Shown: positions 1 to 64,000 of the stretch, one piece after another
Layout: each line of letters begins with the position of its first letter
How positions within the stretch are numbered: position 1 is the stretch's first letter
Assembly: GCA_028709465.1 (NCBI GenBank)
Contig: JAQVWY010000006.1
Span: 4,536 to 68,535 of the forward strand
Reading direction: 5' to 3'
From: Tissierellia bacterium
Lineage (GTDB): Bacteria > Bacillota > Clostridia > Tissierellales > Sedimentibacteraceae
DNA length: 64,000 bases
Notes under the pieces: model-generated
The model's input: only the letters and a program-made list of their open reading frames with translations
What the model was told of the DNA's origin: nothing
Database searches by the model: none
Made by a program: the position numbers and the translations under genes

Positions 1-753
1 TCTGGTATTATGGCATCTGGTTTTCAAAATAATAAAGAGGCTGTATTTATTGATATTGGCACAAATGGTGAGCTTGCAGCATTAAAGGATGGGCATATTA
101 TATCCACATCTACCGCAGCTGGTCCAGCATTAGAAGGAATGAATATAGAATGTGGATGCCGTGCAGAAATGGGGGCCATAGAAACTTTTCAAATAGATGA
201 AGATTTTAATATTCATTACACAACAATAGGAAATGTTAAACCAATAGGAATTTGTGGCAGTGGACTTATAGATATAGTTGGAGCGTTCGTTAATAGGGGT
301 ATCCTAATGAAATCTGGTAGGTGGAGTAAAAATCTAAATTCTAAATTGTCTGATAGAATAAAAGACAAGAAATTTTATATAACTGAAGATATATATATAT
401 CACAAAAGGATATAAGACAAATTCAACTAGCTAAGGGGGCTATAGCTGCTGGCCTAATTCTTATGTTAGAGGAAATAGGAATGAAGATAGATGAAATATC
501 AATGGTATATATAGCAGGTGCATTTGGATATCATATAAATCCAGATAATATAAAGATAATAGGGTTAATTCCTAAAGGATTTAATGGAGAAATAAGATTT
601 TTAGGTAATACTTCATTAGAAGGTGCAAGATTAGCTTTGATAAATAAGAGATTTTTTGAAGAAGTAAATGATATTATGAGAAAGATGGAAGTATTGGAAT
701 TATCTCTTAGAGAAAATTTCCAAGGTGTTTTTGTTTCCCAATTAAATTTCTAA
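1..753 (+). CDS. ASKHA-fold corrinoid reductive-activase-like protein (DUF4445 type), C-terminal part; 5' end outside window
   Basis: Frame open from nt 1. Motifs DIGTNGE, STAAGPALEG and GICGSGLID fit the actin-like ATPase domain of RACo/RamA-type corrinoid activases. Confidence 0.6.
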   Translation, partial: SGIMASGFQNNKEAVFIDIGTNGELAALKDGHIISTSTAAGPALEGMNIECGCRAEMGAIETFQIDEDFNIHYTTIGNVKPIGICGSGLIDIVGAFVNRGILMKSGRWSKNLNSKLSDRIKDKKFYITEDIYISQKDIRQIQLAKGAIAAGLILMLEEIGMKIDEISMVYIAGAFGYHINPDNIKIIGLIPKGFNGEIRFLGNTSLEGARLALINKRFFEEVNDIMRKMEVLELSLRENFQGVFVSQLNF

Positions 754-766
754 AAGGAGTGATAAG

Positions 767-1630
767 ATGGCAGTTGATAACATATTTAAATGTACAGGAA
801 ATGAAATAGAATCAATACCTGATAGTATATTAGAAGAATTATCTATGTTTTCTATGTCCTATGAAGAAATAAATAATAATGCTTCTTACATTGCAAAATT
901 GTCAAAAGCTTTAAAAGAATATAAGAATAACAAGTATTGTGAATTACCATTTTGTCATACTGTAGAGGCCGAAGCTTTTGGATCAACAGTGAATTTCGAT
1001 CATAAGTATGGCAATAGAATTGGCGTATATGTAATTAAGGATATAAATTTAATAGAAGATATAAAAAACATTGATTTAGGTACTGGAAGAATTTATGAGG
1101 TTTTAAAGGCTATAAGCATATTAAAGAAAAATGGAGAAAATGTAATCCTTAATGTAACCGGTCCTATAACTATTGCAACATCTATTTTAGATAGTCAATT
1201 GTTATTTAGAGCTATTAGAAAAGATGCTGAAAAGGTTAATCAATTGTTAGAGAAAATTGAAAATGGCATAATAAATTATATATTAGAAGGTATAAACTAT
1301 GGAGTAGATATTGTTTCCTTTGCAGATCCAGCAGGAACTATTGATATAGTTGGACCTAAGGTATACAAAGAAGTATCAGGTAAATTTACATATAATATAT
1401 TAAAAAAACTTGAAGAACAATTAGGTGGTACCATAATACATATATGTGGAAAAACTTCAACCTCACTTGAATCTATTGGTCTATTAGACACCGAAAATTT
1501 ACATGTAGATGGGGATAATTATTTTGATATGATTGAAAATATTAGTAAGAATAATATAAAGTTCATTGGTCATTGGTGTTTGAAATTAAATAGGAAAAAT
1601 AGCATTATTTCTAAATGCATATTAAAGTAA
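767..1630 (+). CDS. Uroporphyrinogen-decarboxylase-fold methyltransferase (MtaA/CmuA-like methylcobamide methyltransferase family)
   Basis: aaggag RBS just upstream. FADPAG...HICGKT pattern typical of the URO-D/MtaA fold. Tightly follows the corrinoid activase gene. Confidence 0.5.
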   Translation: MAVDNIFKCTGNEIESIPDSILEELSMFSMSYEEINNNASYIAKLSKALKEYKNNKYCELPFCHTVEAEAFGSTVNFDHKYGNRIGVYVIKDINLIEDIKNIDLGTGRIYEVLKAISILKKNGENVILNVTGPITIATSILDSQLLFRAIRKDAEKVNQLLEKIENGIINYILEGINYGVDIVSFADPAGTIDIVGPKVYKEVSGKFTYNILKKLEEQLGGTIIHICGKTSTSLESIGLLDTENLHVDGDNYFDMIENISKNNIKFIGHWCLKLNRKNSIISKCILK

Positions 1631-1649
1631 ACAAACTTCTTCAGACTAT

Positions 1650-1679
1650 GTTATTCTTAAAGCGTAGCTTGAAGAATAC
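1650..1679. repeat. Half-copy of the palindromic intergenic repeat family (gttattcttaaagcgtagcttgaagaatac)
   Basis: Aligns with gtcattctgaaagcgcagcttgaagaatctc at 48078-48108 with a few substitutions. Confidence 0.6.
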
Positions 1680-1787
1680 AGGTTTTGTTAATAGTATAAA
1701 TTTTAAGAGTCTTATTAATTTTATAAAACATTATAAACAATTCACCTCTTTTATTAATTTACATAAACTATATGGAGGTGATTTTCT

Positions 1788-2690
1788 ATGGAGTATGTTG
1801 AAAGTGTTATCGTATCAGGAATGAGTCAGGACAAATATATATTGCTTAAGCTAGGAATTAAAAATGATGACAGTTATGAATTAAATAAGATATTACATTT
1901 TATAGATACAGAAAAAAGAGCTTTACACAGCATTTTTTATTCTGATAATGTTGTATATATGGTAGATTCTTTTAATAATAAAGTAATTAAATTCGATTTT
2001 GCATCTAATTCATGCAGTGACGTAACTGTGGGAAGGGATCCTCGTCACCTGTGTTTAAATAAAGATAATATCTATGTAACAAACTTTGAATCTGATAATA
2101 TTTCTGTTATAGACAATAACAGTTTTACATTAGCAGGTTCTATTCCTGCTGGAATAAAGCCTCATGACATTAAATATTATCATAAAGATAATAATCTTTA
2201 TGTATCATGCTATGAAGAAAATCAAATAATTCAGTTGAATCCACATAGTGGAGAGACTAAGTGTTTAGAAACTGATGGTAAGCCTATGCATATTTTTGTA
2301 GATGATATTTTAATAGCTATGACATACTATGCAAATGGAAACATTTATTCTAAAATTAATTTTTTAAATTTTGAGACTAATAATATAGAAGATATAATAA
2401 AAATAAAAGGACTTGCATCTGATATTGAATATGATTATGTTCATAAATTATTATATGTAATCAATATAGAAGATAAAAGCATATACATAATAGATGCAAT
2501 AAAAAGAAAAATAATAAAAAAAATACAATTAGGTGGCTATCCAGAAAGCCTAACAGTCGGTGAAAATTATTTGTTAGTAACAAATTCAAAGAAAAAATTG
2601 ATAACATTAATTGATATTGAAACTTTAACAATATATAAAAATATTGAACTGGAGTTTACACCAGATTGTATTAAAATAATAAGAACTTAA
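1788..2690 (+). CDS. YVTN-family beta-propeller repeat protein
   Basis: ggagg RBS 10 nt upstream. Repeated YVTN-like strands (IYVTNFESDNISVID, LYVSCYEENQIIQL, LLVTNSKKKLITLID). Confidence 0.6.
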   Translation: MEYVESVIVSGMSQDKYILLKLGIKNDDSYELNKILHFIDTEKRALHSIFYSDNVVYMVDSFNNKVIKFDFASNSCSDVTVGRDPRHLCLNKDNIYVTNFESDNISVIDNNSFTLAGSIPAGIKPHDIKYYHKDNNLYVSCYEENQIIQLNPHSGETKCLETDGKPMHIFVDDILIAMTYYANGNIYSKINFLNFETNNIEDIIKIKGLASDIEYDYVHKLLYVINIEDKSIYIIDAIKRKIIKKIQLGGYPESLTVGENYLLVTNSKKKLITLIDIETLTIYKNIELEFTPDCIKIIRT

Positions 2691-2753
2691 CCTATTAAAG
2701 AAATCAAAGATTTATACAGATCTCGATAACCTTGTTTTATTTACAATAGTAAA

Positions 2754-3284
2754 TTAATCTAATTCTGTAGTTAATGTTTTTATTATGCTGCCGAAAATTT
2801 CTTCAGGATTTAAGTCCCACTTTTTGCAAATATTTTTTGCAAGATTTTCTGTTGGGACATTTATGCTTAAACTAAATATTACTGTTTCATTTTCTGTAAC
2901 TTGAAGATTAACTATAAAAGCATCCTCTTTAATTTTATAATAATGTCCAATCAATTCCCTTTGTTTTTTTAATTCTTTTTTTAAATGGGAAAAATTTGAA
3001 GACACCTCATCTTTAAAGTATTCTGGAAGTATATCTCCAAACATCTCTAAAGCTTCTTTACCAGCTTCTGCAATTTCATAATATTCATTTCCATTTTTAG
3101 AAGTTAATTTAATAAATTTAGAGTCACATAAATTACCTAATAATTGTTGTAATGAAAAATAGTCCATGTAATTGTTTTCCAATATACAATTTGTGATTTC
3201 AATGTTTGTAAGTGGAATATCAATAAATTTAAGTATATATAAAAGTTTAAGTTTATCTTGAGCAATTTTATTACCGCTTTCCAT
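2754..3284 (-). CDS. DUF4364-family protein (putative winged-helix regulator)
   Basis: 176 aa. N-terminal KLKLLYIL...PLTN..I pattern recalled from clostridial DUF4364 proteins. ggaggt RBS on the minus strand. Confidence 0.5.
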   Translation of the reverse strand: MESGNKIAQDKLKLLYILKFIDIPLTNIEITNCILENNYMDYFSLQQLLGNLCDSKFIKLTSKNGNEYYEIAEAGKEALEMFGDILPEYFKDEVSSNFSHLKKELKKQRELIGHYYKIKEDAFIVNLQVTENETVIFSLSINVPTENLAKNICKKWDLNPEEIFGSIIKTLTTELD

Positions 3285-3421
3285 TATAACCTCCTAAAAT
3301 ATATTATATGTATTATACCAAATATTTAGTTTTTAACAATATTAAATTTAAAATATGCATATAGACTTTTTTATTAATTTATAATACAATAAAGTATATA
3401 TTGACAAAGGGGGATATCATA

Positions 3422-4543
3422 ATGAAGTTTAAAATTAAATTTTTTACAACAATACTAATATTTATGGTAATAAGTTTCACAGGATGCTCATTAAATGATG
3501 ATTCTAAACCAATTATTGCACCAGTGAATAACGATGATATAACAAAAAATAATATTGAAGAAACTTCTGTAAATTTTCCAACAGAAGAGGAAATAGAAGA
3601 AAAAGAGGAGGTTCCTGCAAAGAATCCTTTAGAAGAAATTGATATGACATTGAATCCAAATGAAATGGGTGAAATTATGATTCTTATGTATCATGGTATT
3701 GCAGAAAAAGAAACTACATGGGAAAGAACACCTGAAAATTTTCGTAAAGATTTAGAATATATGTATCAAAATGGTTTCAGAATGATAAGTTTAAATGATT
3801 ATGCAAAAGGGATAATTAATACTGAAGCAGGATATACACCAATTATATTGACTTTTGATGATGGAAGGCAAAATAATTTTAATATAATTGAAAAAGAAAA
3901 CGGTGAAATTGAAATTGATCCTAATTGTGCTGTAGGAATATTAGAAGAATTTAAGGAAAAATATCCTGACCTTAATGTTACTGCTAGCTTTTTCTTAGGT
4001 ACTAATATTTTTGGACAAGAAAAATATAAGGAATACAAGCTTAAATTTTTAATTAATAATGGTTATGATATAGGAAATCACACCCACAGTCATAATAGAA
4101 TGGCTAATCAAAATAAGGATGAAATTATTTTTGAATTAGGATCTATAAATAATATAATTAATTCTTACTTACCAGATTATAAAGTTGAAACATTAGCTTT
4201 GCCAGAAGGAAGCAATCCAAAGGATGAATTTTTAAATGATGCCGTAGAAGGTGAGTTTGAAGGCAATGAATATAAGCATGTGGCGGTACTAGATGTAGGA
4301 TGGAGGCCTGCGTTTTCGCCTTTTGATACAGATAATGATTTTACTAATCTTTATCGTGTAACCGCTAGCGAAATCAATGTTGATGGATGCGGAATCACAG
4401 ATTATTTTAAACAATATTCTAATGGAAAAAGAAATATATTTATAAGCGATGGAAATCCCGATGTAGTTACATTTCCTAAAAAATTTGAAGAATATATTAA
4501 CATGGATATTGTAGGGGATAGAATATTAAATATATATGAATAG
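3422..4543 (+). CDS. Polysaccharide deacetylase (NodB-fold) lipoprotein
   Basis: Start moved to the ATG after aaggggga. Lipobox FTGCS. Canonical NodB motifs TFDDG and HTHSH. Confidence 0.75.
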   Translation: MKFKIKFFTTILIFMVISFTGCSLNDDSKPIIAPVNNDDITKNNIEETSVNFPTEEEIEEKEEVPAKNPLEEIDMTLNPNEMGEIMILMYHGIAEKETTWERTPENFRKDLEYMYQNGFRMISLNDYAKGIINTEAGYTPIILTFDDGRQNNFNIIEKENGEIEIDPNCAVGILEEFKEKYPDLNVTASFFLGTNIFGQEKYKEYKLKFLINNGYDIGNHTHSHNRMANQNKDEIIFELGSINNIINSYLPDYKVETLALPEGSNPKDEFLNDAVEGEFEGNEYKHVAVLDVGWRPAFSPFDTDNDFTNLYRVTASEINVDGCGITDYFKQYSNGKRNIFISDGNPDVVTFPKKFEEYINMDIVGDRILNIYE

Positions 4544-4558
4544 TGAGAGCACGAGCTT

Positions 4559-4614
4559 AATTCGTTGCCAATGACCTGCCACTAGGGCATCTTTTACTAT
4601 TGTTCAGTATGACA
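4559..4614. repeat. Intergenic repeat family, short variant lacking the internal hairpin module
   Basis: aattcgttgccaatgacc...agggcatcttttactattgttcagtatgaca aligns with both ends of the 23847 and 39691 copies. Confidence 0.65.
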
Positions 4615-4673
4615 GAAATTCTATGTTTATTTTTAAACGTATTAATTTGAAGTTTAAAATTGAGGTATAAATT

Positions 4674-4850
4674 ATGAAATATAAAATTGATTCTGAAAAA
4701 TGCAGGAAATGCAAAATGTGTTTAAGATCAAGATGTAAAGCTATTATATCAGCAGATAAAATGTATATTGATTTTAATAAGTGCAACGGTTGTGGAATTT
4801 GTTCTAATATATGTCCTATGAATGCCATTATGAAAGTTGAAGAAAAATAA
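4674..4850 (+). CDS. Small 2x[4Fe-4S] ferredoxin-like protein (58 aa, absent from ORF track)
   Basis: Hand translation: MKYKIDSEKCRKCKMCLRSRCKAIISADKMYIDFNKCNGCGICSNICPMNAIMKVEEK. Contains CxxCxxC...C and CxxCxxCxxxCP motifs; gagg RBS 8 nt upstream. Confidence 0.7.
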   Translation: MKYKIDSEKCRKCKMCLRSRCKAIISADKMYIDFNKCNGCGICSNICPMNAIMKVEEK

Positions 4851-4884
4851 TTATTTATTAAATATAATAGATGGAAGTGATATT

Positions 4885-5598
4885 ATGTATAGTGAGTTGC
4901 AAGAAATAATATTATCTAGTGATAATATAGTGTTTTTTGGCGGTGCAGGTGTTTCAACAGAAAGCGGTATTCCTGATTTTCGAAGTGTAGATGGCATATA
5001 TAATCAAAAATATAAATATCCACCTGAAATTATGCTATCATATAGTTTTTTTAAGAATAATACGGCGGAGTTTTACGATTTTTACAGAGATAAAATGTTG
5101 TTTTTAGATGTTTTGCCCAATAAAGCTCATTTTAAATTAGCTGAATTAGAAAAGAAAGGGAAATTAAAAGCTGTTATAACTCAAAATATAGACGGCTTAC
5201 ATCAAAAGGCAGGTAGTAGAAATGTATTAGAACTTCATGGTTCTGTACATCGAAATTATTGTATGGAATGCGGGAATTCCTATGATGTTTATTTCATAAA
5301 AGATAGTAAAGGTATACCTAAATGTAAATGTGGAGGTATTGTTAAGCCAGATGTCGTTTTATATGAGGAAGGCCTTAATGAAGAAGTATTAGAACAATCT
5401 GTGAAATATATTGAAAATGCAGATGTATTAATAATTGGAGGGACTTCATTGGTTGTATATCCAGCTGCTGGATTAATTAACTATTATAGGGGCAAAAAAT
5501 TAGTGCTAATTAATAAATCAATCACTTCTTTAGACAGAAAGGCAAATGTTGTTATAAATGAGAGTATAGGAAGTGTATTAAACGAAATCTTAATATAA
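4885..5598 (+). CDS. cobB: NAD-dependent protein deacylase (Sir2 family)
   Basis: GAGVSTESGIPDFRS, TQNIDGLH, ELHGS, and Zn cysteines CxxC...CxC. Start moved to MYSELQ because the upstream extension overlaps the ferredoxin ORF. Confidence 0.85.
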   Translation: MYSELQEIILSSDNIVFFGGAGVSTESGIPDFRSVDGIYNQKYKYPPEIMLSYSFFKNNTAEFYDFYRDKMLFLDVLPNKAHFKLAELEKKGKLKAVITQNIDGLHQKAGSRNVLELHGSVHRNYCMECGNSYDVYFIKDSKGIPKCKCGGIVKPDVVLYEEGLNEEVLEQSVKYIENADVLIIGGTSLVVYPAAGLINYYRGKKLVLINKSITSLDRKANVVINESIGSVLNEILI

Positions 5599-5671
5599 AT
5601 AATTTATTTATTGGGATTTTGTAATAGTTAATTTAAAAAAAGATAATTTTACAAATGAATGGAGAAATTTG

Positions 5672-6469
5672 ATGTTTACAATAGATAATTACGTTATGGC
5701 AGAAAATCTAGAAGAAGCTTATTCTCTTAACCAAAATAGGAGAAATGTAATTTTAGGCGGAACTATGTGGCTTAGATTAGGTAGGAAAAAAATTGGAAAA
5801 GCAATTGATTTATCATCTTTAGGACTTAACAATATTGAAGAAGACGATGAAAAATTTACTATTGGATGTATGTGTACTTTGAGAAATATTGAAACAAACA
5901 AGAGTTTAAACAAATATTTTAATGGGATTATAGCTAAATCAGTTAATAATATAGTAGGCGTGCAACTAAGAAATGGTGCAACAATAGGTGGTACATTATT
6001 TTCTAGATTTGGATTTTCAGATGTTTTAACAGCACTGTTATCTTTGGATACTTATGTAAATCTTTATAAAGGAGGAATCGTTCCTTTATCAGATTTTGTT
6101 AACATGCCCTTAGATAATGATATACTCATTAATGTTATTATTAAAAAAGATAGCAGAAGAGCATCTTATTTGACACATAGAAAAAGTTCATCTGACCTAC
6201 CTGTATTAGCATGTGCAGTATCAAATTACGATGGTGAATGGAATGTTGTTTTAGGGGCAAGACCTATGAAGGCAAAATTAATAAATATCAAGAAAAATTA
6301 TAATTTAACTAAAGATGATGTTGTTGAGGAAATGCTAGAAATAATAAAACAAAATATTGGGTTTGGTTCTAACTATCGCGGAAGCGGAAAATATAGACAA
6401 ATACTTGCTGAAGTTTTAGTGAGAAGAAATATTGATGAAATTATATCAGGGGGCAATCATGGAAATTAA
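5672..6469 (+). CDS. FAD-binding subunit of xanthine dehydrogenase-family molybdoenzyme (CoxM-like)
   Basis: ~265 aa, size and position typical of the medium subunit. Overlaps the start of the 2Fe-2S subunit gene. Confidence 0.75.
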   Translation: MFTIDNYVMAENLEEAYSLNQNRRNVILGGTMWLRLGRKKIGKAIDLSSLGLNNIEEDDEKFTIGCMCTLRNIETNKSLNKYFNGIIAKSVNNIVGVQLRNGATIGGTLFSRFGFSDVLTALLSLDTYVNLYKGGIVPLSDFVNMPLDNDILINVIIKKDSRRASYLTHRKSSSDLPVLACAVSNYDGEWNVVLGARPMKAKLINIKKNYNLTKDDVVEEMLEIIKQNIGFGSNYRGSGKYRQILAEVLVRRNIDEIISGGNHGN

Positions 6470-6914
6470 CTTATGGATAAATGGTAAAGAATTTAAGGAT
6501 GATGTACTACCTGATACAGTTTTAATTGATTTTATAAGATCTAAAGGTTTTTATAGCGTAAAAAGAGGATGTGAAACTTCCAATTGTGGGTTATGTACAG
6601 TATTGATGGATGGAAAACCCATTCTTTCATGTTCTACGCTTGCATTACGTGGAAACGGACATGATATTACTACTATAGAAGGTATTGAGGAAGAAGCCTT
6701 AGAATTTGGTGGCTTTATGGCTGACCAAGGAGCTGAACAATGTGGTTTTTGTAGCCCTGGATTTATAATGACTGTTATTGCTATGAAAAATGAATTAACA
6801 AATCCAAGTGAGGAAGAAATTAAAAATTACCTTAATGGTAATTTGTGCCGTTGTACAGGCTATATGGGTCAATTAAGAGCTATAAAGAAATATCTTGAAA
6901 AAGGTAGTAAATAG
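6459..6914 (+). CDS. (2Fe-2S)-binding small subunit of xanthine dehydrogenase-family molybdoenzyme
   Basis: GCETSNCGLCTV and CGFCSPG...CRCTGY cluster motifs. Start at MEINLWINGK. Confidence 0.85.
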   Translation: MEINLWINGKEFKDDVLPDTVLIDFIRSKGFYSVKRGCETSNCGLCTVLMDGKPILSCSTLALRGNGHDITTIEGIEEEALEFGGFMADQGAEQCGFCSPGFIMTVIAMKNELTNPSEEEIKNYLNGNLCRCTGYMGQLRAIKKYLEKGSK

Positions 6915-6922
6915 GAGGACTT

Positions 6923-9217
6923 ATGAAAGTAGTTAATAAAGGAATAAGAAAAAAAGATGCTATGTCCTTAGTGACTGGTAAACCTGTGTATACAGATGAT
7001 ATTACTCAAGGCAGCTATTTGGTAGTAAAATTATTGAGAAGTCCTCATGCACATGCTTTAATAGAAGATATAGATATTGAAAAAGCAAAAAATCTACAAG
7101 GTATAGAATGTATATTGACTTATAAGGATGTTCCACAAGTAAGATTTACTACAGCAGGTCAATCTTATCCAGAACCAAGTCCATATGATCGTTTGATTTT
7201 AGACAAAAGAATAAGATGTGTTGGCGATCCTGTGGCAATTGTTGCTGGAATAGATGAAAAAACTGTTAATAAAGCTTTAGATAGAATTAAAGTTAAATAT
7301 AATGTATTAGAACCTATTCTTGATTTTACAAAAGCAAAAGATAATAAAATAATAGTTCATCCAGAGGATAATTTTAAAGCTCTTGATAGTATTGGAGCAG
7401 ATAATAAAAGAAATTTATGTGCTTCAGAATGTACGGAATATGGAAACGTAGAAGAAGATTTTAATAAATGTGCTCATGTTATTGAAAGGACTTATCATAC
7501 TAAGGCTAATAATCAAACTATGATGGAAACTTTCAGAACAGCTACTAATATTGATGCATATGGAAGATTAAATATTATAAGCTCTACACAAGTACCATTT
7601 CATGTGAGAAGAATAGTTGCTAATGCTCTTCAAATACCTAAATCTAAAGTAAGAGTTATTAAACCAAGAATAGGCGGTGGATTTGGAGCTAAACAATCCG
7701 TTGTATCAGAAATTTTTCCTTCAGTTGTTACTATTAAAACAGGAAAGCCTGCGAAGTTGATATATTCTCGTAAGGAGTCTTTCACAAATGGGAGCCCTCG
7801 CCATGAATCAGAAATAACTGTTAAAATAGGTGCTGATGAAAATGGAATAATTAAGGTTATTAGTATGCATACTCTTTGGAATGCAGGAGCATATGGAGAT
7901 CACGGGCCTACAACAGTTGGACTAGCAGGTCACAAAGCAATGACCATATATAAATCTATGAAATCATTTAAATTTGATTATGAAGTAATTTATTCTAACA
8001 CTATGGGTGCTGGAGCATATAGGGGTTACGGAGCAACTCAAGGTTTTTTTGCTTTAGAATCAGCAGTAAATGAGTTGGCGGCAGAGCTTAATATGGATCC
8101 GACAGTACTTAGAATGAACAGCATGCTTTCAGGGGAGCATGTAGGTGAAACTATGCCTTCTTATTTTAATGAAGTTTTAAACAGCTGTAATCTTGATAAG
8201 TGTTTAATTAGAGCTAAGGAAATGATAGATTGGGACAGAAAATATCCATTTATTGACATAGGTAACAATAAAGTAAGATCAGTAGGCTGTGCAGTTGCAA
8301 TGCAAGGATCTGGAATTTCAGATGTTGATGTTGGAGCTGTTGAAATAAGGCTTAATGATGATGGATTTTACACGTTAATGATTGGGGCTACAGATATGGG
8401 AACAGGCTGTGATACGATTCTTGCTCAAATGGCTGCTGAAGCATTAGATTGTGATTTTGATAATGTTGTTGTTCATGGTGTAGATACTGACCTTTCTCCC
8501 TATGATACTGGCTCCTATGCATCAAGTACAACTTATATTACGGGAATGGCTGTTGTTAAAGCCTGTGAATCATTAAGAAGTAAAATTATTAATGAAGGCG
8601 CAAGACTTATTGGATGTTTACCTAATGAAGTAGATTTTGATGGTGAGAAAATTTATTCTTTAAATAATGAAAAACAAATTTCATTAAAAGATATTGGCAA
8701 TGAAAGCTTTCTTGGGTTTAATAATTATTTAACAGCTAGTGCATCTCAAAGTTCTCCTGTATCTCCTCCACCTTTCATGGCTGGATTGGTAGAATTAGAA
8801 ATTGATAAACTAACTGGAAAAATTGATATTATAGATTATGTGGCAGTTGTTGATTGCGGAACTGTAATTAATCCAAATCTTGCTCGTGTTCAAACTGAAG
8901 GCGGTATTGTTCAAGGAATAGGAATGGCGTTGTATGAAGATATAATTTTTGATGAAAATGGTCGAATGGTAAATGATTCCTTCCTTCAATATAAGATACC
9001 TGCTCGGAATGACGTAGGAACCATAAGGGTAGAATTTGAACCAAGTTATGAACCTACAGGACCTTTCGGAGCTAAATCTATAGGAGAAATAGTTATAAAC
9101 ACTCCTAGCCCAGCAATAGCTAATGCTGTATACAATGCAACAAAGGTAAATATTAGAAAATTGCCTATTACAAGTGAAAAAATAGTAATGGGAATTCTAG
9201 ATATTGAAAATAAATAA
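6923..9217 (+). CDS. Molybdopterin-binding large subunit of xanthine dehydrogenase/aldehyde oxidase family
   Basis: 764 aa. GGGFG(A)K and YRGYG motifs, C-terminal GE..I region. Confidence 0.85.
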   Translation: MKVVNKGIRKKDAMSLVTGKPVYTDDITQGSYLVVKLLRSPHAHALIEDIDIEKAKNLQGIECILTYKDVPQVRFTTAGQSYPEPSPYDRLILDKRIRCVGDPVAIVAGIDEKTVNKALDRIKVKYNVLEPILDFTKAKDNKIIVHPEDNFKALDSIGADNKRNLCASECTEYGNVEEDFNKCAHVIERTYHTKANNQTMMETFRTATNIDAYGRLNIISSTQVPFHVRRIVANALQIPKSKVRVIKPRIGGGFGAKQSVVSEIFPSVVTIKTGKPAKLIYSRKESFTNGSPRHESEITVKIGADENGIIKVISMHTLWNAGAYGDHGPTTVGLAGHKAMTIYKSMKSFKFDYEVIYSNTMGAGAYRGYGATQGFFALESAVNELAAELNMDPTVLRMNSMLSGEHVGETMPSYFNEVLNSCNLDKCLIRAKEMIDWDRKYPFIDIGNNKVRSVGCAVAMQGSGISDVDVGAVEIRLNDDGFYTLMIGATDMGTGCDTILAQMAAEALDCDFDNVVVHGVDTDLSPYDTGSYASSTTYITGMAVVKACESLRSKIINEGARLIGCLPNEVDFDGEKIYSLNNEKQISLKDIGNESFLGFNNYLTASASQSSPVSPPPFMAGLVELEIDKLTGKIDIIDYVAVVDCGTVINPNLARVQTEGGIVQGIGMALYEDIIFDENGRMVNDSFLQYKIPARNDVGTIRVEFEPSYEPTGPFGAKSIGEIVINTPSPAIANAVYNATKVNIRKLPITSEKIVMGILDIENK

Positions 9218-9226
9218 AAATGCTAT

Positions 9227-9257
9227 AAAACCCATCAAAATATGTGATGGGTTTTTT
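9227..9257 (+). terminator. Rho-independent terminator after the molybdoenzyme operon
   Basis: aaaacccatca / tgatgggtttt stem followed by a T run. Confidence 0.75.
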
Positions 9258-9443
9258 GCCAGGATAGGAACAGGAAAAATTAAAGAAAAGTTTATAGAAC
9301 TTTTTTTGAAGAGTATGAAAATATACAACCGAAATTTTAAAGGAAGTTCTATAAACTTGTCTATTGAAAATAAAGTATAAATAGGATATAATTTCCATAC
9401 AATAAATATTAGCATGAAATAAAATCCTGGAGGGTTGATATTT

Positions 9444-10973
9444 ATGTTATCAAAAGTAAAAACCTGTGTACTTTTCGGTCTTGATGGATATGTAGTTCAT
9501 GTTGAAACAGATTTATCCAATGGGCTACCAGGTTTTAATATTGTAGGGCTGCCCGATGTTTCAATAAAAGAATCAAAGGAAAGAGTGCGTTCTTCTATAA
9601 AAAATTCAGGATATAAATTTCCTGTAAGCCGTATTACCGTAAATTTAGCACCTGCTAATTTAAAAAAAGAAGGAAGTCAAATTGATTTACCTATTGCAAC
9701 AGGTATTTTAGCAGCAAGTAAAATAATTAAAAATGAAATAAGTGAAAAAACATGTATTATGGGAGAGTTATCCTTAGATGGCAAAATAAATGCTGTTCAT
9801 GGGGCCTTACCAATGGTAATTTCAATGAGGGATAAAGGATTTGATAATATTATAATACCTGCTGATAATAAGGAAGAATGCGGAGCTATAAAAGGAATCA
9901 ATATTATACCTTTAGAAAATTTAAATGATTTAGTAGATTTCTTTAATGGTATAACAACTATAAAACCCTATAGTATTACATATGGTATAAATAATGATGA
10001 TGATATTAATTATTATGAGGATTTTTCAGAAATAAAGGGACAGCCAGAAATGAAAAGAGCTGTTGAAATTGCAGCTGCTGGAATGCATAATATTTTGCTT
10101 CTTGGAAGCCCTGGGTCCGGAAAATCTATGATTGCTCAAAGAATTCCAACGATACTGCCCGATTTAACATTTGAGGAATCTTTGGAAGTAACTAAAATTT
10201 ATAGCATTTCTGGCTTATTAAATAAACGAGGATTAATTAAAAAAAGACCATTTAGATCTCCCCATCACACTACAACAAGAGTAGCAATGGCAGGAGGCGG
10301 TTCAAAACCAAGTCCAGGAGAAGTTTCCCTTGCCCATTATGGAGTTTTATTTTTAGATGAAATACCTGAATTTCCTAAAAGCGTTTTAGAAGTATTAAGA
10401 CAGCCTATGGAGGATGGTAAAATAACAGTATCAAGAGCAAATGGCTCATTTATGTTTCCTGCAAAATATATGCTTGTGTCAGCAATGAATCCATGTCCCT
10501 GTGGTTACCTAGGAGATCCAAACCATGAATGCTCTTGTAATCAAGGGCAGATTGATAAATATCTAAGCAAAATATCAGGCCCTTTATTAAATAGAATAGA
10601 TATTCAAATAGAAGTTTCTCCTGTTAAGTATGAAGACTTAAAAAATGATAGAGTAGAAGAATCATCAAAATCTATTAAAGGTCGAATTATAAAGGCCCGT
10701 GAAATTCAAAAAGAAAGATATAAGTGTATAAAAATTTTTACTAATTCTGAATTAAGTGGCAAAAACATAGCAAAATTTTGCAAGGTTAACAAAGAATCAG
10801 AAGCAATGTTAAAAACAGCCTTCGAAACTTTAGGGTTAAGTGCAAGGGCTTATAATAAAATTTTAAAAGTTTCACGTACGATAGCTGATTTAAATGGAAG
10901 TGAAAATATTGAAACACATCATGTAGCTGAAGCCATTCAATATCGAAGATTAGATAGAAAATATTGGAGGTAG
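9444..10973 (+). CDS. comM: YifB/ComM-family Mg-chelatase-like AAA+ ATPase
   Basis: Lon-like N domain, Walker A GSPGSGKS, LFLDE Walker B. ggaggg RBS before the ATG at 9444. Confidence 0.85.
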   Translation: MLSKVKTCVLFGLDGYVVHVETDLSNGLPGFNIVGLPDVSIKESKERVRSSIKNSGYKFPVSRITVNLAPANLKKEGSQIDLPIATGILAASKIIKNEISEKTCIMGELSLDGKINAVHGALPMVISMRDKGFDNIIIPADNKEECGAIKGINIIPLENLNDLVDFFNGITTIKPYSITYGINNDDDINYYEDFSEIKGQPEMKRAVEIAAAGMHNILLLGSPGSGKSMIAQRIPTILPDLTFEESLEVTKIYSISGLLNKRGLIKKRPFRSPHHTTTRVAMAGGGSKPSPGEVSLAHYGVLFLDEIPEFPKSVLEVLRQPMEDGKITVSRANGSFMFPAKYMLVSAMNPCPCGYLGDPNHECSCNQGQIDKYLSKISGPLLNRIDIQIEVSPVKYEDLKNDRVEESSKSIKGRIIKAREIQKERYKCIKIFTNSELSGKNIAKFCKVNKESEAMLKTAFETLGLSARAYNKILKVSRTIADLNGSENIETHHVAEAIQYRRLDRKYWR

Positions 10974-10976
10974 TAT

Positions 10977-12074
10977 ATGGAACTAAATACTAATCAGTTA
11001 ACATTATCATGGCTTAATTCTGCTAAAGGAATCGGTAATGGAAAAATAAAATATTTACTTGAATATTTTAATTCTCCAGAAGCAGTATGGGATAATTTTA
11101 GTAGTGAAATTAATAATTTAACTGAACTTTCTCAAGATACAAAGGATTATTTAATAAAAACAAAAAGAAATTTTCCGGATTATATTGAAAATAAATTAAA
11201 TGAAGAAAATGCAAGCATTGTGACTTTTTTTGATGAAGATTACCCAAAAAGACTAATAAATATAGATATTCCTCCATATATTTTATATTATAAAGGAAAT
11301 ATAAATGAAATAAATAATTTAACCATTGCCATAGTAGGCTCTAGAAAGGCAACAAAATATGGAATGTCTATGGCTGAAAAATTTACGAAGGAATTATCGG
11401 AGCTAGGAGTAAATATTGTTAGCGGATTAGCTTATGGGATTGATGGAATTGTACATAGAACAGCTATAAAAAACAATGCTTTAACATACGGTATAATTGG
11501 ATGCGGAATAGACATGGTATATCCTAAATCCAATGAATATCTATACAAAAATATTGTTGAATCTCATGGTGCAGTTATTACTGAATTTCCATTTAACATG
11601 CAACCGTTGCCATATAATTTTCCTATTAGGAATAGAATTATTAGCGGTTTGTCTAATGGAGTATTAGTTATAGAAGCACAACAAAAAAGTGGAACATTAA
11701 TTACTGCTTCACATGCAGCTGAACAAGGCAGAGAAATTTTTGCGGTGCCTGGAAATATTAATAGTTTGTATAGCAAAGGAACAAATTTATTAATCAAGGA
11801 TGGAGCGAAAATTACTACATGTGTGGAAGATATTGTTGAAGAAATATTAGAATTAAAAAGTGTTTTTAACAAAAGTAAAAATGAGTTTAGATATGATTTA
11901 AATGAAGAAGAAAATAAAATTATTAATCTATTGAAAACTGGAGAAAAAACAATTTACGAAATTGCTGAAGAAATAGATATGGATGTGAGTGATATCTTAA
12001 GTAATTTAACTATTTTGGAAATGAAGGATGTAGTAAAACAAATGCCAGGTAATAAGTTTTTTGTTGACAATTAA
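10977..12074 (+). CDS. dprA: DNA-processing protein DprA
   Basis: IVGSRKAT..G, SGLA.GID and FAVPG motifs. Conserved position before topA. Confidence 0.9.
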   Translation: MELNTNQLTLSWLNSAKGIGNGKIKYLLEYFNSPEAVWDNFSSEINNLTELSQDTKDYLIKTKRNFPDYIENKLNEENASIVTFFDEDYPKRLINIDIPPYILYYKGNINEINNLTIAIVGSRKATKYGMSMAEKFTKELSELGVNIVSGLAYGIDGIVHRTAIKNNALTYGIIGCGIDMVYPKSNEYLYKNIVESHGAVITEFPFNMQPLPYNFPIRNRIISGLSNGVLVIEAQQKSGTLITASHAAEQGREIFAVPGNINSLYSKGTNLLIKDGAKITTCVEDIVEEILELKSVFNKSKNEFRYDLNEEENKIINLLKTGEKTIYEIAEEIDMDVSDILSNLTILEMKDVVKQMPGNKFFVDN

Positions 12075-12139
12075 AAAAATGTATTATAAGGTATATTTTA
12101 TTAAGGCATTTAATGGTTTACTTGGTATTGGAGGAATAT

Positions 12140-14323
12140 ATGAATAATTTAGTAATAGTTGAGTCGCCTGCAAAGGCTAAAACAATAAGTAAATTTTTAG
12201 GTAAAAACTATACGGTAAAGGCTTCAGTAGGACATGTTAGGGATTTACCTAAAAGTAAATTGGGAATTGATGTAGAGAATAACTTTGAACCTAAATATAT
12301 AACTATTCGGGGAAAAGGAGACATTATTAAAGAACTGAAAAAAGAAGCTAAAAAAGCTGATAAAGTTTATTTGGCGACTGACCCTGACAGGGAAGGTGAA
12401 GCAATATCTTGGCATTTAGCTAATATTTTAAATTTGGATGCAAATGACAACATTAGGATAGAATTTAACGAAATTACTAAGGATTCTATAAAAAAAGCAA
12501 GTAAAGAACCTAGAAAAATTAATTTAGATTTAGTAAATGCACAGCAAGCTAGACGAATTCTTGATAGATTAGTTGGATATAATATTAGCCCGCTTTTGTG
12601 GAAAAAAATAGAAAAGGGTTTGAGCGCTGGAAGGGTACAATCTGTAGCTTTAAAATTAATAATTGATAGAGAAAGAGAAATTAATAATTTTATATCTGAG
12701 GAATATTGGACTCTTGATTTGATACTAAATAAATCTAGAAAAAAAATAACTGCTAAATATTATGGAATATTAGATAATGGGAAAATTAAAAAAGTTAAAA
12801 TAAATACTGAAGATGAAATTAATAATATTATTAATAAAATAAATAAGGAAAAGCTACCAGTATATAAAATTGAAAAGACAAAGAAAAATACAAAACCATA
12901 TCCACCATTTACTACAAGTAGTCTTCAACAAGAAGCAAATAAAAAATTAAATTTTACTGCTAAAAAAACAATGATGGTCGCCCAACAATTATATGAAGGA
13001 ATTAATATTAAGGGAGAAGGAAGTGTAGGGTTAGTAACTTATATTAGAACAGATTCATTTAGGTTATCTGAGGAAGCTATTAGTAGCGTAAAGGATTATA
13101 TTTTATCTGAATTTGGTGAAAAATATTATAAAAGTAGAGTTTATAGTAAATCTAAAAATAGTGAGAATAAAGTTCAAGATGCCCATGAAGCTATAAGGCC
13201 AACTTCTGTATTTAGAGATCCAGGTAAAATAAAAGATAGTTTAACATCTGATCAATACAAGCTTTATAATTTAATATGGAAGAGGTTTGTATCTTGTCAA
13301 ATGTCAGATGCCGAATTTGATATTACTACAATTATGTTTAATAGCAACAATAATATTTTTAAAACAAGCGGAAGCATGTTGAAGTTTGACGGATATAAAA
13401 AAGTATACAAATATGCGGATAATACAGATGATAAAATTTTACCAGATATTATGGAAAATGAAGAATTAGAAATAAGCAAAATAGATCCAGTTCAACATTT
13501 TACTCAGCCACCTTCTAGATATAATGAAGCTACTTTAATCAAGGTAATGGAAGTATTAGGTATAGGAAGACCAAGTACATATGCTCCAACAATAGCTACA
13601 ATATCAAGTAGAGAATATGTAGTAAAAGAAAAGGGATATTTATTACCTACTGATATGGGATTTTTAGTAACAGAAATGCTAGAAAAATATTTTTCTAAAG
13701 TTGTAAATGAAAAGTTTACAGCTCAAATGGAAAATAGTTTAGATGATGTTTCTACAGGTAAAGTAGATTGGCATGATGTTATTAATGATTTTTATAAGGA
13801 TTTTAAAGTCGATTTAGATATTGCTGAAAAGGAAATGGAAAAAATTGAAATAAAAGATGAAATAAGCGATGTAAAATGTGAAAAATGCGGAGAATTTATG
13901 GTAGTCAAAAAGGGTAGATACGGTAAATTTTTAGCATGTCCTAATTATCCTGAATGCAAAAATACTAAACCTTTAAAAGAAACTTATGAGGAAACAGATA
14001 TTAAATGTGAAAAATGTGGAAGCATAATGCTTAAAAGAAACGGCAAGTTTGGAGAATTTTTAGCTTGTTCTAATTACCCCGAATGTAAGAACACAAAGCA
14101 AATTCTCAAAGAATTGGATGTGGATTGTCCCTTATGTGGAGGTAAAATTGCTGTTAAATATTCAAAAGCTGGCAGAAGATTTTTTGGTTGTACAAATTAT
14201 CCTAACTGCAATTTCATTTCTTGGTATGAGCCTTCAAAGGAAAAATGCGAAAAATGTGGCAGTATGATGGTAATTAAAAATAATAAATTAACATGTACCA
14301 ACAAAAAATGCATTGAATCATAA
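12140..14323 (+). CDS. topA: DNA topoisomerase I
   Basis: LVIVESPAKAKTI Toprim start, and C-terminal zinc-ribbon repeats (CEKCG...C.NYPEC). ggagga RBS before the ATG at 12140. Confidence 0.95.
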   Translation: MNNLVIVESPAKAKTISKFLGKNYTVKASVGHVRDLPKSKLGIDVENNFEPKYITIRGKGDIIKELKKEAKKADKVYLATDPDREGEAISWHLANILNLDANDNIRIEFNEITKDSIKKASKEPRKINLDLVNAQQARRILDRLVGYNISPLLWKKIEKGLSAGRVQSVALKLIIDREREINNFISEEYWTLDLILNKSRKKITAKYYGILDNGKIKKVKINTEDEINNIINKINKEKLPVYKIEKTKKNTKPYPPFTTSSLQQEANKKLNFTAKKTMMVAQQLYEGINIKGEGSVGLVTYIRTDSFRLSEEAISSVKDYILSEFGEKYYKSRVYSKSKNSENKVQDAHEAIRPTSVFRDPGKIKDSLTSDQYKLYNLIWKRFVSCQMSDAEFDITTIMFNSNNNIFKTSGSMLKFDGYKKVYKYADNTDDKILPDIMENEELEISKIDPVQHFTQPPSRYNEATLIKVMEVLGIGRPSTYAPTIATISSREYVVKEKGYLLPTDMGFLVTEMLEKYFSKVVNEKFTAQMENSLDDVSTGKVDWHDVINDFYKDFKVDLDIAEKEMEKIEIKDEISDVKCEKCGEFMVVKKGRYGKFLACPNYPECKNTKPLKETYEETDIKCEKCGSIMLKRNGKFGEFLACSNYPECKNTKQILKELDVDCPLCGGKIAVKYSKAGRRFFGCTNYPNCNFISWYEPSKEKCEKCGSMMVIKNNKLTCTNKKCIES

Positions 14324-14356
14324 AAAATATTATTATGAATATAGAACAAATATAAT

Positions 14357-14403
14357 AAAAAATCCTGAAACTCATTGCATTTTCAATGCGTTTTAGGATT
14401 TTT
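14357..14403. terminator. Bidirectional terminator between convergent topA and the 14446-15897 gene
   Basis: aaaaatcctgaaac ... gttttaggattttt arms (13 of 14 bp) with an inner cattg/caatg stem. A run on one side and T run on the other. Confidence 0.7.
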
Positions 14404-14445
14404 ATGTAGAATCAAGCTCCTAAAGAATTAAAATCTGATGATATT

Positions 14446-15897
14446 TTATAAAGGTTCAGTCCTGTAATAATTCATAAACCTTTGTTCTCTATAAATTCTA
14501 TACAATTCATTCCATGTAACTTCGTTAACAATTCCAGTTGGCTCAAGTCCGACCATATTTTGAAAAGCAATTACTGCTTTTTCTGTTTCCTCTCCAAAAA
14601 CACCTTGTTCGCTTATGGGAGGAATAGATGGTATTACTAAAGAAAGATATGATAGCATTTCCTGAATAATGAAAATTTCTGGCTGTTCTATTCCTTGTCC
14701 TTTCATATATTCCTTGCCGGGGTATCTAAAACGGGGAAGATAAACTTCTTGCGGAGGCAATGTATTAAATATACCCAAAATTGTTCTAAACAATAGATCC
14801 CAGGTTTCCTCATCGACTATTCCTGTAATTGGCAATCCCATTATTTTTTGAAATTCTATAACCGCAGCTCTTGTTTGCGGGTTGAATATGCCCGTATATT
14901 CAATATTAGGAATACCTTCATAATAATTAGATAAAACATCTAAAAAATATTGCAATATTTCTATTCTTGGACGAATGTCTCCCTGTAGTAAGGTTCCTCT
15001 TGTTACCTCTAATATTTCTTCATATATTGAACCAGGAACGCTTAATTCTGCTAATTTTGACACAGCGACAAAGATTTGTCTAATTTTATAAAATGTGCCT
15101 TTATCTATAATGCCAGTTACAGGCAAGTTAAAGGCTCTTTGAAATTCTCTTACAGCCTTTTCAGTTGATTCTCCATAATAACCGTCTGCATTTGTTATCT
15201 CCGGTATAGCAGGGTAGTTTTTTGCTATTCTGTTTAATCCTAATTGTTGCCTTAATATAATTATGCTGGAATCACCAGGTTTAAGGGGTTCCCCAGGATA
15301 AGATAACCCGATTCCGCCAACAGGCGCATCTTTAACTATTGATATATCTTCACCATAATAATATTTTAATATATCAATAGGGGAATATCCATTATTTGCT
15401 AAATCAACAGTTCCCCACTGATACATTCCTTCACATTGGGATATTCTACCATCACAGAAGGTTGTAAAGAGAGGTATTACTTGATTATCTCTTATAATAT
15501 AATCATTAAATAAATTGTCTACAATTTCAGATATGTTATTATATATACCCCTATCCTTAACATATGCCTGATCGAACTGTGGTGAATTTGTAATATCAAA
15601 GTCATATCCTCTTGCTCTATACCACTGAAGTGTAACTCTATTTAAAGCAACAGAAACTATAGCGTAAACATTTGCTATTAATGCATTTTCAGGCCATGTA
15701 GGGTAAAGTTCTGAAGAAGCAACATTTTTTATATAGTCAATAAACGGTACTGTTACATTTTCGGCTACCTCATCAGGACGACCTAAATGTACTGTTATAT
15801 TTTCTGGAACTGTAACAAAAGCCGTAGGAGGTCCGCCTGGTATTGTAATTTGTTCGTTTATGTTTACATTATTATTTAAATAATTTGTTTTAAACAT
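14446..15897 (-). CDS. SpoIID/SleC-like domain protein with three peptidoglycan-binding (PG_binding_1) repeats; possible cortex or cell-wall lytic enzyme
   Basis: Three repeats of the type FQ...LP.TGI.D..T. Start moved to MFKTN, which has an aaggag RBS. The N-terminal domain resembles SpoIID-like lytic domains by my reading only. Confidence 0.6.
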   Translation of the reverse strand: MFKTNYLNNNVNINEQITIPGGPPTAFVTVPENITVHLGRPDEVAENVTVPFIDYIKNVASSELYPTWPENALIANVYAIVSVALNRVTLQWYRARGYDFDITNSPQFDQAYVKDRGIYNNISEIVDNLFNDYIIRDNQVIPLFTTFCDGRISQCEGMYQWGTVDLANNGYSPIDILKYYYGEDISIVKDAPVGGIGLSYPGEPLKPGDSSIIILRQQLGLNRIAKNYPAIPEITNADGYYGESTEKAVREFQRAFNLPVTGIIDKGTFYKIRQIFVAVSKLAELSVPGSIYEEILEVTRGTLLQGDIRPRIEILQYFLDVLSNYYEGIPNIEYTGIFNPQTRAAVIEFQKIMGLPITGIVDEETWDLLFRTILGIFNTLPPQEVYLPRFRYPGKEYMKGQGIEQPEIFIIQEMLSYLSLVIPSIPPISEQGVFGEETEKAVIAFQNMVGLEPTGIVNEVTWNELYRIYREQRFMNYYRTEPL

Positions 15898-16168
15898 ATT
15901 ATTCTCCTTAAAAGTTACATTTATCATTTATAGTAATTGTTACACATAAAATCATTTCTTAACATGAATGTTATTTATATTATATGTTAAAAAAGATATA
16001 TTGCCATGTAGTTTTGAGTTTTATTATTTGTAATAGAATTACTTAGCTTGACATTTCAGATTGAATCAAATAAAATTGGTAGACCAAGAAAATATAGATC
16101 TAAATGTAAGGGGTTTTTCTTTTTTCTTTATAAATTTTATGGTATAATTAATATTATATTAATTTGTT

Positions 16169-16289
16169 TAATGTGGTGATAAAAAATAATAAATTAACAT
16201 GTATTAACAAAAATGAATTAATCATAAAAAATATAAATAAAAATATAAATAAAAATATAAATAAAAATATAACAAATATAATAAAAATG
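16169..16289 (+). repeat. Degenerate duplicate of the topA 3' end and 3' UTR (copy of 14253-14362)
   Basis: A 22-nt identical core aaaaataataaattaacatgta plus flanking similarity. Interrupted by stops (atg tgg tga). Confidence 0.8.
16223..16270. repeat. 12-bp tandem repeat aaataaaaatat, 3 perfect units plus one degenerate
   Basis: Read directly. It lies inside the topA-3' duplicate, where the original has the single sequence tattatgaatat. Confidence 0.85.
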
Positions 16290-16321
16290 TTAGAAAGTGA
16301 TAAAAAATCGTAAATTTATTA

Positions 16322-16350
16322 TTGCCAAATAATATTTGCTATGATATACT
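16322..16350 (+). promoter_or_regulatory. Candidate sigma-A promoter of rpsB-tsf
   Basis: ttgcca, 17 nt spacer, tatact, preceded by a TGn extended -10. Confidence 0.5.
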
Positions 16351-16453
16351 ATGCTTAATTACGCACAGATTTAGATTTTGCAAGAGTTGTGCCTATATGG
16401 TCTTTTGTAAGAAATGAAAAATCTGGAGGTAAAAACAAAAGGAGGAAATAAAT

Positions 16454-17233
16454 ATGTCTATTATTAGTATGAAAAAACTGCTAGAAGCAGGAGTTCATTT
16501 TGGACACCAGACTAGAAGATGGAATCCTAAAATGGCAGAGTATATTTTTACAGAAAGAAATGGTATCTATATTATTGACTTGCAAAAAACAAGTGATAAA
16601 GTAGATCAGGCATATAACTTTATAAAAGAAGTTGTTGCAAATGGCGAAGATATTTTATTCGTTGGAACAAAAAAACAAGCGCAAGAAGCTACAAAAACCG
16701 AAGCAGCAAGATGTGGAATGCATTATGTAAGCCAAAGATGGCTTGGTGGTATGCTTACAAACTATCAAACTATCAGAAAAAGAATTGATAAGCTAAATAA
16801 ATTAAGAACTATGGAGGAAGATGGAACTTTTGAACTTCTACCAAAGAAAGAAGTAATTAAGCTCAAAAATGAAGCTGAAAAGCTAGAAAAATTCTTAGGC
16901 GGAATTAAAAATATGGAAAAAATTCCAGGAGCTTTATTTGTAGTTGACCCTAGAAAAGAAAGAATAGCTGTTCAAGAAGCTCATATATTAGGTATTCCAG
17001 TTGTTTCAATAGTAGATACGAACTGTGATCCAGATGAAGTTGATTACGTTATTCCAGGTAATGACGATGCTATAAGAGCAGTTAAGTTATTAACTCAAAC
17101 TATGGCAGATGCTGTATTAGAAGGAAAACAAGGCGTTCAAATGACTGATGAAGTTGTTGAAGAACTGTCAGATGAAGAACTTGAAAAAGTTGAAGAAGAC
17201 GAAAATATAGTAGTAGAAGATATTAAAGAATAA
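16454..17233 (+). CDS. rpsB: 30S ribosomal protein S2
   Basis: [19 protein letters not shown] signature. Confidence 0.97.
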
Positions 17234-17319
17234 TAAAAATAAAATATAAATATTATGAAAGTAAGGGGTTGGGAATTTTTTCCTTACGCCTTGCTTTTTT
17301 AAATACGGAGGATAATAAT

Positions 17320-18237
17320 ATGGAAATAACAGCAGCAATGGTAAAAGAACTAAGAGAAAAAACAAATGCAGGTATGATGGACTGCAAAAAAGCTTTAAAA
17401 GAAACTAATGGAGACATGGAAAAAGCAATTGACTACTTAAGAGAAAAAGGACTTTCTCAAGCAGCAAAAAAATCAAGTAGAATAGCAGCAGAAGGTCTTA
17501 CTACTGCATTAATTTCTGACTGTGGAAAAAGAGGAGTAGTTTTAGAAGTAAATTCAGAAACAGATTTTGTAGCAAAAAATGTTGAATTTCAAAACTTCGT
17601 TATGGATACAGCTAAAATAATATTAGATAAAAATCCAGCTGATATTGAAGCTTTAAAAACAACTACTTATTTAGATGGAGCAAAAACTGTTCAAGATGTA
17701 TTAACAGACAAAATATCAACAATTGGCGAAAATATGAGCATAAGAAGATTTGATTGCATTGATGTAAATGAAGGTGCAGTGGTGTCTTATATTCACGCTG
17801 GAGGCAAAATATCTGTTATAATTGGTCTTGAATCAGAAGGTGAAAAATCAGCATTAGAAGAACTTGGTAAAGACCTTGCTATGCAAGTAGCTGCAATGAA
17901 TCCAAAATATATTTCAAGAGAAGATGTTGATCAAGAGTATATTGATCATGAAAGAGAAATACTTGTTGCACAAGCATTAAATGAAGGAAAGCCAAAAAAT
18001 ATAGTAGAAAAAATGGTTGAAGGAAGACTTAATAAAGAATTAAGGGAAGTTTGTTTACTTGAGCAACCATTTGTAAAAGACGGTGATATATCAGTTTCTA
18101 AATATATACAAAATACTGCAGCTAAATTAGGAAAAGATATTAAAATAGCTGGAGTTAAGAGATATGAAGTTGGAGAAGGTATCGAGAAAAAATCTGAAGA
18201 TTTTGCAGAAGAAGTAGCAAAACAAATGGGTAAATAA
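17320..18237 (+). CDS. tsf: Translation elongation factor Ts
   Basis: MVKELREKTNAGMMDCKKAL signature. Start moved to MEITAAM after ggagg. Confidence 0.95.
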   Translation: MEITAAMVKELREKTNAGMMDCKKALKETNGDMEKAIDYLREKGLSQAAKKSSRIAAEGLTTALISDCGKRGVVLEVNSETDFVAKNVEFQNFVMDTAKIILDKNPADIEALKTTTYLDGAKTVQDVLTDKISTIGENMSIRRFDCIDVNEGAVVSYIHAGGKISVIIGLESEGEKSALEELGKDLAMQVAAMNPKYISREDVDQEYIDHEREILVAQALNEGKPKNIVEKMVEGRLNKELREVCLLEQPFVKDGDISVSKYIQNTAAKLGKDIKIAGVKRYEVGEGIEKKSEDFAEEVAKQMGK

Positions 18238-18315
18238 TGCTAGTAAACTTGCGATAAAATAAATGGAGGACTAAATAGTTCTCCATTAGTTACATTAGAA
18301 CATTTGGAGGATGCG

Positions 18316-19032
18316 ATGAGTAGCTGTAAATACAAAAGAATATTATTAAAAATAAGCGGTGAGGCGTTAGCAGGTGAAAAAGGCCATGGTATTAACGGCT
18401 CAACTGTAATGGAAATATCACATGTAATCAAAAATGTTACTGAAATGGGTGTGGAAGTTGCACTTGTTGTTGGAGGTGGCAATTTTTGGAGAGGTGCTAA
18501 TGCTAAAGATATGGATAGGACTACTTCTGATTATATGGGTATGCTTGGTACTGTAATTAATGGTCTTGCATTTCAAGATGCATTAGAAAAAATAGGTGTT
18601 GAAACTAGGGTTCAAACTGCTATAGAAATGAGACAAATAGCAGAACCTTACATACGAAGGAAGGCTGTTCGACATTTAGAAAAAGGCAGAGTAGTAATTT
18701 TCTCTGGGGGTTCAGGTAATCCGTTCTTTTCAACTGATACTACAGCGGCACTAAGGGCTGCAGAAATAAATGCTGATATCATTCTTCTAGCAAAAAATGG
18801 AGTAGATGGTGTTTACAGTGATGATCCAAATAAAAATCCGAATTCAATTAAATTTGATGAGTTAAAGTACATTGATGTTTTAAACAAGGGCCTAAAAATA
18901 ATGGATTCTACGGCTACTTCATTATGTATGGACAATAAAATACCAATATTGGTATTTGGAATAGAGAACCCAGAAAATATACAAAAAATTATCGTAGGCG
19001 AAAATATTGGTACAATAATAGAGGAGGTTTAA
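18316..19032 (+). CDS. pyrH: UMP kinase
   Basis: [13 protein letters not shown] and [10 protein letters not shown] motifs. ggagg RBS before 18316. Confidence 0.95.
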
Positions 19033-19033
19033 A

Positions 19034-19591
19034 ATGTATAAAGAATTAGTTACAAAATCAGAGGATCAAATGAAAAAATCAATTAATTTTTTGAAGGAAG
19101 AGCTTTCATCTATTAGAGCAGGTAAGGCTAATCCAAAATTAGTTGATAAAATTCAAGTTAGTTATTACGGTACAATGACACCTATTTCTCAAGTTGCGAC
19201 AATTTCTGTTCCAGAACCAAGATCTATAATTATCCAACCATGGGATGCTAGCATAATCAAAGATGTGGAAAAAGCAATTTTGGCATCTGATTTAGGAATT
19301 ACTCCAGCTAATGACGGTAAACTTATTCGACTAGTTATGCCACAGTTAACAGAAGAGAGAAGAAAAGAACTATTAAAAGTTGTAAAAAAAGAAACTGAAA
19401 ATGGTAAGATAGCTATTAGAAATGTCAGAAGAGATACAATAGATATTTTCAAAAAACAAGAAAAGGCTAGTGAATTAACAAAAGATGATTTAAAAAAAGC
19501 TGAAGAAGAAATGCAAAAGCTAACAGATAAGTATATTAAATTAATAGATGAAATTTTAAAAGACAAAGAAAAAGAAATATTAGAGGTTTAA
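19034..19591 (+). CDS. frr: Ribosome recycling factor
   Basis: 185 aa. LSSIRAGKANP..LD.I.V.YYG signature. Confidence 0.95.
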   Translation: MYKELVTKSEDQMKKSINFLKEELSSIRAGKANPKLVDKIQVSYYGTMTPISQVATISVPEPRSIIIQPWDASIIKDVEKAILASDLGITPANDGKLIRLVMPQLTEERRKELLKVVKKETENGKIAIRNVRRDTIDIFKKQEKASELTKDDLKKAEEEMQKLTDKYIKLIDEILKDKEKEILEV

Positions 19592-19596
19592 ATTAT

Positions 19597-19779
19597 ATGG
19601 ATAATTTAATAGGTTATCCCTTACAACAAGCATTAAAGATATTAGAAGATAAAGATAAAATAATTAACATAAAAAAAGTTATTGGAACTAATAAAAAGTT
19701 TAATAACTTAAACAACCCATACGTAATCAAGCAGAAAATATGTGATGATTATATTACATTGTTTGTATCATATTATTAA
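19597..19779 (+). CDS. Small hypothetical protein (60 aa) with PASTA-like sequence pattern
   Basis: gagg RBS 9 nt upstream. Tight spacing after frr and followed by a hairpin (acaggct/agcctgt at ~19790-19816). No recognisable family. Confidence 0.4.
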   Translation: MDNLIGYPLQQALKILEDKDKIINIKKVIGTNKKFNNLNNPYVIKQKICDDYITLFVSYY

Positions 19780-19847
19780 TGGGTATATACAGGCTTGTGA
19801 TTATCGCGAGCCTGTTTGAATGTACTTACAATTAGAAAGGCGATTTT

Positions 19848-20573
19848 ATGAATATAGAGGAATTAGTTAAAAGTGGGAATATTCCTAACCATGTGGCAGT
19901 AATAATGGATGGAAACAGAAGATGGGCAAAAAAAAATATGCTTACCACTAAATTTGGCCATAAAGAAGGAGCATTAAGAGTTATTGACTTAGTAAAAGCG
20001 TGCTCAGAATTAAATATTAAATACTTATCAATATATGCATTTTCAACAGAAAATTGGGGCAGAGAAAAACCTGAAATTGAATATTTAATGAACTTGTTAA
20101 TTGAATTTATTGATAAGGAACTAGATTATTTAAATGAAAATAATGTGAAGATAAAACTTATGGGAAATCTAGATGATTTGCCCGAAAAAACAAGAAAAGA
20201 AGTAGTACGTTCTATTGATTTAACTAAAAATAATGATAAACTAATATTAAATATAGCTCTTAGTTATGGATCTAGGACGGAAATTACAGATGCAGTAAAA
20301 AAGGTATTACGAGACTACGAAAATAATAAAATTAATATAGATGACATAAATGAAGAAAGCTTTAAGAAATATTTATATACATATGATATGCCTGATCCCG
20401 ATTTACTAATTAGAACAAGCGGTGAAATGAGACTTAGTAATTTTCTTTTATATCAAGTTGCTTATACAGAATTTTACTTTGCTGATGTTTTGTGGCCAGA
20501 ATTTAATAAGGATGAATTTATAAAAGCGATACTTAATTTTCAAAGAAGAAAGAGAAGATACGGAAAAAATTAG
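19848..20573 (+). CDS. uppS: Isoprenyl transferase (undecaprenyl-diphosphate synthase)
   Basis: HVAVIMDGNRRWA, FSTENW and RTSGE.RLSNFLL motifs. Confidence 0.95.
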   Translation: MNIEELVKSGNIPNHVAVIMDGNRRWAKKNMLTTKFGHKEGALRVIDLVKACSELNIKYLSIYAFSTENWGREKPEIEYLMNLLIEFIDKELDYLNENNVKIKLMGNLDDLPEKTRKEVVRSIDLTKNNDKLILNIALSYGSRTEITDAVKKVLRDYENNKINIDDINEESFKKYLYTYDMPDPDLLIRTSGEMRLSNFLLYQVAYTEFYFADVLWPEFNKDEFIKAILNFQRRKRRYGKN

Positions 20574-20585
20574 GATGGTGTCATT

Positions 20586-21353
20586 ATGAGACAAAGAGTT
20601 ATTACAGGAATTATCGGAGGAGCATTTATTGCTTTTGTTACTTACATTGGTGGGTTTATTTACGATTTTGTATATTTTGGTATTACATGTATTGCTATTT
20701 ACGAAATATCAAAAATTTTCTTCGATAATGGTTTTGATTATGGCTCTATTCTAAACTACTTATTATCCCTTTCATTATTTTTAACGAAATATGCTGAGAA
20801 TAAGTTTTTATTTTCATTTATATTATTTACATTCATATCAATTAATTTTTTAATTTTTGTATTTAATAAAAATGTAGATGTAAAGAAAATGTCAGAGATA
20901 ACATTTATAGGTTGTTATGTAGTGTTTTTTATGTACCATATGATGATGATGAATGGATCTCAATTTGTCTGGCTTGTTTATATAATTGCTTTTGGTTCTG
21001 ACACATTTGCTTATTTCACTGGTAAATTACTAGGTAAGAGAAAATTATATCCAGAAGTAAGTCCCAACAAAACTATTGAGGGCGCCATAGGGGGTATAAT
21101 TGGGTGCGTAGTTATTTCTATTTTATATTTTAATTATTTAAGAATAAATAAATTATTTTACATTATAATATTTAGTGTTTGTGCTTCTGTTTTTTCCATG
21201 GTAGGAGACTTAAGTGCATCTAAAATAAAACGAGAGTTTGGGATTAAAGATTTCGGAAAATTTTTACCAGGACATGGAGGTATTCTTGATAGGTTTGATA
21301 GTGTACTTTTTGTAGCACCTATTGTATATTATTTTGTAAATTATTTTATTTAA
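20586..21353 (+). CDS. cdsA: Phosphatidate cytidylyltransferase
   Basis: Polytopic membrane protein. SDTFAYF.GK and GHGGILDRFDS signature. Confidence 0.9.
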   Translation: MRQRVITGIIGGAFIAFVTYIGGFIYDFVYFGITCIAIYEISKIFFDNGFDYGSILNYLLSLSLFLTKYAENKFLFSFILFTFISINFLIFVFNKNVDVKKMSEITFIGCYVVFFMYHMMMMNGSQFVWLVYIIAFGSDTFAYFTGKLLGKRKLYPEVSPNKTIEGAIGGIIGCVVISILYFNYLRINKLFYIIIFSVCASVFSMVGDLSASKIKREFGIKDFGKFLPGHGGILDRFDSVLFVAPIVYYFVNYFI

Positions 21354-21365
21354 TGGAGGTATAAT

Positions 21366-22610
21366 TTGATTACAGCAATTTCAGCTATATTAGTATTTTC
21401 TCTAATAGTATTAGTTCATGAATATGGTCACTATAAGGTTGCATTAAACGTTGGCATAAAAGTAGAAGAATTTGCAATAGGAATGGGGCCGGCAATATTA
21501 AAAAAAGAAAAAAATGGTATAATATATTCTATAAGAGCAATTCCATTAGGCGGTTTTTGCAAGATGGAGGGCGAAGAGGAGGAAGTTAAATCATCAACTT
21601 CCTTTAGTTCAAAAAAAGTTTGGCAAAGATTTATGGTAATTGCTGCTGGTCCAATAATGAATTTCTTATTAGCATTGGCTTTATTTGTTATTATTGCATT
21701 AGCTTTTGGTGTTACTGGTACAACAGTAGATTATATTGACGAAACATCAAATGAATATGCAAAAGGCCTTCGAACTGGTGATAAAATAATATCAGTAAAT
21801 GATAATAAGGCCTATATATGGGAGGATATTTTCTATCAAATAACAAATGAAGGTAATAAGTCAAATAAAATTGAGTTTGAAAGAGATGGGAAAATTCATG
21901 TTATATACGTTGAAAATAATTATAGAAAAGTAGTTGGAATATCAACAAATATTGTTAATGGGCAGATGACTACTACTGTTTCCCCAACAGATATGACTTC
22001 TCCTGCCTATAAAGCAGGCTTGAATAATGGAGACAGAATCATAAAAATTAATAATATGCCTGTTGATACTTGGGAAGATATTATAAGCAAAATAAATGAA
22101 GGAGAAAATTCAGATATAAAAATAACTGTTAACAGAGACGGTGAAATTCTTGATTTTAATGTTACACCGATAAATCAAATATCTGTTATGTATAACACAG
22201 CAATAGAAAAGTCGTTTATAGCTGCCATAGCATCTTCAGCATATAAAACTGTATATTATATAAAGTTAATGTTTGACGTTATTGTAAAGATAGTTACTGG
22301 TCAAATAGGCGGTGATGCTGTAGGTGGACCTGTAATGGTTATTAGTATGGTCGGGGAAGCAGCCAAGGTAGGAATTCTTCCTTTAATGAATTTAGCAGCA
22401 TTCATAAGCATTAACTTAGGATTTATGAATTTATTGCCAATACCGGCACTTGATGGTAGTAAACTTGTATTTTTAATAATTGAAGGTATAAGAGGTAAGG
22501 CTATACCTATTGAAAAGGAAAGTATTGTACATTTTATTGGCTTCGTACTATTATTAACTCTCATGATATTTATAACATACAAAGATATTTTAAGAGTATT
22601 TAGAATTTGA
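21366..22610 (+). CDS. rseP: RIP (site-2) zinc metalloprotease RseP/RasP with PDZ domains
   Basis: HEYGH motif, NLLPIPALDG motif, TTG start. Confidence 0.9.
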   Translation: MITAISAILVFSLIVLVHEYGHYKVALNVGIKVEEFAIGMGPAILKKEKNGIIYSIRAIPLGGFCKMEGEEEEVKSSTSFSSKKVWQRFMVIAAGPIMNFLLALALFVIIALAFGVTGTTVDYIDETSNEYAKGLRTGDKIISVNDNKAYIWEDIFYQITNEGNKSNKIEFERDGKIHVIYVENNYRKVVGISTNIVNGQMTTTVSPTDMTSPAYKAGLNNGDRIIKINNMPVDTWEDIISKINEGENSDIKITVNRDGEILDFNVTPINQISVMYNTAIEKSFIAAIASSAYKTVYYIKLMFDVIVKIVTGQIGGDAVGGPVMVISMVGEAAKVGILPLMNLAAFISINLGFMNLLPIPALDGSKLVFLIIEGIRGKAIPIEKESIVHFIGFVLLLTLMIFITYKDILRVFRI

Positions 22611-22729
22611 GCAATAGATTAGCAATAGATTAGCGATGGATGAGCGATTGAGAAGCAATATATAAAGCGATAGAGCAGAAAGTTGTTATCTCAATTGCTG
22701 TTCAATGCTTACCTATTGCTTCTCTATTG
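22611..22729. repeat. 11-bp periodic array (about 6 direct units GCRATNNANNA) followed by about 4 inverted units; can fold into a long imperfect hairpin
   Basis: Units are gcaatagatta x2, gcgatggatga, gcgattgagaa, gcaatatataa, agcgatagagc. The right arm 22689-22729 is the reverse complement of similar units. Confidence 0.8.
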
Positions 22730-22746
22730 TTTAAAGGGAGGATTTT

Positions 22747-23808
22747 ATGGAACAAATAAATAGAAAGCTAACTAAAAAGGTAAAAGTTGGAGATGTTGAA
22801 ATAGGTGGTGGTGCACCAATATTAGTTCAATCTATGACTAACACTTTCACTAAAGATGTTGGTGCTACAGTTGAACAAATTTTATCATTAGAAGAAATCG
22901 GTTGTGAAATAATACGTGTAGCTGTTGCTGATATGGAAGATGCAGAAGCTATTAAAGAAATTAAAAAGAAAATTCATATACCTATTGTGGCTGATATTCA
23001 CTTTGACTATAGATTAGCACTTAAAAGCATAGAAAATGGAATTGATAAATTAAGAATAAATCCAGGAAATATAGGAAGTATGGAAAGAGTAGAAAAGGTA
23101 GTAAAAGAAGCTAAGCCTAGAAATATTCCTATTAGAATTGGAGTAAATGCAGGGTCTATACATAAAAAAATACTAGAAAAGTATAATGGAGAACCAACTG
23201 CTATTGGTATGGTTGAAAGTGCCTTAGAACATGTTAAAATATTAGAAGATTTAGATTATGACAATATTGTACTTTCGATGAAAGGTACTAATATAAAAAT
23301 GACAGTTGACGCATATAAAATGATGTCTAGTAAGGTAAATTATCCTCTCCATGTAGGAATTACTCATTCTGGCACATTATTTGGTGGAAGCATACGTTCA
23401 GCAATTGGTGTAGGAAGCTTACTTTTAGAAGGCATTGGTGATACCATGCGTATTTCATTGACTGATGATCCAAGGGAAGAAGTAAAAGTTGCCAGAGAAA
23501 TATTAAAAAGTCTTGGGTTAAGAAATTTTGGCATAAACTATATTACATGCCCTACATGTGGCAGAACAAAAATTCAATTAATTGAGTTATCAAAAAAAAT
23601 TCAAGAAGGTTTAAAAGATGTAAATAAACCAATAACAGTTGCAATTATGGGTTGTGCAGTAAATGGTCCTGGAGAAGCGAGACAATCTGACATTGGTATT
23701 GCAGGTGGCATAGGGGAAGCGCTTTTGTTTAAAAAAGGTGAAATAATAAAGAAATTAAAAGAAGAAGAAATAGTACCTACCCTCCTAGAAGAAATCGAAA
23801 AACTATAA
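22747..23808 (+). CDS. ispG: 4-hydroxy-3-methylbut-2-en-1-yl diphosphate synthase
   Basis: VQSMTNT, RINPGNIG, and the CPTCGR...GCAVNGPGE cluster. Confidence 0.95.
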   Translation: MEQINRKLTKKVKVGDVEIGGGAPILVQSMTNTFTKDVGATVEQILSLEEIGCEIIRVAVADMEDAEAIKEIKKKIHIPIVADIHFDYRLALKSIENGIDKLRINPGNIGSMERVEKVVKEAKPRNIPIRIGVNAGSIHKKILEKYNGEPTAIGMVESALEHVKILEDLDYDNIVLSMKGTNIKMTVDAYKMMSSKVNYPLHVGITHSGTLFGGSIRSAIGVGSLLLEGIGDTMRISLTDDPREEVKVAREILKSLGLRNFGINYITCPTCGRTKIQLIELSKKIQEGLKDVNKPITVAIMGCAVNGPGEARQSDIGIAGGIGEALLFKKGEIIKKLKEEEIVPTLLEEIEKL

Positions 23809-23846
23809 TTGAATTTAAACATTCTGTCATTTGTTTTGTTATTTTT

Positions 23847-23937
23847 GGAATTCGTTGTGAATGACATACCGCTATTTTTTAGAAAAAACACTCTAAAAAA
23901 TAGGGTTAGAAATCTTTCACTGCCGTTCAGGATGACA
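23847..23937. repeat. Intergenic repeat family, long variant with internal 12-bp perfect hairpin (ctattttttaga / tctaaaaaatag)
   Basis: Roughly 90% identical by eye to 39691-39783. Confidence 0.85.
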
Positions 23938-24048
23938 AGTTTGTAAGTTCAGATGATAATTATGAAATAATTCTGTGCAATTGGGGGACATTCCTTTAGC
24001 GTCTGACCAGATAGACTAACTATCATTAAAGGTGTGCCCCCCCTACCT

Positions 24049-24741
24049 TTAATACAGTTCCTCTAAATGCCTAATTCCTTCAAATTCATTTAACTTTTTA
24101 ATTATTTCTACGTGGTAAGTTCTAGTTTTATTTTCTAAATGTATAATGGATATTATGCCAGTTTTATCATTATCATTGTTATTTTTGTTAATTTCTATAT
24201 CAATAATTTTAATATTTAATTTATTGCAAAATTCAATAAAATCATCAAAATGTTCAATATTATCAAATGAAACATAGATTGTTATATTTTTATTTTTAGA
24301 AGTTAGGTAATTATCTATTTTTTTAAATATTGTCATAATTAGAAAAACTACTAAACCTACGATTATAGCTCCTGCATAGAACCCTATACCAATAGCTAAT
24401 CCTAGACATCCAGCTGCCCAAAGACCAGCTGCCGTAGTTAAACCTTTTATTTGACTTCTGCTTGTAACAATAATTGTTCCAGCACCTAAAAAACCTATTC
24501 CGCTTATTACTTGAGCTCCTAGCCTGGCAGGATCAGTACCTCCATATTCGTTGAAAATAAATTGATTTGTCATCATAACTAATGTTGATGACAAACATAC
24601 GATCATATATGTTCTAAAACCAGCAGGTCTATTTTTCCTGCTTCTTTCTAACCCTATAATACCTCCAACAATTAATGATAATATTACTCTAGCAATAATA
24701 GATATATAATTTAATTCATATAAGTTTCCTATATTCAACAC
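24049..24741 (-). CDS. MgtC/SapB-family membrane protein with C-terminal soluble domain
   Basis: GLERSRKNRPAGFRTY and GIGFLGAGTI motifs. The exact start (GTG/TTG) is uncertain. Confidence 0.8.
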   Translation of the reverse strand: MLNIGNLYELNYISIIARVILSLIVGGIIGLERSRKNRPAGFRTYMIVCLSSTLVMMTNQFIFNEYGGTDPARLGAQVISGIGFLGAGTIIVTSRSQIKGLTTAAGLWAAGCLGLAIGIGFYAGAIIVGLVVFLIMTIFKKIDNYLTSKNKNITIYVSFDNIEHFDDFIEFCNKLNIKIIDIEINKNNNDNDKTGIISIIHLENKTRTYHVEIIKKLNEFEGIRHLEELY

Positions 24742-24979
24742 CCCTTCTAAATTTAATATTTATAAATGAAATATTTATTATATATGGTATTCAAAAGTGT
24801 GATATATGTCAATAAAATAATAATTTAAACCATAGGATGTTACTGAAAGTTAGTGTTGAATTATAAATATTTTTAATATACAAATAATAAAGTGTATGTT
24901 TAAATTAAGTTTGATGATATAATTTATCATAAAATAAAACGAATTAAGATTATACATATTTAATATTAAAAGAATTAAG

Positions 24980-26029
24980 GTGAAAATTTTGAATAAAAAA
25001 AGGGTGGCTGTAGCTTTAAGCGGTGGTGTAGATAGTGGAGCAGCAGCATATGTTTTAAAAGAAAAAGGATATGAAGTTTTTGGAATTACAATGAAACTTT
25101 TTAATAACTTTAATGAAGAGGATGCAAAATATGTTGCACAAAAATTAAATATAGATCATTATATTGTGGATTTCAGAGATATTTTTAAAAAAACAATTAT
25201 AGATTATTTTATTAATGAGTATTTAATAGGTAGGACACCTAATCCTTGTATATATTGTAATATGAAAATTAAGTATGGATTATTGTTAGATGAAGCTGAA
25301 AGGCTTGGAGCAGATTTCATTGCAACTGGACATTATGCAAATATTATTTTTAATGATGTGGATTCAAAATATTGTTTATATAAAAGTAAAGTAAAAGCCA
25401 AAGATCAATCATATTATTTATATCATTTAAATCAAAATCAATTATCTAAAATATTATTTCCGTTAACAGAATTTGAAAATAAGGATGAGGTTAGGGAAAT
25501 TGTTAAAGATATTATACCAAAAACATCTGTAAAAAAAGATAGTTTAAATATTTGTTTTACTAATAACATGCCTCATTATTTGTTTATAAAGAAAGAATGT
25601 GGATTAATTAACACAAAGGGTAATTTTGTACATAAAAATGGTAAAGTTTTAGGTAAACATAAAGGCGCTTTTTACTATACAATTGGTCAAAAAATAGGAG
25701 AAGGAATAAACAGTGATAAACCATTATATGTTGTAAGTATAAATTCATTCAATAATGAAATTATTCTTGGAGAAAATAAAGAAACTTTTAAAAAAGAAAT
25801 AGTTATCAAGGATATTAAATATATTGATGAAAATAATAAAAATGTTGGTGAATTAGATTGTGAAGTAAAGTTATGTCAATGGGGTTATTTCATTAAATGT
25901 AAAGTGATAAATTACAATAATAATACAGCATTAATAAGATTTTATGATTATGAGAGAGCGCCTGCTCCAGGACAAGCTGCTGTTTTTTACAAAGGTGATG
26001 AAGTTCTTGGTGGAGGAATTATTAATTAA
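24980..26029 (+). CDS. mnmA: tRNA 2-thiouridine(34) synthase MnmA
   Basis: VALSGGVDS PP-loop, NPC..CN and ATGHYA motifs. GTG start. Confidence 0.9.
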   Translation: MKILNKKRVAVALSGGVDSGAAAYVLKEKGYEVFGITMKLFNNFNEEDAKYVAQKLNIDHYIVDFRDIFKKTIIDYFINEYLIGRTPNPCIYCNMKIKYGLLLDEAERLGADFIATGHYANIIFNDVDSKYCLYKSKVKAKDQSYYLYHLNQNQLSKILFPLTEFENKDEVREIVKDIIPKTSVKKDSLNICFTNNMPHYLFIKKECGLINTKGNFVHKNGKVLGKHKGAFYYTIGQKIGEGINSDKPLYVVSINSFNNEIILGENKETFKKEIVIKDIKYIDENNKNVGELDCEVKLCQWGYFIKCKVINYNNNTALIRFYDYERAPAPGQAAVFYKGDEVLGGGIIN

Positions 26030-26053
26030 TATGTATATTTTTACTAAAAAAAC

Positions 26054-26082
26054 TTGACTTTTTATTTAAAGTATTTTATAAT
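26054..26082 (+). promoter_or_regulatory. Candidate sigma-A promoter of the T-box leader
   Basis: ttgact, 17 nt spacer, tataat. Confidence 0.6.
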
Positions 26083-26104
26083 TTATTTTAAAAATACAAA
26101 AAGA

Positions 26105-26392
26105 ATATAAATGCAATGATGGAGACAATGATATCAATCTTTTTCACAGAGAGCTGGAAAATAGCTGAGACCCAGTAATAAGTAGATATGTAATATTCAC
26201 TCTAGAGCAAAGTCGTTAAAAGAAGGATCGAGTAGGCGAATTCGTTAAGCCCAACGTTAAAGGGGATAGGACTGTTAGGTCTGAATTAAGTGATGACTTT
26301 GTCATAATAAGGGTGGTACCGCGGATATAATCTTTCGTCCCTATAAATATAGCTTTTATAGCTATATTTATAGGGACGAAAGATTTTTTTTA
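26105..26392 (+). promoter_or_regulatory. T-box riboswitch leader (tRNA-sensing transcription attenuator)
   Basis: Stem I elements (aTGAtgg K-turn, AGAGAG, GCTGAGA, AGTA). T-box sequence aataagggtggtaccgcg at 26306-26323. Terminator with 25-bp perfect stem (26330-26354 / 26360-26384) plus a T run. Confidence 0.85.
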
Positions 26393-26485
26393 TATTCCAC
26401 GCTTGAAAGGAGGAAAGATAAATAAATTATATAAATTTAAAATTCATTAACTTATATATAACTAATTTAATTGGAGGATTATTTA

Positions 26486-26560
26486 ATGAAAAAGTTATTG
26501 ACAGAAAATGAAGCTGTTGCCAGGGGGATTTCATTTAGCAAATTAAATTTTATTATTTAA
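26486..26560 (+). pseudogene. 24-codon stub resembling the N-terminus of a 2-oxoacid:ferredoxin oxidoreductase alpha subunit (IorA-like)
   Basis: ggagga RBS 7 nt upstream. MKKLLTENEAVARG then unrelated residues and a stop. GNEA(V/I)ARGA is the usual N-terminal motif of the IorA/PorA family, recalled from memory. Confidence 0.4.
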
Positions 26561-26583
26561 AATTAATTAGGAGGTTGATCTTA

Positions 26584-27882
26584 TTGTATTGGAATGAAAA
26601 AGTTGAGACTATGTCTCATGAAGAATTAATATATATTCAAAATGAAAGATTAAAGGATATGGTGCATAGACTATATTACAATGTACCGTTTTATAGGAGC
26701 AAATTTCAAAATTTAGGGTTAGAACCAGAAGATATTAAAGGAATAGAAGATTTGTCTAAGTTACCCTTCACAACTAAACAGGATTTAAGGGATAATTATC
26801 CCTATGGAATATTTGCATCTCCTTTGTCGGAAATTGTAAGGATTCATGCATCATCAGGAACTACTGGCAAACCAACTGTAGTAGGATATACTAAAAAGGA
26901 CATAAATACATGGTCAGAATTATCTGCTAGAGCATTTGTAGCTGCTGATGCAGATCGTAATTCAGTAATTCAAATAGCTTATGGATATGGGTTATTTACA
27001 GGGGGGCTTGGTCTTCATTATGGGGCAGAAAAACTATGCGCATCTGTTATACCTATTTCCACTGGAAATACCCAACGTCAGATTATGCTTATGAAAGATT
27101 TAAAAACTTCACTAATTGCATGTACTCCTTCATATGCTATTTATTTAGCCGATTCAATTAAAGAGCAAGGCATATCATTAGAAGAGCTTAATTTAAAATC
27201 TGGAATTTTTGGAGCTGAGCCTTGGCCTGAAAATATGCGTAAAGAGATTGAGAAGAAATTAAATATTACAGCTCATGATATATATGGATTATCTGAAGTA
27301 ATGGGACCTGGTGTAGCAATAGAATGCAACTATAAATGCGGTATGCATATTTGGGAGGATCATTTTATACCTGAAATTGTAGATCCAAATACTTTGGAGC
27401 CTTTACCTTACGGAACTCTTGGAGAGTTGGTATTCACAACAATTACAAAAGAGGGTATGCCATTACTTAGATATAGAACGAGAGACCTTTCTATATTATA
27501 CAATGAAACATGCAAATGTGGAAGAACTCATATTCGAATGGAAAGAATAAAAGGAAGATCAGATGATATGCTGATTATTAGGGGAGTAAATATTTTTCCA
27601 TCTCAAATTGAAAATGCATTACTTGAAATTGGAGAAGTAGAGCCTCATTATCAACTAATTATCACGAGAGATGGAACATTAGATAATTTAGAAATTAAGG
27701 TAGAAGTTACTGAACATTTATTTTCAGATAAAATCAGTGGTTTAGAATCATTACAAAAAAATATTGCGAGAAAAATGGAATCAGCTTTACAATTGAGTGC
27801 AAAAATAACATTGGTAGAACCTAACAGTATTCCTAGATTTGAAGGAAAATCTAAAAGAGTAATTGATAAAAGAAATATATAG
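26584..27882 (+). CDS. paaK: Phenylacetate-CoA ligase
   Basis: MYWNEK..ETMS N-terminus and [12 protein letters not shown]-binding motif. Start moved to a TTG 9 nt after aggagg. Confidence 0.85.
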
Positions 27883-27890
27883 GAGGTATC

Positions 27891-28319
27891 ATGATGATTA
27901 AACAAGTATCGGTATTTTTGGAAAATAAAGTAGGCAGGTTAGAAAATATACTTGAAGTGTTATACCAATATGATATTAACTTGCGTTCTATATCTGTTGC
28001 AGAAACTACAGACTATGGAATTATTCGTTTGATTCTAGATAAACCAGAATTAGCTATTGAAAAATTAAAAGAAGCAGGATTTATGGTAAAGGAAACAAGA
28101 GTATTGGCATTGGAAATATCAGATATAACTGGATCTATGCTATCAGTAATAAAAGAATTATCTGCCAATGATATATCTGTTGAATATACTTATTCTAGTT
28201 TACCACTTCACGGAAATAATGTAATCATTATTATTAGGGTGGATGATAACGAAAAAGCTGTAGAGGTATTAAAAGAGAGCAAAAATGCAAAGTTGCTAAA
28301 TATTGAAGAATTAGTATAA
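27891..28319 (+). CDS. ACT domain-containing protein
   Basis: 142 aa, two ACT-like halves (VSVFLENKVGRL). Usual partner of paaK in anaerobes. Confidence 0.75.
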   Translation: MMIKQVSVFLENKVGRLENILEVLYQYDINLRSISVAETTDYGIIRLILDKPELAIEKLKEAGFMVKETRVLALEISDITGSMLSVIKELSANDISVEYTYSSLPLHGNNVIIIIRVDDNEKAVEVLKESKNAKLLNIEELV

Positions 28320-28472
28320 TGCACTGCTTATTAATAAAGCAAACTGTTTCGACTGTAAACAATAAAATTCATATAATATTTAGTTAGATCAGTTAATTCG
28401 TTTTTTAAAGCTGCTTACGGAAAAAATGTATATGGTTCATAGAATTTTTTATGCTATTAATTGTATTATTCA

Positions 28473-28501
28473 TTGAAATTATGGTTAAATTAATGTATAA
28501 T
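28473..28501 (+). promoter_or_regulatory. Candidate promoter of the vbhA-fic pair
   Basis: ttgaaa, 17 nt spacer, tataat. Confidence 0.45.
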
Positions 28502-28540
28502 ATATATAGTGAAACTAGGGACGAGGATGGTCTAATTTAA

Positions 28541-28714
28541 ATGAATATAAAAGAAATTGATAAAATAATAAATAATGTAAATGGCAATTTAGCTATAGAA
28601 GGTATGCCACTTACTGAACAGGATCGAGATAGGATTAAAGTTTGTTTATCTGGTAAAGTTGCTTTTAAAGATATGATAAAATGTCTTGTAGAAAAACATA
28701 CGAAGCAGGGTTAA
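28541..28714 (+). CDS. VbhA-like Fic antitoxin (57 aa, absent from ORF track)
   Basis: Hand translation: MNIKEIDKIINNVNGNLAIEGMPLTEQDRDRIKVCLSGKVAFKDMIKCLVEKHTKQG. The ..AIEG.. inhibitory-glutamate motif aligns with the VbhA (S/T)xxxEG motif. Stop is 3 nt before the fic start. Confidence 0.7.
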   Translation: MNIKEIDKIINNVNGNLAIEGMPLTEQDRDRIKVCLSGKVAFKDMIKCLVEKHTKQG

Positions 28715-28717
28715 TTT

Positions 28718-29407
28718 ATGGGCGATGATTATACTTATGGATTTGATTGGGATAACGAATATTGTTATCCCAATTCTGATATTTTGAAGAATAAATTTAA
28801 TATTAAAGATCAAAATAGTTTAAATGTTGCTGAAAGAGAGCTAACGTCATTGCGCCTTGCTGAAATAGAGGTAAATCAAATAAAAGGTGTTTTTGATTTA
28901 CAACATTTACAGGATATTCATAAATATATATTTCAAGATATTTACAACTGGGCGGGTGAGCTTCGTAAGGTTAATATTTCTAAAGTCAATGTTTTTTGTT
29001 ATTCAGAAAATATCATTAGCTATGGTAAATTACTTTTTCAGAAAATAAAAGAAGAAAATTATTTAATGTTTTTAGATGAGAATAATATTTACGAAAGATT
29101 ATCTTATTATATGAGTGAAATAAATGCACTGCACCCTTTTAGAGAGGGGAATGGAAGGGCACAAAGAGTATTTATTTCAAGTTTAGGAAAAACAGCAGGA
29201 TATGAAATAGATTTTAATCAGGTATCTAATAAAGAAATGATTGAAATTAGCTCTAGTGCTTTTACTAAAGGACATGAAGAATACATTAATATGTTTAAAA
29301 GAATAACGAGTAAAATATCTGTTGAGGAACAACTAATTCATATCAAGCTAATATCAAATCCTAATGGTCCTTTACTTAAATGTTACTATTCACAGTCGAA
29401 TTTTTAA
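28718..29407 (+). CDS. fic: Fic-family protein (class I, AMPylation-type motif)
   Basis: Canonical HPFREGNGRAQR motif. Confidence 0.85.
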   Translation: MGDDYTYGFDWDNEYCYPNSDILKNKFNIKDQNSLNVAERELTSLRLAEIEVNQIKGVFDLQHLQDIHKYIFQDIYNWAGELRKVNISKVNVFCYSENIISYGKLLFQKIKEENYLMFLDENNIYERLSYYMSEINALHPFREGNGRAQRVFISSLGKTAGYEIDFNQVSNKEMIEISSSAFTKGHEEYINMFKRITSKISVEEQLIHIKLISNPNGPLLKCYYSQSNF

Positions 29408-29420
29408 GTGTGCAAGTTCG

Positions 29421-29492
29421 TGTCATTCTGAGGGCGCAGCCCGAAGAATCTCTATATATAAAGGAGATCCTTCGCTATCGATCTGGATGACA
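29421..29492. repeat. Intergenic palindromic repeat, full unit
   Basis: tgtcattctgagggcgcagcccgaagaatctc ... gagatccttcgctatcgatctggatgaca; the two halves are imperfect reverse complements. Confidence 0.8.
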
Positions 29493-29554
29493 CATGGTTG
29501 GGAGTGAACAGTAACAATTCAGTGAATTAAATTAAGCAAATTTCAATATAATGT

Positions 29555-29583
29555 TTGATTTTTATTAAGATGTATGTTATAAT
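29555..29583 (+). promoter_or_regulatory. Candidate sigma-A promoter of the rimP-nusA-infB operon
   Basis: ttgatt, 17 nt spacer, TGt-tataat extended -10. Confidence 0.55.
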
Positions 29584-29605
29584 GTTAAAAAGAAGTGTTT
29601 TGACC

Positions 29606-29633
29606 GAAAGAGTGGGGAATTTCCCACTCTTTC
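29606..29633 (+). promoter_or_regulatory. 5' leader stem-loop of the nusA-infB operon
   Basis: Perfect 11-bp stem gaaagagtggg / cccactctttc with a 6-nt loop and no T run. Confidence 0.5.
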
Positions 29634-29686
29634 TAATTGTATAACTTGGATTTTTTGCGAATAACTTAATATAAGAAGGAGAATAT

Positions 29687-30151
29687 ATGAATAAAAAATC
29701 TATTGAATCATCTGTTTATAAAATAGTACAGGATATAATAAAAGATACTGTTTTTGAAATAGTTGATGTAGAATATGTTAAAGAGGGACCTTTTAAATAT
29801 TTGAGAGTTTATGTTGACAAACCAGAAGGTATAACTATTGATGATTGCTCTGATATAAGCCGGGTATTAAATAAAAAGCTTGATGAGATTGATTTTATTA
29901 AAGAACAATATTTTCTTGAAGTTTCATCTCCAGGTGTTGAAAGACCTTTCAAGAAGGAATCGGATTATTTAAAAAATATTAATGAAAATGTTGAAGTGAA
30001 ATTATATAAACCACTAAACGGGAAAAAATCAATTACAGGCATTTTGCTAGAAAAAAATGAAAATGATATAGTTATTAGCACTGATAATCAAAAATTAGTT
30101 ATAGAATTAAAGGATATATCAAAAATAAATAAAACTATTGGGGATTTTTAA
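29687..30151 (+). CDS. rimP: Ribosome maturation factor RimP
   Basis: 154 aa. LEVSSPG.ERP motif. Conserved position before nusA. Confidence 0.9.
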   Translation: MNKKSIESSVYKIVQDIIKDTVFEIVDVEYVKEGPFKYLRVYVDKPEGITIDDCSDISRVLNKKLDEIDFIKEQYFLEVSSPGVERPFKKESDYLKNINENVEVKLYKPLNGKKSITGILLEKNENDIVISTDNQKLVIELKDISKINKTIGDF

Positions 30152-30164
30152 TGGAGGTTAAAAA

Positions 30165-31223
30165 ATGAGCAAAGAAATATTGCGCGCATTAAATGAACTT
30201 GAAAAGGAAAAGGGGATACAACAAGAAGTAGTATTAGATGCAATTAAAGCTGCATTAGAATCAGGTTACAAAAAAAATTACAGCAAATCAAATAATTTTA
30301 GTATTGATATAGATGAAGAAAATGGTGAATATAAATTATTTTCTGATAAAGTAGTTGTGGATAATGTTGTAAATAAAAATCAAGAGATATCCTTAGAAGA
30401 TGCAAAAGATATAAATATTAAATATGAAATTGGTGATATTGTAAAAGTTGAAATTAAACCTAAAAAGGATTTTGGTAGAATTGCTGCCCAAACTGCAAGA
30501 CAAGTTATACTCCAGAAAATACGTGAAGCAGAAAGAGAATCAATTTTTAGTGAATATTATGGTAGGGAATCAGATATATTAACTGGAGTTGTGCAAAGAA
30601 TAAGCAAAGGTAATGTATATGTGGACCTTGGTAAAATTGAGGGAGTTTTAACACAAAATGAACAGATACCTAATGAAACTTATAATCAAGGGGATAGAAT
30701 AAAGACAGTTATATTGGAAGTTAAAAACACTGGAAAGGGAGCAAGTATATTGCTTTCAAGAAGTCATCCTAATCTTGTTAAAAGATTATTTGAGTTAGAA
30801 GTTCCAGAAATACATGATGGTATTATAGAAATACATGGTATATCAAGAGAAGCTGGATCAAGAACTAAAATAGCAGTTTCTACAAATGATCCAAATGTTG
30901 ATCCTGTTGGTTCATGTGTTGGTAATAAAGGAGCAAGAGTAAAAAATATAATTGATGAAATATGTCAAGAGAAAATTGATATTATAGTATATGATAAGGA
31001 TCCTGAAAAATATATTGCAAATAGTCTTGGACCAGCTAAAATTGTAAAGGTAACAGCTAATGAAAAGGAAAAAAGTGCTGTTGTAGTTGTACCAGACAAT
31101 CAGTTATCTCTTGCAATTGGAAAAGAAGGTCAAAATGCTAGACTTGCTGCAAAATTAACAGGTTGGAAAATCGATATTATTAGTGAAACCCAAGAAATTC
31201 AGAAGAATGATGAGGTGGTATAA
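30165..31223 (+). CDS. nusA: Transcription termination/antitermination factor NusA
   Basis: S1 and KH domains, with LAIGKEGQNARLA signature. Confidence 0.95.
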   Translation: MSKEILRALNELEKEKGIQQEVVLDAIKAALESGYKKNYSKSNNFSIDIDEENGEYKLFSDKVVVDNVVNKNQEISLEDAKDINIKYEIGDIVKVEIKPKKDFGRIAAQTARQVILQKIREAERESIFSEYYGRESDILTGVVQRISKGNVYVDLGKIEGVLTQNEQIPNETYNQGDRIKTVILEVKNTGKGASILLSRSHPNLVKRLFELEVPEIHDGIIEIHGISREAGSRTKIAVSTNDPNVDPVGSCVGNKGARVKNIIDEICQEKIDIIVYDKDPEKYIANSLGPAKIVKVTANEKEKSAVVVVPDNQLSLAIGKEGQNARLAAKLTGWKIDIISETQEIQKNDEVV

Positions 31224-31492
31224 TGAAAACTCGTAAAATTCCAATGAGAAAATGTATTGGCTGCATGGAAAGCTTTCCTAAAAAAGAATTAGTTCGAATA
31301 GTTAAAAATAAAGAAAACGAAATAAAACTTGATTTAACTGGTAAGCAAAATGGAAGAGGTACATATATTTGTAGAAAAACTGAATGTTTTGAAAATGCTA
31401 TTAAAAGCAAAAGGCTTTCAAAATCCTTAGAAACAGAAATCCCAGAAGAAATATATGAAGAAATTAAATCGGAGATTTCAAAGAATGAATAA
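31223..31492 (+). CDS. ylxR: YlxR-family RNA-binding protein (DUF448)
   Basis: RKCIGC....K.ELVRIV and GRG.Y.C motifs. Confidence 0.9.
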   Translation: MKTRKIPMRKCIGCMESFPKKELVRIVKNKENEIKLDLTGKQNGRGTYICRKTECFENAIKSKRLSKSLETEIPEEIYEEIKSEISKNE

Positions 31493-31778
31493 AATATATT
31501 CAATGCTGGGAATAGCTAGAAAAGGTGGAAAATTATCTATAGGATTTGATGCAACATGTTTAGATATTAGAAATAATAAAAGTAAGTTAGTTTTAATTGC
31601 AAAAGATGCTTCAGAAAAAACTAATAATAATATTCAATTTGAATGTGATAAATATGATGTAAAATTTATTGAATTTGGCGAAAAAGAACTTATAGGAAGA
31701 TGTTTAGGAAAAAAAGTGGTGAGTGTATTGTCAATTAATGATGAGAATATAGTTGACTATATATTAAATAACATATAA
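31485..31778 (+). CDS. ylxQ: L7Ae-family RNA-binding protein YlxQ
   Basis: LGIARKGGKL motif. Start moved to the ATG overlapping the ylxR stop. Confidence 0.8.
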   Translation: MNKIYSMLGIARKGGKLSIGFDATCLDIRNNKSKLVLIAKDASEKTNNNIQFECDKYDVKFIEFGEKELIGRCLGKKVVSVLSINDENIVDYILNNI

Positions 31779-31793
31779 TCCGGAGGTGTATGA

Positions 31794-33980
31794 ATGAGAA
31801 TATATGAATTAGCAAAAGAATTAAAAATGAATAGCAAAGATCTCGTAGTAATAGCTGAAAAAGAATTGGGCATAAAAATAAAAAATCACATGAGCTCTAT
31901 TACAGATTTAGAAACCTTAAGAATAAAGAAGGCTTTAAATATTATAAATAGCGGCAAAAAAACAAAGGAAAAGAAACCTGTTATCGATGATGATTCATTG
32001 GACGATGAAATAGATATTAATGGAGCAATAATTAAGCCAATCGATAAAAAGTTAATAGCTCCAAATAAAAAGCCTGTACAAATAACTAAACCAGCACAAT
32101 CTAACAAATCATCTAATAAGGGTAACCAAGGGAAAACAACAAATAAAAGTAATAAAAGAAATGATAATACTAAAAATCAAGTTCCTAATGAACCTGAAAA
32201 AAAGCCACAAGCAGTTAAACAAAAAAATATTGAAATTGAAGACTCTATAGTTGTGAGAGAATTAGCTGATAAAATTGGAGTTTCTGTTAATAATATTATT
32301 TCTAAACTTATTTTATTAGGTTTAATGGTAAATATGAACCAAGAAATTGATTTTGATACTGCTTCCATAGTAGCAGAAGAGTATGGTGTAACTCTAACAA
32401 AAAAAGTAGTAGTTGATGAATTAGAAAAAATAGAAGAATCTATTGAACTTCAGGATACTGATGATGAAAAGGACTTAGAACCAAGGCCACCAATAGTTAC
32501 AGTTATGGGCCATGTTGACCATGGAAAAACATCACTATTAGATGCAATTAGAGATACTTCTGTAACAGAAAGAGAAGCTGGTGGAATTACACAGCATATT
32601 GGTGCGTCGCAAGTTGAAATTAATGGAAAGAAAATTACATTTTTAGACACACCAGGCCATGAAGCCTTTACTTCAATGAGAGCTAGAGGAGCAAAAGTTA
32701 CAGATATTGCAATATTAGTTGTAGCTGCAGATGATGGAGTTAAGCCTCAAACTATTGAAGCTATAAATCATGCAAAAGCAGCAAATGTTCCAGTTATAGT
32801 TGCAGTTAATAAAATTGATAAACCAACTGCCAATGTTGACAAAGTAAAACAAGAATTAGCTGAACAAGGAATTTTGCCTGAAGATTGGGGTGGAGATACT
32901 ATATTCGTTCCTGTTTCTGCTAAAAAGAATATTGGAATTGAAGATTTGTTAGAAATGATACTATTAGTTGCAGAAGTACAAGAATTAAAGGCTAATCCTA
33001 ACAGGAGCGCAAAAGGTACTATAATTGAAGCTAAACTTGATAAGGGGAGAGGAGCCGTTGCAACAGTATTAGTTGAAAAAGGAACATTGAAAAAGGGAGA
33101 TATGGTACTAGTTGGAAGCACTTATGGAAGAGTAAGGGCAATGTTTTCCAGTAAAGGTAAAAAAATATCCCAAGCTGGTCCATCTGTACCTGTAGAAATA
33201 TTAGGTTTATCTGAAACACCTCAAGCGGGAGATTTATTAGTAGTTATGGATTCAGAAAAAGATGCAAAAAGTATTGCTGAAAAAAGAAAAGACAAAAGGC
33301 ATCTTGAAACTATGAATGCTACTTCAAAGGTTTCTTTGGAAGATTTATATGACAGAATTCAAAAAGGTGAAGTTAAAGATTTAAATATTATTATAAAGGC
33401 AGACGTAAGTGGATCTATAGAGGCTGTTAAGCAATCACTTCTAAAACAAAGTTTAGATGAAGTAAAGGTAAATCCAATACATGGCGGTGTTGGTGGAATT
33501 AATGAAAATGATGTTATGTTAGCATCAGCTTCTAATGCAATTGTTATTGGTTTTAACGTTAGACCTTCAGTTGCAGCAATAGAGCTTGCAAAAAGAGAAA
33601 ATGTTGATATTCGTACCTATAACATTATTTACAATGCCATTGAAGATATTAGATCAGCCGTTAAAGGGATGCTTGCTCCAGTTTATAAAGAAGTAGTAAT
33701 GGGAAGAGCAGAGGTTAGAGCTACATTTAAGGTTCCTAATGTAGGTATAGTTGCTGGAGTATATGTATCAAGTGGTAAGGTTACTCGTAAGTCTTTAGTA
33801 AGACTTTTAAGAGATGATATTGTTATACATGAAGGCAAAATATCATCATTGAGAAGATTTAAGGATGATGTTTCAGAAATTAATACTAATTATGAAGGCG
33901 GTATTGGTATAGAAAATTACAATGACATTAAAGAAGGCGACATGATTGAAGCTTATATTATGGAAGAGATAAAAAGATAA
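31794..33980 (+). CDS. infB: Translation initiation factor IF-2
   Basis: [12 protein letters not shown] and DTPGH GTPase motifs. Confidence 0.97.
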
Positions 33981-34014
33981 TTTTTATTAACAATATATGG
34001 AAAGAAGGTATGGC

Positions 34015-34386
34015 ATGTCAAAGATAAGAAATAATAGGCTTTCAGGGGAAATGAGAAAAGTGATTTCTGAAATTATCAGAACACAAGTAAAAGATCCCCG
34101 CATATCTGATTTAACTAGTGTTACAGACGTACATGTTACTGAAGATTTAAAATATGCAAAAGTGTATATCTCTGTATATGGTGATAGCGAGTCAACTCTT
34201 GAAGCTCTTCAAAGTGCAAAGGGATTTATTCGAAGAGAGGTAGGAAAAAATATTAAAATGAGGATAACTCCTGAATTAATATTTGAAAAAGATGATTCTA
34301 TAGAAAAAGGAATATATATGAGCAGTCTTATAGATAAGGTAATTAATAATGAAGCAGGTAAAGGGCATGAAAATGAATCAGAGTAG
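34015..34386 (+). CDS. rbfA: Ribosome-binding factor A
   Basis: R..R....... D.R.. T.T.V.V..DL..AKVY pattern. Start at MSKIRNNR. Confidence 0.9.
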   Translation: MSKIRNNRLSGEMRKVISEIIRTQVKDPRISDLTSVTDVHVTEDLKYAKVYISVYGDSESTLEALQSAKGFIRREVGKNIKMRITPELIFEKDDSIEKGIYMSSLIDKVINNEAGKGHENESE

Positions 34387-35335
34387 CATAAATGAAATGT
34401 TTAATATCATAGACAAATGCGAAAAAATATGTATTGCAGGTCATAAAGCACCTGATGGAGATTGTATAGGGTCTGTTATGGCCCTTTATGAAATTCTTAA
34501 GCCCTATAAAAATTTGACTGTATGTATTGATGGCAATATTCCATATAATTATAAGGAATTTATTGATGAAAGCATTTTAATGACTGAATACAACAAAGAA
34601 AAGTATGATGTTTTAATAACTCTTGATTGCAGTGATGTTCAAAGACTTGGAAAATTTAGTGATGTTTTTTATAATGCAAAAAATACTATATGTATTGATC
34701 ATCACAATACCAATAAAGGTTTTGCACATATTAATATTATAGAACATAATATAAGTTCTACAGGAGAACTATTATATAAAGTAATAGAAAATAAAAAAAT
34801 AGAAATTAACAAAAAAATTGCAGAACTAATTTATATAGCAATTTTAACTGATACAGGAAAGTTTAGTTATTCAAATACAAGCAAGAGTACACATGAAATA
34901 GTTGGAAACCTTATTGATAAAGGTGTAGATGTATCTTATATAGATAATGTAATTTATAACTCAAAACCGTCAAATGTTGTGAAAGCTTACATCGATTGTA
35001 TATCAGGTATTGAACTGCTATCAGATAATAAAATTGGGTTAGCTACTATAACTCAAAAAATTATTTCTGAAAATAATGTTGACATGGGAGATATTGACGG
35101 GGTTGTTGAATTTATTAGAGAAATTAAAGAAGTAGAAATTTCCTGCGTTTTTAAAGAATATGATGACAGCATTAAAGTTAGTTTACGTTCAAAAAATGAT
35201 ATTGATGTATCAAAAATATCTGAAATATTTGGAGGAGGCGGACATAAAAAGGCTGCTGGATTTGAAATAAATGATAACTTAAGCAATTCCAAAAAAATTG
35301 TATTAAACGAATTAAGAAAATATATTGGTGAATAA
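34373..35335 (+). CDS. nrnA: DHH/DHHA1 phosphoesterase (NrnA-type oligoribonuclease / pAp phosphatase)
   Basis: HKAPDGDCIGS, DHH and GGGH motifs. Start ambiguous (34349, 34367 or 34373). Confidence 0.75.
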   Translation: MNQSSINEMFNIIDKCEKICIAGHKAPDGDCIGSVMALYEILKPYKNLTVCIDGNIPYNYKEFIDESILMTEYNKEKYDVLITLDCSDVQRLGKFSDVFYNAKNTICIDHHNTNKGFAHINIIEHNISSTGELLYKVIENKKIEINKKIAELIYIAILTDTGKFSYSNTSKSTHEIVGNLIDKGVDVSYIDNVIYNSKPSNVVKAYIDCISGIELLSDNKIGLATITQKIISENNVDMGDIDGVVEFIREIKEVEISCVFKEYDDSIKVSLRSKNDIDVSKISEIFGGGGHKKAAGFEINDNLSNSKKIVLNELRKYIGE

Positions 35336-36207
35336 TGAACGGAATTTTAAATATTTTAAAACCAACGGGTATGACTTCTCATGATGTGGTAAGCACTGTT
35401 AGAAAAATATTAAATACTAAACGCGTCGGACATGCTGGAACACTAGATCCTAATGTGGCAGGTGTTTTAGTTATATGTGTTGGCAAAGGTACAAAATTTA
35501 GTGAAGTTTTAATAAATGGTGATAAGAAATACATATGTGAAATGGTCCTTGGATCAAGTACAGATACACAGGATAGTTATGGTAAGATATTGGAAGAACA
35601 TGTTGTCCCCAAATTTAGTGAAGTACAAATATTAAATGCATTAAAAGATTTTGAAGGTGAACAAATTCAAGTTCCTCCTATGTTTTCAGCTGTAAAATTA
35701 AATGGTAAGAAATTATATGAATATGCTAGAGAAAATATAAAGGTAGAAAAACAAGGAAAGAAAATTAATATTAAGGAAATTAAGTTAATAAAGTTTGAAT
35801 ACAATAGATTATTAATAAGCGTAACATGTTCTAAAGGAACTTATATGAGAACATTGTGTAATGATATTGGTAAATATTTAAATGTTTCAGCTCATATGGG
35901 TGTACTTGTGAGAGTTGATGCAAAAGGTTTGAATATAAATGATTCTATAACATTAGAACAGCTTAAATATTTGAATGACAATGATAAATTAAATGAATGC
36001 TTAATACAGGTAGATAAAATAGTGGATTATAAAAAAGTTTATGTAGATAAAAAGTTTTATGATAAATTAATTGTAGGTAATGAAATTTCTTATGATACCT
36101 CTAATATTGAAAATGAAGAGTTTTTTATATATTGTAATGACTTACTCATTGGAATAGGCAAAAAATCAAAAGATAATGAGATAAAAATAAACAAGTTATT
36201 AATATAA
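35335..36207 (+). CDS. truB: tRNA pseudouridine(55) synthase
   Basis: GHAGTLDP catalytic motif. Confidence 0.95.
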   Translation: MNGILNILKPTGMTSHDVVSTVRKILNTKRVGHAGTLDPNVAGVLVICVGKGTKFSEVLINGDKKYICEMVLGSSTDTQDSYGKILEEHVVPKFSEVQILNALKDFEGEQIQVPPMFSAVKLNGKKLYEYARENIKVEKQGKKINIKEIKLIKFEYNRLLISVTCSKGTYMRTLCNDIGKYLNVSAHMGVLVRVDAKGLNINDSITLEQLKYLNDNDKLNECLIQVDKIVDYKKVYVDKKFYDKLIVGNEISYDTSNIENEEFFIYCNDLLIGIGKKSKDNEIKINKLLI

Positions 36208-36232
36208 GTTTAATGAAAAATAGGTGGTTTAA

Positions 36233-36982
36233 ATGATCATTAATGAAAACCCGTCATGTGTAGCTATAGGTAATTTCGATGGAATACACATAGGACATGA
36301 TACTCTTATTCGAAGAATGCTTGAATTAAGTAATGAAAAAAGCTTACAAAGTATTATCATTACATTTAAATATATTAAAAAAGAATTAAGAAAATCAAAT
36401 TATAATTTAAAATATATAAATAATTTGGAAAAAAGATTAGAGTTGCTAAATGCTTATGGGGTAGATAAGGTAGATGAAATAGAACTTGATGATATAATAT
36501 CTCAATATTCTCCTGAACAATTTATTAAAGAAATATTAGTTGACATTTATAATTCTAAATACATAGTTGTTGGATATAATTTTACATTTGGACATAAGGC
36601 AATGGGAAATGTAAAAACATTAAAAGAATTTGGGGAAAAATATAATTATGTTGTTGAGGAAATTCCACCGGTAAAATATAATGGTATTACAGTAAGTTCA
36701 ACTCTAGTTCGCAATTTAGTAAGAGAAGGCAAGATAAAAGATGCCAATAGTTTATTAATTCAAAATTATACAATATATTATAAAGATATAAAAATTGATT
36801 ATAATAAAAATATTGCTATTGTAAATAATAAGAATACTACCGTTATTCCTGCTGATGGTAAATATAAGGTAAAAGTAGGCGAAAGGCAAATGAATATTTC
36901 TATTAAAACTAATAAAGATAATTCAATAATAACTTTTGATAACTTATTAGAAAAAAATAAGGACATTATTTTTTTAGGATAA
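36233..36982 (+). CDS. ribF: FAD synthetase (FMN adenylyltransferase) with short, degenerate riboflavin-kinase-like tail
   Basis: GNFDGIHIGH and SST.VR motifs present. Only 249 aa, and the GFPTAN kinase motif was not found by eye. Confidence 0.75.
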   Translation: MIINENPSCVAIGNFDGIHIGHDTLIRRMLELSNEKSLQSIIITFKYIKKELRKSNYNLKYINNLEKRLELLNAYGVDKVDEIELDDIISQYSPEQFIKEILVDIYNSKYIVVGYNFTFGHKAMGNVKTLKEFGEKYNYVVEEIPPVKYNGITVSSTLVRNLVREGKIKDANSLLIQNYTIYYKDIKIDYNKNIAIVNNKNTTVIPADGKYKVKVGERQMNISIKTNKDNSIITFDNLLEKNKDIIFLG

Positions 36983-37015
36983 CTTAAATAATTTATTAAA
37001 TTTCCTAATTTTGTA

Positions 37016-37044
37016 TTTACAAAAAATAAAATATATGTTAGAAT
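37016..37044 (+). promoter_or_regulatory. Candidate sigma-A promoter of rpsO
   Basis: tttaca, 17 nt spacer, TGt-tagaat extended -10. Confidence 0.5.
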
Positions 37045-37130
37045 TTATTGTTCCTTAATCTATGTTTTGCGATTCCTCAACGTATTGCTTGGATTATGGT
37101 GAAAATTATTAATTATGGAGGTATATAACA

Positions 37131-37400
37131 ATGGTATTAAGTAAAGAAGAAAAAACTAAAATTATCGAAGAATACAGAATTAACGAGAAGGATACAGGAT
37201 CCCCTGAAGTTCAAATTGCTGTATTGACTTACAGAATCAACAATTTAACAGAACATTTAAAGTCAAACAAGAAAGACCATCACTCAAGAAGAGGTCTTTT
37301 ACAAATGGTTGGTCAAAGAAGAGGTTTTCTTAACTATTTAAAAGATAATGATATCGAAAGATACAGAAGCATTGTTGCAAGATTAGGATTAAGAAGATAA
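37131..37400 (+). CDS. rpsO: 30S ribosomal protein S15
   Basis: [16 protein letters not shown] signature. Confidence 0.97.
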
Positions 37401-37415
37401 TTTTAAAAGAAAAAT

Positions 37416-37453
37416 AAACAGGAGCGGGGATACCCGCTCCGTTGTTTAATTTT
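37416..37453 (+). terminator. rpsO terminator/attenuator before pnp
   Basis: ggagcggg gata cccgctcc stem extended by aaaca/tgttt, followed by T-rich sequence. Confidence 0.75.
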
Positions 37454-37472
37454 AATAAATAAGGAGGTACTG

Positions 37473-39563
37473 ATGGAAAAAACATTTAAATATACTTTTG
37501 CAGGAAAAGAACTGAAAATTACAACAGGAAAAATTGCAGAGCTAACAAATGGTTCATGCATAGTGCAATATGGTGATACAGTTATAATGGCAAATGTGAC
37601 TGCATCAAAAGAACCAAGAGAGGGAATAGACTTTTTCCCATTGAGTGTAGATTATGAAGAAAAATTATATTCTGTAGGAAAGATACCGGGGGGATTCATT
37701 AGAAGAGAGGGCAAACCAGGAGATAAGGCAATACTTACCTCACGTCTTATTGATAGACCTTTAAGACCGTTGTTTCCAAAAGGATATAGAAATGATGTAT
37801 CTGTAGTTGTAACGGTTTTATCTGTGGATCAAGATTGTTCTCCAGAAATAGCAGGTATGTTAGGTTCATCTATTGCATTGACTATTTCAGATATACCATT
37901 CGAAGGTCCAACTGGAGCTGTAAATGTTGGAATAATTAATGATGAATATATTATTAATCCTGATAGCAGCCAAAGAGAATTGTCATCACTTAGTTTAACT
38001 GTAGCAGGTACTAAAGATGCAATTATGATGGTTGAAGCAGGTGCTAATGAAGTAACTGAAAAAACAATGCTAGAAGCAATACTTTTTGCTCATGAAGAAA
38101 TTAAAAAATTGTGTGATTTTATAGAAAGCATAAGAAATGAGGTAGGCAAAGAAAAGTCCAAATATACATCATTTGTATGCGATAAAAATCTAGAACAGGA
38201 AATAAGAGAATATGCTTCCCCTATTATTAATGATGCTATAATTGTTGAGGATAAGCTTGAAAGACAAGCTAAAATAGATGCATTTAAAGAAACAGCAAAA
38301 GAAATATTTTTAGAAAAATATCCGGAAAATTGTGCTGATATTGATGATGCATTGTACAACATAGTTAAAGAAAAAGTTAGAGAAAACATATTAGTTAGAG
38401 GTGTTAGACCTGACAATAGAACTATTGATGAAATTAGAAAAATATCTTGCGAAGTTGGAATGCTTCCTAGAACTCATGGATCAGGATTATTTACTAGAGG
38501 TCAAACACAGGTTTTAACAGTAGCAACTTTGGGCGTTTCAAGTGATGAACAAATACTTGATGGAATTTCAGAAGAAACATCTAAAAGATATATGCATCAT
38601 TATAACTTCCCATCATATTCAGTTGGTGAAACAAGACCATCTCGAGGACCTGGCAGAAGAGAAATAGGCCATGGAGCATTGGCTGAAAGAGCATTAGAGC
38701 CAGTTATTCCAAGTGTTGATGAATTCCCATATACTATAAGATTAGTATCTGAAGTTTTAAGTTCAAATGGTTCAACATCTCAAGCAAGTGTTTGTGGAAG
38801 TACATTATCATTAATGGATGCAGGCGTTCCAATTAAAGCTCCAGTAGCAGGAGTAGCTATGGGACTTATAAAAGAAGGGGATGATGTAGCTGTTCTTACT
38901 GATATTCAAGGTATGGAAGACTTTTTAGGAGACATGGACTTTAAGGTTGCTGGAACCGCTAAAGGTATTACAGCTATACAAATGGATATGAAAGTTCATG
39001 GCATAGATAAAGCTATATTAGAAAAAGCATTAGAGAAAGCTTTGAAGGGAAGATTGTTCATACTTGGTAAAATGCTAGAGTGCATAGATACACCAAGAGA
39101 AGAAGTGAGCAAATATGCTCCTAAAATAATTAAAATGAGTATTAAGCCTGATAAAATCAGAGAGGTAATCGGTGCTGGTGGAAAGGTTATTAATAAAATT
39201 ATTGAAGAAACAGGAGTTAAAATTGATATTGAAGAAGATGGTTCAGTATTGATTGCAGCTGAAAATGTTGATAGCGCTTATAAGGCTAAAAAGATTATCG
39301 AGTCAATAGTAAAAGAAATTGAAGTTGGCGAAATTATGCTGGGCAAGGTTGTAAGGATTGCTTCATTTGGAGCATTTGTATCACTTACTGACAATAAAGA
39401 TGGCTTGCTTCATATATCCCAGATTTCCGATAAGAGAGTTAACAAGGTTGAAGATGTTCTTAATGTTGGAGATGAAATTCTCGTAAAAGTAATAGAAATT
39501 GACAATCAAGGTAAAATAAAACTATCTAGAAAAGAAGCTATTAAAGAACAAGATACAAAGTAA
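37473..39563 (+). CDS. pnp: Polyribonucleotide nucleotidyltransferase (PNPase)
   Basis: 696 aa. Two RNase PH domains, then KH and S1 domains. Confidence 0.97.
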
Positions 39564-39581
39564 ACAGAAATAAATAACGAG

Positions 39582-39625
39582 ATAACAAATATCATACTAG
39601 TAGTATATGAATTTGTTATTTTTTA
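39582..39625 (+). terminator. pnp terminator
   Basis: ataacaaat / atttgttat stem plus T run. Confidence 0.7.
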
Positions 39626-39690
39626 TTGCTTTTAAGAGATCACGCAGTCTCATTCACAAAAATATTTACTCCCTATGGTCTTATATTTCT

Positions 39691-39813
39691 GGAATTCGTT
39701 GCGAATGATCTACCGCTATTTTTTAGAAAAAACACTCTAAAAAATAGGGTTAGGGCATCTTTCACTATTGTTCAGGATGGCAATGTCATTCTGAACCGAA
39801 GGTGAAGAATCTC
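39691..39813. repeat. Intergenic repeat, long variant (39691-39783) immediately followed by a half unit gtcattctgaaccgaaggtgaagaatctc
   Basis: Aligned by eye with 23847-23937 and with the left halves at 29422 and 48078. Confidence 0.85.
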
Positions 39814-39954
39814 ATTATGATAATTAGTGAAATGTAAATGAAAATCTATTGAAAATTCTGTAAATATTTGATATTATACAGATAATGAATACAAAAAAAT
39901 AAAAAATCATAATAAACCTTAATTTTAATACATATAATTAAAAGGGGGATTTTT

Positions 39955-40692
39955 ATGAGATTTTTTTGTAATAATATAACATTTATAAAAAGAATAATAA
40001 TGATAGTTCTTTTAGTAATAATAATTGTTTTGCTTTTGATTACCAGAACAAGTTTTAAATATCGAAGGGTTTTTAATGAAAATGATATTGAAAAGTTTAT
40101 TATTAAAAAAGGTACAAATATTAACGATAAGGTTGTATCATTTGCATGCAATGTGGATTGGGGAAATGAGTATATTGATTCATTACTAGAAGTATTTGAC
40201 AAATATGATGTAAAAATCACCTTTTTTCCAACTGGCAGATGGGCTGAAGAGTATCCTGGGATAGTAAAAAAATTAAGTTCTAAAGGTCATGAAATAGGTA
40301 ATAATGGATTTTATAATAAATCATATGATACCTTATCTTATGACAATGCTTTTGATGATATTAAAAAAGCAGATGAATTATTGAGAAAATTAACAGCTTA
40401 TGATATTAAGTTGTTTTCACCTCCTTCTAGGAAATATAATGAAAATGTCATTAAGGCAGCTATTAATTTAGGTTATCCAGGCATAGTTATTCCATCGATA
40501 GATACAATGGATTGGAAAAATGATTCAAATGCGGACAGAATATATAAAAATGTTTTTAATAATTTAAGTAATTGTGATATAATTTTAATCCATCCAACTA
40601 AAAGTACATTTAATTCTATTGGTAAAATAATTGAAGAATTATTAATTCAACAATACAAAATTGTTCCTATTAATGAAATGTTAAAGAAATAG
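39955..40692 (+). CDS. ylxY: YlxY-type sporulation protein, polysaccharide-deacetylase fold with degenerate catalytic motifs
   Basis: Conserved position after pnp. Has NVDWGNEY and GNNGFYNKSY in place of the DD and HxxxH NodB motifs, as I recall for B. subtilis YlxY. Confidence 0.75.
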   Translation: MRFFCNNITFIKRIIMIVLLVIIIVLLLITRTSFKYRRVFNENDIEKFIIKKGTNINDKVVSFACNVDWGNEYIDSLLEVFDKYDVKITFFPTGRWAEEYPGIVKKLSSKGHEIGNNGFYNKSYDTLSYDNAFDDIKKADELLRKLTAYDIKLFSPPSRKYNENVIKAAINLGYPGIVIPSIDTMDWKNDSNADRIYKNVFNNLSNCDIILIHPTKSTFNSIGKIIEELLIQQYKIVPINEMLKK

Positions 40693-40707
40693 TTATACGG
40701 AGGAAAA

Positions 40708-41988
40708 ATGATAAATAAATATACATTAGACAATGGTTTAAGAATTGTGACGGAAAAAATAGATTATGTGAAATCAGCATCCATAGGAATATGGGTTAAA
40801 GTTGGTTCAAACAATGAAGATGAACAAACAAATGGTTTATCTCATTTTATAGAACATATGTTGTTTAAAGGAACTGAAAACAGAAAGGCAAATAAAATTG
40901 CTGAAGATATTGACAACTTGGGAGGACAGATAAATGCATTTACTAGTAAAGAATGCACTTGTTTTTATGTAAAAGTTCTTGATGAAAATATTGAGGAAGC
41001 TGTAGATATTGTGTCTGATATGTTCTTTAATTCATTATTTGAGCAAGAAGAAATTGAAAAGGAAATTTCTGTTGTTATAGAAGAAATAAAAATGTACGAG
41101 GATTCCCCTGAAGATATTGTTCATGATAAATTGTCTGAAATAGTTTTTCATAAAAGTCCAATGGCATACAATATATTAGGAACTGAAAAAAACTTAAAAA
41201 CATTTAATACTCACAAGGTAAAAGATTATATGAAAAAAAATTATTCTCCATTCAATACTGTTATTGCTATTGCAGGAAATTTTGACGAAGAAAAATTTGT
41301 TGAATTAATAAAATTAAAATTTGATCATTGGAAAAATATCAATGTTAATCATAATGAAATTGAAGGAGAATATGAAAGAAAAATAATTGGTATACATAAG
41401 GATTTAGAGCAGCTTCATATGTGTATAGGATGCAAAACTATTGGGAGACATGATCCTAATTATTATCCTCTATTAGTATTAAACAATATTTTTGGAGGAA
41501 CCATGAGCTCTAGGATTTTCCAAGAGGTTAGAGAAAAGAAGGGTCTGGTTTATTCAATATATTCATATGCTTCAAATTATACCAACAGTGGAATTTTCAG
41601 CATATATGCTGGAATGGCTTATGATCAGGCAGAAGAAGCCTTAAGAACTATTTTTAAAGAAATGATTGGTATGAAAAATGGCAATATTACATTAGAAGAA
41701 TTCAAAAGAGCTAAACAACAAATAAAGGGGAACTATATTCTAGGACTTGAAAGTACATCTAGCCGTATGTCTTCAATTGGGAGAAGAGAGTTAATTTATA
41801 ATGAAGTGGTTTACCCTGAAGAAATAATAGAAAGTATCAATAAAGTTTATTATGAGGATGTAGTTAAAGTAGCTAAAGAATTATTTGACATAGATAAATT
41901 GAGCATAACTTATGCTGGTAATTTAAAAAAATACCCAGATTTAAATGAAAAAATTAATAAAGTACTAGGAGAAAAATATGAAGATTAA
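40708..41988 (+). CDS. M16-family zinc peptidase (YmxG/MlpA-like)
   Basis: [11 protein letters not shown] inverted zinc motif. Confidence 0.9.
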
Positions 41989-42409
41989 AATTGTTAAGAA
42001 AAATCCATTTAATTTGCCTGCCTATGAAACTAAAGGTTCTGCAGGTGTCGATTTACAGGCATATATAGAAAATCCTATTGTTTTAAAATCCATGGAAAGA
42101 TATTTAGTACCTACTGGCCTTTTTATTGAATTACCAGAAGGTTATGAAGCACAGATTAGAGCCAGAAGCGGACTTGCAATTAAGCATGGAATCAGTTTAG
42201 TTAATGGTATTGGTACCATTGATTCTGATTATAGAGGTGAAATAAAAGTAATATTAATAAATCTCGGGGATAAAGATTTTACAATTAATAATGGCGATCG
42301 AATAGCACAAATGGTTTTTATTAAGCATGAACAAGTTGAATTTGAATTAGTACAAGATTTAAATGAAACAGAAAGAGGCAGCGGAGGTTTTGGACACACA
42401 GGAATTTAG
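41978..42409 (+). CDS. dut: dUTP diphosphatase
   Basis: [18 protein letters not shown] and RGSGGFG motifs. Confidence 0.95.
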
Positions 42410-42425
42410 AAAAAGGGGGGGTTTT

Positions 42426-42659
42426 GTGAAATTAAGTGAGCTATATGACAAAGAAATAATTAATATTGATACTGGAGAAAATTTGGGGATATTTGGGGAT
42501 TGTGATTTAACTATTAATGAAAAAACCGGCGAAATTATTAGTTTTATTTCTGGTCAGTCAACTGGATTTGGTTTTTTTAAAGAACAAAAGAAAAGAGAAG
42601 TTCTTTGGAAAAATATTAAAAAAATTGGAAGTGATATGATAATTATAGAAAATGATTAA
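42426..42659 (+). CDS. ymxH: YlmC/YmxH-family sporulation protein (PRC-barrel)
   Basis: GTG start after aaaggggggg. L..KE.INI..G..LG pattern. The long upstream extension in the ORF track overlaps dut. Confidence 0.8.
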   Translation: MKLSELYDKEIINIDTGENLGIFGDCDLTINEKTGEIISFISGQSTGFGFFKEQKKREVLWKNIKKIGSDMIIIEND

Positions 42660-42711
42660 CGAGTAAATAATAATTATTGAATTTTAGTATAAAATTAATA
42701 AAACTTCAAAG

Positions 42712-42746
42712 AATAATCAGGATAGAAAAACCTGATTATTTTTTTT
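42712..42746 (+). terminator. Terminator after ymxH
   Basis: aataatcagg / cctgattatt 10-bp stem plus T run. Confidence 0.8.
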
Positions 42747-42763
42747 GGAGGAATAATAGACAT

Positions 42764-43603
42764 ATGAGTATGAATGTAAATAATAATCAACAAATAGGCA
42801 AAAAAATTAAGCCAGAACTTATTAATAAAAAAAATCAAGATGATATTAATTTAGCAGCTCAACAAATGTACAACAATCAGTTTAAAGATAATACAAATAA
42901 TCAACAAATATTTAACAAAACTGAAGGAGATAATGATAATAACGATAATACTAGTGAACATGTAGAAAACATTAAAGAAATTGGTAATATCGCCAATGTA
43001 AATCCTGTAAAGGATATTTGCTTTATAAGTATAATAGGTGAAATCGAGGGACATACATCATTACCGCCTCAAAGTAAAACTACAAAGTATGAACATATTA
43101 TACCAATGGTTATTGGTGCTGAAATGGATCCTGAAATAAAAGGAGTGTTATTGCTTATAAATACAGTTGGCGGAGATGTTGAAGCAGGCCTTGCAATTTC
43201 GGAACTTGTTGCAAGTATATCAAAACCAACAGTATCATTAGTATTAGGCGGTGGTCATAGCATAGGAACAGCACTGGCAGTTTCAGCTCAATATTCATTT
43301 ATTGCACCTACAGGGACAATGACAATTCATCCAATAAGGACAAATGGATTTGTCATAGGAGTTCCACAAACATTTAGGTATTTTCAGAAGATGCAAGAAA
43401 GAATTACTAATTTCATAATTAACAACTCTAATGTAGAAAGAGAAGCATTACTACAATATATGTATGACACAGATGAAATAGCTAATGACGTGGGTACTGT
43501 AGTAAATGGCGATGAAGCTGTTGAAATAGGGCTTATTGATGAAATCGGCGGATTTAGCAGTGCTATGAAAAAGTTAAGGGAGTTAATCGACAAAAATCAA
43601 TAA
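42764..43603 (+). CDS. ClpP-fold serine protease, TepA-like, with N/Q-rich N-terminal extension
   Basis: GGDVEAGLAI, GGGHSIGT and TIHP motifs of the Clp fold. Start moved to MSMNV after ggagga. Confidence 0.7.
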   Translation: MSMNVNNNQQIGKKIKPELINKKNQDDINLAAQQMYNNQFKDNTNNQQIFNKTEGDNDNNDNTSEHVENIKEIGNIANVNPVKDICFISIIGEIEGHTSLPPQSKTTKYEHIIPMVIGAEMDPEIKGVLLLINTVGGDVEAGLAISELVASISKPTVSLVLGGGHSIGTALAVSAQYSFIAPTGTMTIHPIRTNGFVIGVPQTFRYFQKMQERITNFIINNSNVEREALLQYMYDTDEIANDVGTVVNGDEAVEIGLIDEIGGFSSAMKKLRELIDKNQ

Positions 43604-43710
43604 ATCATGTTTGTAGAACGATTGGAAATATGGGGAAAAAATCATTGCAGTTAGAATGCATAATATGATATAATTTAAAGTAGAAATCCTTAAGGGGGAC
43701 TTTATTTTCA

Positions 43711-46110
43711 ATGAAAGCAAAAGAAAAAAGAGTTAGTAAATCTAATAAAAGTACAAGCTCAACTAAAAAAGCAAATAATAATGAAAAAGTTGTACTTTTA
43801 AAGAAAGAAATATCAGGAATATTTATTGTTGCATTGGCAATTTTCTTAATAATAGTTACAAATAAGGAAGAGCAAACTGGTATAATTGGAAAAACAATAA
43901 ATATGTTCACTCATACTTTTTTCGGGAAGGGTGCTATAATCCTTCCCTATGTAGTATTAGTTATAGGGGTTATGCGCTTATTAAATATTGTAATAATAAA
44001 TGATCATAGACAAATCATTGCAATTATAGGTTTTTTTATTAGTTACATAATGTATGCAGCATTATTAGATAATGTAGTTTATAATGCCTTATTGGAAAAA
44101 ACAAAATTTATCGATTTTATAAAAAATTCAATTAGTTTAGGTATGGATAATGTTGGCGGTGGTATATTAGGAAATGTGACCACTTACATTCTTGTGAAAT
44201 TAGTTGGTAAAAATGGTACTCTAATTGTATTAGGTTCAATGATTTTTATTTTAATCATAATTTTTACTAATCAAAGCATTATAGGCGCACTAAAAAAAAT
44301 AGGTGAATTTGTAAAGAAAATATTTGCAGCGGTTTATAATTTTATTTTTACTGATATTGAACAAGGCAATAAAAGGTCTAAAGAAAAAATTAAGAAAAAA
44401 CCTGAACTTGAAGAAAATATTCAAATATATGACTATACAAATATTTCAGATAATAAGTCCAATAGCAAGATAACACAGTTAAAAATAGACGAAATAGAAA
44501 AGTCAGATGTAATTAAAGATGTTAATAGCAATTCGAACGCAAGTAATATTGAGGAGGATAAAAGTTTAAATCCTATAAATAATGATGATAAGCAAGGTGA
44601 AGGGAAACCATTAATAGAAAATGATGTACAATTTGAATCTAAAGAAATTACAGATGACATTATTAATATAGCTGGTGTAATTAAAGATAATTATGAAATT
44701 CCACCAACAAAATTATTAAATCAGATTCCTCCACATCCTAAAGGTGATAAGAATAATTTACGCATGGAGGGTGAAAAACTTATTGAAACTTTAAATAGTT
44801 TTAATATACAATGCAATATATTGCAAATTAATAAAGGACCCACTATTACACGCTTTGAGCTTCAGCCAGCTCCAGGTATAAAGGTTAGCAGAATAACAAG
44901 TTTAACAAATGATATAGCGTTAAGTATGGCAACATCAGAAATTAGAATAGAGGCTCCCATACCAGGCAAATCAGCTATTGGTATAGAGGTTCCTAACAAG
45001 GTTAAAACCAGTGTAGTTTTAAGAAGTTTAATTGAATCCAAGGAATATAAGTCTTTTGAAAGCAATATTCCATTTGCCTTAGGTAAGGATATAGCAGGGA
45101 AAAATATTGTTGCAGGAATAGAAAAAATGCCACATTTATTAATTGCTGGTGCTACTGGTTCTGGAAAAAGTGTTTGTATTAATTCACTTATTATGAGTAT
45201 TTTGTTTAAGGCTAAACCCGATGAAGTTAAGCTTATATTAGTAGATCCTAAAGTGGTTGAATTAAGTGTTTATAATGGAATTCCACATTTATTAATTCCA
45301 GTTGTAACTGATCCTAGAAAGGCAGCTAATGCCTTAAATTGGGCAGTATCTGAAATGACTAATAGGTATAAAATATTTGCTCAAAATAGTGTTAGGGATA
45401 TATTCTCCTACAATGAAAAAATGATCGCAAATTTAGGCGAAAAAATGGCTCAAATCGTAATTATTATTGATGAGCTCGCTGACTTAATGACAGTTGCTTC
45501 TAATGAGGTTGAAGAATATATCACAAGAATTGCACAGCTTGCCAGGGCATGTGGTATCCATTTGGTTATAGCCACACAAAGACCTTCAGTAGATGTTATA
45601 ACAGGAGTTATAAAGGCTAATATACCATCACGTATTGCATTTGCAGTATCGTCACAAATAGACTCTAGAACCATACTTGATTCAGCTGGTGCTGAAAAAT
45701 TACTTGGCAAAGGAGACATGCTTTATCATCCTATGGGAATGGCAAAGCCTATCAGAATCCAAGGAACATTTATTTCTGATGATGAAATTAAACGTGTTGT
45801 AGATAATATAAGAGAACAAAATTTTGAAATTAAATCTCAAAAATCAAATGAAATAATTGAAGAAATTGAAAAAATACCTAATCAAGATGAAAAGGTGGAT
45901 GAATATTTAGAACAAGCAATCGAAATGGTTGTTAATGATGGTCAAGCATCAGCTTCTTATATTCAAAGGAAATTTAAAGTTGGATATTCAAGAGCTGCCC
46001 GCATAATAGATCAGCTAGAGGAAAGAGGAATTGTAGGCGGTCATGAAGGAAGCAAGCCAAGGAAAGTACTTATTACAAAAGAAGAATTAGACGAAATGAG
46101 AGGAAATTAA
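43711..46110 (+). CDS. ftsK: DNA translocase FtsK/SpoIIIE
   Basis: N-terminal TM helices, GATGSGKS Walker A, C-terminal gamma winged helix. Confidence 0.95.
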   Translation: MKAKEKRVSKSNKSTSSTKKANNNEKVVLLKKEISGIFIVALAIFLIIVTNKEEQTGIIGKTINMFTHTFFGKGAIILPYVVLVIGVMRLLNIVIINDHRQIIAIIGFFISYIMYAALLDNVVYNALLEKTKFIDFIKNSISLGMDNVGGGILGNVTTYILVKLVGKNGTLIVLGSMIFILIIIFTNQSIIGALKKIGEFVKKIFAAVYNFIFTDIEQGNKRSKEKIKKKPELEENIQIYDYTNISDNKSNSKITQLKIDEIEKSDVIKDVNSNSNASNIEEDKSLNPINNDDKQGEGKPLIENDVQFESKEITDDIINIAGVIKDNYEIPPTKLLNQIPPHPKGDKNNLRMEGEKLIETLNSFNIQCNILQINKGPTITRFELQPAPGIKVSRITSLTNDIALSMATSEIRIEAPIPGKSAIGIEVPNKVKTSVVLRSLIESKEYKSFESNIPFALGKDIAGKNIVAGIEKMPHLLIAGATGSGKSVCINSLIMSILFKAKPDEVKLILVDPKVVELSVYNGIPHLLIPVVTDPRKAANALNWAVSEMTNRYKIFAQNSVRDIFSYNEKMIANLGEKMAQIVIIIDELADLMTVASNEVEEYITRIAQLARACGIHLVIATQRPSVDVITGVIKANIPSRIAFAVSSQIDSRTILDSAGAEKLLGKGDMLYHPMGMAKPIRIQGTFISDDEIKRVVDNIREQNFEIKSQKSNEIIEEIEKIPNQDEKVDEYLEQAIEMVVNDGQASASYIQRKFKVGYSRAARIIDQLEERGIVGGHEGSKPRKVLITKEELDEMRGN

Positions 46111-47471
46111 TGAAAGACAAAATGAATAAAGGTAAAAAAATATATGTTGAATCCCTTGGTTGTTCTAAAAACCTTGTGGATTCTGAAAATATGATAGGAA
46201 TACTATCTAAAAAAGGGTATAAAGTGACAGAATATGCGGATAAAGCAGATTATATAATCATAAATACTTGTTCTTTTATAAACGAAGCTAAAGAAGAATC
46301 AGTAAATACTATTTTAAGTGCTGCTGCAATAAAGAATGAAAGACATGGTAAGAAAAGTAGAATTATTGTAACTGGATGTTTAGCACAACGTTACAGTGAA
46401 GATTTGAAAAAAGAGATTCCTGAAATTGATATTATAATTGGAACGAGCAGCTTTGAAAAAATTGATGAATTAATAGGACAGTATGAGAGAGAAAATAGTG
46501 TGGTTTGTGATACTAACATGGATAATGAAATTCATGAAGATTTACCAAGACATATTTTAACGCCTAATTATTATTCATATTTAAAAATTGCTGAAGGTTG
46601 TGATAATAATTGTACATATTGTGTAATTCCACAGCTTCGAGGAAAATATAAAAGCAGGAAGATTGAAAATATAGTTGATGAAGTTAAAGATTTAGCATCA
46701 AAAGGCGTAAAAGAAATTATTGTTATAGCACAGGACACAAGCAAATATGGCGTAGATTTATACGGTGAAAAGAAGCTTCATGAAGTTATCAAGAGAATAT
46801 CTGAAATTGAAGGGATCAAATGGATTAGAATTCATTATTTATATCCTGAAGATATTTATGATGAGCTTATAAATGAGTTTAAGACAAATGAAAAACTTGT
46901 TAAATACTTTGATATACCCCTTCAACATATTAATGACAGAATTCTTAAGAGGATGAATAGGAATACAAATAAAAAACAGATTATAGATCTTATAATAAAA
47001 ATAAGAAATGAAGTTGATGGCGCTATAATACGTACATCCTTAATTACTGGTTTTCCTGGTGAAACAGATGAGGAACATGAAGAACTAAAAAAGTTTTTAG
47101 AGGATTATAAGCTTGATAGAGTTGGAATATTTAAATATTCTAGAGAAGAAAACACTCCAGCTTACAAATTACCTGATCAAATAGATGATGAAATTAAAAA
47201 TTCAAGACATGATGAATTAATGGAAATTCAAATGTCAATTTCTTACGAAAACAATTATAAAAATGTAGGTAAAATATTTGATGTTCTAATTGAAGAAAAA
47301 GATGTGGAAAATATTTATGTAGGAAGAACGTATATGGATTCAGTAGAAATTGATGGCTGCGTATATGTGACTTCAGATGAAGAACTTGTTATTGGCAACT
47401 TTTATAAAGTTAAAATAAATGATGCATTAGAATACGATTTGATAGGAGATGTTGTATATGAAATGGTTTAA
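46110..47471 (+). CDS. rimO: Ribosomal protein S12 methylthiotransferase RimO
   Basis: ESLGCSKNLVDSE, radical SAM CDNNCTYC, C-terminal TRAM domain. Start may be at 46122. Confidence 0.85.
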   Translation: MKDKMNKGKKIYVESLGCSKNLVDSENMIGILSKKGYKVTEYADKADYIIINTCSFINEAKEESVNTILSAAAIKNERHGKKSRIIVTGCLAQRYSEDLKKEIPEIDIIIGTSSFEKIDELIGQYERENSVVCDTNMDNEIHEDLPRHILTPNYYSYLKIAEGCDNNCTYCVIPQLRGKYKSRKIENIVDEVKDLASKGVKEIIVIAQDTSKYGVDLYGEKKLHEVIKRISEIEGIKWIRIHYLYPEDIYDELINEFKTNEKLVKYFDIPLQHINDRILKRMNRNTNKKQIIDLIIKIRNEVDGAIIRTSLITGFPGETDEEHEELKKFLEDYKLDRVGIFKYSREENTPAYKLPDQIDDEIKNSRHDELMEIQMSISYENNYKNVGKIFDVLIEEKDVENIYVGRTYMDSVEIDGCVYVTSDEELVIGNFYKVKINDALEYDLIGDVVYEMV

Positions 47472-47475
47472 AGAA

Positions 47476-48009
47476 ATGAATTTACCTAATCAGCTTACCA
47501 TAATTAGAATTCTATTAATCCCTGTTTTTCTATTTTTCCTTTTTATTACTGAAGGAATATTTAGACTTCTACCATTAATCATTTTTATTGGCGCTGCTGT
47601 TACTGATACTATTGATGGACATATTGCGAGACGGGACAATTTAATCACTGATTTTGGAAAATTTATGGATCCTTTAGCAGATAAACTGCTAACAGTATCT
47701 GCATTTATTGCTTTTGTTGAAATAGGTTATTTAGGTTCATGGGTTGTAATATTAATTATTTCTAGAGAGTTTATTATTTCAGGTATTAGAACATTAGCTG
47801 CATCAAAAGGCGTTACTATTGCGGCAAATAATTGGGGTAAGATTAAAACTGTTTTTCAGATGGTGTTAATAGTTATTATTTTAATGCACTATACAACGTA
47901 TATGGATTTTGTGACTCCTATAATAAATCCTCTTGTTATAATAACTGTTTTGTTAACGTTAGTATCTGGCGGTACTTATATCTATCAAAATATAAAGGTG
48001 TTGCGATGA
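47476..48009 (+). CDS. pgsA: CDP-diacylglycerol-glycerol-3-phosphate 3-phosphatidyltransferase
   Basis: MNLPNQLTIIRI and DG..AR....T.FG...DP.ADK motifs. An alternative start lies at 47458. Confidence 0.9.
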   Translation: MNLPNQLTIIRILLIPVFLFFLFITEGIFRLLPLIIFIGAAVTDTIDGHIARRDNLITDFGKFMDPLADKLLTVSAFIAFVEIGYLGSWVVILIISREFIISGIRTLAASKGVTIAANNWGKIKTVFQMVLIVIILMHYTTYMDFVTPIINPLVIITVLLTLVSGGTYIYQNIKVLR

Positions 48010-48017
48010 AAATGGTT

Positions 48018-48151
48018 GTATCATTGTTATGAATAACTAAAATATCCTGTCATTGTTATGAATAACTAAATTTCTTGTCATTCTGAAAGCGCAGCTTGAA
48101 GAATCTCCCACAAACATTTAGTGAGATCCTTCACTGTCGTTCAGGATGACA
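48018..48151. repeat. Two 21-bp perfect direct copies (tcattgttatgaataactaaa) followed by a full palindromic repeat unit (48076-48151)
   Basis: Copies at 48021 and 48051, then tgtcattctgaaagcgcagcttgaagaatctc ... gagatccttcactgtcgttcaggatgaca. Confidence 0.85.
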
Positions 48152-48171
48152 TAATTAATAAAATTAAATCA

Positions 48172-48215
48172 TTGACAAATGTAATATAATTATATATAAT
48201 TAGAACAAATGTTCT
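48172..48215 (+). promoter_or_regulatory. recA promoter (ttgaca, 17 nt spacer, tataat) with LexA/Cheo box agaacaaatgttct at 48202-48215
   Basis: GAAC-N4-GTTC palindrome directly after the -10 element, matching the Gram-positive SOS box. Confidence 0.8.
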
Positions 48216-48233
48216 ATAAAAGGAGTGCAATAG

Positions 48234-49277
48234 ATGGAAAAAAATAAGGCTCTTGAGCTGGCGATTGCTCAAATTGAAAAGCAATTTGGAAAAGGTTCTA
48301 TAATGAAGCTTGGAGAAAATTCAAGATTGAATATAGAAGCTATCCCAACAGGTTCTTTAACACTAGATATTGCTACAGGCATAGGTGGAGTTCCCAAAGG
48401 AAGAATTATTGAAATATTTGGCCCAGAATCATCAGGTAAAACAACAGTTGCACTACATATAATAGCAGAATCTCAAAAAAAGGGCGGCATAGCAGCTTTT
48501 ATAGATGCTGAACATGCATTAGACCCAGCATATGCTAAAAATCTTGGTGTTAATATAGAAGATTTAATTATATCTCAACCTGATACTGGAGAACAAGCAC
48601 TTGAAATAGCTGAAGCATTAGTAAGAAGTGGAGCTGTTGATGTTATTGTAGTAGACTCTGTTGCTGCATTAGTTCCAAAGGCTGAAATTGAAGGGGACAT
48701 GGGAGAGTCTCATATGGGATTACAGGCTAGACTTATGTCTCAAGCTCTTCGAAAATTATCTGGTGCTATCAATAAGTCTAATACAGTAGCTATTTTTATT
48801 AATCAGTTACGTGAAAAAATTGGCGTAATGTTTGGAAACCCTGAAACTACAACAGGAGGCAGAGCTTTAAAATTCTATGCTTCCATGAGGCTTGATGTAA
48901 GAAGAATTGAATCTTTGAAGAAAGGTGATAATGTTTACGGAAATAGGACAAGAGTGAAAATTGTAAAAAATAAAGTTGCTCCACCTTTTAAACAGGCAGA
49001 ATTTGATATTATATATGGAAAAGGAATATCAAAAGAAGGTTGCATACTAGATTTGGGAGTAGAGGCTGGTGTAGTTAATAAAGCAGGTGCTTGGTATTCA
49101 TATGGAAGTGATAGAATTGGACAAGGAAGAGAAAATTCAAAAGAATATTTGTTATCTAATCCTGAAATGATGAATACTATTGAAGAAAAAATAAGAGAAA
49201 AATACTCTATAGGAGAATTTAGTTTAAAAACAGATGATAGTGATTCAGATCAGACCATTGAAGATTCAGAAGAATAA
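48234..49277 (+). CDS. recA: Recombinase RecA
   Basis: GPESSGKTT Walker [15 protein letters not shown] signature. Confidence 0.97.
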
Positions 49278-49308
49278 TTATTTAATAAGCGAATGATATG
49301 CTATTTTA

Positions 49309-49351
49309 GTCATCCTGAACGAAGCTCGCTAATGTTTAGGATGATTTTTTT
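49309..49351 (+). terminator. recA terminator built from a repeat-family unit
   Basis: gtcatcctgaac ... gtttaggatgat hairpin followed by ttttttt. Confidence 0.7.
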
Positions 49352-49491
49352 ATCAATGGAATATACGCTATGTGCATTATGGTTTACATAATACATATTC
49401 GGTAAATTGAATGCTATATAATAAAAATTAAACAATTTGTAATAAAAATAAATTTATTTTAATAAAAAAAGCACCAATTCAACATTGCTTC

Positions 49492-49520
49492 TTGACATTA
49501 TACTGAAAAAATAATAAAAT
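49492..49520 (+). promoter_or_regulatory. Candidate promoter of rny
   Basis: ttgaca, 17 nt spacer, taaaat. Confidence 0.4.
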
Positions 49521-49649
49521 ATATTATACTCAAGTAATATGAAATGGTTACTATTTTTTAATAATTTAAAAAATAAGCATTTTAATAAGTTATTTTAGTT
49601 GAAATGCATATATTTCGCAGCTTGAAAATTTAATATAGGAGGTGTTGAA

Positions 49650-51185
49650 TTGTTGTATTATATAGTAGTAGGTATTATCTGTGCAATTATAGGTGTATTA
49701 ATAGGTTTTATTATACGTAAAAATATATCCGAAAAACTAATAGGTAGTGCTGAAGAAGAAGCTAAAAAGATAATTGATGAATCTATTAAGGAAGCGGAAA
49801 CAAAGAAAAAAGAAATATTAGTTGAAGCTAAAGATGAAGCTCATAAAATGAGAAATGAATATGAGAGAGAAAATAAAGAAAGAAGAAACGAACTTCAAAA
49901 ATCAGAAAAAAGATTAATAAAAAAAGAAGAAATGCTTGATTCAAAAGGTATTATGGTTGAAAAAAAAGAAGAAATGCTCCAAAAGAAATTAAAAGAAATT
50001 GAAACAAAACAAATTAAATTAGCTGCAATTCATGATAAGCAAACTGAAGAACTAGAAAGAATTTCAGGGTTATCAACTGAAGAGGCAAAAAACATGTTAA
50101 TTAATAACATAAAGAAAGAAGCTGAACAGGAAGCATCAGTTGCAGTTAAAGATATAGAAAGAGAAGCAAAAGAAACTGCTGAACGTAAAGCACGTGAAAT
50201 AATTACATATGCTATACAAAAATGCTCGGCAGATCATGTAGCGGAAACAACTGTATCTGTTGTAGATTTACCTAATGATGAAATGAAGGGAAGAATAATA
50301 GGTAGAGAAGGTAGAAATATTAGAGCCCTTGAACAACTAACAGGTATAGATATTATAATAGATGATACACCAGAGGCAGTAGTTATATCTGGATTTGATC
50401 CTATTAGAAGAGAAGTAGCTAGACTTGCTCTTGAAAAATTAATAGCAGATGGACGTATTCATCCTGCTAGAATTGAAGAAATGGTTGAAAAATCCAAAAA
50501 GGAAATTGAACAACAAATTAAAGATGAAGGTGAGCAAGCAACTTTTGATACTGGTGTTCATGGATTACACCCTGAACTCATTAAATTATTGGGAAGGCTA
50601 AAGTTTAGAACAAGCTATGGCCAAAATGTATTAAAGCATTCTATAGAAGTTTCATATCTTGCAGGTATAATGGCTTCTGAACTGGGGGCAGATGTTAAGA
50701 TAGCTAAAAGAGCAGGATTATTACATGATATTGGAAAAGCAGTAGATCATGAAATAGAAGGTCCACATGTTGCTATAGGTGAAGATTTAGCGAAGAAATA
50801 TAAAGAAAGCAAAGCTGTTATTCACGCCATTGCGGCACATCATAATGACATAGAACCACAAACTATTGAAGCTGTTTTAGTTCAGGCTGCTGATGCAATT
50901 TCTGCAGCAAGACCAGGAGCTAGAAGAGAAACACTTGAAACATATATTAAACGATTAGAAAAACTTGAAGAAATATCTAATTCATTTGAAGGTGTTGAAA
51001 AATCTTTTGCTATTCAAGCAGGAAGAGAAATTCGAATAATGGTAAAACCTGAAGTAACTACTGATTCAAGTATAATTCTAACTGCAAAAGATATAGTTAA
51101 GAAAATTGAAGATGAAATGGAATACCCAGGGCAGATTAAAGTTAATGTAATAAGAGAAACTAGAGCAATAGAATATGCAAAATAA
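49650..51185 (+). CDS. rny: Ribonuclease Y
   Basis: N-terminal TM helix, coiled coil, KH domain (GREGRNIR), HD domain (LLHDIGK). TTG start after aggagg. Confidence 0.95.
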
Positions 51186-51200
51186 AAACGAAATATCTAG

Positions 51201-51236
51201 AAGTAAACAAAAAGTAAAATTGTTTACTTCTTTTTA
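51201..51236 (+). terminator. rny terminator
   Basis: aagtaaaca / tgtttactt stem plus T-rich tail. Confidence 0.7.
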
Positions 51237-51387
51237 ATTTATGATACCTTTAAAATATTACTTATATTAAAACTATTCCACGCAATAAATTATTTCATTG
51301 GAAATAGTGAAAAAACGACAAAATTTGCTAATAGTCAAGGAACAATTTCTCTATTTGTAACGTCTATAATATTGGAGGTGATTTAGA

Positions 51388-51738
51388 ATGAATAAAAAGT
51401 CAATATTGTGGATTATATTATTAATTTTGGCAGCAATAATCCTTATTACTTTTGTAAGATATTTAATTCAAAATAATGGTGAAAATATTGAGAAGGTATC
51501 ATTTAATGCAACTGTAATTGAAAATATGGGAAATTCAATATTAGTAAATCCTGAAGAAGGTTCATTGGAACTTAATTCAAGTGATAAAATTGTTGTAAGA
51601 GTTCCAGTAGACAATGCAATATTAAAGGATTTATCAGAATTTATTGAAGGAAGCAAGGTTAAAATTACATATGACGGAATGATTATGGAAAGTTATCCTG
51701 CACAAATAAATGCTTATGATGCGGAGATAATAAATTAG
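51388..51738 (+). CDS. Small membrane-anchored protein (DUF3221/YobA-like by pattern)
   Basis: N-terminal TM helix. C-terminal ITYDG.I.ESYPAQI pattern recalled from DUF3221 proteins. Confidence 0.5.
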   Translation: MNKKSILWIILLILAAIILITFVRYLIQNNGENIEKVSFNATVIENMGNSILVNPEEGSLELNSSDKIVVRVPVDNAILKDLSEFIEGSKVKITYDGMIMESYPAQINAYDAEIIN

Positions 51739-51904
51739 AGGGGGGATAAATGAGATAATAATATCTATGAGGGGATTTTTTAAAAATGAATATAAATTGG
51801 AAAAAAATATAGTATTATTTTTACTGCTCTAGAAGGGAATTTTATGGGGAGAGTATTAAATGTTTTAGGTATGATTTCTATTATAATTGGAAGATGTGTT
51901 TCAT

Positions 51905-51958
51905 ACGAATTCGTGGGAATAATCAGAGTAAACCTTGATTTGTCCCACGAATTTTTTA
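51905..51958 (+). terminator. Hairpin plus T run downstream of 51388-51738
   Basis: aattcgtggga / tcccacgaatt 11-bp stem with a long loop, then tttt. Confidence 0.5.
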
Positions 51959-52260
51959 TATAATAAATTTATTTTTATCATTAATCCACATTGCTAAAAA
52001 GAAAATCCGAATTCGTACTGATAGAATTCATTAGTGATATTAATCCTGTTATTTTGGCCCCAACTACTTTAATAATTTAAAATAAAAAACACACCTAATA
52101 CTGCATTTTCTACTGCTAAATATTATTTTATAATAATTATATTATCATAGAGGAAATTAAAAAACAATTGTAATAATAATGCTTATAATGTACAAAATAA
52201 TATTGATGAAATAATTAATTAGATTATTTTAAGCCTATAAATTAAGACAAGAGGTTAGTT

Positions 52261-52686
52261 ATGAATTTACTTACACAGATATGGATTATAATATTATCAG
52301 TCAGCATTATAGTTTACTTATTTGAAAAGATCCGCAAACAAAAATATAGTGTAAAATTTTCAATGCCTTGGTTTTTTGCATTTTTAATAGTTATAATATT
52401 AGCTATTTTCCCAATTTTAATTGATAAAATAGCTTTAGTATTAGGAATTAAGGAGCCAACAAATGCAATATTTTTTATTGCTATATGTATTCTTGTAAAT
52501 AATATTATTAATCTATCTTTTTCAACTTCTCATGCTAAAAAGCAATCTATAAGAATGGCACAAGAAATTGCTTTGTTAAAGAAAACTATTTATATGTTAA
52601 ATGATGAACTTAATGATAAATTTAAATTATCACAGGAATTGGCATTGCTAGGAACGGATATAACGAATAAAAATAATGATAAATAA
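52261..52686 (+). CDS. DUF2304-family small membrane protein
   Basis: Three to four TM helices plus a C-terminal coiled segment. Pattern R..K.S..FS..W recalled from DUF2304. Confidence 0.55.
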   Translation: MNLLTQIWIIILSVSIIVYLFEKIRKQKYSVKFSMPWFFAFLIVIILAIFPILIDKIALVLGIKEPTNAIFFIAICILVNNIINLSFSTSHAKKQSIRMAQEIALLKKTIYMLNDELNDKFKLSQELALLGTDITNKNNDK

Positions 52687-52699
52687 TAAGGGACAATTT

Positions 52700-54508
52700 A
52701 TGAAATTTTCAATAAATAAATTAACAGGATTTTTAATTTGGGTTTTATTTTCAAATATATTGATTTATACATCTTTTTATTACAATTGGAAATTGCAACT
52801 TAATAACAATAGTATGCTCATAATTACATTTATTATATTAATAATAATTATAAGTATCATTTGGCTGTACATAAACAAAAATACTATAGCTTGGGTTACA
52901 TTAAATTTAATGAAATCAGGACCGGTTATTTATATATTAACTTTTTTCTGGGCAATAATAATAAGCTTTTTTTATTTTGGGAAAAGCTTCATGTATGAAA
53001 AAACAGGTTATTGGTTGACATTTGAGAAATTGCATTATTTTTTATTATTATGTATACCAGTATATATTTATATTGTATTATCTTTTAGCATACTAGATAT
53101 ATTTAAAGTAATTATATATAAAGATGATAATACGTCAAACAAAATTCAACATTTAAGTTATAAATATCATTTTATTATTTTATTTGCTATTCAAGTAATA
53201 ATATTGGGGATTTATTTTTGTGGACTCAATCCTGGAAATATGTCTTATGATACATATAATCAGGTGAGTCAACTTAAAGGTAATATTCCATTTAATACAT
53301 GGCATCCCATTGGGCATACTTTGTTTATTGGACTTTTATTAAAAATTTGGAGTAATTATGCAGTTATTTCAATTTTTCAAATATTATTCTTTGCTTTAGT
53401 TACCTCCATGTTTTATACAACTTTAATTAAAAAAGATGTTAAATGGCAATTAATATATTTTACAGCATTAATAATGAGCGCAATACCTTCAACGGGAGTG
53501 AATGTAGTGACTCAGTGGAAGGATATACCATTTACTGTTGGACTTCTGTGGGGCACATTTATTTTGTTTAAAATGTGTTTAGTTAAAGACTATTTTAAAA
53601 ATATAGCACACATTTTTGAATTTGTTATATGTTTGTTATCCATAACACTTTTCCGTTTTAATGGAATACTTGCCTTTATATTAATGCTTATTATTGCTTT
53701 AATATATGTAGTTACAAGTCACAACAAAATTCAAATTAGAAATTACTGTATTTCAACTGCTATAATATTAGCAATGATATTATTAATTAATAACATCATC
53801 CCTAATAAACTTAATGCTAATCCCAATCCACCAGGTATGAAGCTTCGTCCCATATATCAAGGATTAGCAGCTTTATATGTTAAAGGAGAAGAGGAGGATG
53901 TAGTTATTGAAAGCAGAAAACTTATTGAATCAGTTTCTACACCAAAACAAATGACAGATTATTATAACCCATACTTTGCAGACACAATTTCTAGCAATAC
54001 ACCACAATTTTTGAACAATCTATCTAAAATATCTACTAAAGATGCTTTGAAAATGTATATTGAAGCTGCAATTATGCATCCAGAGGTAATAATTGGAGAT
54101 AAGTTTAATCTTGCAACTACCATGTGGTCTGTAACTAAAGATCCATTAAGTTATAACAATGCATATACTACAATAATACAGAAGGAAATGATTGAAGAAT
54201 TTGAAGTGCACAGGATAAACAATAAAATAACAACTGCAGTTGAAGAATTTGCAAAAGATACTTATCATGAGAATTATTTATTAAATACTTTGGTATGGCG
54301 ACCGGGTTTTTATCTTTCACTGGAGCTAATACTATTACTTTATTTAATTATTCATAAAGATAAAAGAAATATTCTGTTTATACCTCTCCTATGTAATGCA
54401 TTTATTGTATTTTTAACGATGCCAGCACAGGATTACAGATATTTGTGGTTTATATCATTAATATTTCCGTTTATAGTGCTAGCAAGTTCAGTTAAATTAC
54501 CAGAGTAG
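52700..54508 (+). CDS. Large polytopic membrane protein, GT-C-like glycosyltransferase candidate (DUF6020-like)
   Basis: About 600 aa, more than 10 predicted TM helices, with a ~180-aa hydrophilic domain near the C-terminus. An alternative start lies at 52676. Confidence 0.45.
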   Translation: MKFSINKLTGFLIWVLFSNILIYTSFYYNWKLQLNNNSMLIITFIILIIIISIIWLYINKNTIAWVTLNLMKSGPVIYILTFFWAIIISFFYFGKSFMYEKTGYWLTFEKLHYFLLLCIPVYIYIVLSFSILDIFKVIIYKDDNTSNKIQHLSYKYHFIILFAIQVIILGIYFCGLNPGNMSYDTYNQVSQLKGNIPFNTWHPIGHTLFIGLLLKIWSNYAVISIFQILFFALVTSMFYTTLIKKDVKWQLIYFTALIMSAIPSTGVNVVTQWKDIPFTVGLLWGTFILFKMCLVKDYFKNIAHIFEFVICLLSITLFRFNGILAFILMLIIALIYVVTSHNKIQIRNYCISTAIILAMILLINNIIPNKLNANPNPPGMKLRPIYQGLAALYVKGEEEDVVIESRKLIESVSTPKQMTDYYNPYFADTISSNTPQFLNNLSKISTKDALKMYIEAAIMHPEVIIGDKFNLATTMWSVTKDPLSYNNAYTTIIQKEMIEEFEVHRINNKITTAVEEFAKDTYHENYLLNTLVWRPGFYLSLELILLLYLIIHKDKRNILFIPLLCNAFIVFLTMPAQDYRYLWFISLIFPFIVLASSVKLPE

Positions 54509-54516
54509 GGAGGGGA

Positions 54517-54864
54517 ATGAATTTGTTTAATTTTATATTATATATATTATTAACTGCTATGGGACTTTTTATGATGAAGTTATCAGGTCAGCCTATCGAG
54601 CTTGGGTTAAAAGAAGGAGTTTTTTTCTTAAATATAAGTTCTAAAATGGTGTTGGCTTTAATATTTTATGCATGCAGTTTTCTACTGTGGACAGGAATAG
54701 TAGCAAAAAACGATTTAAGTTTCATCGTACCATTTTCATCCGCCATAGTGAATGTAATATCCGTTTGCTTGGGAATAATTATATTCAATGAATCTACAAA
54801 CATTTATAAGTTTATTGGCATAGGAATGGCAATAGTTGGTGTAATTCTAATGAATTATAAATAA
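54517..54864 (+). CDS. Four-TM SMR/EamA-like small transporter (ArnE/ArnF-like flippase subunit candidate)
   Basis: 115 aa, four hydrophobic helices. gggagggg RBS. Confidence 0.5.
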   Translation: MNLFNFILYILLTAMGLFMMKLSGQPIELGLKEGVFFLNISSKMVLALIFYACSFLLWTGIVAKNDLSFIVPFSSAIVNVISVCLGIIIFNESTNIYKFIGIGMAIVGVILMNYK

Positions 54865-55011
54865 GATAATTCTGACTTTTTGAGTTTTAATCATAATCTT
54901 AATTTGCAAAATTTACTAATTCTTATTATAATACATATATAAAAATGCTGGTTAGTTGATCCATCACGTAAAACAAGTTAATGATTACATAAATAAATCG
55001 ATTATCACATA

Positions 55012-55078
55012 TGAAATAAAATGGTGTATTGAAATAAAATGCTGTATTAAAATATAATGTATTTGAAAATATGAGTAT
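55012..55078 (+). promoter_or_regulatory. Four tandem direct repeats (about 18 bp, tgaaataaaatgNtgtat) upstream of the SagB-type gene
   Basis: Two near-perfect adjacent copies at 55012-55029 and 55030-55047, then two degenerate copies. Confidence 0.6.
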
Positions 55079-55108
55079 AAAATTAGAAGATATTTTTAGG
55101 AGGAGATT

Positions 55109-55867
55109 ATGGAAGAGAGAGAATATCAAAAGAAAATAGAAACAAATAGATTATTAATGAAAAGCGCTTTTGCTAAAGAAGGATTTAAATCAGATCAACA
55201 AAAACAGATAAAACAACCACCGTTAACAAAACTTCCTGTTGGTGAAAACAAAATTGAACTAAAAAAAGACTTTTTAGCTACTATTAAAGAATCAAATATA
55301 TTAACAATAATAAATGATAGAAAAAGTAATCGTGTTTTTAAAGAAGAAGGTATAACATTAGATCAGCTATCATTTTTACTATGGTGTACACAAGGGGTTA
55401 AGGGAATTAGAGGAAATAATTATGCTACAGTGAGAACTGTTCCCTCAGGCGGAGCAAGGCATGCATTGGAAACTTATCTTGCGGTAATTAATGTAGATAA
55501 TTTAGAAAAAGGTATTTATCATTATTTACCATTAGAACATGCATTAGAATTAATTGTGACTTTAGATAATATTGAAGATTTTGTAGTTAATAGTCTTGAC
55601 GGACAAAAATGGACTGAAAAATCTTCCGTGGTATTTTATTATACTGCAATTCCATATAGGAGTGAATGGCGATATACTTTAGATGCACATAAACTTGTGC
55701 TGATAGATGCAGGTCACGCAGTTCAAAATTTATATTTAGGCTGTGGTGCAATTAGCTGTGGAACTTGTGCAGTTGCAGATTACAATCAAGAATTGGCGGA
55801 TAAATTGTTGAAATTAGACGGCAAAGATGAATTTGTAATATATGCTGCTCCAGTTGGTGTTATATAA
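55109..55867 (+). CDS. SagB/ThcOx-family (nitroreductase-fold, FMN) dehydrogenase
   Basis: RKSNR (RxSxR) motif, PSGGARH, DAGHA.QNLYL. Confidence 0.75.
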   Translation: MEEREYQKKIETNRLLMKSAFAKEGFKSDQQKQIKQPPLTKLPVGENKIELKKDFLATIKESNILTIINDRKSNRVFKEEGITLDQLSFLLWCTQGVKGIRGNNYATVRTVPSGGARHALETYLAVINVDNLEKGIYHYLPLEHALELIVTLDNIEDFVVNSLDGQKWTEKSSVVFYYTAIPYRSEWRYTLDAHKLVLIDAGHAVQNLYLGCGAISCGTCAVADYNQELADKLLKLDGKDEFVIYAAPVGVI

Positions 55868-55994
55868 GCAATCATATATATTTTTGTTCTATCAGAAAGT
55901 TGGTTACAATTAAAATAAAACCACAAGACTATTGGTTTGTCAATGGTTTTGTGGTATAAATAAATTAAAAAAGTTACGATATGCTGATAATCAT

Positions 55995-57164
55995 TTACTC
56001 GAATGTTTTAATAAGATTATTAAACTTTTTACATATTTTCTTTTTATTACATTTATTATCATTACATATAACAGAGTTGCTTTCACATGAATTTTTGTTT
56101 TCTCTCCCTATATTTAAGTTTAATAAAAGTTCAGCTAAAATACAAGGTATACAATTTTTGAAGTATACTGATTTATAAATTTTCTCGTTATCAGATATTA
56201 TATTTAATTTAGTATATTCATCACTAATTAATGTCGCAAGTTCAAATTCTTCGGTGAATGTATGAGATTGAATATGTGATATATAATCTATAATTGTTTC
56301 TATGTCACATGGACTGAAACTAACTATTTTTAATAATTTTATTGTTTCTACTAGTTTATTCTCAAGAATTTTCTTTTTTTCACATATTATATCAATAATA
56401 TCTGTTAGTAAACAGTCTAGTACATTTAACTCTTCATCTGATAAACACATTTTTAAAGCTTTTCTAATTTTAACACTTTCACCATAAATTAACTTGGCTA
56501 ATCCTTTTTCTTCATTAAAAATAGATTTAATAAGTTCTTTTATGGTACAAAGTAAATTCTTTTTAATTTGAATAAAAATATCTAAATCAGAACATTTTAT
56601 AAATTCAATAATATTAATGGCTGTTTTTAATTTTCTTAAAAGAATCATATTTTTTTCAATTATAACTTTCATTAGTGTTATAATTATATTATTTACTTGC
56701 TTAATTTCATCAAAAGAACAATGGAATTTTACATTTATTAAACCTTCTCCTAGTGCATCAATTAAGCAGCCTAAAGAATACTCTTCAGAAGCAATGCTTT
56801 TTAAAATAGAATTTAAATTGTTTAGGAGTTCATATTGATTATTATAGTCTAAACATTGTATTCCTTCCTTTTTTATGAAGTTAAGAGTTTCTCTTAATTT
56901 AACCTCTAATATGTTGTTTTTATTTAAAATGGTTTTCAGCGAACGAATTATGCTTTGAGTGACAATAACATATTCACTAGCAGTTAAGCATGAATATGTT
57001 ATACTGTATAAAATATTAGCTTCAGCTTGTATTAAAGCTGAAAGTGCACATTCTTCATCAGCAACTGATTTAACTATTGAAATAGCATTACTAGGAATAC
57101 CTTTAGTAATGAGTAAATTTCCATCACTATTTTTATTATTAATATCATTATTTGACATTGTCAT
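55995..57164 (-). CDS. Uncharacterised four-repeat helical protein, Cys-rich paralog (389 aa)
   Basis: Four ~87-91-aa repeats, each with an S(I/V)AxEExxLxxLI helix and a KNxIL..KL helix. EE motifs at aa 37, 127, 218, 305. 17 Cys, with a clustered C-terminal CESNSVICNDNKCNKKKICKK. No signal peptide seen. Confidence 0.8.
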   Translation of the reverse strand: MTMSNNDINNKNSDGNLLITKGIPSNAISIVKSVADEECALSALIQAEANILYSITYSCLTASEYVIVTQSIIRSLKTILNKNNILEVKLRETLNFIKKEGIQCLDYNNQYELLNNLNSILKSIASEEYSLGCLIDALGEGLINVKFHCSFDEIKQVNNIIITLMKVIIEKNMILLRKLKTAINIIEFIKCSDLDIFIQIKKNLLCTIKELIKSIFNEEKGLAKLIYGESVKIRKALKMCLSDEELNVLDCLLTDIIDIICEKKKILENKLVETIKLLKIVSFSPCDIETIIDYISHIQSHTFTEEFELATLISDEYTKLNIISDNEKIYKSVYFKNCIPCILAELLLNLNIGRENKNSCESNSVICNDNKCNKKKICKKFNNLIKTFE

Positions 57165-57321
57165 TATTACTCACATTCCTTTATAATTTTTGTTACATAA
57201 ATAATCATTTATAGCATGTATAATATTTTATACAGACAAACTTTTATTGTTACATAATATCTAAAAAATATTAGTAAAACCAATCAAAAATATGATCTTT
57301 ATACTTTGTTAAATTTACAAT

Positions 57322-57345
57322 ATAGGCCCACATTTGTGAGCCTAT
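57322..57345 (-). terminator. Hairpin downstream of 57370-58491
   Basis: taggcccaca / tgtgagccta arms with one mismatch. Confidence 0.45.
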
Positions 57346-57369
57346 TGTTTTGTTGAAAATTATTAATAT

Positions 57370-58491
57370 TTATAGTGCTAGTATAAAATTAATAACATCT
57401 AAATTTTTTTGTTCCAATATCATATTTTTCAATGTGATTGATTCCAATAAAGTTGTAGCACTATCATTTGCAGCAACTAAGTTGTCAATGTTTCCTGGTG
57501 TTAAATTAGCAACATCATTTATTTTTAATGCTTCATTGTTAATAAGTGTTGCAAGTGCGAATTCCTCATTAGCTATAGACTGTTGAAGGTTAGATAATGC
57601 TACTGCGAATACTGCCAATTGTGCTGGAGTAAATCCTAATGAAAGCAATGCAAGTATTTCTTCAAGTTTAGCTTCTAAAATCATATTTTTCTGAACAATT
57701 ACATCAATAACAGATGTAATTGTATCATTGAATGCAATTAAAGAAGGCACTCCAGCCGCTGTAGTTGTTAAAATAACTGCTCTGTTTAATTTAGCTGCTT
57801 CAGCTTCAATCAAGAGTGCCAAACCATTTTCTTCAACTGTTATTGAATTTATTAAATTTGTTATGGCAGCTATTACAGCTGCAACCTGTTCAGCAGTTGG
57901 AGTAGGGAAAGCTGTAGAATTATTTACAATAAATCTAATAAGTCTTCTTAATTTACTTAATAGTACAAGATTCTTTTCAGTTATTACTCTCAAAAGCCCA
58001 ATAACAATTTCATCAACATCCTGTAATTGTACTAAAGAAAGAGTAGGCGCAAGTAATCTAACAACATTACCTAATGCACCAATTAAATTACCTAACGCAT
58101 TTTCTTCGTTTGCTATTCTATTAAGAATTGCAGTTAAGTTAGTTACTAATAAAGGTGTTATAGTAAAATTTTCTCTGTCAATATAGTTTAAAGTTTCAGT
58201 TAACTTTGCTTCCAAAACAGTGTTTTTTAATAATACGGATTTCATTGTTCTTGTTATGCTTTGACTTAATTCTGTAAAATTAGCATAAGTTAAAGCAGCA
58301 CCAGTTAATAAGTTTAATTTATCTGCCTCTTCTTGTATAATAGCTGAAAGCGCATTTTCTTCTGCTGCAACAGAACCAATTATATTAAATGCTCCAGCTG
58401 TATTTAAACCTGGAACTTGTTGTAAAACAGCATCATTTTGTGGACTCACATTTTGTATATTTTCATTATTAATATTTAAAAAACTTGCCAT
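57370..58491 (-). CDS. Uncharacterised four-repeat helical protein, Cys-free paralog (373 aa)
   Basis: Same architecture as 55995-57164. EE motifs at aa 44, 129, 220, 309 and KN.(I/V)L motifs at aa 89, 173, 268, 355. No Cys, Trp or His by my reading. Ala/Leu/Asn/Thr rich, no signal peptide. Confidence 0.8.
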   Translation of the reverse strand: MASFLNINNENIQNVSPQNDAVLQQVPGLNTAGAFNIIGSVAAEENALSAIIQEEADKLNLLTGAALTYANFTELSQSITRTMKSVLLKNTVLEAKLTETLNYIDRENFTITPLLVTNLTAILNRIANEENALGNLIGALGNVVRLLAPTLSLVQLQDVDEIVIGLLRVITEKNLVLLSKLRRLIRFIVNNSTAFPTPTAEQVAAVIAAITNLINSITVEENGLALLIEAEAAKLNRAVILTTTAAGVPSLIAFNDTITSVIDVIVQKNMILEAKLEEILALLSLGFTPAQLAVFAVALSNLQQSIANEEFALATLINNEALKINDVANLTPGNIDNLVAANDSATTLLESITLKNMILEQKNLDVINFILAL

Positions 58492-59175
58492 AATTTTCTC
58501 ACATTCCTTTATAAATTATTGATAACATACTTATTAATTGAAATTGAATATTAATAAGCATGTACAATAATAATTATATTCTTATGGACAAAATGTGTTA
58601 CAAAATTAATTGCTTGTATATTAGCAGAAATTTTTATTATTATAATCTAACTTAGTTAGATATACTTTGTAAAATTAGATAAATTTATTGAATATAATGT
58701 TAAAAAATGTTAAAATGAGAATATTATTTTAAAGTCAGTTTTTATAATAACTGGAGGTTACTTCTAAATGGAAAATATAAAGAAGTATAAAATGACAATT
58801 ACAGGTGAAATAGATAAAAATGAGAATAAAGAAGACTTATAAATTGTTTAAGTACAAGTATAAATCATATAAAATATGATTTAATTAACTAGGCAATAAA
58901 AAAAAAAGTAAGAAATATATCAACAGTTGCATGAATCAAATAGTTGAGAGTCTTAGGGAGTCATAATAATACTAAAAACGCATGTGATTTTTATTAATAG
59001 CATGTGTTTTTATTTGCAGGTATTGTTGTTAAACAAATTGTTATAAAAATATCTGTAATATTTTAGGTTGGATTCTAAAGTTAACCCTTTAAAAAATTTT
59101 TAGGTGATCTTTTTATTATTATTGCAGTACTTAATAAAAATTATTCGTTATTATTATAAAGGGAGGAGGCGAGAC

Positions 59176-59730
59176 ATGGAAACTGAAAATCATTTAATTG
59201 AAAAAGCAGCATTAGGCGACGAGGATTCATTTTCAATTTTGATTGATAGTTACAAGAATTATGTATTTGCTATTATTCTAAATTTTATTAAAGATTATAA
59301 TGAAGTAGAAAATGTTGCACAGGAAGTTTTTTTTCAAATATATGTCTCCCTACCAAAATATGACCAAAAAAATTTTAAGGCTTGGATAGGTCGTATCACA
59401 ACTAATAAATCAATAGATTGGTTAAGAATGAAAAAATCTAAATTCAAGGATGAAGTATTAGACCAATTTGCAGATAATATTAGCATGGACCAAAAATATA
59501 ATCCAGAAATACTTATTATAGAGAAAGATAAAAAAGAGAAATTAACAAGAACATTGAACAGTATTCCAGATATTTACAGAGTTGTTTTAGAGAAATTTTA
59601 TTTTCTGGGGAAATCCTATGAGCTAATAGCTAAAGAAGAGAATGTACCCATAAAGACAATTGCATCTAGATTATATAGAGCAAAGATATTATTAAGAGAG
59701 AAGTGGAGGTGCGGAGATGAATCATTATGA
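59176..59730 (+). CDS. ECF-type RNA polymerase sigma factor
   Basis: gggaggagg RBS. Region 2 (AQEVFFQIY, W...I..N..IDWLR) and region 4 (SYELIAKEENVPIKTIASRLYRA). Confidence 0.85.
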   Translation: METENHLIEKAALGDEDSFSILIDSYKNYVFAIILNFIKDYNEVENVAQEVFFQIYVSLPKYDQKNFKAWIGRITTNKSIDWLRMKKSKFKDEVLDQFADNISMDQKYNPEILIIEKDKKEKLTRTLNSIPDIYRVVLEKFYFLGKSYELIAKEENVPIKTIASRLYRAKILLREKWRCGDESL

Positions 59731-60178
59731 TTATGTAGAATGGTTACTATATAAAAATAAAACACTAACAAATTCTAAAATAAAAGAAATGCAAGAACAT
59801 TTATATAATTGTGAAACTTGTATGGATACATTCCTCTCTTTAGTAGATGAGCAAGAAGAAGAACTTGTTGGAATAATTGTTCCATCAAATTTTGCTTCAA
59901 AAGTATTAGAAAATATCTCCCTAAATAAGATAAGAGATATTAAGCTTAGAAAAGTAAAAAAATCAGTTAATTATCAATTTGGATATTATGTTGCAGTTGC
60001 ATCTGTAACAATATTTTTAACATTAGGTGGATTTTACACTAATTTAGTGGATTCAGTGCCTAGAATAACTGCATCAATACAAGAAGTTGAAATACGGCAA
60101 AATTTAATAGCTGACTTTTCAAACAGGATTATAAATTCAACGTCAAATTTATTGATGAGTATTGAAAAAAATAAATAA
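59717..60178 (+). CDS. Anti-sigma factor with zinc-finger (ZAS-like HxxxCxxC) N-domain and one TM helix
   Basis: HLYNCETC motif. Overlaps the sigma gene by 14 nt. TM segment YYVAVASVTIFLTLGGFY. Confidence 0.7.
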   Translation: MNHYDYVEWLLYKNKTLTNSKIKEMQEHLYNCETCMDTFLSLVDEQEEELVGIIVPSNFASKVLENISLNKIRDIKLRKVKKSVNYQFGYYVAVASVTIFLTLGGFYTNLVDSVPRITASIQEVEIRQNLIADFSNRIINSTSNLLMSIEKNK

Positions 60179-60194
60179 TATTTAGGGAGGAATA

Positions 60195-61031
60195 ATGATG
60201 ATAGAAAAGAGTAAAATTATAGGATTTATATTGTCCTTTATACCAGGCTTATCTCATTTGTATATAGGATTAAAAGAAAGAGGCTTTATATTTTTAGGAA
60301 TGCTTGGAGCAGGTTTTTTAGGAACAATAATTCTTGAAATGATGTTTTATGGTGGTGGGCAAGTTTTTCTATTATTTATGTTTGGATATGCGGTGCTATG
60401 GCTAATAGCATTATTAGACTTGCTTTCAGCATGGCGTCTAGCAGAAAGAAGATATTATGAAAATATGACAATGGGAAATCATGAAACATATTATATGAGC
60501 AAAGAAGATATAAATAGCAGCAACAAAAAAAGCATAACTTTAGCATTATCCATTATCCCTGGAGCTGGTCATATGTATTTAGGATACCAGAGGAAAGGAT
60601 TATTGATAATGGGAGCATTTTTCTTCTCTATATTTTTTATGGGCTGGTTAGGTATATCATTGCTGTTATTTCTGTTGCCGCTAATATGGTTTTATAGTTT
60701 CTTTGATGCAATGCACATTGTAGAAGGTTCTTATAATGAAACTAAAGAACGAGAGATAGAATTACCAATAATAAAGCATGAATGGATTGGATATGGATTA
60801 ATTGGAATAGGTATAGTAATAATATTGGAACGAATACTCTATCCACTAATAAGTTATGAATTAAGAAGGTATATACAAACATCAATAGTATCATTAGTAT
60901 TAATTGTAATGGGATTAGTGCTGCTAAGGAATAATAAAATAGAAAATAAAGAAATGGAAGAAGATATCGAAAAGAATATTATCCAAGATTTGGATGAGAT
61001 AGCGGAGGAAGGTGATCATACTGAAAACTAG
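60195..61031 (+). CDS. Polytopic membrane protein with internally duplicated IPGxxHxYxG...(R/K)G module
   Basis: FIPGLSHLYIGLKERG at aa ~15 and IIPGAGHMYLGYQRKG at aa ~120. Acidic C-terminal tail. Confidence 0.6.
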   Translation: MMIEKSKIIGFILSFIPGLSHLYIGLKERGFIFLGMLGAGFLGTIILEMMFYGGGQVFLLFMFGYAVLWLIALLDLLSAWRLAERRYYENMTMGNHETYYMSKEDINSSNKKSITLALSIIPGAGHMYLGYQRKGLLIMGAFFFSIFFMGWLGISLLLFLLPLIWFYSFFDAMHIVEGSYNETKEREIELPIIKHEWIGYGLIGIGIVIILERILYPLISYELRRYIQTSIVSLVLIVMGLVLLRNNKIENKEMEEDIEKNIIQDLDEIAEEGDHTEN

Positions 61032-61377
61032 AAGAGTAGGTACAATATCGATGGCTATAGTACTTATTGGTTTTGGAATTCTATTATTGATTGCACAATT
61101 TAGTAAATCATCAGCGGTTGAATTAGCTGTTAAACTGTGGCCAGGAATATTAATATTAATAGGTGTAGAAATACTTTATTTTGTTAATGAAAGAAAAAAT
61201 GGTTCAGAAGACATAATTATTAAATACGATGTATTTTCCATATTTATAGTAACAATTATTGTGATTGTAAATATTGGAATATATGGTCTAATGGAAACAG
61301 GAATTTTAGACTACTTTAAATTAGTAGTTAGCAATGAAACTATAAGATACGAAAGGAATATAGAAAATTATAAATAA
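61012..61377 (+). CDS. Small membrane protein (LiaF-N/DUF-like, 3-4 TM)
   Basis: GTG start after gaggaagg, overlapping the upstream gene. Hydrophobic helices. Confidence 0.5.
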   Translation: MIILKTRRVGTISMAIVLIGFGILLLIAQFSKSSAVELAVKLWPGILILIGVEILYFVNERKNGSEDIIIKYDVFSIFIVTIIVIVNIGIYGLMETGILDYFKLVVSNETIRYERNIENYK

Positions 61378-61547
61378 ACTAATAAATTTATTATTAAGTA
61401 GCTAATGAAAATTCCGTCTTTTTATTAATATGGTGTGAAGTAGATGGTACGTAATCTATTTTTAGGGATAATAAATTATTTTATGGATATTTTGGAACGG
61501 ATTAATTCGCTTTTTATATGCTTCCGTTCCTATTCATTTAATTTATT

Positions 61548-61913
61548 TCAATCTTTTTTTTGTGTAGATTTATAACTGTTTTGTGTTTCTAAAATTATGT
61601 TATTTACAATTTCAATGATATCTTCAGTATAAGAAAGATATGGTTCGGATAAACTTTTAGTAGTTAAAGGAAAAGCATTATTTGACGATAAACGTCCAAA
61701 TAATATGTAATCAGCGGATATATTATAGTTGTTACATATTTTATAAAGTGTTGATACTGACATTCCTTTTTTACCATTTTCAATTTCAGCAAGAAATTGG
61801 GGGGAGATATTAGCTTTTTCAGCAAATTCTTCGCGAGTCATATTTAATTTTTCTCGCTGCTTACGTAGCCTTTTACCAATCAGAATTATAATATTTTCTT
61901 TCAATTTTATCAC
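61548..61913 (-). CDS. XRE-family helix-turn-helix transcriptional regulator
   Basis: LNMTREEFAEKANISPQFLAEIENGKK HTH. The start may be TTG at 61904 rather than GTG at 61913. Confidence 0.85.
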   Translation of the reverse strand: MIKLKENIIILIGKRLRKQREKLNMTREEFAEKANISPQFLAEIENGKKGMSVSTLYKICNNYNISADYILFGRLSSNNAFPLTTKSLSEPYLSYTEDIIEIVNNIILETQNSYKSTQKKD

Positions 61914-62022
61914 CTCTATTATATATTAACCATTGCTTTCAGCGTAATAAATAAGCTATAATTATAATAATAAGCTGATAGCGTATTTATCTCTAATAAA
62001 ATTTAAATTTGAGGTGTAGAAA

Positions 62023-62559
62023 TTGAAAAAATTTAAGACCTGTTGTTTTATAGATTATTACCCGCAAGATTATTTTATGGATTTAGATGTTAAAAGTTCG
62101 AATTTTATTAAATTAAAATCAAGATTAAAAGAGACTATGACTATTTTAATTGAAGATTTTTCAGTAACTCATTTTATAAGTGGAATGGAATTTGGATTAG
62201 AACAGCTTTCTGCAGAAATTGTTCTTGATTTAAAAACTAAATTTCCTAGTATTACTTTAGAGGGGGCAATTCCTTATGAAAATCAAGTAATTAATTGGAC
62301 TGAATCTCAGCGTGATAAGTACTATTCTATTATGCAAAAAATTGATAATGAAGTTCTGCTGCAATATCATTACTCTTATGATTGCATGAGAAAACGTAAT
62401 TTATACATGATGAATAAATCTAAATTTATTATATTGTATACAAATAATACAAATAAAATAGATAATATTAATGAATATGCAAAATCTATTGGAAAATTTG
62501 TTATTAATATGGATATAGAGACTTCAAATATAATTCCAAGAATAAAAATATTCAGGTAA
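62023..62559 (+). CDS. SLOG-fold DUF1273 (YpsA-like) protein
   Basis: CCF... N-terminus, ISGMEFGLEQLSAEIVL, IPYENQ...W and RN..M motifs. TTG start 6 nt after gaggtg. Confidence 0.65.
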   Translation: MKKFKTCCFIDYYPQDYFMDLDVKSSNFIKLKSRLKETMTILIEDFSVTHFISGMEFGLEQLSAEIVLDLKTKFPSITLEGAIPYENQVINWTESQRDKYYSIMQKIDNEVLLQYHYSYDCMRKRNLYMMNKSKFIILYTNNTNKIDNINEYAKSIGKFVINMDIETSNIIPRIKIFR

Positions 62560-62799
62560 TACTGAAACAAAAATCTATATCTATCGTCTATTATTAAATA
62601 ATTCCCCTTTATATCAGAAGTATATTTACAGAAATATAATTATGTAAACCAAGGGTTTATAATTAGTGTAAATATTAAAATGAATGAACGTTAAATTTTA
62701 ATATTTTAATGTATTAATATCAATAATTTAAATTTAGTAGTTACTTTAATGTATAATAGAGGATAAGTGAATAGAATTTGTAAATAAATGAGGTAAATA

Positions 62800-63507
62800 A
62801 TGATTTATAATAATATTAAAAAAGCAAAATTTATTAATCGACCTAATCGTTTTATTGCTAATATTGAGATAGGTGGAAAGAATGAAGTTTGTCATGTAAA
62901 AAATACTGGACGCTGCAAAGAAATATTAACTAATGAAGCAACAGTATTTGTTCAAGAATTTGATAATCCAAAACGTAAAACAAAATTTGATTTGATTTCT
63001 GCCTATAAAGGAAGTGCATTAATAAATATTGATAGTCAAGCGCCTAATAAAGTATTCCATGAATGGATTTTAAATAGTGGTTTTTTTGAAGATATTACTT
63101 TAATAAAACCAGAATACAAATACAAAAACTCACGATTTGATTTTTATATAGAAACACTTAAAAAGAAAATATTAGTAGAGGTCAAAGGAGTAACATTAGA
63201 GGAAAATGGTATAGTTAAGTTCCCTGATGCTCCAACATTGAGGGGGTTGAAGCATATAAATGAACTTATTAGCTCAATTGAAGATGGCTATGAATCCTAT
63301 GTGTTTTTTGTAATTCAAATGAAAGGTGTTTTGTATTTTACTCCAAATTTTGAAACTCATAAAGATTTTGGAGATGCATTGATTTTAGCTAAAAAAATGG
63401 GAGTAAAAATATTTGCAGTTGATTGTGAAGTTACAGAAAACAGCATAGAGGTAATTAATTTTGTTGACGTAAAATTAAAACATGCTCCTACTTATCATAA
63501 TTTATAA
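62800..63507 (+). CDS. sfsA: Sugar fermentation stimulation protein A (SfsA nuclease-fold)
   Basis: F..R.NRF.A.....G....CHV.NTGR N-terminus. 235 aa. Confidence 0.85.
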   Translation: MIYNNIKKAKFINRPNRFIANIEIGGKNEVCHVKNTGRCKEILTNEATVFVQEFDNPKRKTKFDLISAYKGSALINIDSQAPNKVFHEWILNSGFFEDITLIKPEYKYKNSRFDFYIETLKKKILVEVKGVTLEENGIVKFPDAPTLRGLKHINELISSIEDGYESYVFFVIQMKGVLYFTPNFETHKDFGDALILAKKMGVKIFAVDCEVTENSIEVINFVDVKLKHAPTYHNL

Positions 63508-63658
63508 TAAAGAATGATGTTTAGAGTTTAGGTTAAAGTTGAAAAATTTAATAAATTGTTAATAATTAGTTTATAGTTATTCAAGACTGATAATGTACTA
63601 TATAATTGTACTACAAAAATGCTTAAGCTTAGTAGTAATTATAAAGAGGAGGTAAAAA

Positions 63659-64000
63659 ATGAGATTTAGTAAAAAAACAGCTACCATATGTGCTTTTTTT
63701 CTTGGCGTTACAATATTAACAGGGGCAGCCCTTGCAGATACTATGCTTGGATCAGGATTTCATAGCTTGAAAAACTCTTTAAAGACAACAATGACAAAAT
63801 TAACCAGTGATGTTGATAATTTTAATGTTAATATGATTATAACTGCTAAAGTTGACGGCGAGATTTTTACGGAATTAATTAGTGATACAAAATTTGATAT
63901 TGCTGGCCAAGCCCAAGAAATAAACGAAACAATATTAAAAAAAGGTGAAAAAAGGGAGATTTATTCTTATAGTGATGAAGATAAGAGTATATATAGAAAT
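63659..64000 (+). CDS. Secreted hypothetical protein, N-terminal part; 3' end outside window
   Basis: agaggagg RBS. Signal peptide MRFSKKTATICAFFLGVTILTGAALA. Frame open to nt 64000. Confidence 0.6.
   Translation, partial: MRFSKKTATICAFFLGVTILTGAALADTMLGSGFHSLKNSLKTTMTKLTSDVDNFNVNMIITAKVDGEIFTELISDTKFDIAGQAQEINETILKKGEKREIYSYSDEDKSIYRN

Follow-up and report, generated by a model that had tools for sequence, protein, structure and literature searches.

A phenylalanine-type T-box leader upstream of an arylacetate-CoA ligase gene and an ACT-domain gene in a Tissierellia bacterium

Introduction

Why does a gene for a PaaK-type arylacetate-CoA ligase stand behind a T-box leader, and would the enzyme then serve the synthesis or the breakdown of phenylalanine? 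A T-box switches genes on when its cognate tRNA is uncharged, and induction of this kind fits the supply of phenylalanine and not its disposal. Arylacetates from the breakdown of aromatic amino acids matter in gut and host chemistry, and the direction in which bacterial indolepyruvate:ferredoxin oxidoreductase (IOR) and PaaK work is disputed, the two proposals being the conversion of aromatic amino acids to arylacetates and their rebuilding from arylacetates (PMC13285125).

The locus described here lies in a 64-kb stretch of DNA (the window, by which we mean the whole stretch analysed) from the genome of a Tissierellia bacterium, which is a draft of 3.1 Mb with 29.5% GC. We consider it likely, at roughly three chances in four, that a canonical transcription-attenuating T-box specific for tRNA-Phe controls the paaK gene and the ACT-domain gene behind it, and that these genes feed phenylacetate into phenylalanine synthesis.

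Results

A complete T-box leader with a promoter and a terminator

An Rfam scan of the window gave a single match, which is to the T-box family RF00230 (110.6 bits against a gathering score of 93, E 1.4e-23), and in the covariance-model alignment the leader covers the model from end to end (positions 1-219). A preliminary description, made from the sequence alone, had called this leader complete, and the scan bears this out. The features of the leader are as follows.

26054..26082, + strand: sigma-70-type promoter, TTGACT-17 nt-TATAAT (agrees with the consensus at 11 of 12 positions; highest-ranking site of the region)
26107..26345, + strand: full-length T-box leader (RF00230 match)
26113..26208, + strand: Stem I with basal K-turn, specifier loop, AG bulge and distal loop (covariance-model alignment)
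26147-26153, + strand: AG bulge, cAGAGAG (covariance-model alignment)
26164-26170, + strand: distal loop, GCTGAGA (GCUGAGA in the RNA; covariance-model alignment)
26196..26198, + strand: specifier UUC (Phe), followed by A at 26199 (covariance-model alignment, high posterior probability)
26309-26323, + strand: T-box sequence aagggtggtaccgcg (read from the sequence)
26310-26323, + strand: conserved T-box sequence AGGGUGGUACCGCG (covariance-model alignment)
26310..26342, + strand: antiterminator that includes the T-box sequence; its bulge is UGGUACC, 26314-26320 (fold of -10.5 kcal/mol)
26329..26392, + strand: intrinsic terminator with a perfect 26-bp stem, a 5-nt loop and a U run (fold and terminator scan)

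The promoter is located about 25 nt upstream of the start of the T-box model, and Stems II, IIA/B and III could also be aligned to the RF00230 consensus. In the terminator, the arm at 26329-26354 pairs with that at 26360-26385; the fold reaches -39.5 kcal/mol (z -12.6), which not one of 200 shuffled sequences equals. The 3' strand of the antiterminator (26334-26342) lies inside the 5' arm of the terminator, and the two structures are therefore mutually exclusive. The K-turn, the AGAGAG and GCTGAGA elements, the T-box sequence and the terminator, all of which had been listed in the preliminary description, were each recovered at the same places. About 190 nt of AT-rich DNA separate the terminator from paaK, and an internal promoter in this interval is possible.

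The UGGU of the bulge is complementary to a tRNA ACCA end. The sole tRNA-Phe gene of the genome, that for tRNA-Phe(GAA), has an A as discriminator base and thus matches UGGU; however, A73 is common to most tRNAs, and this match therefore does not discriminate between them.

The specifier codon is UUC

The covariance model aligns GUAAuaUUCACUCU to the consensus GAAa..uucaCCcu, which sets UUC followed by A at the specifier position, and directly behind it ctcta (26200-26204) is placed opposite tggag (26120-26124) in Stem I. The same codon had been arrived at by hand folding. When the window is taken alone, neighbouring triplets can also be read from AUAUUCAC, and with a shifted register the leader would sense another tRNA, the candidates being AUU (Ile) or UCA (Ser). 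In addition, six of the ten orthologous leaders have a pyrimidine behind the codon, which would be in line with such a shift. The comparison of leaders at other paaK loci speaks strongly for UUC.

Our search of genome contigs for paaK gave 80 loci, among which nine further leaders precede a paaK-ACT pair: L042, L044 (Tissierella creatinini), L045, L046 (Sedimentibacter acidaminivorans), L047, L049 (Peptococcaceae), L067, L082 and L092, with L082 (90.8 bits) and L092 (85.7 bits) scoring slightly below the RF00230 gathering score. UUC occupies the same model position in all nine, and the leaders come from at least five lineages of Bacillota, Tissierella, Sedimentibacter and Peptococcaceae among them. 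When the ten Stem I sequences (the window and the nine others) are aligned with MAFFT, U-U-C is the sole triplet at the specifier that is invariant in 10 of 10, while the flanking bases vary (A or G before the codon; A, C or U after it). The two basal Stem I helices are paired in 60 of 60 cells across the ten leaders, and five of the six base pairs show changes on both sides; sliding the 3' strand by one to three columns reduces the pairing to 30-58%. One of these helices starts one base after the codon, so that its compensatory changes and the collapse of pairing in every slid register argue against a shift, as do the invariance of U-U-C alone and the high posterior probability of the model alignment. 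As a control, the same positional rule yielded a codon for 26 of the 28 T-boxes of the genome, the codons being sensible, and it reads UUC in the pheS-pheT leader. A shifted register is thus very improbable, and the conserved specifier codon places the leader in the predicted Phe-specific class of T-boxes.

An arylacetate-CoA ligase and an ACT pair behind the leader

Behind the terminator, the operon contains the following features.

26486..26560, + strand: ORF of 24 codons, the first 14 of which are a remnant of the iorA N-terminus (peptide and DNA match)
26584..27882, + strand: paaK, PaaK-type arylacetate-CoA ligase of 432 aa, TTG start (TIGR02155, PF14535, 2Y27)
27891..28319, + strand: ACT-pair protein of 142 aa (PF19571, ACT_8)

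The true start of paaK is most likely the TTG at 26584, as the N-terminus read from there agrees with the consensus of 25 orthologues. The protein has an AMP-binding_C_2 domain (PF14535, 117.9 bits) after a short AMP-binding core, and it matches the PaaK structure PDB 2Y27 over residues 5-430 (E 5e-140) as well as 4R1L (E 9e-125). Its score against the equivalog model TIGR02155 is 588.3 bits, which is under the curated cut-off of 646.3, and for this reason we file the gene as a PaaK-type arylacetate-CoA ligase, with phenylacetate as its putative substrate. The second protein matches PF19571 at 94.3 bits (gathering score 23.5) over residues 1-131, which include both ACT repeats, and its nearest solved structure is that of an uncharacterised protein (PDB 2F06, E 2.7e-24). 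The gene assignments of the preliminary description, paaK followed by an ACT-domain gene, are confirmed by these profile matches. Both genes are intact and full length, and every position that is invariant in 25 orthologues has been kept.

In 78 of the 80 loci, which belong to several phyla, the gene behind paaK is an ACT homologue. A structure prediction for the complex of PaaK and the ACT protein gave an ipSAE of 0.46, against 0.00 for the best of three controls, with at least 96% of contacts agreeing between runs and a partner pLDDT of at least 85. In our calibration, 58 of 80 solved complexes and 2 of 110 mismatched pairs reached the mark, and at values of 0.60 or lower it was reached by 7 of the 80 solved complexes plus both of the passing mismatches; these counts are only roughly valid for PaaK and the ACT protein, for which we used alignments of our own. 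We regard a physical coupling of the two predicted partners as a weak lead.

The locus lies in a variable stretch of the genome, beside a Fic-type toxin–antitoxin pair.

The ior genes have been lost from the operon

In 57 of the 78 loci with a paaK-ACT pair, iorA and iorB directly precede it. Intact iorA and iorB genes are absent from the operon in the window, and of iorA only the 14-codon remnant is left. The remnant ORF comes after the terminator and is preceded by a good ribosome-binding site. Its peptide MKKLLTENEAVARG matches IorA N-termini at 9-10 of 13 residues, and its DNA (26486-26527) is identical to the iorA start of locus L045 at 30 of 42 nt and to that of the genome's own iorA at 31 of 42 nt, a level that none of 200,000 random 42-mers of this genome reached. 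In L045, from Tissierella, the order is T-box(UUC)-iorA-iorB-paaK-ACT, and since the remnant is found at the matching place, the locus in the window is best read as an operon of this type from which iorAB has been deleted. We also considered whether the tail of the remnant ORF holds the C-terminal end of iorB; this stretch is low-complexity DNA rich in A and T, and the likeness is too weak to count. The preliminary description had referred to ior-paaK loci, but in the window the ior genes are gone, and the genome's single true IorA (755 bits against a cut-off of 651) is encoded with IorB behind a Tyr T-box on another contig.

A T-box-paaK-ACT arrangement with no adjacent ior genes is present in eight other genomes, which suggests that it is stable. 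Within the genus paaK is rare, being found in 2 of 37 genomes searched, and in a genome of the same genus (G005) the leader and paaK locus of L128 match those of L047. T-box control of ior itself does not appear to be general in the order, since no T-box was detected within 1.5 kb of iorA in 29 loci of related genomes. A T-box 3.3 kb upstream of paaK in L112 was rejected as unlinked to that gene, since its codon is UCA and an opposite-strand gene intervenes.

T-boxes for all three aromatic amino acids

The 28 T-boxes of the genome include three that read as Phe (before pheST, a TrpX-like ABC transporter and paaK-ACT), three that read as Tyr (one before an ABC transporter, one before an NhaC-type carrier, and one, reading UAC, on contig C86 before a FadD-like acyl-CoA ligase with iorA-iorB behind it) and two that read as Trp (before trpB and an ABC transporter). 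In Tissierella creatinini we found three modules. A T-box(UUC) leads into paaK-ACT and a T-box(UGG) into iorA, iorB and a gene for a PaaK-like ligase, while the ligase that a T-box(UAC) precedes is located directly after another iorAB. The ligase of this UAC module is orthologous to, and 64% identical with, the ligase of the genome studied here. Going by the predicted specifiers, there is a separate switch with the matching codon for phenylalanine, tyrosine and tryptophan, each placed on an arylacetate ligase or IOR module.

Of the leaders that we compared, the nearest to that in the window is the Phe ABC-transporter leader of the same genome (contig C88; 74-79% identity), followed by the Tissierella paaK leaders (70-74%). 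The Tyr leaders of the genome are in turn 78-85% alike to this Phe ABC-transporter leader, which suggests that leaders may duplicate and then switch their specifier by a single base, from UAC to UUC.

Enzymes for phenylalanine synthesis and phenylacetate breakdown

The genome contains an aro operon encoding DAHP synthase, TyrA, AroB, AroA, AroC and AroE. In the genome, a draft of 166 contigs that is 97% complete, no prephenate dehydratase was found by a search that was positive in 14 of 14 control genomes, and the draft likewise yielded no member of the PaaA/PaaC family, which belongs to aerobic phenylacetate breakdown. A complementary spread of paaK and prephenate dehydratase was considered and dropped, the dehydratase being present in 22 and paaK in 2 of 61 genomes of the order. 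The dehydratase is present in seven of the eight searched genomes with paaK-ACT behind a Phe T-box, and also in G005 (the genome of L047). As most of these other genomes have kept it, the route via phenylacetate is usually auxiliary and no general replacement of pheA.

Discussion

According to the model that we favour, transcription would begin at the promoter at 26054-26082 and by default stop at the terminator at 26329-26392, ahead of the genes. When phenylalanine is short, uncharged tRNA-Phe(GAA) would pair through its anticodon with UUC in the specifier loop of Stem I, and through its free ACCA end with UGGU of the T-box bulge; the bound tRNA would stabilize the antiterminator and allow read-through into paaK and the ACT gene. 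PaaK would then convert imported phenylacetate to phenylacetyl-CoA, IOR would carboxylate this reductively to phenylpyruvate, and an aminotransferase would yield phenylalanine. For the ACT protein, a role as a partner of PaaK that senses a small molecule is probable.

The anabolic direction in this model, which had already been suggested in the preliminary description, is one that we infer from regulatory logic, and it fits well with the sister modules under Tyr and Trp T-boxes and with the failure to find PaaA/PaaC and prephenate dehydratase in this genome. It is also in agreement with an independent proposal of 2026 for Bacteroides, in which IOR colocalises with an AMP-forming arylacetate-CoA ligase and a biosynthetic role has been suggested, as in methanogens (PMC13285125). 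One complication is that the only true IOR of the genome stands behind a Tyr T-box, away from the Phe T-box, so that phenylalanine starvation alone may leave the carboxylation step uninduced and reliant on basal IOR.

The deletion of iorAB raises the question of whether the operon is a decaying relic, in which a genuine Phe T-box governs a paaK-ACT pair that no longer feeds any working pathway. With only 14 iorA codons left between leader and paaK, a patchy presence of paaK in the genus (the 2 of 37 genomes) and a variable stretch with a Fic-type toxin–antitoxin pair next to it, the locus has some of the looks of a relic; however, the two genes are full length with their invariant residues kept, the leader still scores 110.6 bits and has retained its promoter and terminator, the ior-less arrangement recurs in the eight other genomes, and a complete IOR is present in trans. 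We therefore consider decay unlikely. Similarly, it might be argued that PaaK and the ACT protein have a non-biosynthetic function, be it phenylacetate breakdown, detoxification or the provision of phenylacetyl-CoA for another product, and that the Phe T-box is incidental. PaaK is best known from phenylacetate catabolism, the nearest solved structures are Burkholderia PaaK enzymes, and the B. thetaiotaomicron IOR has been reported to act in the conversion of phenylalanine to phenylacetate (cited in PMC13285125). An incidental T-box is difficult to reconcile with the matching codon recurring in 10 genomes, with the modules under Tyr and Trp T-boxes and with induction by uncharged tRNA, which suits supply; moreover, AMP-forming ligases favour thioester synthesis (PMC13285125), and the PaaA/PaaC family was not among the proteins found in the draft. 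A non-biosynthetic role is in our view quite improbable, and we retain the biosynthetic model.

Taking the findings together, a more far-reaching picture can be drawn, which we offer tentatively and consider less likely than not. Should prephenate dehydratase be truly missing, carboxylation of scavenged phenylacetate might be the sole internal route to phenylalanine, divided over two regulons with activation under a Phe T-box and carboxylation under a Tyr T-box, and the ACT protein might be a phenylalanine-sensing brake bound to PaaK, by which feedback on the protein would join the control by RNA. The matched Phe, Tyr and Trp T-boxes might then mark a general network for the salvage of aromatic amino acids from arylacetates in anaerobic Bacillota, which would feed on what neighbouring organisms release by fermentation.

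In our literature search, no paper was found that links a T-box with paaK or ior, though an earlier listing in Vitreschak et al. 2008 or in RegPrecise may exist; Wels et al. 2008 (PMC2494555) and its supplements make no mention of paaK, phenylacetate or indolepyruvate. The locus adds a member to the regulon of a known riboswitch class and brings a new kind of regulated gene under a canonical T-box.

The T-box regulon is thereby extended past the genes of classical biosynthesis, of transporters and of synthetases. Seen alongside the Tyr and Trp T-boxes of the sister modules, the Phe T-box in front of paaK provides regulatory evidence for biosynthesis that is independent of enzymology, and it suggests that an anaerobe may make phenylalanine from scavenged phenylacetate when phenylalanine is short. 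Cross-feeding of phenylacetate in amino-acid-fermenting communities is also suggested.

Comparison with known systems

The pheS-pheT leader is the classical Firmicute case of a Phe T-box, and in the genome studied here (C144:53724-54012) it belongs to the same Rfam family as the leader in the window, reads UUC by the same rule and shows the same terminator/antiterminator logic. It governs an aminoacyl-tRNA synthetase, whereas the leader in the window governs an arylacetate-CoA ligase and an ACT protein. The founding transcriptional T-box, that of Bacillus subtilis tyrS with the specifier UAC, has the same parts as our leader, from the K-turn, specifier loop, AG bulge and distal loop of Stem I through Stems II and III to the UGGN bulge and the competing terminator and antiterminator; the leader in the window differs from it in its UUC specifier, its unusually long 26-bp terminator stem and the new type of genes that it regulates.

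The small subunit of acetolactate synthase is an ACT regulatory subunit, and the ACT protein described here resembles it in its ACT fold, with weak matches to PF22629 (E 4e-5) and NF008864 (E 5e-4), and in being a small separate protein encoded beside an amino-acid pathway enzyme, but unlike that subunit it belongs to the ACT_8 pair family (PF19571). With the Bacteroides loci for IOR and arylacetate-CoA ligase, and with the anabolic IOR of methanogens, the locus shares the enzyme logic, in which an arylacetate-CoA ligase and IOR are proposed to work in the direction of aromatic amino acids (PMC13285125). While a T-box or regulatory evidence is not mentioned in that paper, in the window the ior genes have been deleted and the ligase stands alone behind a riboswitch.

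Aromatic T-box modules and the leader family

The Phe and Tyr leaders of the genome to which the window belongs (contigs C88, C61, C115, C86 and C133) form a paralogous family with 69–85 % identity, and their specifiers differ by a single base, UUC for Phe versus UAC for Tyr. Because the leaders are paralogous and their specifiers lie only one base apart, their sequences suggest that the family would have originated by duplication followed by specifier switching. One of the Tyr leaders heads a second aromatic module in this genome, which combines an acyl-CoA ligase with the genes for indolepyruvate:ferredoxin oxidoreductase (IOR):

C86, 14641–19100 (2642–7099 of the extracted locus L039): T-box (UAC, Tyr), 554-aa FadD-like acyl-CoA ligase, iorA, iorB

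Tissierella creatinini encodes an orthologue of this ligase with 64 % identity, which is likewise preceded by a UAC T-box. On the 3' side of iorB in L039, a FecCD permease appears to be split over a pair of overlapping ORFs (8424–9751; 150 aa and 292 aa), both of which match PF01032; this split may reflect a frameshift or a sequencing error.

Trp T-boxes are found in both genomes:

T. creatinini (G062), C22 (L162, 1–4000; L044, 498–744, minus strand): T-box (UGG, Trp), iorA, iorB, 411-aa PaaK-like ligase
Genome of the window, C1, 5105–6603 (L125): trpB under a Trp T-box

The T. creatinini module lies approximately 6 kb from the Phe T-box–paaK–ACT unit of that genome and is oriented away from it. 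The trpB gene has no other trp genes alongside and is followed by an uncharacterized ORF and an M32 carboxypeptidase gene; standing alone behind a Trp T-box, it could serve in indole salvage to tryptophan.

Additional ior-related sequences

An IorA-like open frame on contig C20 of the window's genome (7705–9345; IOR_alpha match, 124 bits) contains one in-frame TAG. It may be a broken gene, a pair of genes or a 2-oxoacid oxidoreductase that is a distant paralogue. Locus L045, from an uncultured Tissierella, has a repeated unit of approximately 100 nt between its T-box terminator and iorA (4270–4620). A run of Ns interrupts this unit, which may be either a repeat element or an artefact of the assembly.

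Features flanking paaK and the ACT gene in the window

26329–26392: T-box terminator, perfect 26-bp stem, −39.5 kcal/mol
28541–29407: 57-aa ORF, then 229-aa Fic-domain protein (PF02661; VbhT-like, E 2e-50)

The 57-aa ORF and the Fic-domain gene, which are located between the ACT gene and rimP-nusA, look like a Fic toxin–antitoxin pair. The stem of the terminator seems longer than those of typical intrinsic terminators.

Follow-up and report, generated by a model that had tools for sequence, protein, structure and literature searches.

Two neighboring, collinear genes on the minus strand of a Tissierellia bacterium contig (JAQVWY010000006.1, assembly GCA_028709465.1) raise a simple question: what could a bacterium build from a pair of repetitive proteins, one devoid of cysteines and the other rich in them? 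The genes lie in a stretch of 64,000 nucleotides, hereafter the window.

57370..58491, minus strand: gene A, ORF for a Cys-free protein of four tandem A_ENA domains, 373 aa; proposed major subunit
55995..57164, minus strand: gene B, ORF for its Cys-rich paralog, also of four tandem A_ENA domains, 389 aa; proposed cap, anchor, or disulfide-crosslinking variant

Two paralogs with four repeats each

An initial annotation, made from the DNA letters, had described minus-strand genes of 373 and 389 aa, the first product without Cys, Trp, or His and the second with 17 Cys. The ORFs have exactly these extents and the counts agree (A, 0 Cys, 0 Trp, and 0 His; B, 17 Cys, 0 Trp, and 3 His). The second ATG, at 57158, is a candidate for the true start of B because many orthologs open with MSN. 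The same annotation saw neither signal peptide nor transmembrane (TM) helix. Both N termini are indeed polar, and the one 19-aa window of A above the usual TM threshold (aa 279-297, Kyte-Doolittle 1.98) can be ruled out as a TM helix, since it straddles the linker between repeats 3 and 4 in a confidently modeled stack of helical hairpins. It also placed a cysteine cluster at the C terminus of B; the cluster exists, with the spacing C360-x6-C367-x4-C372-x5-C378 instead of the x5/x4/x4 that had been read.

A and B share 36% identity over 333 aa (E 5e-53), and an off-register HSP aligns repeats 1-2 of B with repeats 3-4 of A (E 7e-08). Each protein is made of four significant repeats of ~85-90 aa, flanked by an N-terminal segment in A and a C-terminal tail in B.

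58405..58491, minus strand: A N-terminal segment, aa 1-29; conserved M-x-N start; disordered in the monomer model
58150..58404, minus strand: A repeat 1, aa 30-114; E44/E45, E55, K58, K89/N90, E94, K96
57877..58149, minus strand: A repeat 2, aa 115-205; E129/E130, K173/N174, K180; without equivalents of K42 and E39
57610..57876, minus strand: A repeat 3, aa 206-294; E220/E221, E231, K234, N255, K268/N269, E273, K275
57373..57609, minus strand: A repeat 4, aa 295-373; E309/E310, E320, K323, N342, K355/N356, K362
56829..57098, minus strand: B repeat 1, aa 23-112; E37/E38, K82/N83, E87, K89; K42 equivalent lost (Ile)
56556..56828, minus strand: B repeat 2, aa 113-203; E127/E128, K171/N172, K178
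56295..56555, minus strand: B repeat 3, aa 204-290; E218/E219, K232, K263 (position 78 is Lys, not Asn), E268, K270
56115..56294, minus strand: B repeat 4, aa 291-350; first helix intact (E305/E306), second degenerate (KNCIPCIL)
55998..56114, minus strand: B C-terminal Cys/Lys-rich tail, aa 351-389; C360, C367, C372, C378; mostly disordered in the model

When the eight repeats were compared all-versus-all by single-sequence phmmer, every pair among A1-A4 and B1-B3 was significant (1e-4 to 2e-20); the match of B4 is weak because it keeps only the first helix. This is in line with the repeats that had been read by eye, including their EE motifs at aa 44/129/220/309 of A and 37/127/218/305 of B. 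Since the best partner of each A repeat in B is the one at the same position (A1-B1, 2e-20; A2-B2, 1e-14; A3-B3, 1e-12; A4-B4, 8e-06), the sequences indicate that the four-repeat plan is older than the duplication that separated the two genes. The initial annotation had reached the same view and had noted one variant of repeat 2 in both proteins; we found it in A and in B, where ALGN / ALGEG replaces AEAxK.

The repeats belong to the A_ENA family

Which family are these repeats from? By sequence, all eight are homologous to A-ENA (Pfam PF26595, “A_ENA”), a protein described only in 2026, whose cryo-EM structure is 9ihh (Sleutel, Sogues, and Remaut, Nat Commun 2026, PMC13111695). The only PDB match of A and B in phmmer searches is 9ihh_A, “Ex vivo spore-silk A-ENA fibers” (E 2e-6 for A and 0.0026 for B), and a profile of the eight repeats, a check proposed with the initial annotation, matches 9ihh with an E of 5.9e-14, the next PDB match being at 0.77. 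With A-ENA as the query, 7/8 isolated repeats are recognized, and repeat 3 of A is its best single match. Identity to A-ENA is 27-40% in seven of the eight repeats and 16% in the degenerate B4. Precomputed annotations place PF26595 on all 67 + 39 homologs, including database entries that are 100% identical; A itself is 100% identical to a protein of a Tissierellia MAG with PF26595.

The initial annotation could name no family for the pair and proposed an undescribed system, a claim that was to stand or fall with a match to a characterized family. The claim fails because such a match exists, with a solved structure. Its guess of a spore structure fared better as regards appendages, given the homology to a subunit of endospore appendages. 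Our own searches of Pfam, NCBIfam, and PHROG gave no match for A or B, with a Pfam copy that lacks the A_ENA model and leaves A-ENA itself unscored; the first Pfam scan and the impression of an unknown family both reflect the age of the library. What is new is the arrangement of four A-ENA domains in tandem and the conserved pairing of a Cys-free with a Cys-rich gene.

The closest known system is that of A-ENA and A-ENA1 of Bacillus thuringiensis sv. israelensis (Bti; Q8KNV8/Q8KNV7; 9ihh), whose hairpin domain is homologous. Both systems have the EE motif of catalytic and acceptor Glu and the donors K77 and K84, and both lack a signal peptide and linked assembly machinery. In both, two paralogs have a promoter each, and only one of them contains Cys (A-ENA1 of Bti has C-terminal Cys and A-ENA none). 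The differences are substantial: A-ENA is one hairpin of 101 aa, whereas A and B carry four in a chain of 373-389 aa, and B has 17 Cys (B-types, 14-23 with one exception in 27) versus two in Bti. An amidase gene separates the paralogs in Bti and none lies between A and B; the present pair comes from an anaerobic member of the Tissierellia, and the window has no toxin genes.

Multidomain use of A-ENA has a precedent in fusions such as “A-BclA” (N-terminal A-ENA, collagen-like region, and C1q), which presumably integrate into the A-ENA fiber and exist with other types of passenger (PMC13111695). These join one A-ENA to a foreign passenger, whereas A and B add further A-ENA domains, the only extra being the short Cys/Lys tail of B. 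Neither A nor B thus has the single-domain or the A-ENA plus passenger architecture, and tandem arrays are unmentioned in the main text of PMC13111695. We regard the tandem form as an architectural variant, which is no ground for excluding it from the A_ENA domain family.

Predicted structures

In the AlphaFold2 model of A (pLDDT 89.5, pTM 0.85), eight helices, each 30-42 residues long, form 4 hairpins; the model of B (pLDDT 81.9, pTM 0.84) shows three hairpins cleanly and a fourth in degenerate form. The fold is thus predicted to be four long hairpins in a confident overall arrangement, and the alpha1-loop-alpha2 hairpin of about 85-100 residues that marks the A_ENA fold is present in the models. 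That the hairpins form a linear stack is suggested by the pTM and by the top Foldseek analogues (prob ~1.0, TM only 0.33-0.42), which are designed linear helical-repeat building blocks. Such de novo regularized or twistless tandem repeats (PDB 9mg8, 9d01, 8ga7, 8gel) are likewise linear, extendable hairpin stacks; they are artificial, unrelated in sequence, and low in TM-score, so the analogy is one of shape only. In A, residues 1-27 are modeled with a pLDDT <50, and M1 and N3 are near-invariant among orthologs. This segment could be the counterpart of the N-terminal lock described for A-ENA (PMC13111695).

The models also bear on an alternative raised by the initial annotation, that the pair is a two-component alpha-helical toxin. 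Pore-forming toxins of this kind (ClyA-type and tripartite; Hbl, Nhe, Smh, Ahl, MakA) are elongated helical bundles with a hydrophobic head or beta-tongue. Both proteins are all-alpha, of about 370 aa, and adjacent, and Smh, Ahl, MakA, and Hbl appear among the weak Foldseek matches of A. However, these matches have a TM of 0.12-0.16 and an rmsd of 27-43 A, no toxin is among the matches listed for B, and signal peptide, hydrophobic beta-tongue, and head region are all missing. Together with the clear sequence homology to A-ENA, this effectively refutes the toxin, which we consider extremely improbable. As for a cytoskeletal scaffold, also suggested then, no evidence points there.

Other covalent fibers offer analogies. 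The S-ENA and L-ENA of the B. cereus group (Ena1A/B/C, Ena3A; DUF3992) are, in passages of PMC13111695, spore-borne and covalently crosslinked fibers independent of machinery, and their Cys crosslinks may be a possible analogy for B. As depicted there, they differ in being beta-jellyrolls held by disulfides only and unrelated in sequence, which makes this analogy and not homology. The beta-jellyroll with an N-terminal Cys connector was not found in A or B, whose models are all-alpha and which have no Pfam match to DUF3992. Gram-positive pilins such as Spy0128, cited in PMC13111695, contain Lys-Asn isopeptide bonds within the molecule. If our reading is right, A and B would resemble them in having intramolecular Lys-Asn/Glu bonds with a nearby catalytic Glu within a single polypeptide. 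Pilins have Ig-like beta domains and are polymerized by sortase, in contrast to the all-alpha fold and the autocatalytic polymerization proposed here.

Equivalents of the A-ENA bond residues and their probable register

A-ENA hairpins of Bti stack into ultra-stable, self-crosslinking cross-alpha “sporesilk” fibers on spores, resistant to SDS and boiling and locked by autocatalytic intermolecular isopeptide bonds to which individual residues have been assigned (PMC13111695). In IPB3, K84 bonds to E29, and in IPB4, K77 to E78, both with E28 as the catalyst; in IPB2, K42 bonds to N64 with E39 as the catalyst. IPB5 links K76 to Q82 (catalyst E86) between the protofilaments of a two-protofilament double-helical fiber, and IPB1 joins the free amine of Gly2, in the N-terminal lock, to Q44 of subunit i-5 (PMC13111695). 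How much of this chemistry is kept in A and B? The EE noticed by the initial annotation corresponds to catalytic E28 and acceptor E29, and its KN..L..KL to donor K77, acceptor position 78, and donor K84. Equivalents of E28, E29, and K84 are found in 8/8 repeats and K77 in 7/8; position 78, a Glu in A-ENA, is Asn in 7/8, which is a chemically competent acceptor. Across 27 A-type orthologs these residues are invariant in all four repeats, save for two sites at 26/27 (K84 of repeat 3 and E29 of repeat 2). Residue conservation thus suggests that the IPB3 and IPB4 triads typical of the family are retained.

The other bonds are less well kept. In A-type proteins the IPB2 triad is complete at 3/4 predicted interfaces and lost on both sides at the interface where repeat 2 would donate to repeat 1, repeat 2 of A and B being without the A-ENA donor and catalyst of this bond; in B-type proteins it is largely lost in repeats 1 and 4. 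The K76-Q82-E86 bond is missing: no repeat in any of the groups has Lys at position 76 (A, L/E/Q/L; B, Q/E/D/L). Recombinant A-ENA1 fibers assemble without IPB5 too, which makes the bond dispensable for the family (PMC13111695). As for IPB1, the N termini read MAS... and MTMSN..., without Gly2 or the MPxIP motif, and an equivalent of the catalyst E41 is kept in repeat 1 only. Since the IPB5 residues and the Gly2 donor are absent, the quaternary structure may differ from the double protofilament of A-ENA.

Which repeat would bond to which? Donor and acceptor are either both present or both lost in 93% of cases under a register with repeat n donating to repeat n-1, and in 81% under the reverse. 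This difference reflects about two or three evolutionary events, and three Bacillaceae sequences do not discriminate between the registers. Two co-losses were found, IPB2 from repeat 2 to repeat 1 and IPB4 from repeat 4 to repeat 3 in B-types. Such co-loss per interface provides a readout of residue pairing from sequence only. In this register, the terminal faces of A-type proteins have no intramolecular partner, and their residues are nevertheless conserved in 27/27. B keeps E305/E306 of its acceptor face in this window; the face is dead in most orthologs, and not clearly so here. The cysteines of B-types are conserved at hairpin tips and linkers.

The proteins could be self-stapled rods derived from A_ENA, monomeric or heterodimeric, that satisfy their isopeptide chemistry internally, do not polymerize, and join the spore coat or exosporium by other contacts, e.g., disulfides of B. 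The tandem fusion could stand in for polymerization, the residues that would link protofilaments are gone, as is the Gly donor at the N terminus, and the Cys ladder of B resembles those of Cys-rich coat and exosporium proteins. Yet repeat 1 keeps its donor face, and repeat 4 its acceptor face, in 27/27 A-types, which is hard to account for without intermolecular bonding, and the interface without IPB2 has lost both partners, i.e., unused residues decay. We therefore consider such rods unlikely.

A probable role as preconcatenated blocks of a covalent fiber

We think it probable that the pair represents preconcatenated A-ENA blocks that form a covalent spore fiber, which B would cap, anchor, or crosslink by disulfides. 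Each protein would fold as a block of protofilament about 4 subunits long, with repeat n stacking on repeat n-1 as subunit i does on i-1 and the N-terminal lock of A-ENA turned into the linker between repeats. Within a chain, isopeptide bonds of the Lys-Glu and Lys-Asn kind would staple neighboring repeats together. Repeat 1 would offer its conserved donor face (K58, K89, K96), which lacks an internal partner, to the next block, whose repeat 4 acceptor face (E309/E310, N342, N356) would take these donors, giving a covalent fiber that grows head to tail. The sporulating mother cell would need no machinery for assembly, and the fiber would finish on or around the spore. A would be the Cys-free main building block. 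The role of B is the weakest step: with its retained donor face, degenerate fourth repeat, Cys/Lys-rich tail, and conserved cysteines along hairpin tips and linkers, it could be a cap or anchor of the fiber, or its disulfide crosslinker. More tentatively, and doubtful in its full form, the whole could be a prepolymerized module combining staples (up to about 8 per chain), end-face ligation (about 3 bonds per block junction), and a Cys-rich terminator tied to the spore by disulfides.

A tandem version of A-ENA would show how evolution turns intermolecular crosslinks into intramolecular staples and an N-terminal lock into a linker. The Cys-free/Cys-rich pair suggests a division of labor between shaft and cap or anchor. 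The prepolymerized module, if real, would unite two orthogonal covalent chemistries in one appendage. It would be a new logic of ENA assembly, a genetically encoded oligomer of subunits, and could serve materials design as a ready-made building block that can be extended and ligates itself. A-ENA biology would also reach past toxin-bearing bacilli to anaerobic Tissierellia of digesters and sediments. This occurrence would support the suggestion of the authors of A-ENA that it has functions beyond the retention of toxin crystals (PMC13111695).

Distribution, genomic context, and regulation

The four-repeat architecture is rare. It was found at 15 loci in about 185,000 species genomes, and 6 of the best 150 of 1,148 family clusters have it (three repeats, 1; two repeats, 15). 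The order A then B is conserved across Sedimentibacter/Tissierellia, and the protein also occurs in Neobacillus and Bacillus. The neighbors are not the same: in this window they include nitroreductase and ECF sigma genes, in S. saalensis radical SAM and YebC genes, with no conserved accessory gene near the pair in the two. The lack of a conserved neighbor fits the self-assembly of A-ENA, which needs no accessory proteins (PMC13111695). All hosts of the four-repeat form belong to endospore-forming lineages, Sedimentibacter being called spore-forming in a passage of PMC11239606. A Spore_YunB gene lies near the pair in S. saalensis.

Is the pair expressed during sporulation? The initial annotation had given each gene its own upstream region and a hairpin to the upstream one. 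Both are borne out by conserved elements.

58557..58601, minus strand: A promoter-like block, conserved (footprint across 9 loci and consensus scan)
58498..58510, minus strand: A leader/RBS AAAGGAATGTGAG, common to A and B
57317..57348, minus strand: hairpin 3' of A, AUAGGCUCAC...GUGGGCCUAU
57213..57253, minus strand: B promoter-like block, conserved (footprint across 11 loci and scan)
57170..57182, minus strand: B leader/RBS AAAGGAATGTGAG, common to A and B
55920..55955, minus strand: hairpin 3' of B, terminator-like, then UUUUAUUUUA; U-tract after the stem

The block of A reads GTAACA-N17-TATAAT (58601-58573) followed by a GTACATGCT box (58565-58557), and that of B GTAACA-N17-TAAAAT (57253-57225) followed by a TACATGCT box (57220-57213). 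In B orthologs the -10 lies within a perfect inverted repeat, GCCTGTAT-N8-ATACAGGC. Both promoters also read AC-N16-(A/T)ATAnnnT, a pattern that resembles that of SigK, for which a-ena of Bti has a site (PMC13111695). They match the sigma-A type (GTAACA-17-TATAAT) equally well.

This leaves room for a role outside the spore, as a vegetative fiber or scaffold (e.g., the matrix of a biofilm once cells lyse, or a cross-alpha filament inside the cell) expressed from sigma-A promoters under a dedicated repressor on the TACAGGCT inverted repeat. The sigma-70-like scores are 10/12 for A and 9/12 for B, the conserved C of the SigE/SigK CATA -10 is missing, the repeat that brackets the -10 of B is operator-like, and the genes next to the pair in this window include none for sporulation. 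However, the only characterized relatives are expressed solely in sporulating cells (PMC13111695), no four-repeat genome falls outside the endospore-forming lineages, and the absent signal peptide fits release by mother-cell lysis. We thus see a vegetative role as quite improbable and retain the covalent spore fiber as the preferred reading. The hairpin downstream of A has a dG of -16 kcal/mol (z -4.1), a value reached by 0/200 shuffles, and is kept at the same position in orthologous loci.

Assignment of the two proteins to the A_ENA family

Two neighbouring paralogous genes, A and B, each encode four helical repeats (A1 to A4 and B1 to B4, or R1 to R4 in either protein).

57370-58491, minus strand: gene A, open reading frame of 373 aa
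55995-57164, minus strand: gene B, open reading frame of 389 aa

The initial annotation had placed both reading frames exactly, and its residue counts (no Cys, Trp or His in A, 17 Cys in B) and EE motif positions were reproduced; the C-terminal Cys spacing of B is x6/x4/x5, other than first read. It could name no family for these proteins, and this we refute. Scans of Pfam, NCBIfam and PHROGs gave nothing meaningful for A or B, and the Pfam copy scanned predates PF26595. Since A-ENA, the "sporesilk" hairpin subunit of Bacillus thuringiensis sv. israelensis (Bti), itself scores nothing in that copy (nor does a Neobacillus homolog), the null result is not evidence of novelty. Searched by sequence, A and B each match one PDB entry, 9ihh ("Ex vivo spore-silk A-ENA fibers"). 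Combining the eight repeats into a profile gave E 5.9e-14 for 9ihh, with the next-best PDB match at 0.77, and seven of the eight isolated repeats are recognised by A-ENA alone. Precomputed PF26595 annotations, labelled "A_ENA" in the gene tables, are present on all homologs of A (67/67) and of B (39/39). Judged by sequence, A and B are members of the A_ENA family. The proposal of an undescribed family of spore structural proteins was thus right about the relation to spore appendages and, at the family level, wrong about the novelty.

A-ENA was described in March 2026 as a 101-aa alpha-helical hairpin with an N-terminal lock (PMC13111695). According to that paper, the fibre consists of two parallel cross-alpha protofilaments of stacked hairpins, ten autocatalytic intermolecular isopeptide bonds tie each subunit to its neighbours, and assembly needs no accessory factors, even in E. 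coli. Its main text tells apart single-domain and domain-plus-passenger architectures only; we found no tandem arrays described there, and a literature search gave no further A-ENA paper. What is new here is the tandem four-domain A_ENA architecture, together with a conserved pair of a Cys-free and a Cys-rich gene, and from the pattern of conservation one can derive a probable stacking register and predict individual isopeptide bonds, both within and between chains.

Repeat architecture and predicted structure

A and B align collinearly (36% identity, E 5e-53), and a second, off-register HSP pairs repeats 1-2 of B with repeats 3-4 of A (E 7e-08). All-against-all comparison of single repeats with phmmer gave significant scores for every pair among A1-A4 and B1-B3 (1e-4 to 2e-20); of B4, the first helix alone is retained. 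The off-register HSP and these scores bear out the repeats statistically, and blastp of each protein on itself returned the identity HSP alone, with no internal-repeat HSP. The best cross-protein partners are the positionally equivalent repeats (A1-B1 2e-20, A2-B2 1e-14, A3-B3 1e-12), which indicates, as had been proposed, that the four-repeat plan predates the duplication that gave rise to A and B.

AlphaFold2 models were built with family alignments. The model of A (pLDDT 89.5, pTM 0.85) has eight helices of 30-42 residues each, forming four hairpins, with residues 1-27 disordered. In that of B (pLDDT 81.9, pTM 0.84), three hairpins are clean, the second helix of repeat 4 is broken, and the Cys-rich tail is disordered. 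The earlier statement that neither protein has a transmembrane helix holds: residues 279-297 of A exceed the usual hydrophobicity threshold, but they straddle the R3-R4 linker within a helical stack that is modelled with confidence. Among PDB structures, Foldseek ranks de novo designed linear helical-repeat building blocks highest (probability ~1, TM 0.33-0.42). The A-ENA structure 9ihh is not among the best 50 PDB matches of either model, probably because global matches outscore a hairpin of 101 aa. A two-component alpha-helical toxin had been offered as an alternative for a pair of helical proteins; natural alpha-pore-forming toxins reach TM 0.12-0.16 for A, and none is listed for B, so that Foldseek lends this alternative no support. 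For the A_ENA proteins A and B, we infer the stacking geometry of the hairpins and the distances between isopeptide partners.

Conservation of the isopeptide residues

We aligned the eight repeats to A-ENA and A-ENA1, both taken from pBtoxis. In A-ENA numbering, the EE motif corresponds to the catalytic E28 and the acceptor E29, and the motif KNx(I/V)LxxKL to donor K77, acceptor position 78, position 82 and donor K84. Position 78 is Glu in A-ENA, whereas it is mostly Asn in the repeats of A and B.

Isopeptide residues in the eight repeats of A and B (A-ENA numbering)
E28, E29, K84: catalyst, acceptor and donor, 8/8 repeats
K77: donor, 7/8 repeats
Position 78 as Asn: acceptor, 7/8 repeats
K76: inter-protofilament donor, 0/8 repeats

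The N-terminal donor Gly2 of A-ENA is likewise absent from A and B. Among 27 orthologs of A (A-types), every repeat keeps E28, E29, K77, N78 and K84 without variation, apart from a single exception each at E29 of R2 and K84 of R3.

A proposed fibre assembly

These residues suggest how the tandem repeats could build a fibre. Repeat n would stack on repeat n-1, as fibre subunit i does on subunit i-1, the inter-repeat linker would correspond to the N-terminal lock of A-ENA, which runs towards lower-numbered subunits, and most isopeptide bonds would become intramolecular staples. The donor and the acceptor of a bond co-occur or vanish together in 93% of sequence-interface cases in this register, against 81% in the reverse one, a difference made up of two co-loss events. 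One concerns IPB2 (K42 to N64, catalyst E39), of which the donor and the catalyst are lost in R2 and the matching acceptor in R1, in both A-types and B-types (orthologs of B); the four-repeat proteins of Bacillaceae retain both sides at R2/R1. The other concerns IPB4 (K77 to position 78), of which the donor is deleted from R4 of the B-types, where the matching acceptor in R3 has changed to Lys. Given so few evolutionary events, this argument for the stacking of repeat n on repeat n-1 is suggestive only.

The ends of the array are also informative. In 27/27 A-types, R1 conserves its donor residues (K58, K89, K96) and R4 its acceptor residues (E309/E310, N342, N356), although these two faces have no intramolecular partner; this argues for head-to-tail intermolecular ligation. 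A could then be a four-subunit block of the fibre, with successive blocks ligated head-to-tail, and up to 11 isopeptide bonds are predicted per A chain, about 8 of them internal and 3 at each junction.

The Cys-rich paralog

B-types contain 9-23 Cys (14-23 in all but one), whereas A-types nearly always have none. Conserved cysteines occupy the hairpin tips (C59 in 27/27, C149 in 25, C240 in 27, plus the R4 loop), the inter-repeat linkers (C104 in 26, C191/C206, C286) and the tail. Given the tip and linker positions, the cysteines of B would run along both edges of the presumed stack. B-types lack the IPB2 donor in R1, and their R4 has a degenerate second helix besides the deleted K77. The catalytic E28 of R4 is Gly in most B orthologs; B of the window retains E305/E306. 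Very tentatively, B might be joined to A by the donor face of its R1 and end the stack there, its Cys- and Lys-rich end serving to anchor or bundle by disulfides. A faint parallel exists in Bti, whose A-ENA is Cys-free while the minor A-ENA1 ends in ...CSCRK...

Distribution and genomic context

With one genome scanned per species, 15 loci were found. Wherever the contig allows, the loci of Sedimentibacter and of Tissierellia MAGs have A followed by B; the three Bacillaceae have a single four-repeat gene each. The hosts of the pair belong to spore-forming lineages. A profile search of 1.84 billion representatives gave 1,148 family clusters; of the 150 best, 6 have four repeats, 1 has three and 15 have two. 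Tandemisation has occurred at several multiplicities, since some metagenomic proteins carry two or three A_ENA domains in a row (P0101-P0108, P0110, P0114, P0123). In P0106, two such domains are joined to a C-terminal domain that contains Cys; the cysteines of P0123 lie in linkers and tail. A six-frame search found no further A_ENA ORF within the window.

Apart from A, B and very few other units, the genes of this housekeeping region (pnp ... ftsK/spoIIIE, miaB, pgsA, recA, rny) run on the plus strand. On one side the pair is flanked by a nitroreductase gene, on the other by an ECF sigma/anti-sigma pair.

52261-54864, plus strand: three-gene membrane cluster directly upstream of the nitroreductase gene flanking B
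58492-59103: AT-rich spacer of 612 bp without ORFs, between A and the divergent sigma gene
59104-59730: ECF-type sigma factor gene, divergent from A
59717-60178: putative anti-sigma gene, no Pfam match

In Sedimentibacter saalensis, A then B are flanked by a radical-SAM gene and yebC. As the flanks differ, no accessory genes travel with the pair. GC skew is -0.085 at 56-58 kb versus about +0.25 elsewhere in the window. With its strand, its skew and flanks unlike those of S. saalensis, the pair may be a two-gene module that was relocated or inserted. Control of A and B by the ECF pair (59104-60178) was set aside, as this neighbourhood is not conserved in S. saalensis.

Promoters and transcript ends

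Upstream footprinting across 9-11 loci, whose spacers are otherwise unalignable, showed that both genes keep a GTAACA-type -35 element followed after 17 nt by a -10 element (TATAAT/TATTAT at A, TAAAAT at B), a TACAGGCT box and an AAAGGA(A/T)(T/C)GTGAG leader. In the 58492-59103 spacer, conservation among orthologs is limited to the promoter-proximal ~110 bp beside A. Of the sigma classes weighed from sequence (SigK, SigE, SigF/G, SigH, ECF, sigma-A), none stood out with confidence. A SigK-like reading (AC-N16-xATAnnnT) is possible, though the conserved C is missing, and sigma-A fits equally well. An ECF promoter (GAAC...CGTC) was rejected for its wrong spacing (~26 nt). Expression of A-ENA is confined to sporulating cells (PMC13111695), and on this Bti precedent we infer that A and B may be expressed specifically during sporulation.

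At the two promoters of this genome (58557-58565 and 57213-57220, minus strand), the box that follows the -10 is TACATGCT; in every other locus examined it is TACAGGCT at both. The concerted G-to-T change suggests that the two promoters underwent gene conversion or that they co-evolved with a factor acting in trans. In the B orthologs (loci L006-L016), a perfect 8-bp inverted repeat, GCCTGTAT-N8-ATACAGGC, brackets the -10 about 40-70 nt upstream of the start codon and looks like a candidate operator. At 57213-57237 of the window, its left arm is degenerate (GTCTGTAT / ATACATGC).

The start of gene B is ambiguous: two in-frame ATGs (MTMSN..., 57158-57164, minus strand) lie 5 and 11 nt after the end of the shared leader AAAGGAATGTGAG, and orthologs start with MTMSN/MPMSN or MSN. 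The hairpin noted earlier 3' of A is real by folding with shuffles (dG -16 kcal/mol, z -4.1), and B is followed by a terminator-like hairpin with a U-tract. A terminator reported inside the B coding sequence was taken as chance; the scan reporting it missed both 3' hairpins.

Other genes of the window

The 52261-54864 cluster encodes a DUF2304 protein (141 aa), a 610-aa polytopic membrane protein without Pfam match and a 115-aa half-size EamA-like protein, and may be a glycosyl- or lipid-carrier-related module. Membrane protein genes (DUF6677, LiaF-TM-like) follow the sigma/anti-sigma pair. One more gene was noted:

14446-15927, minus strand: 493-aa protein matching SleB and peptidoglycan-hydrolase NCBIfam models far below cut-offs

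The matches span ~37 aa each (aa 245-282 and 440-477) and probably reflect repeated peptidoglycan-binding modules rather than a true cortex-lytic enzyme.
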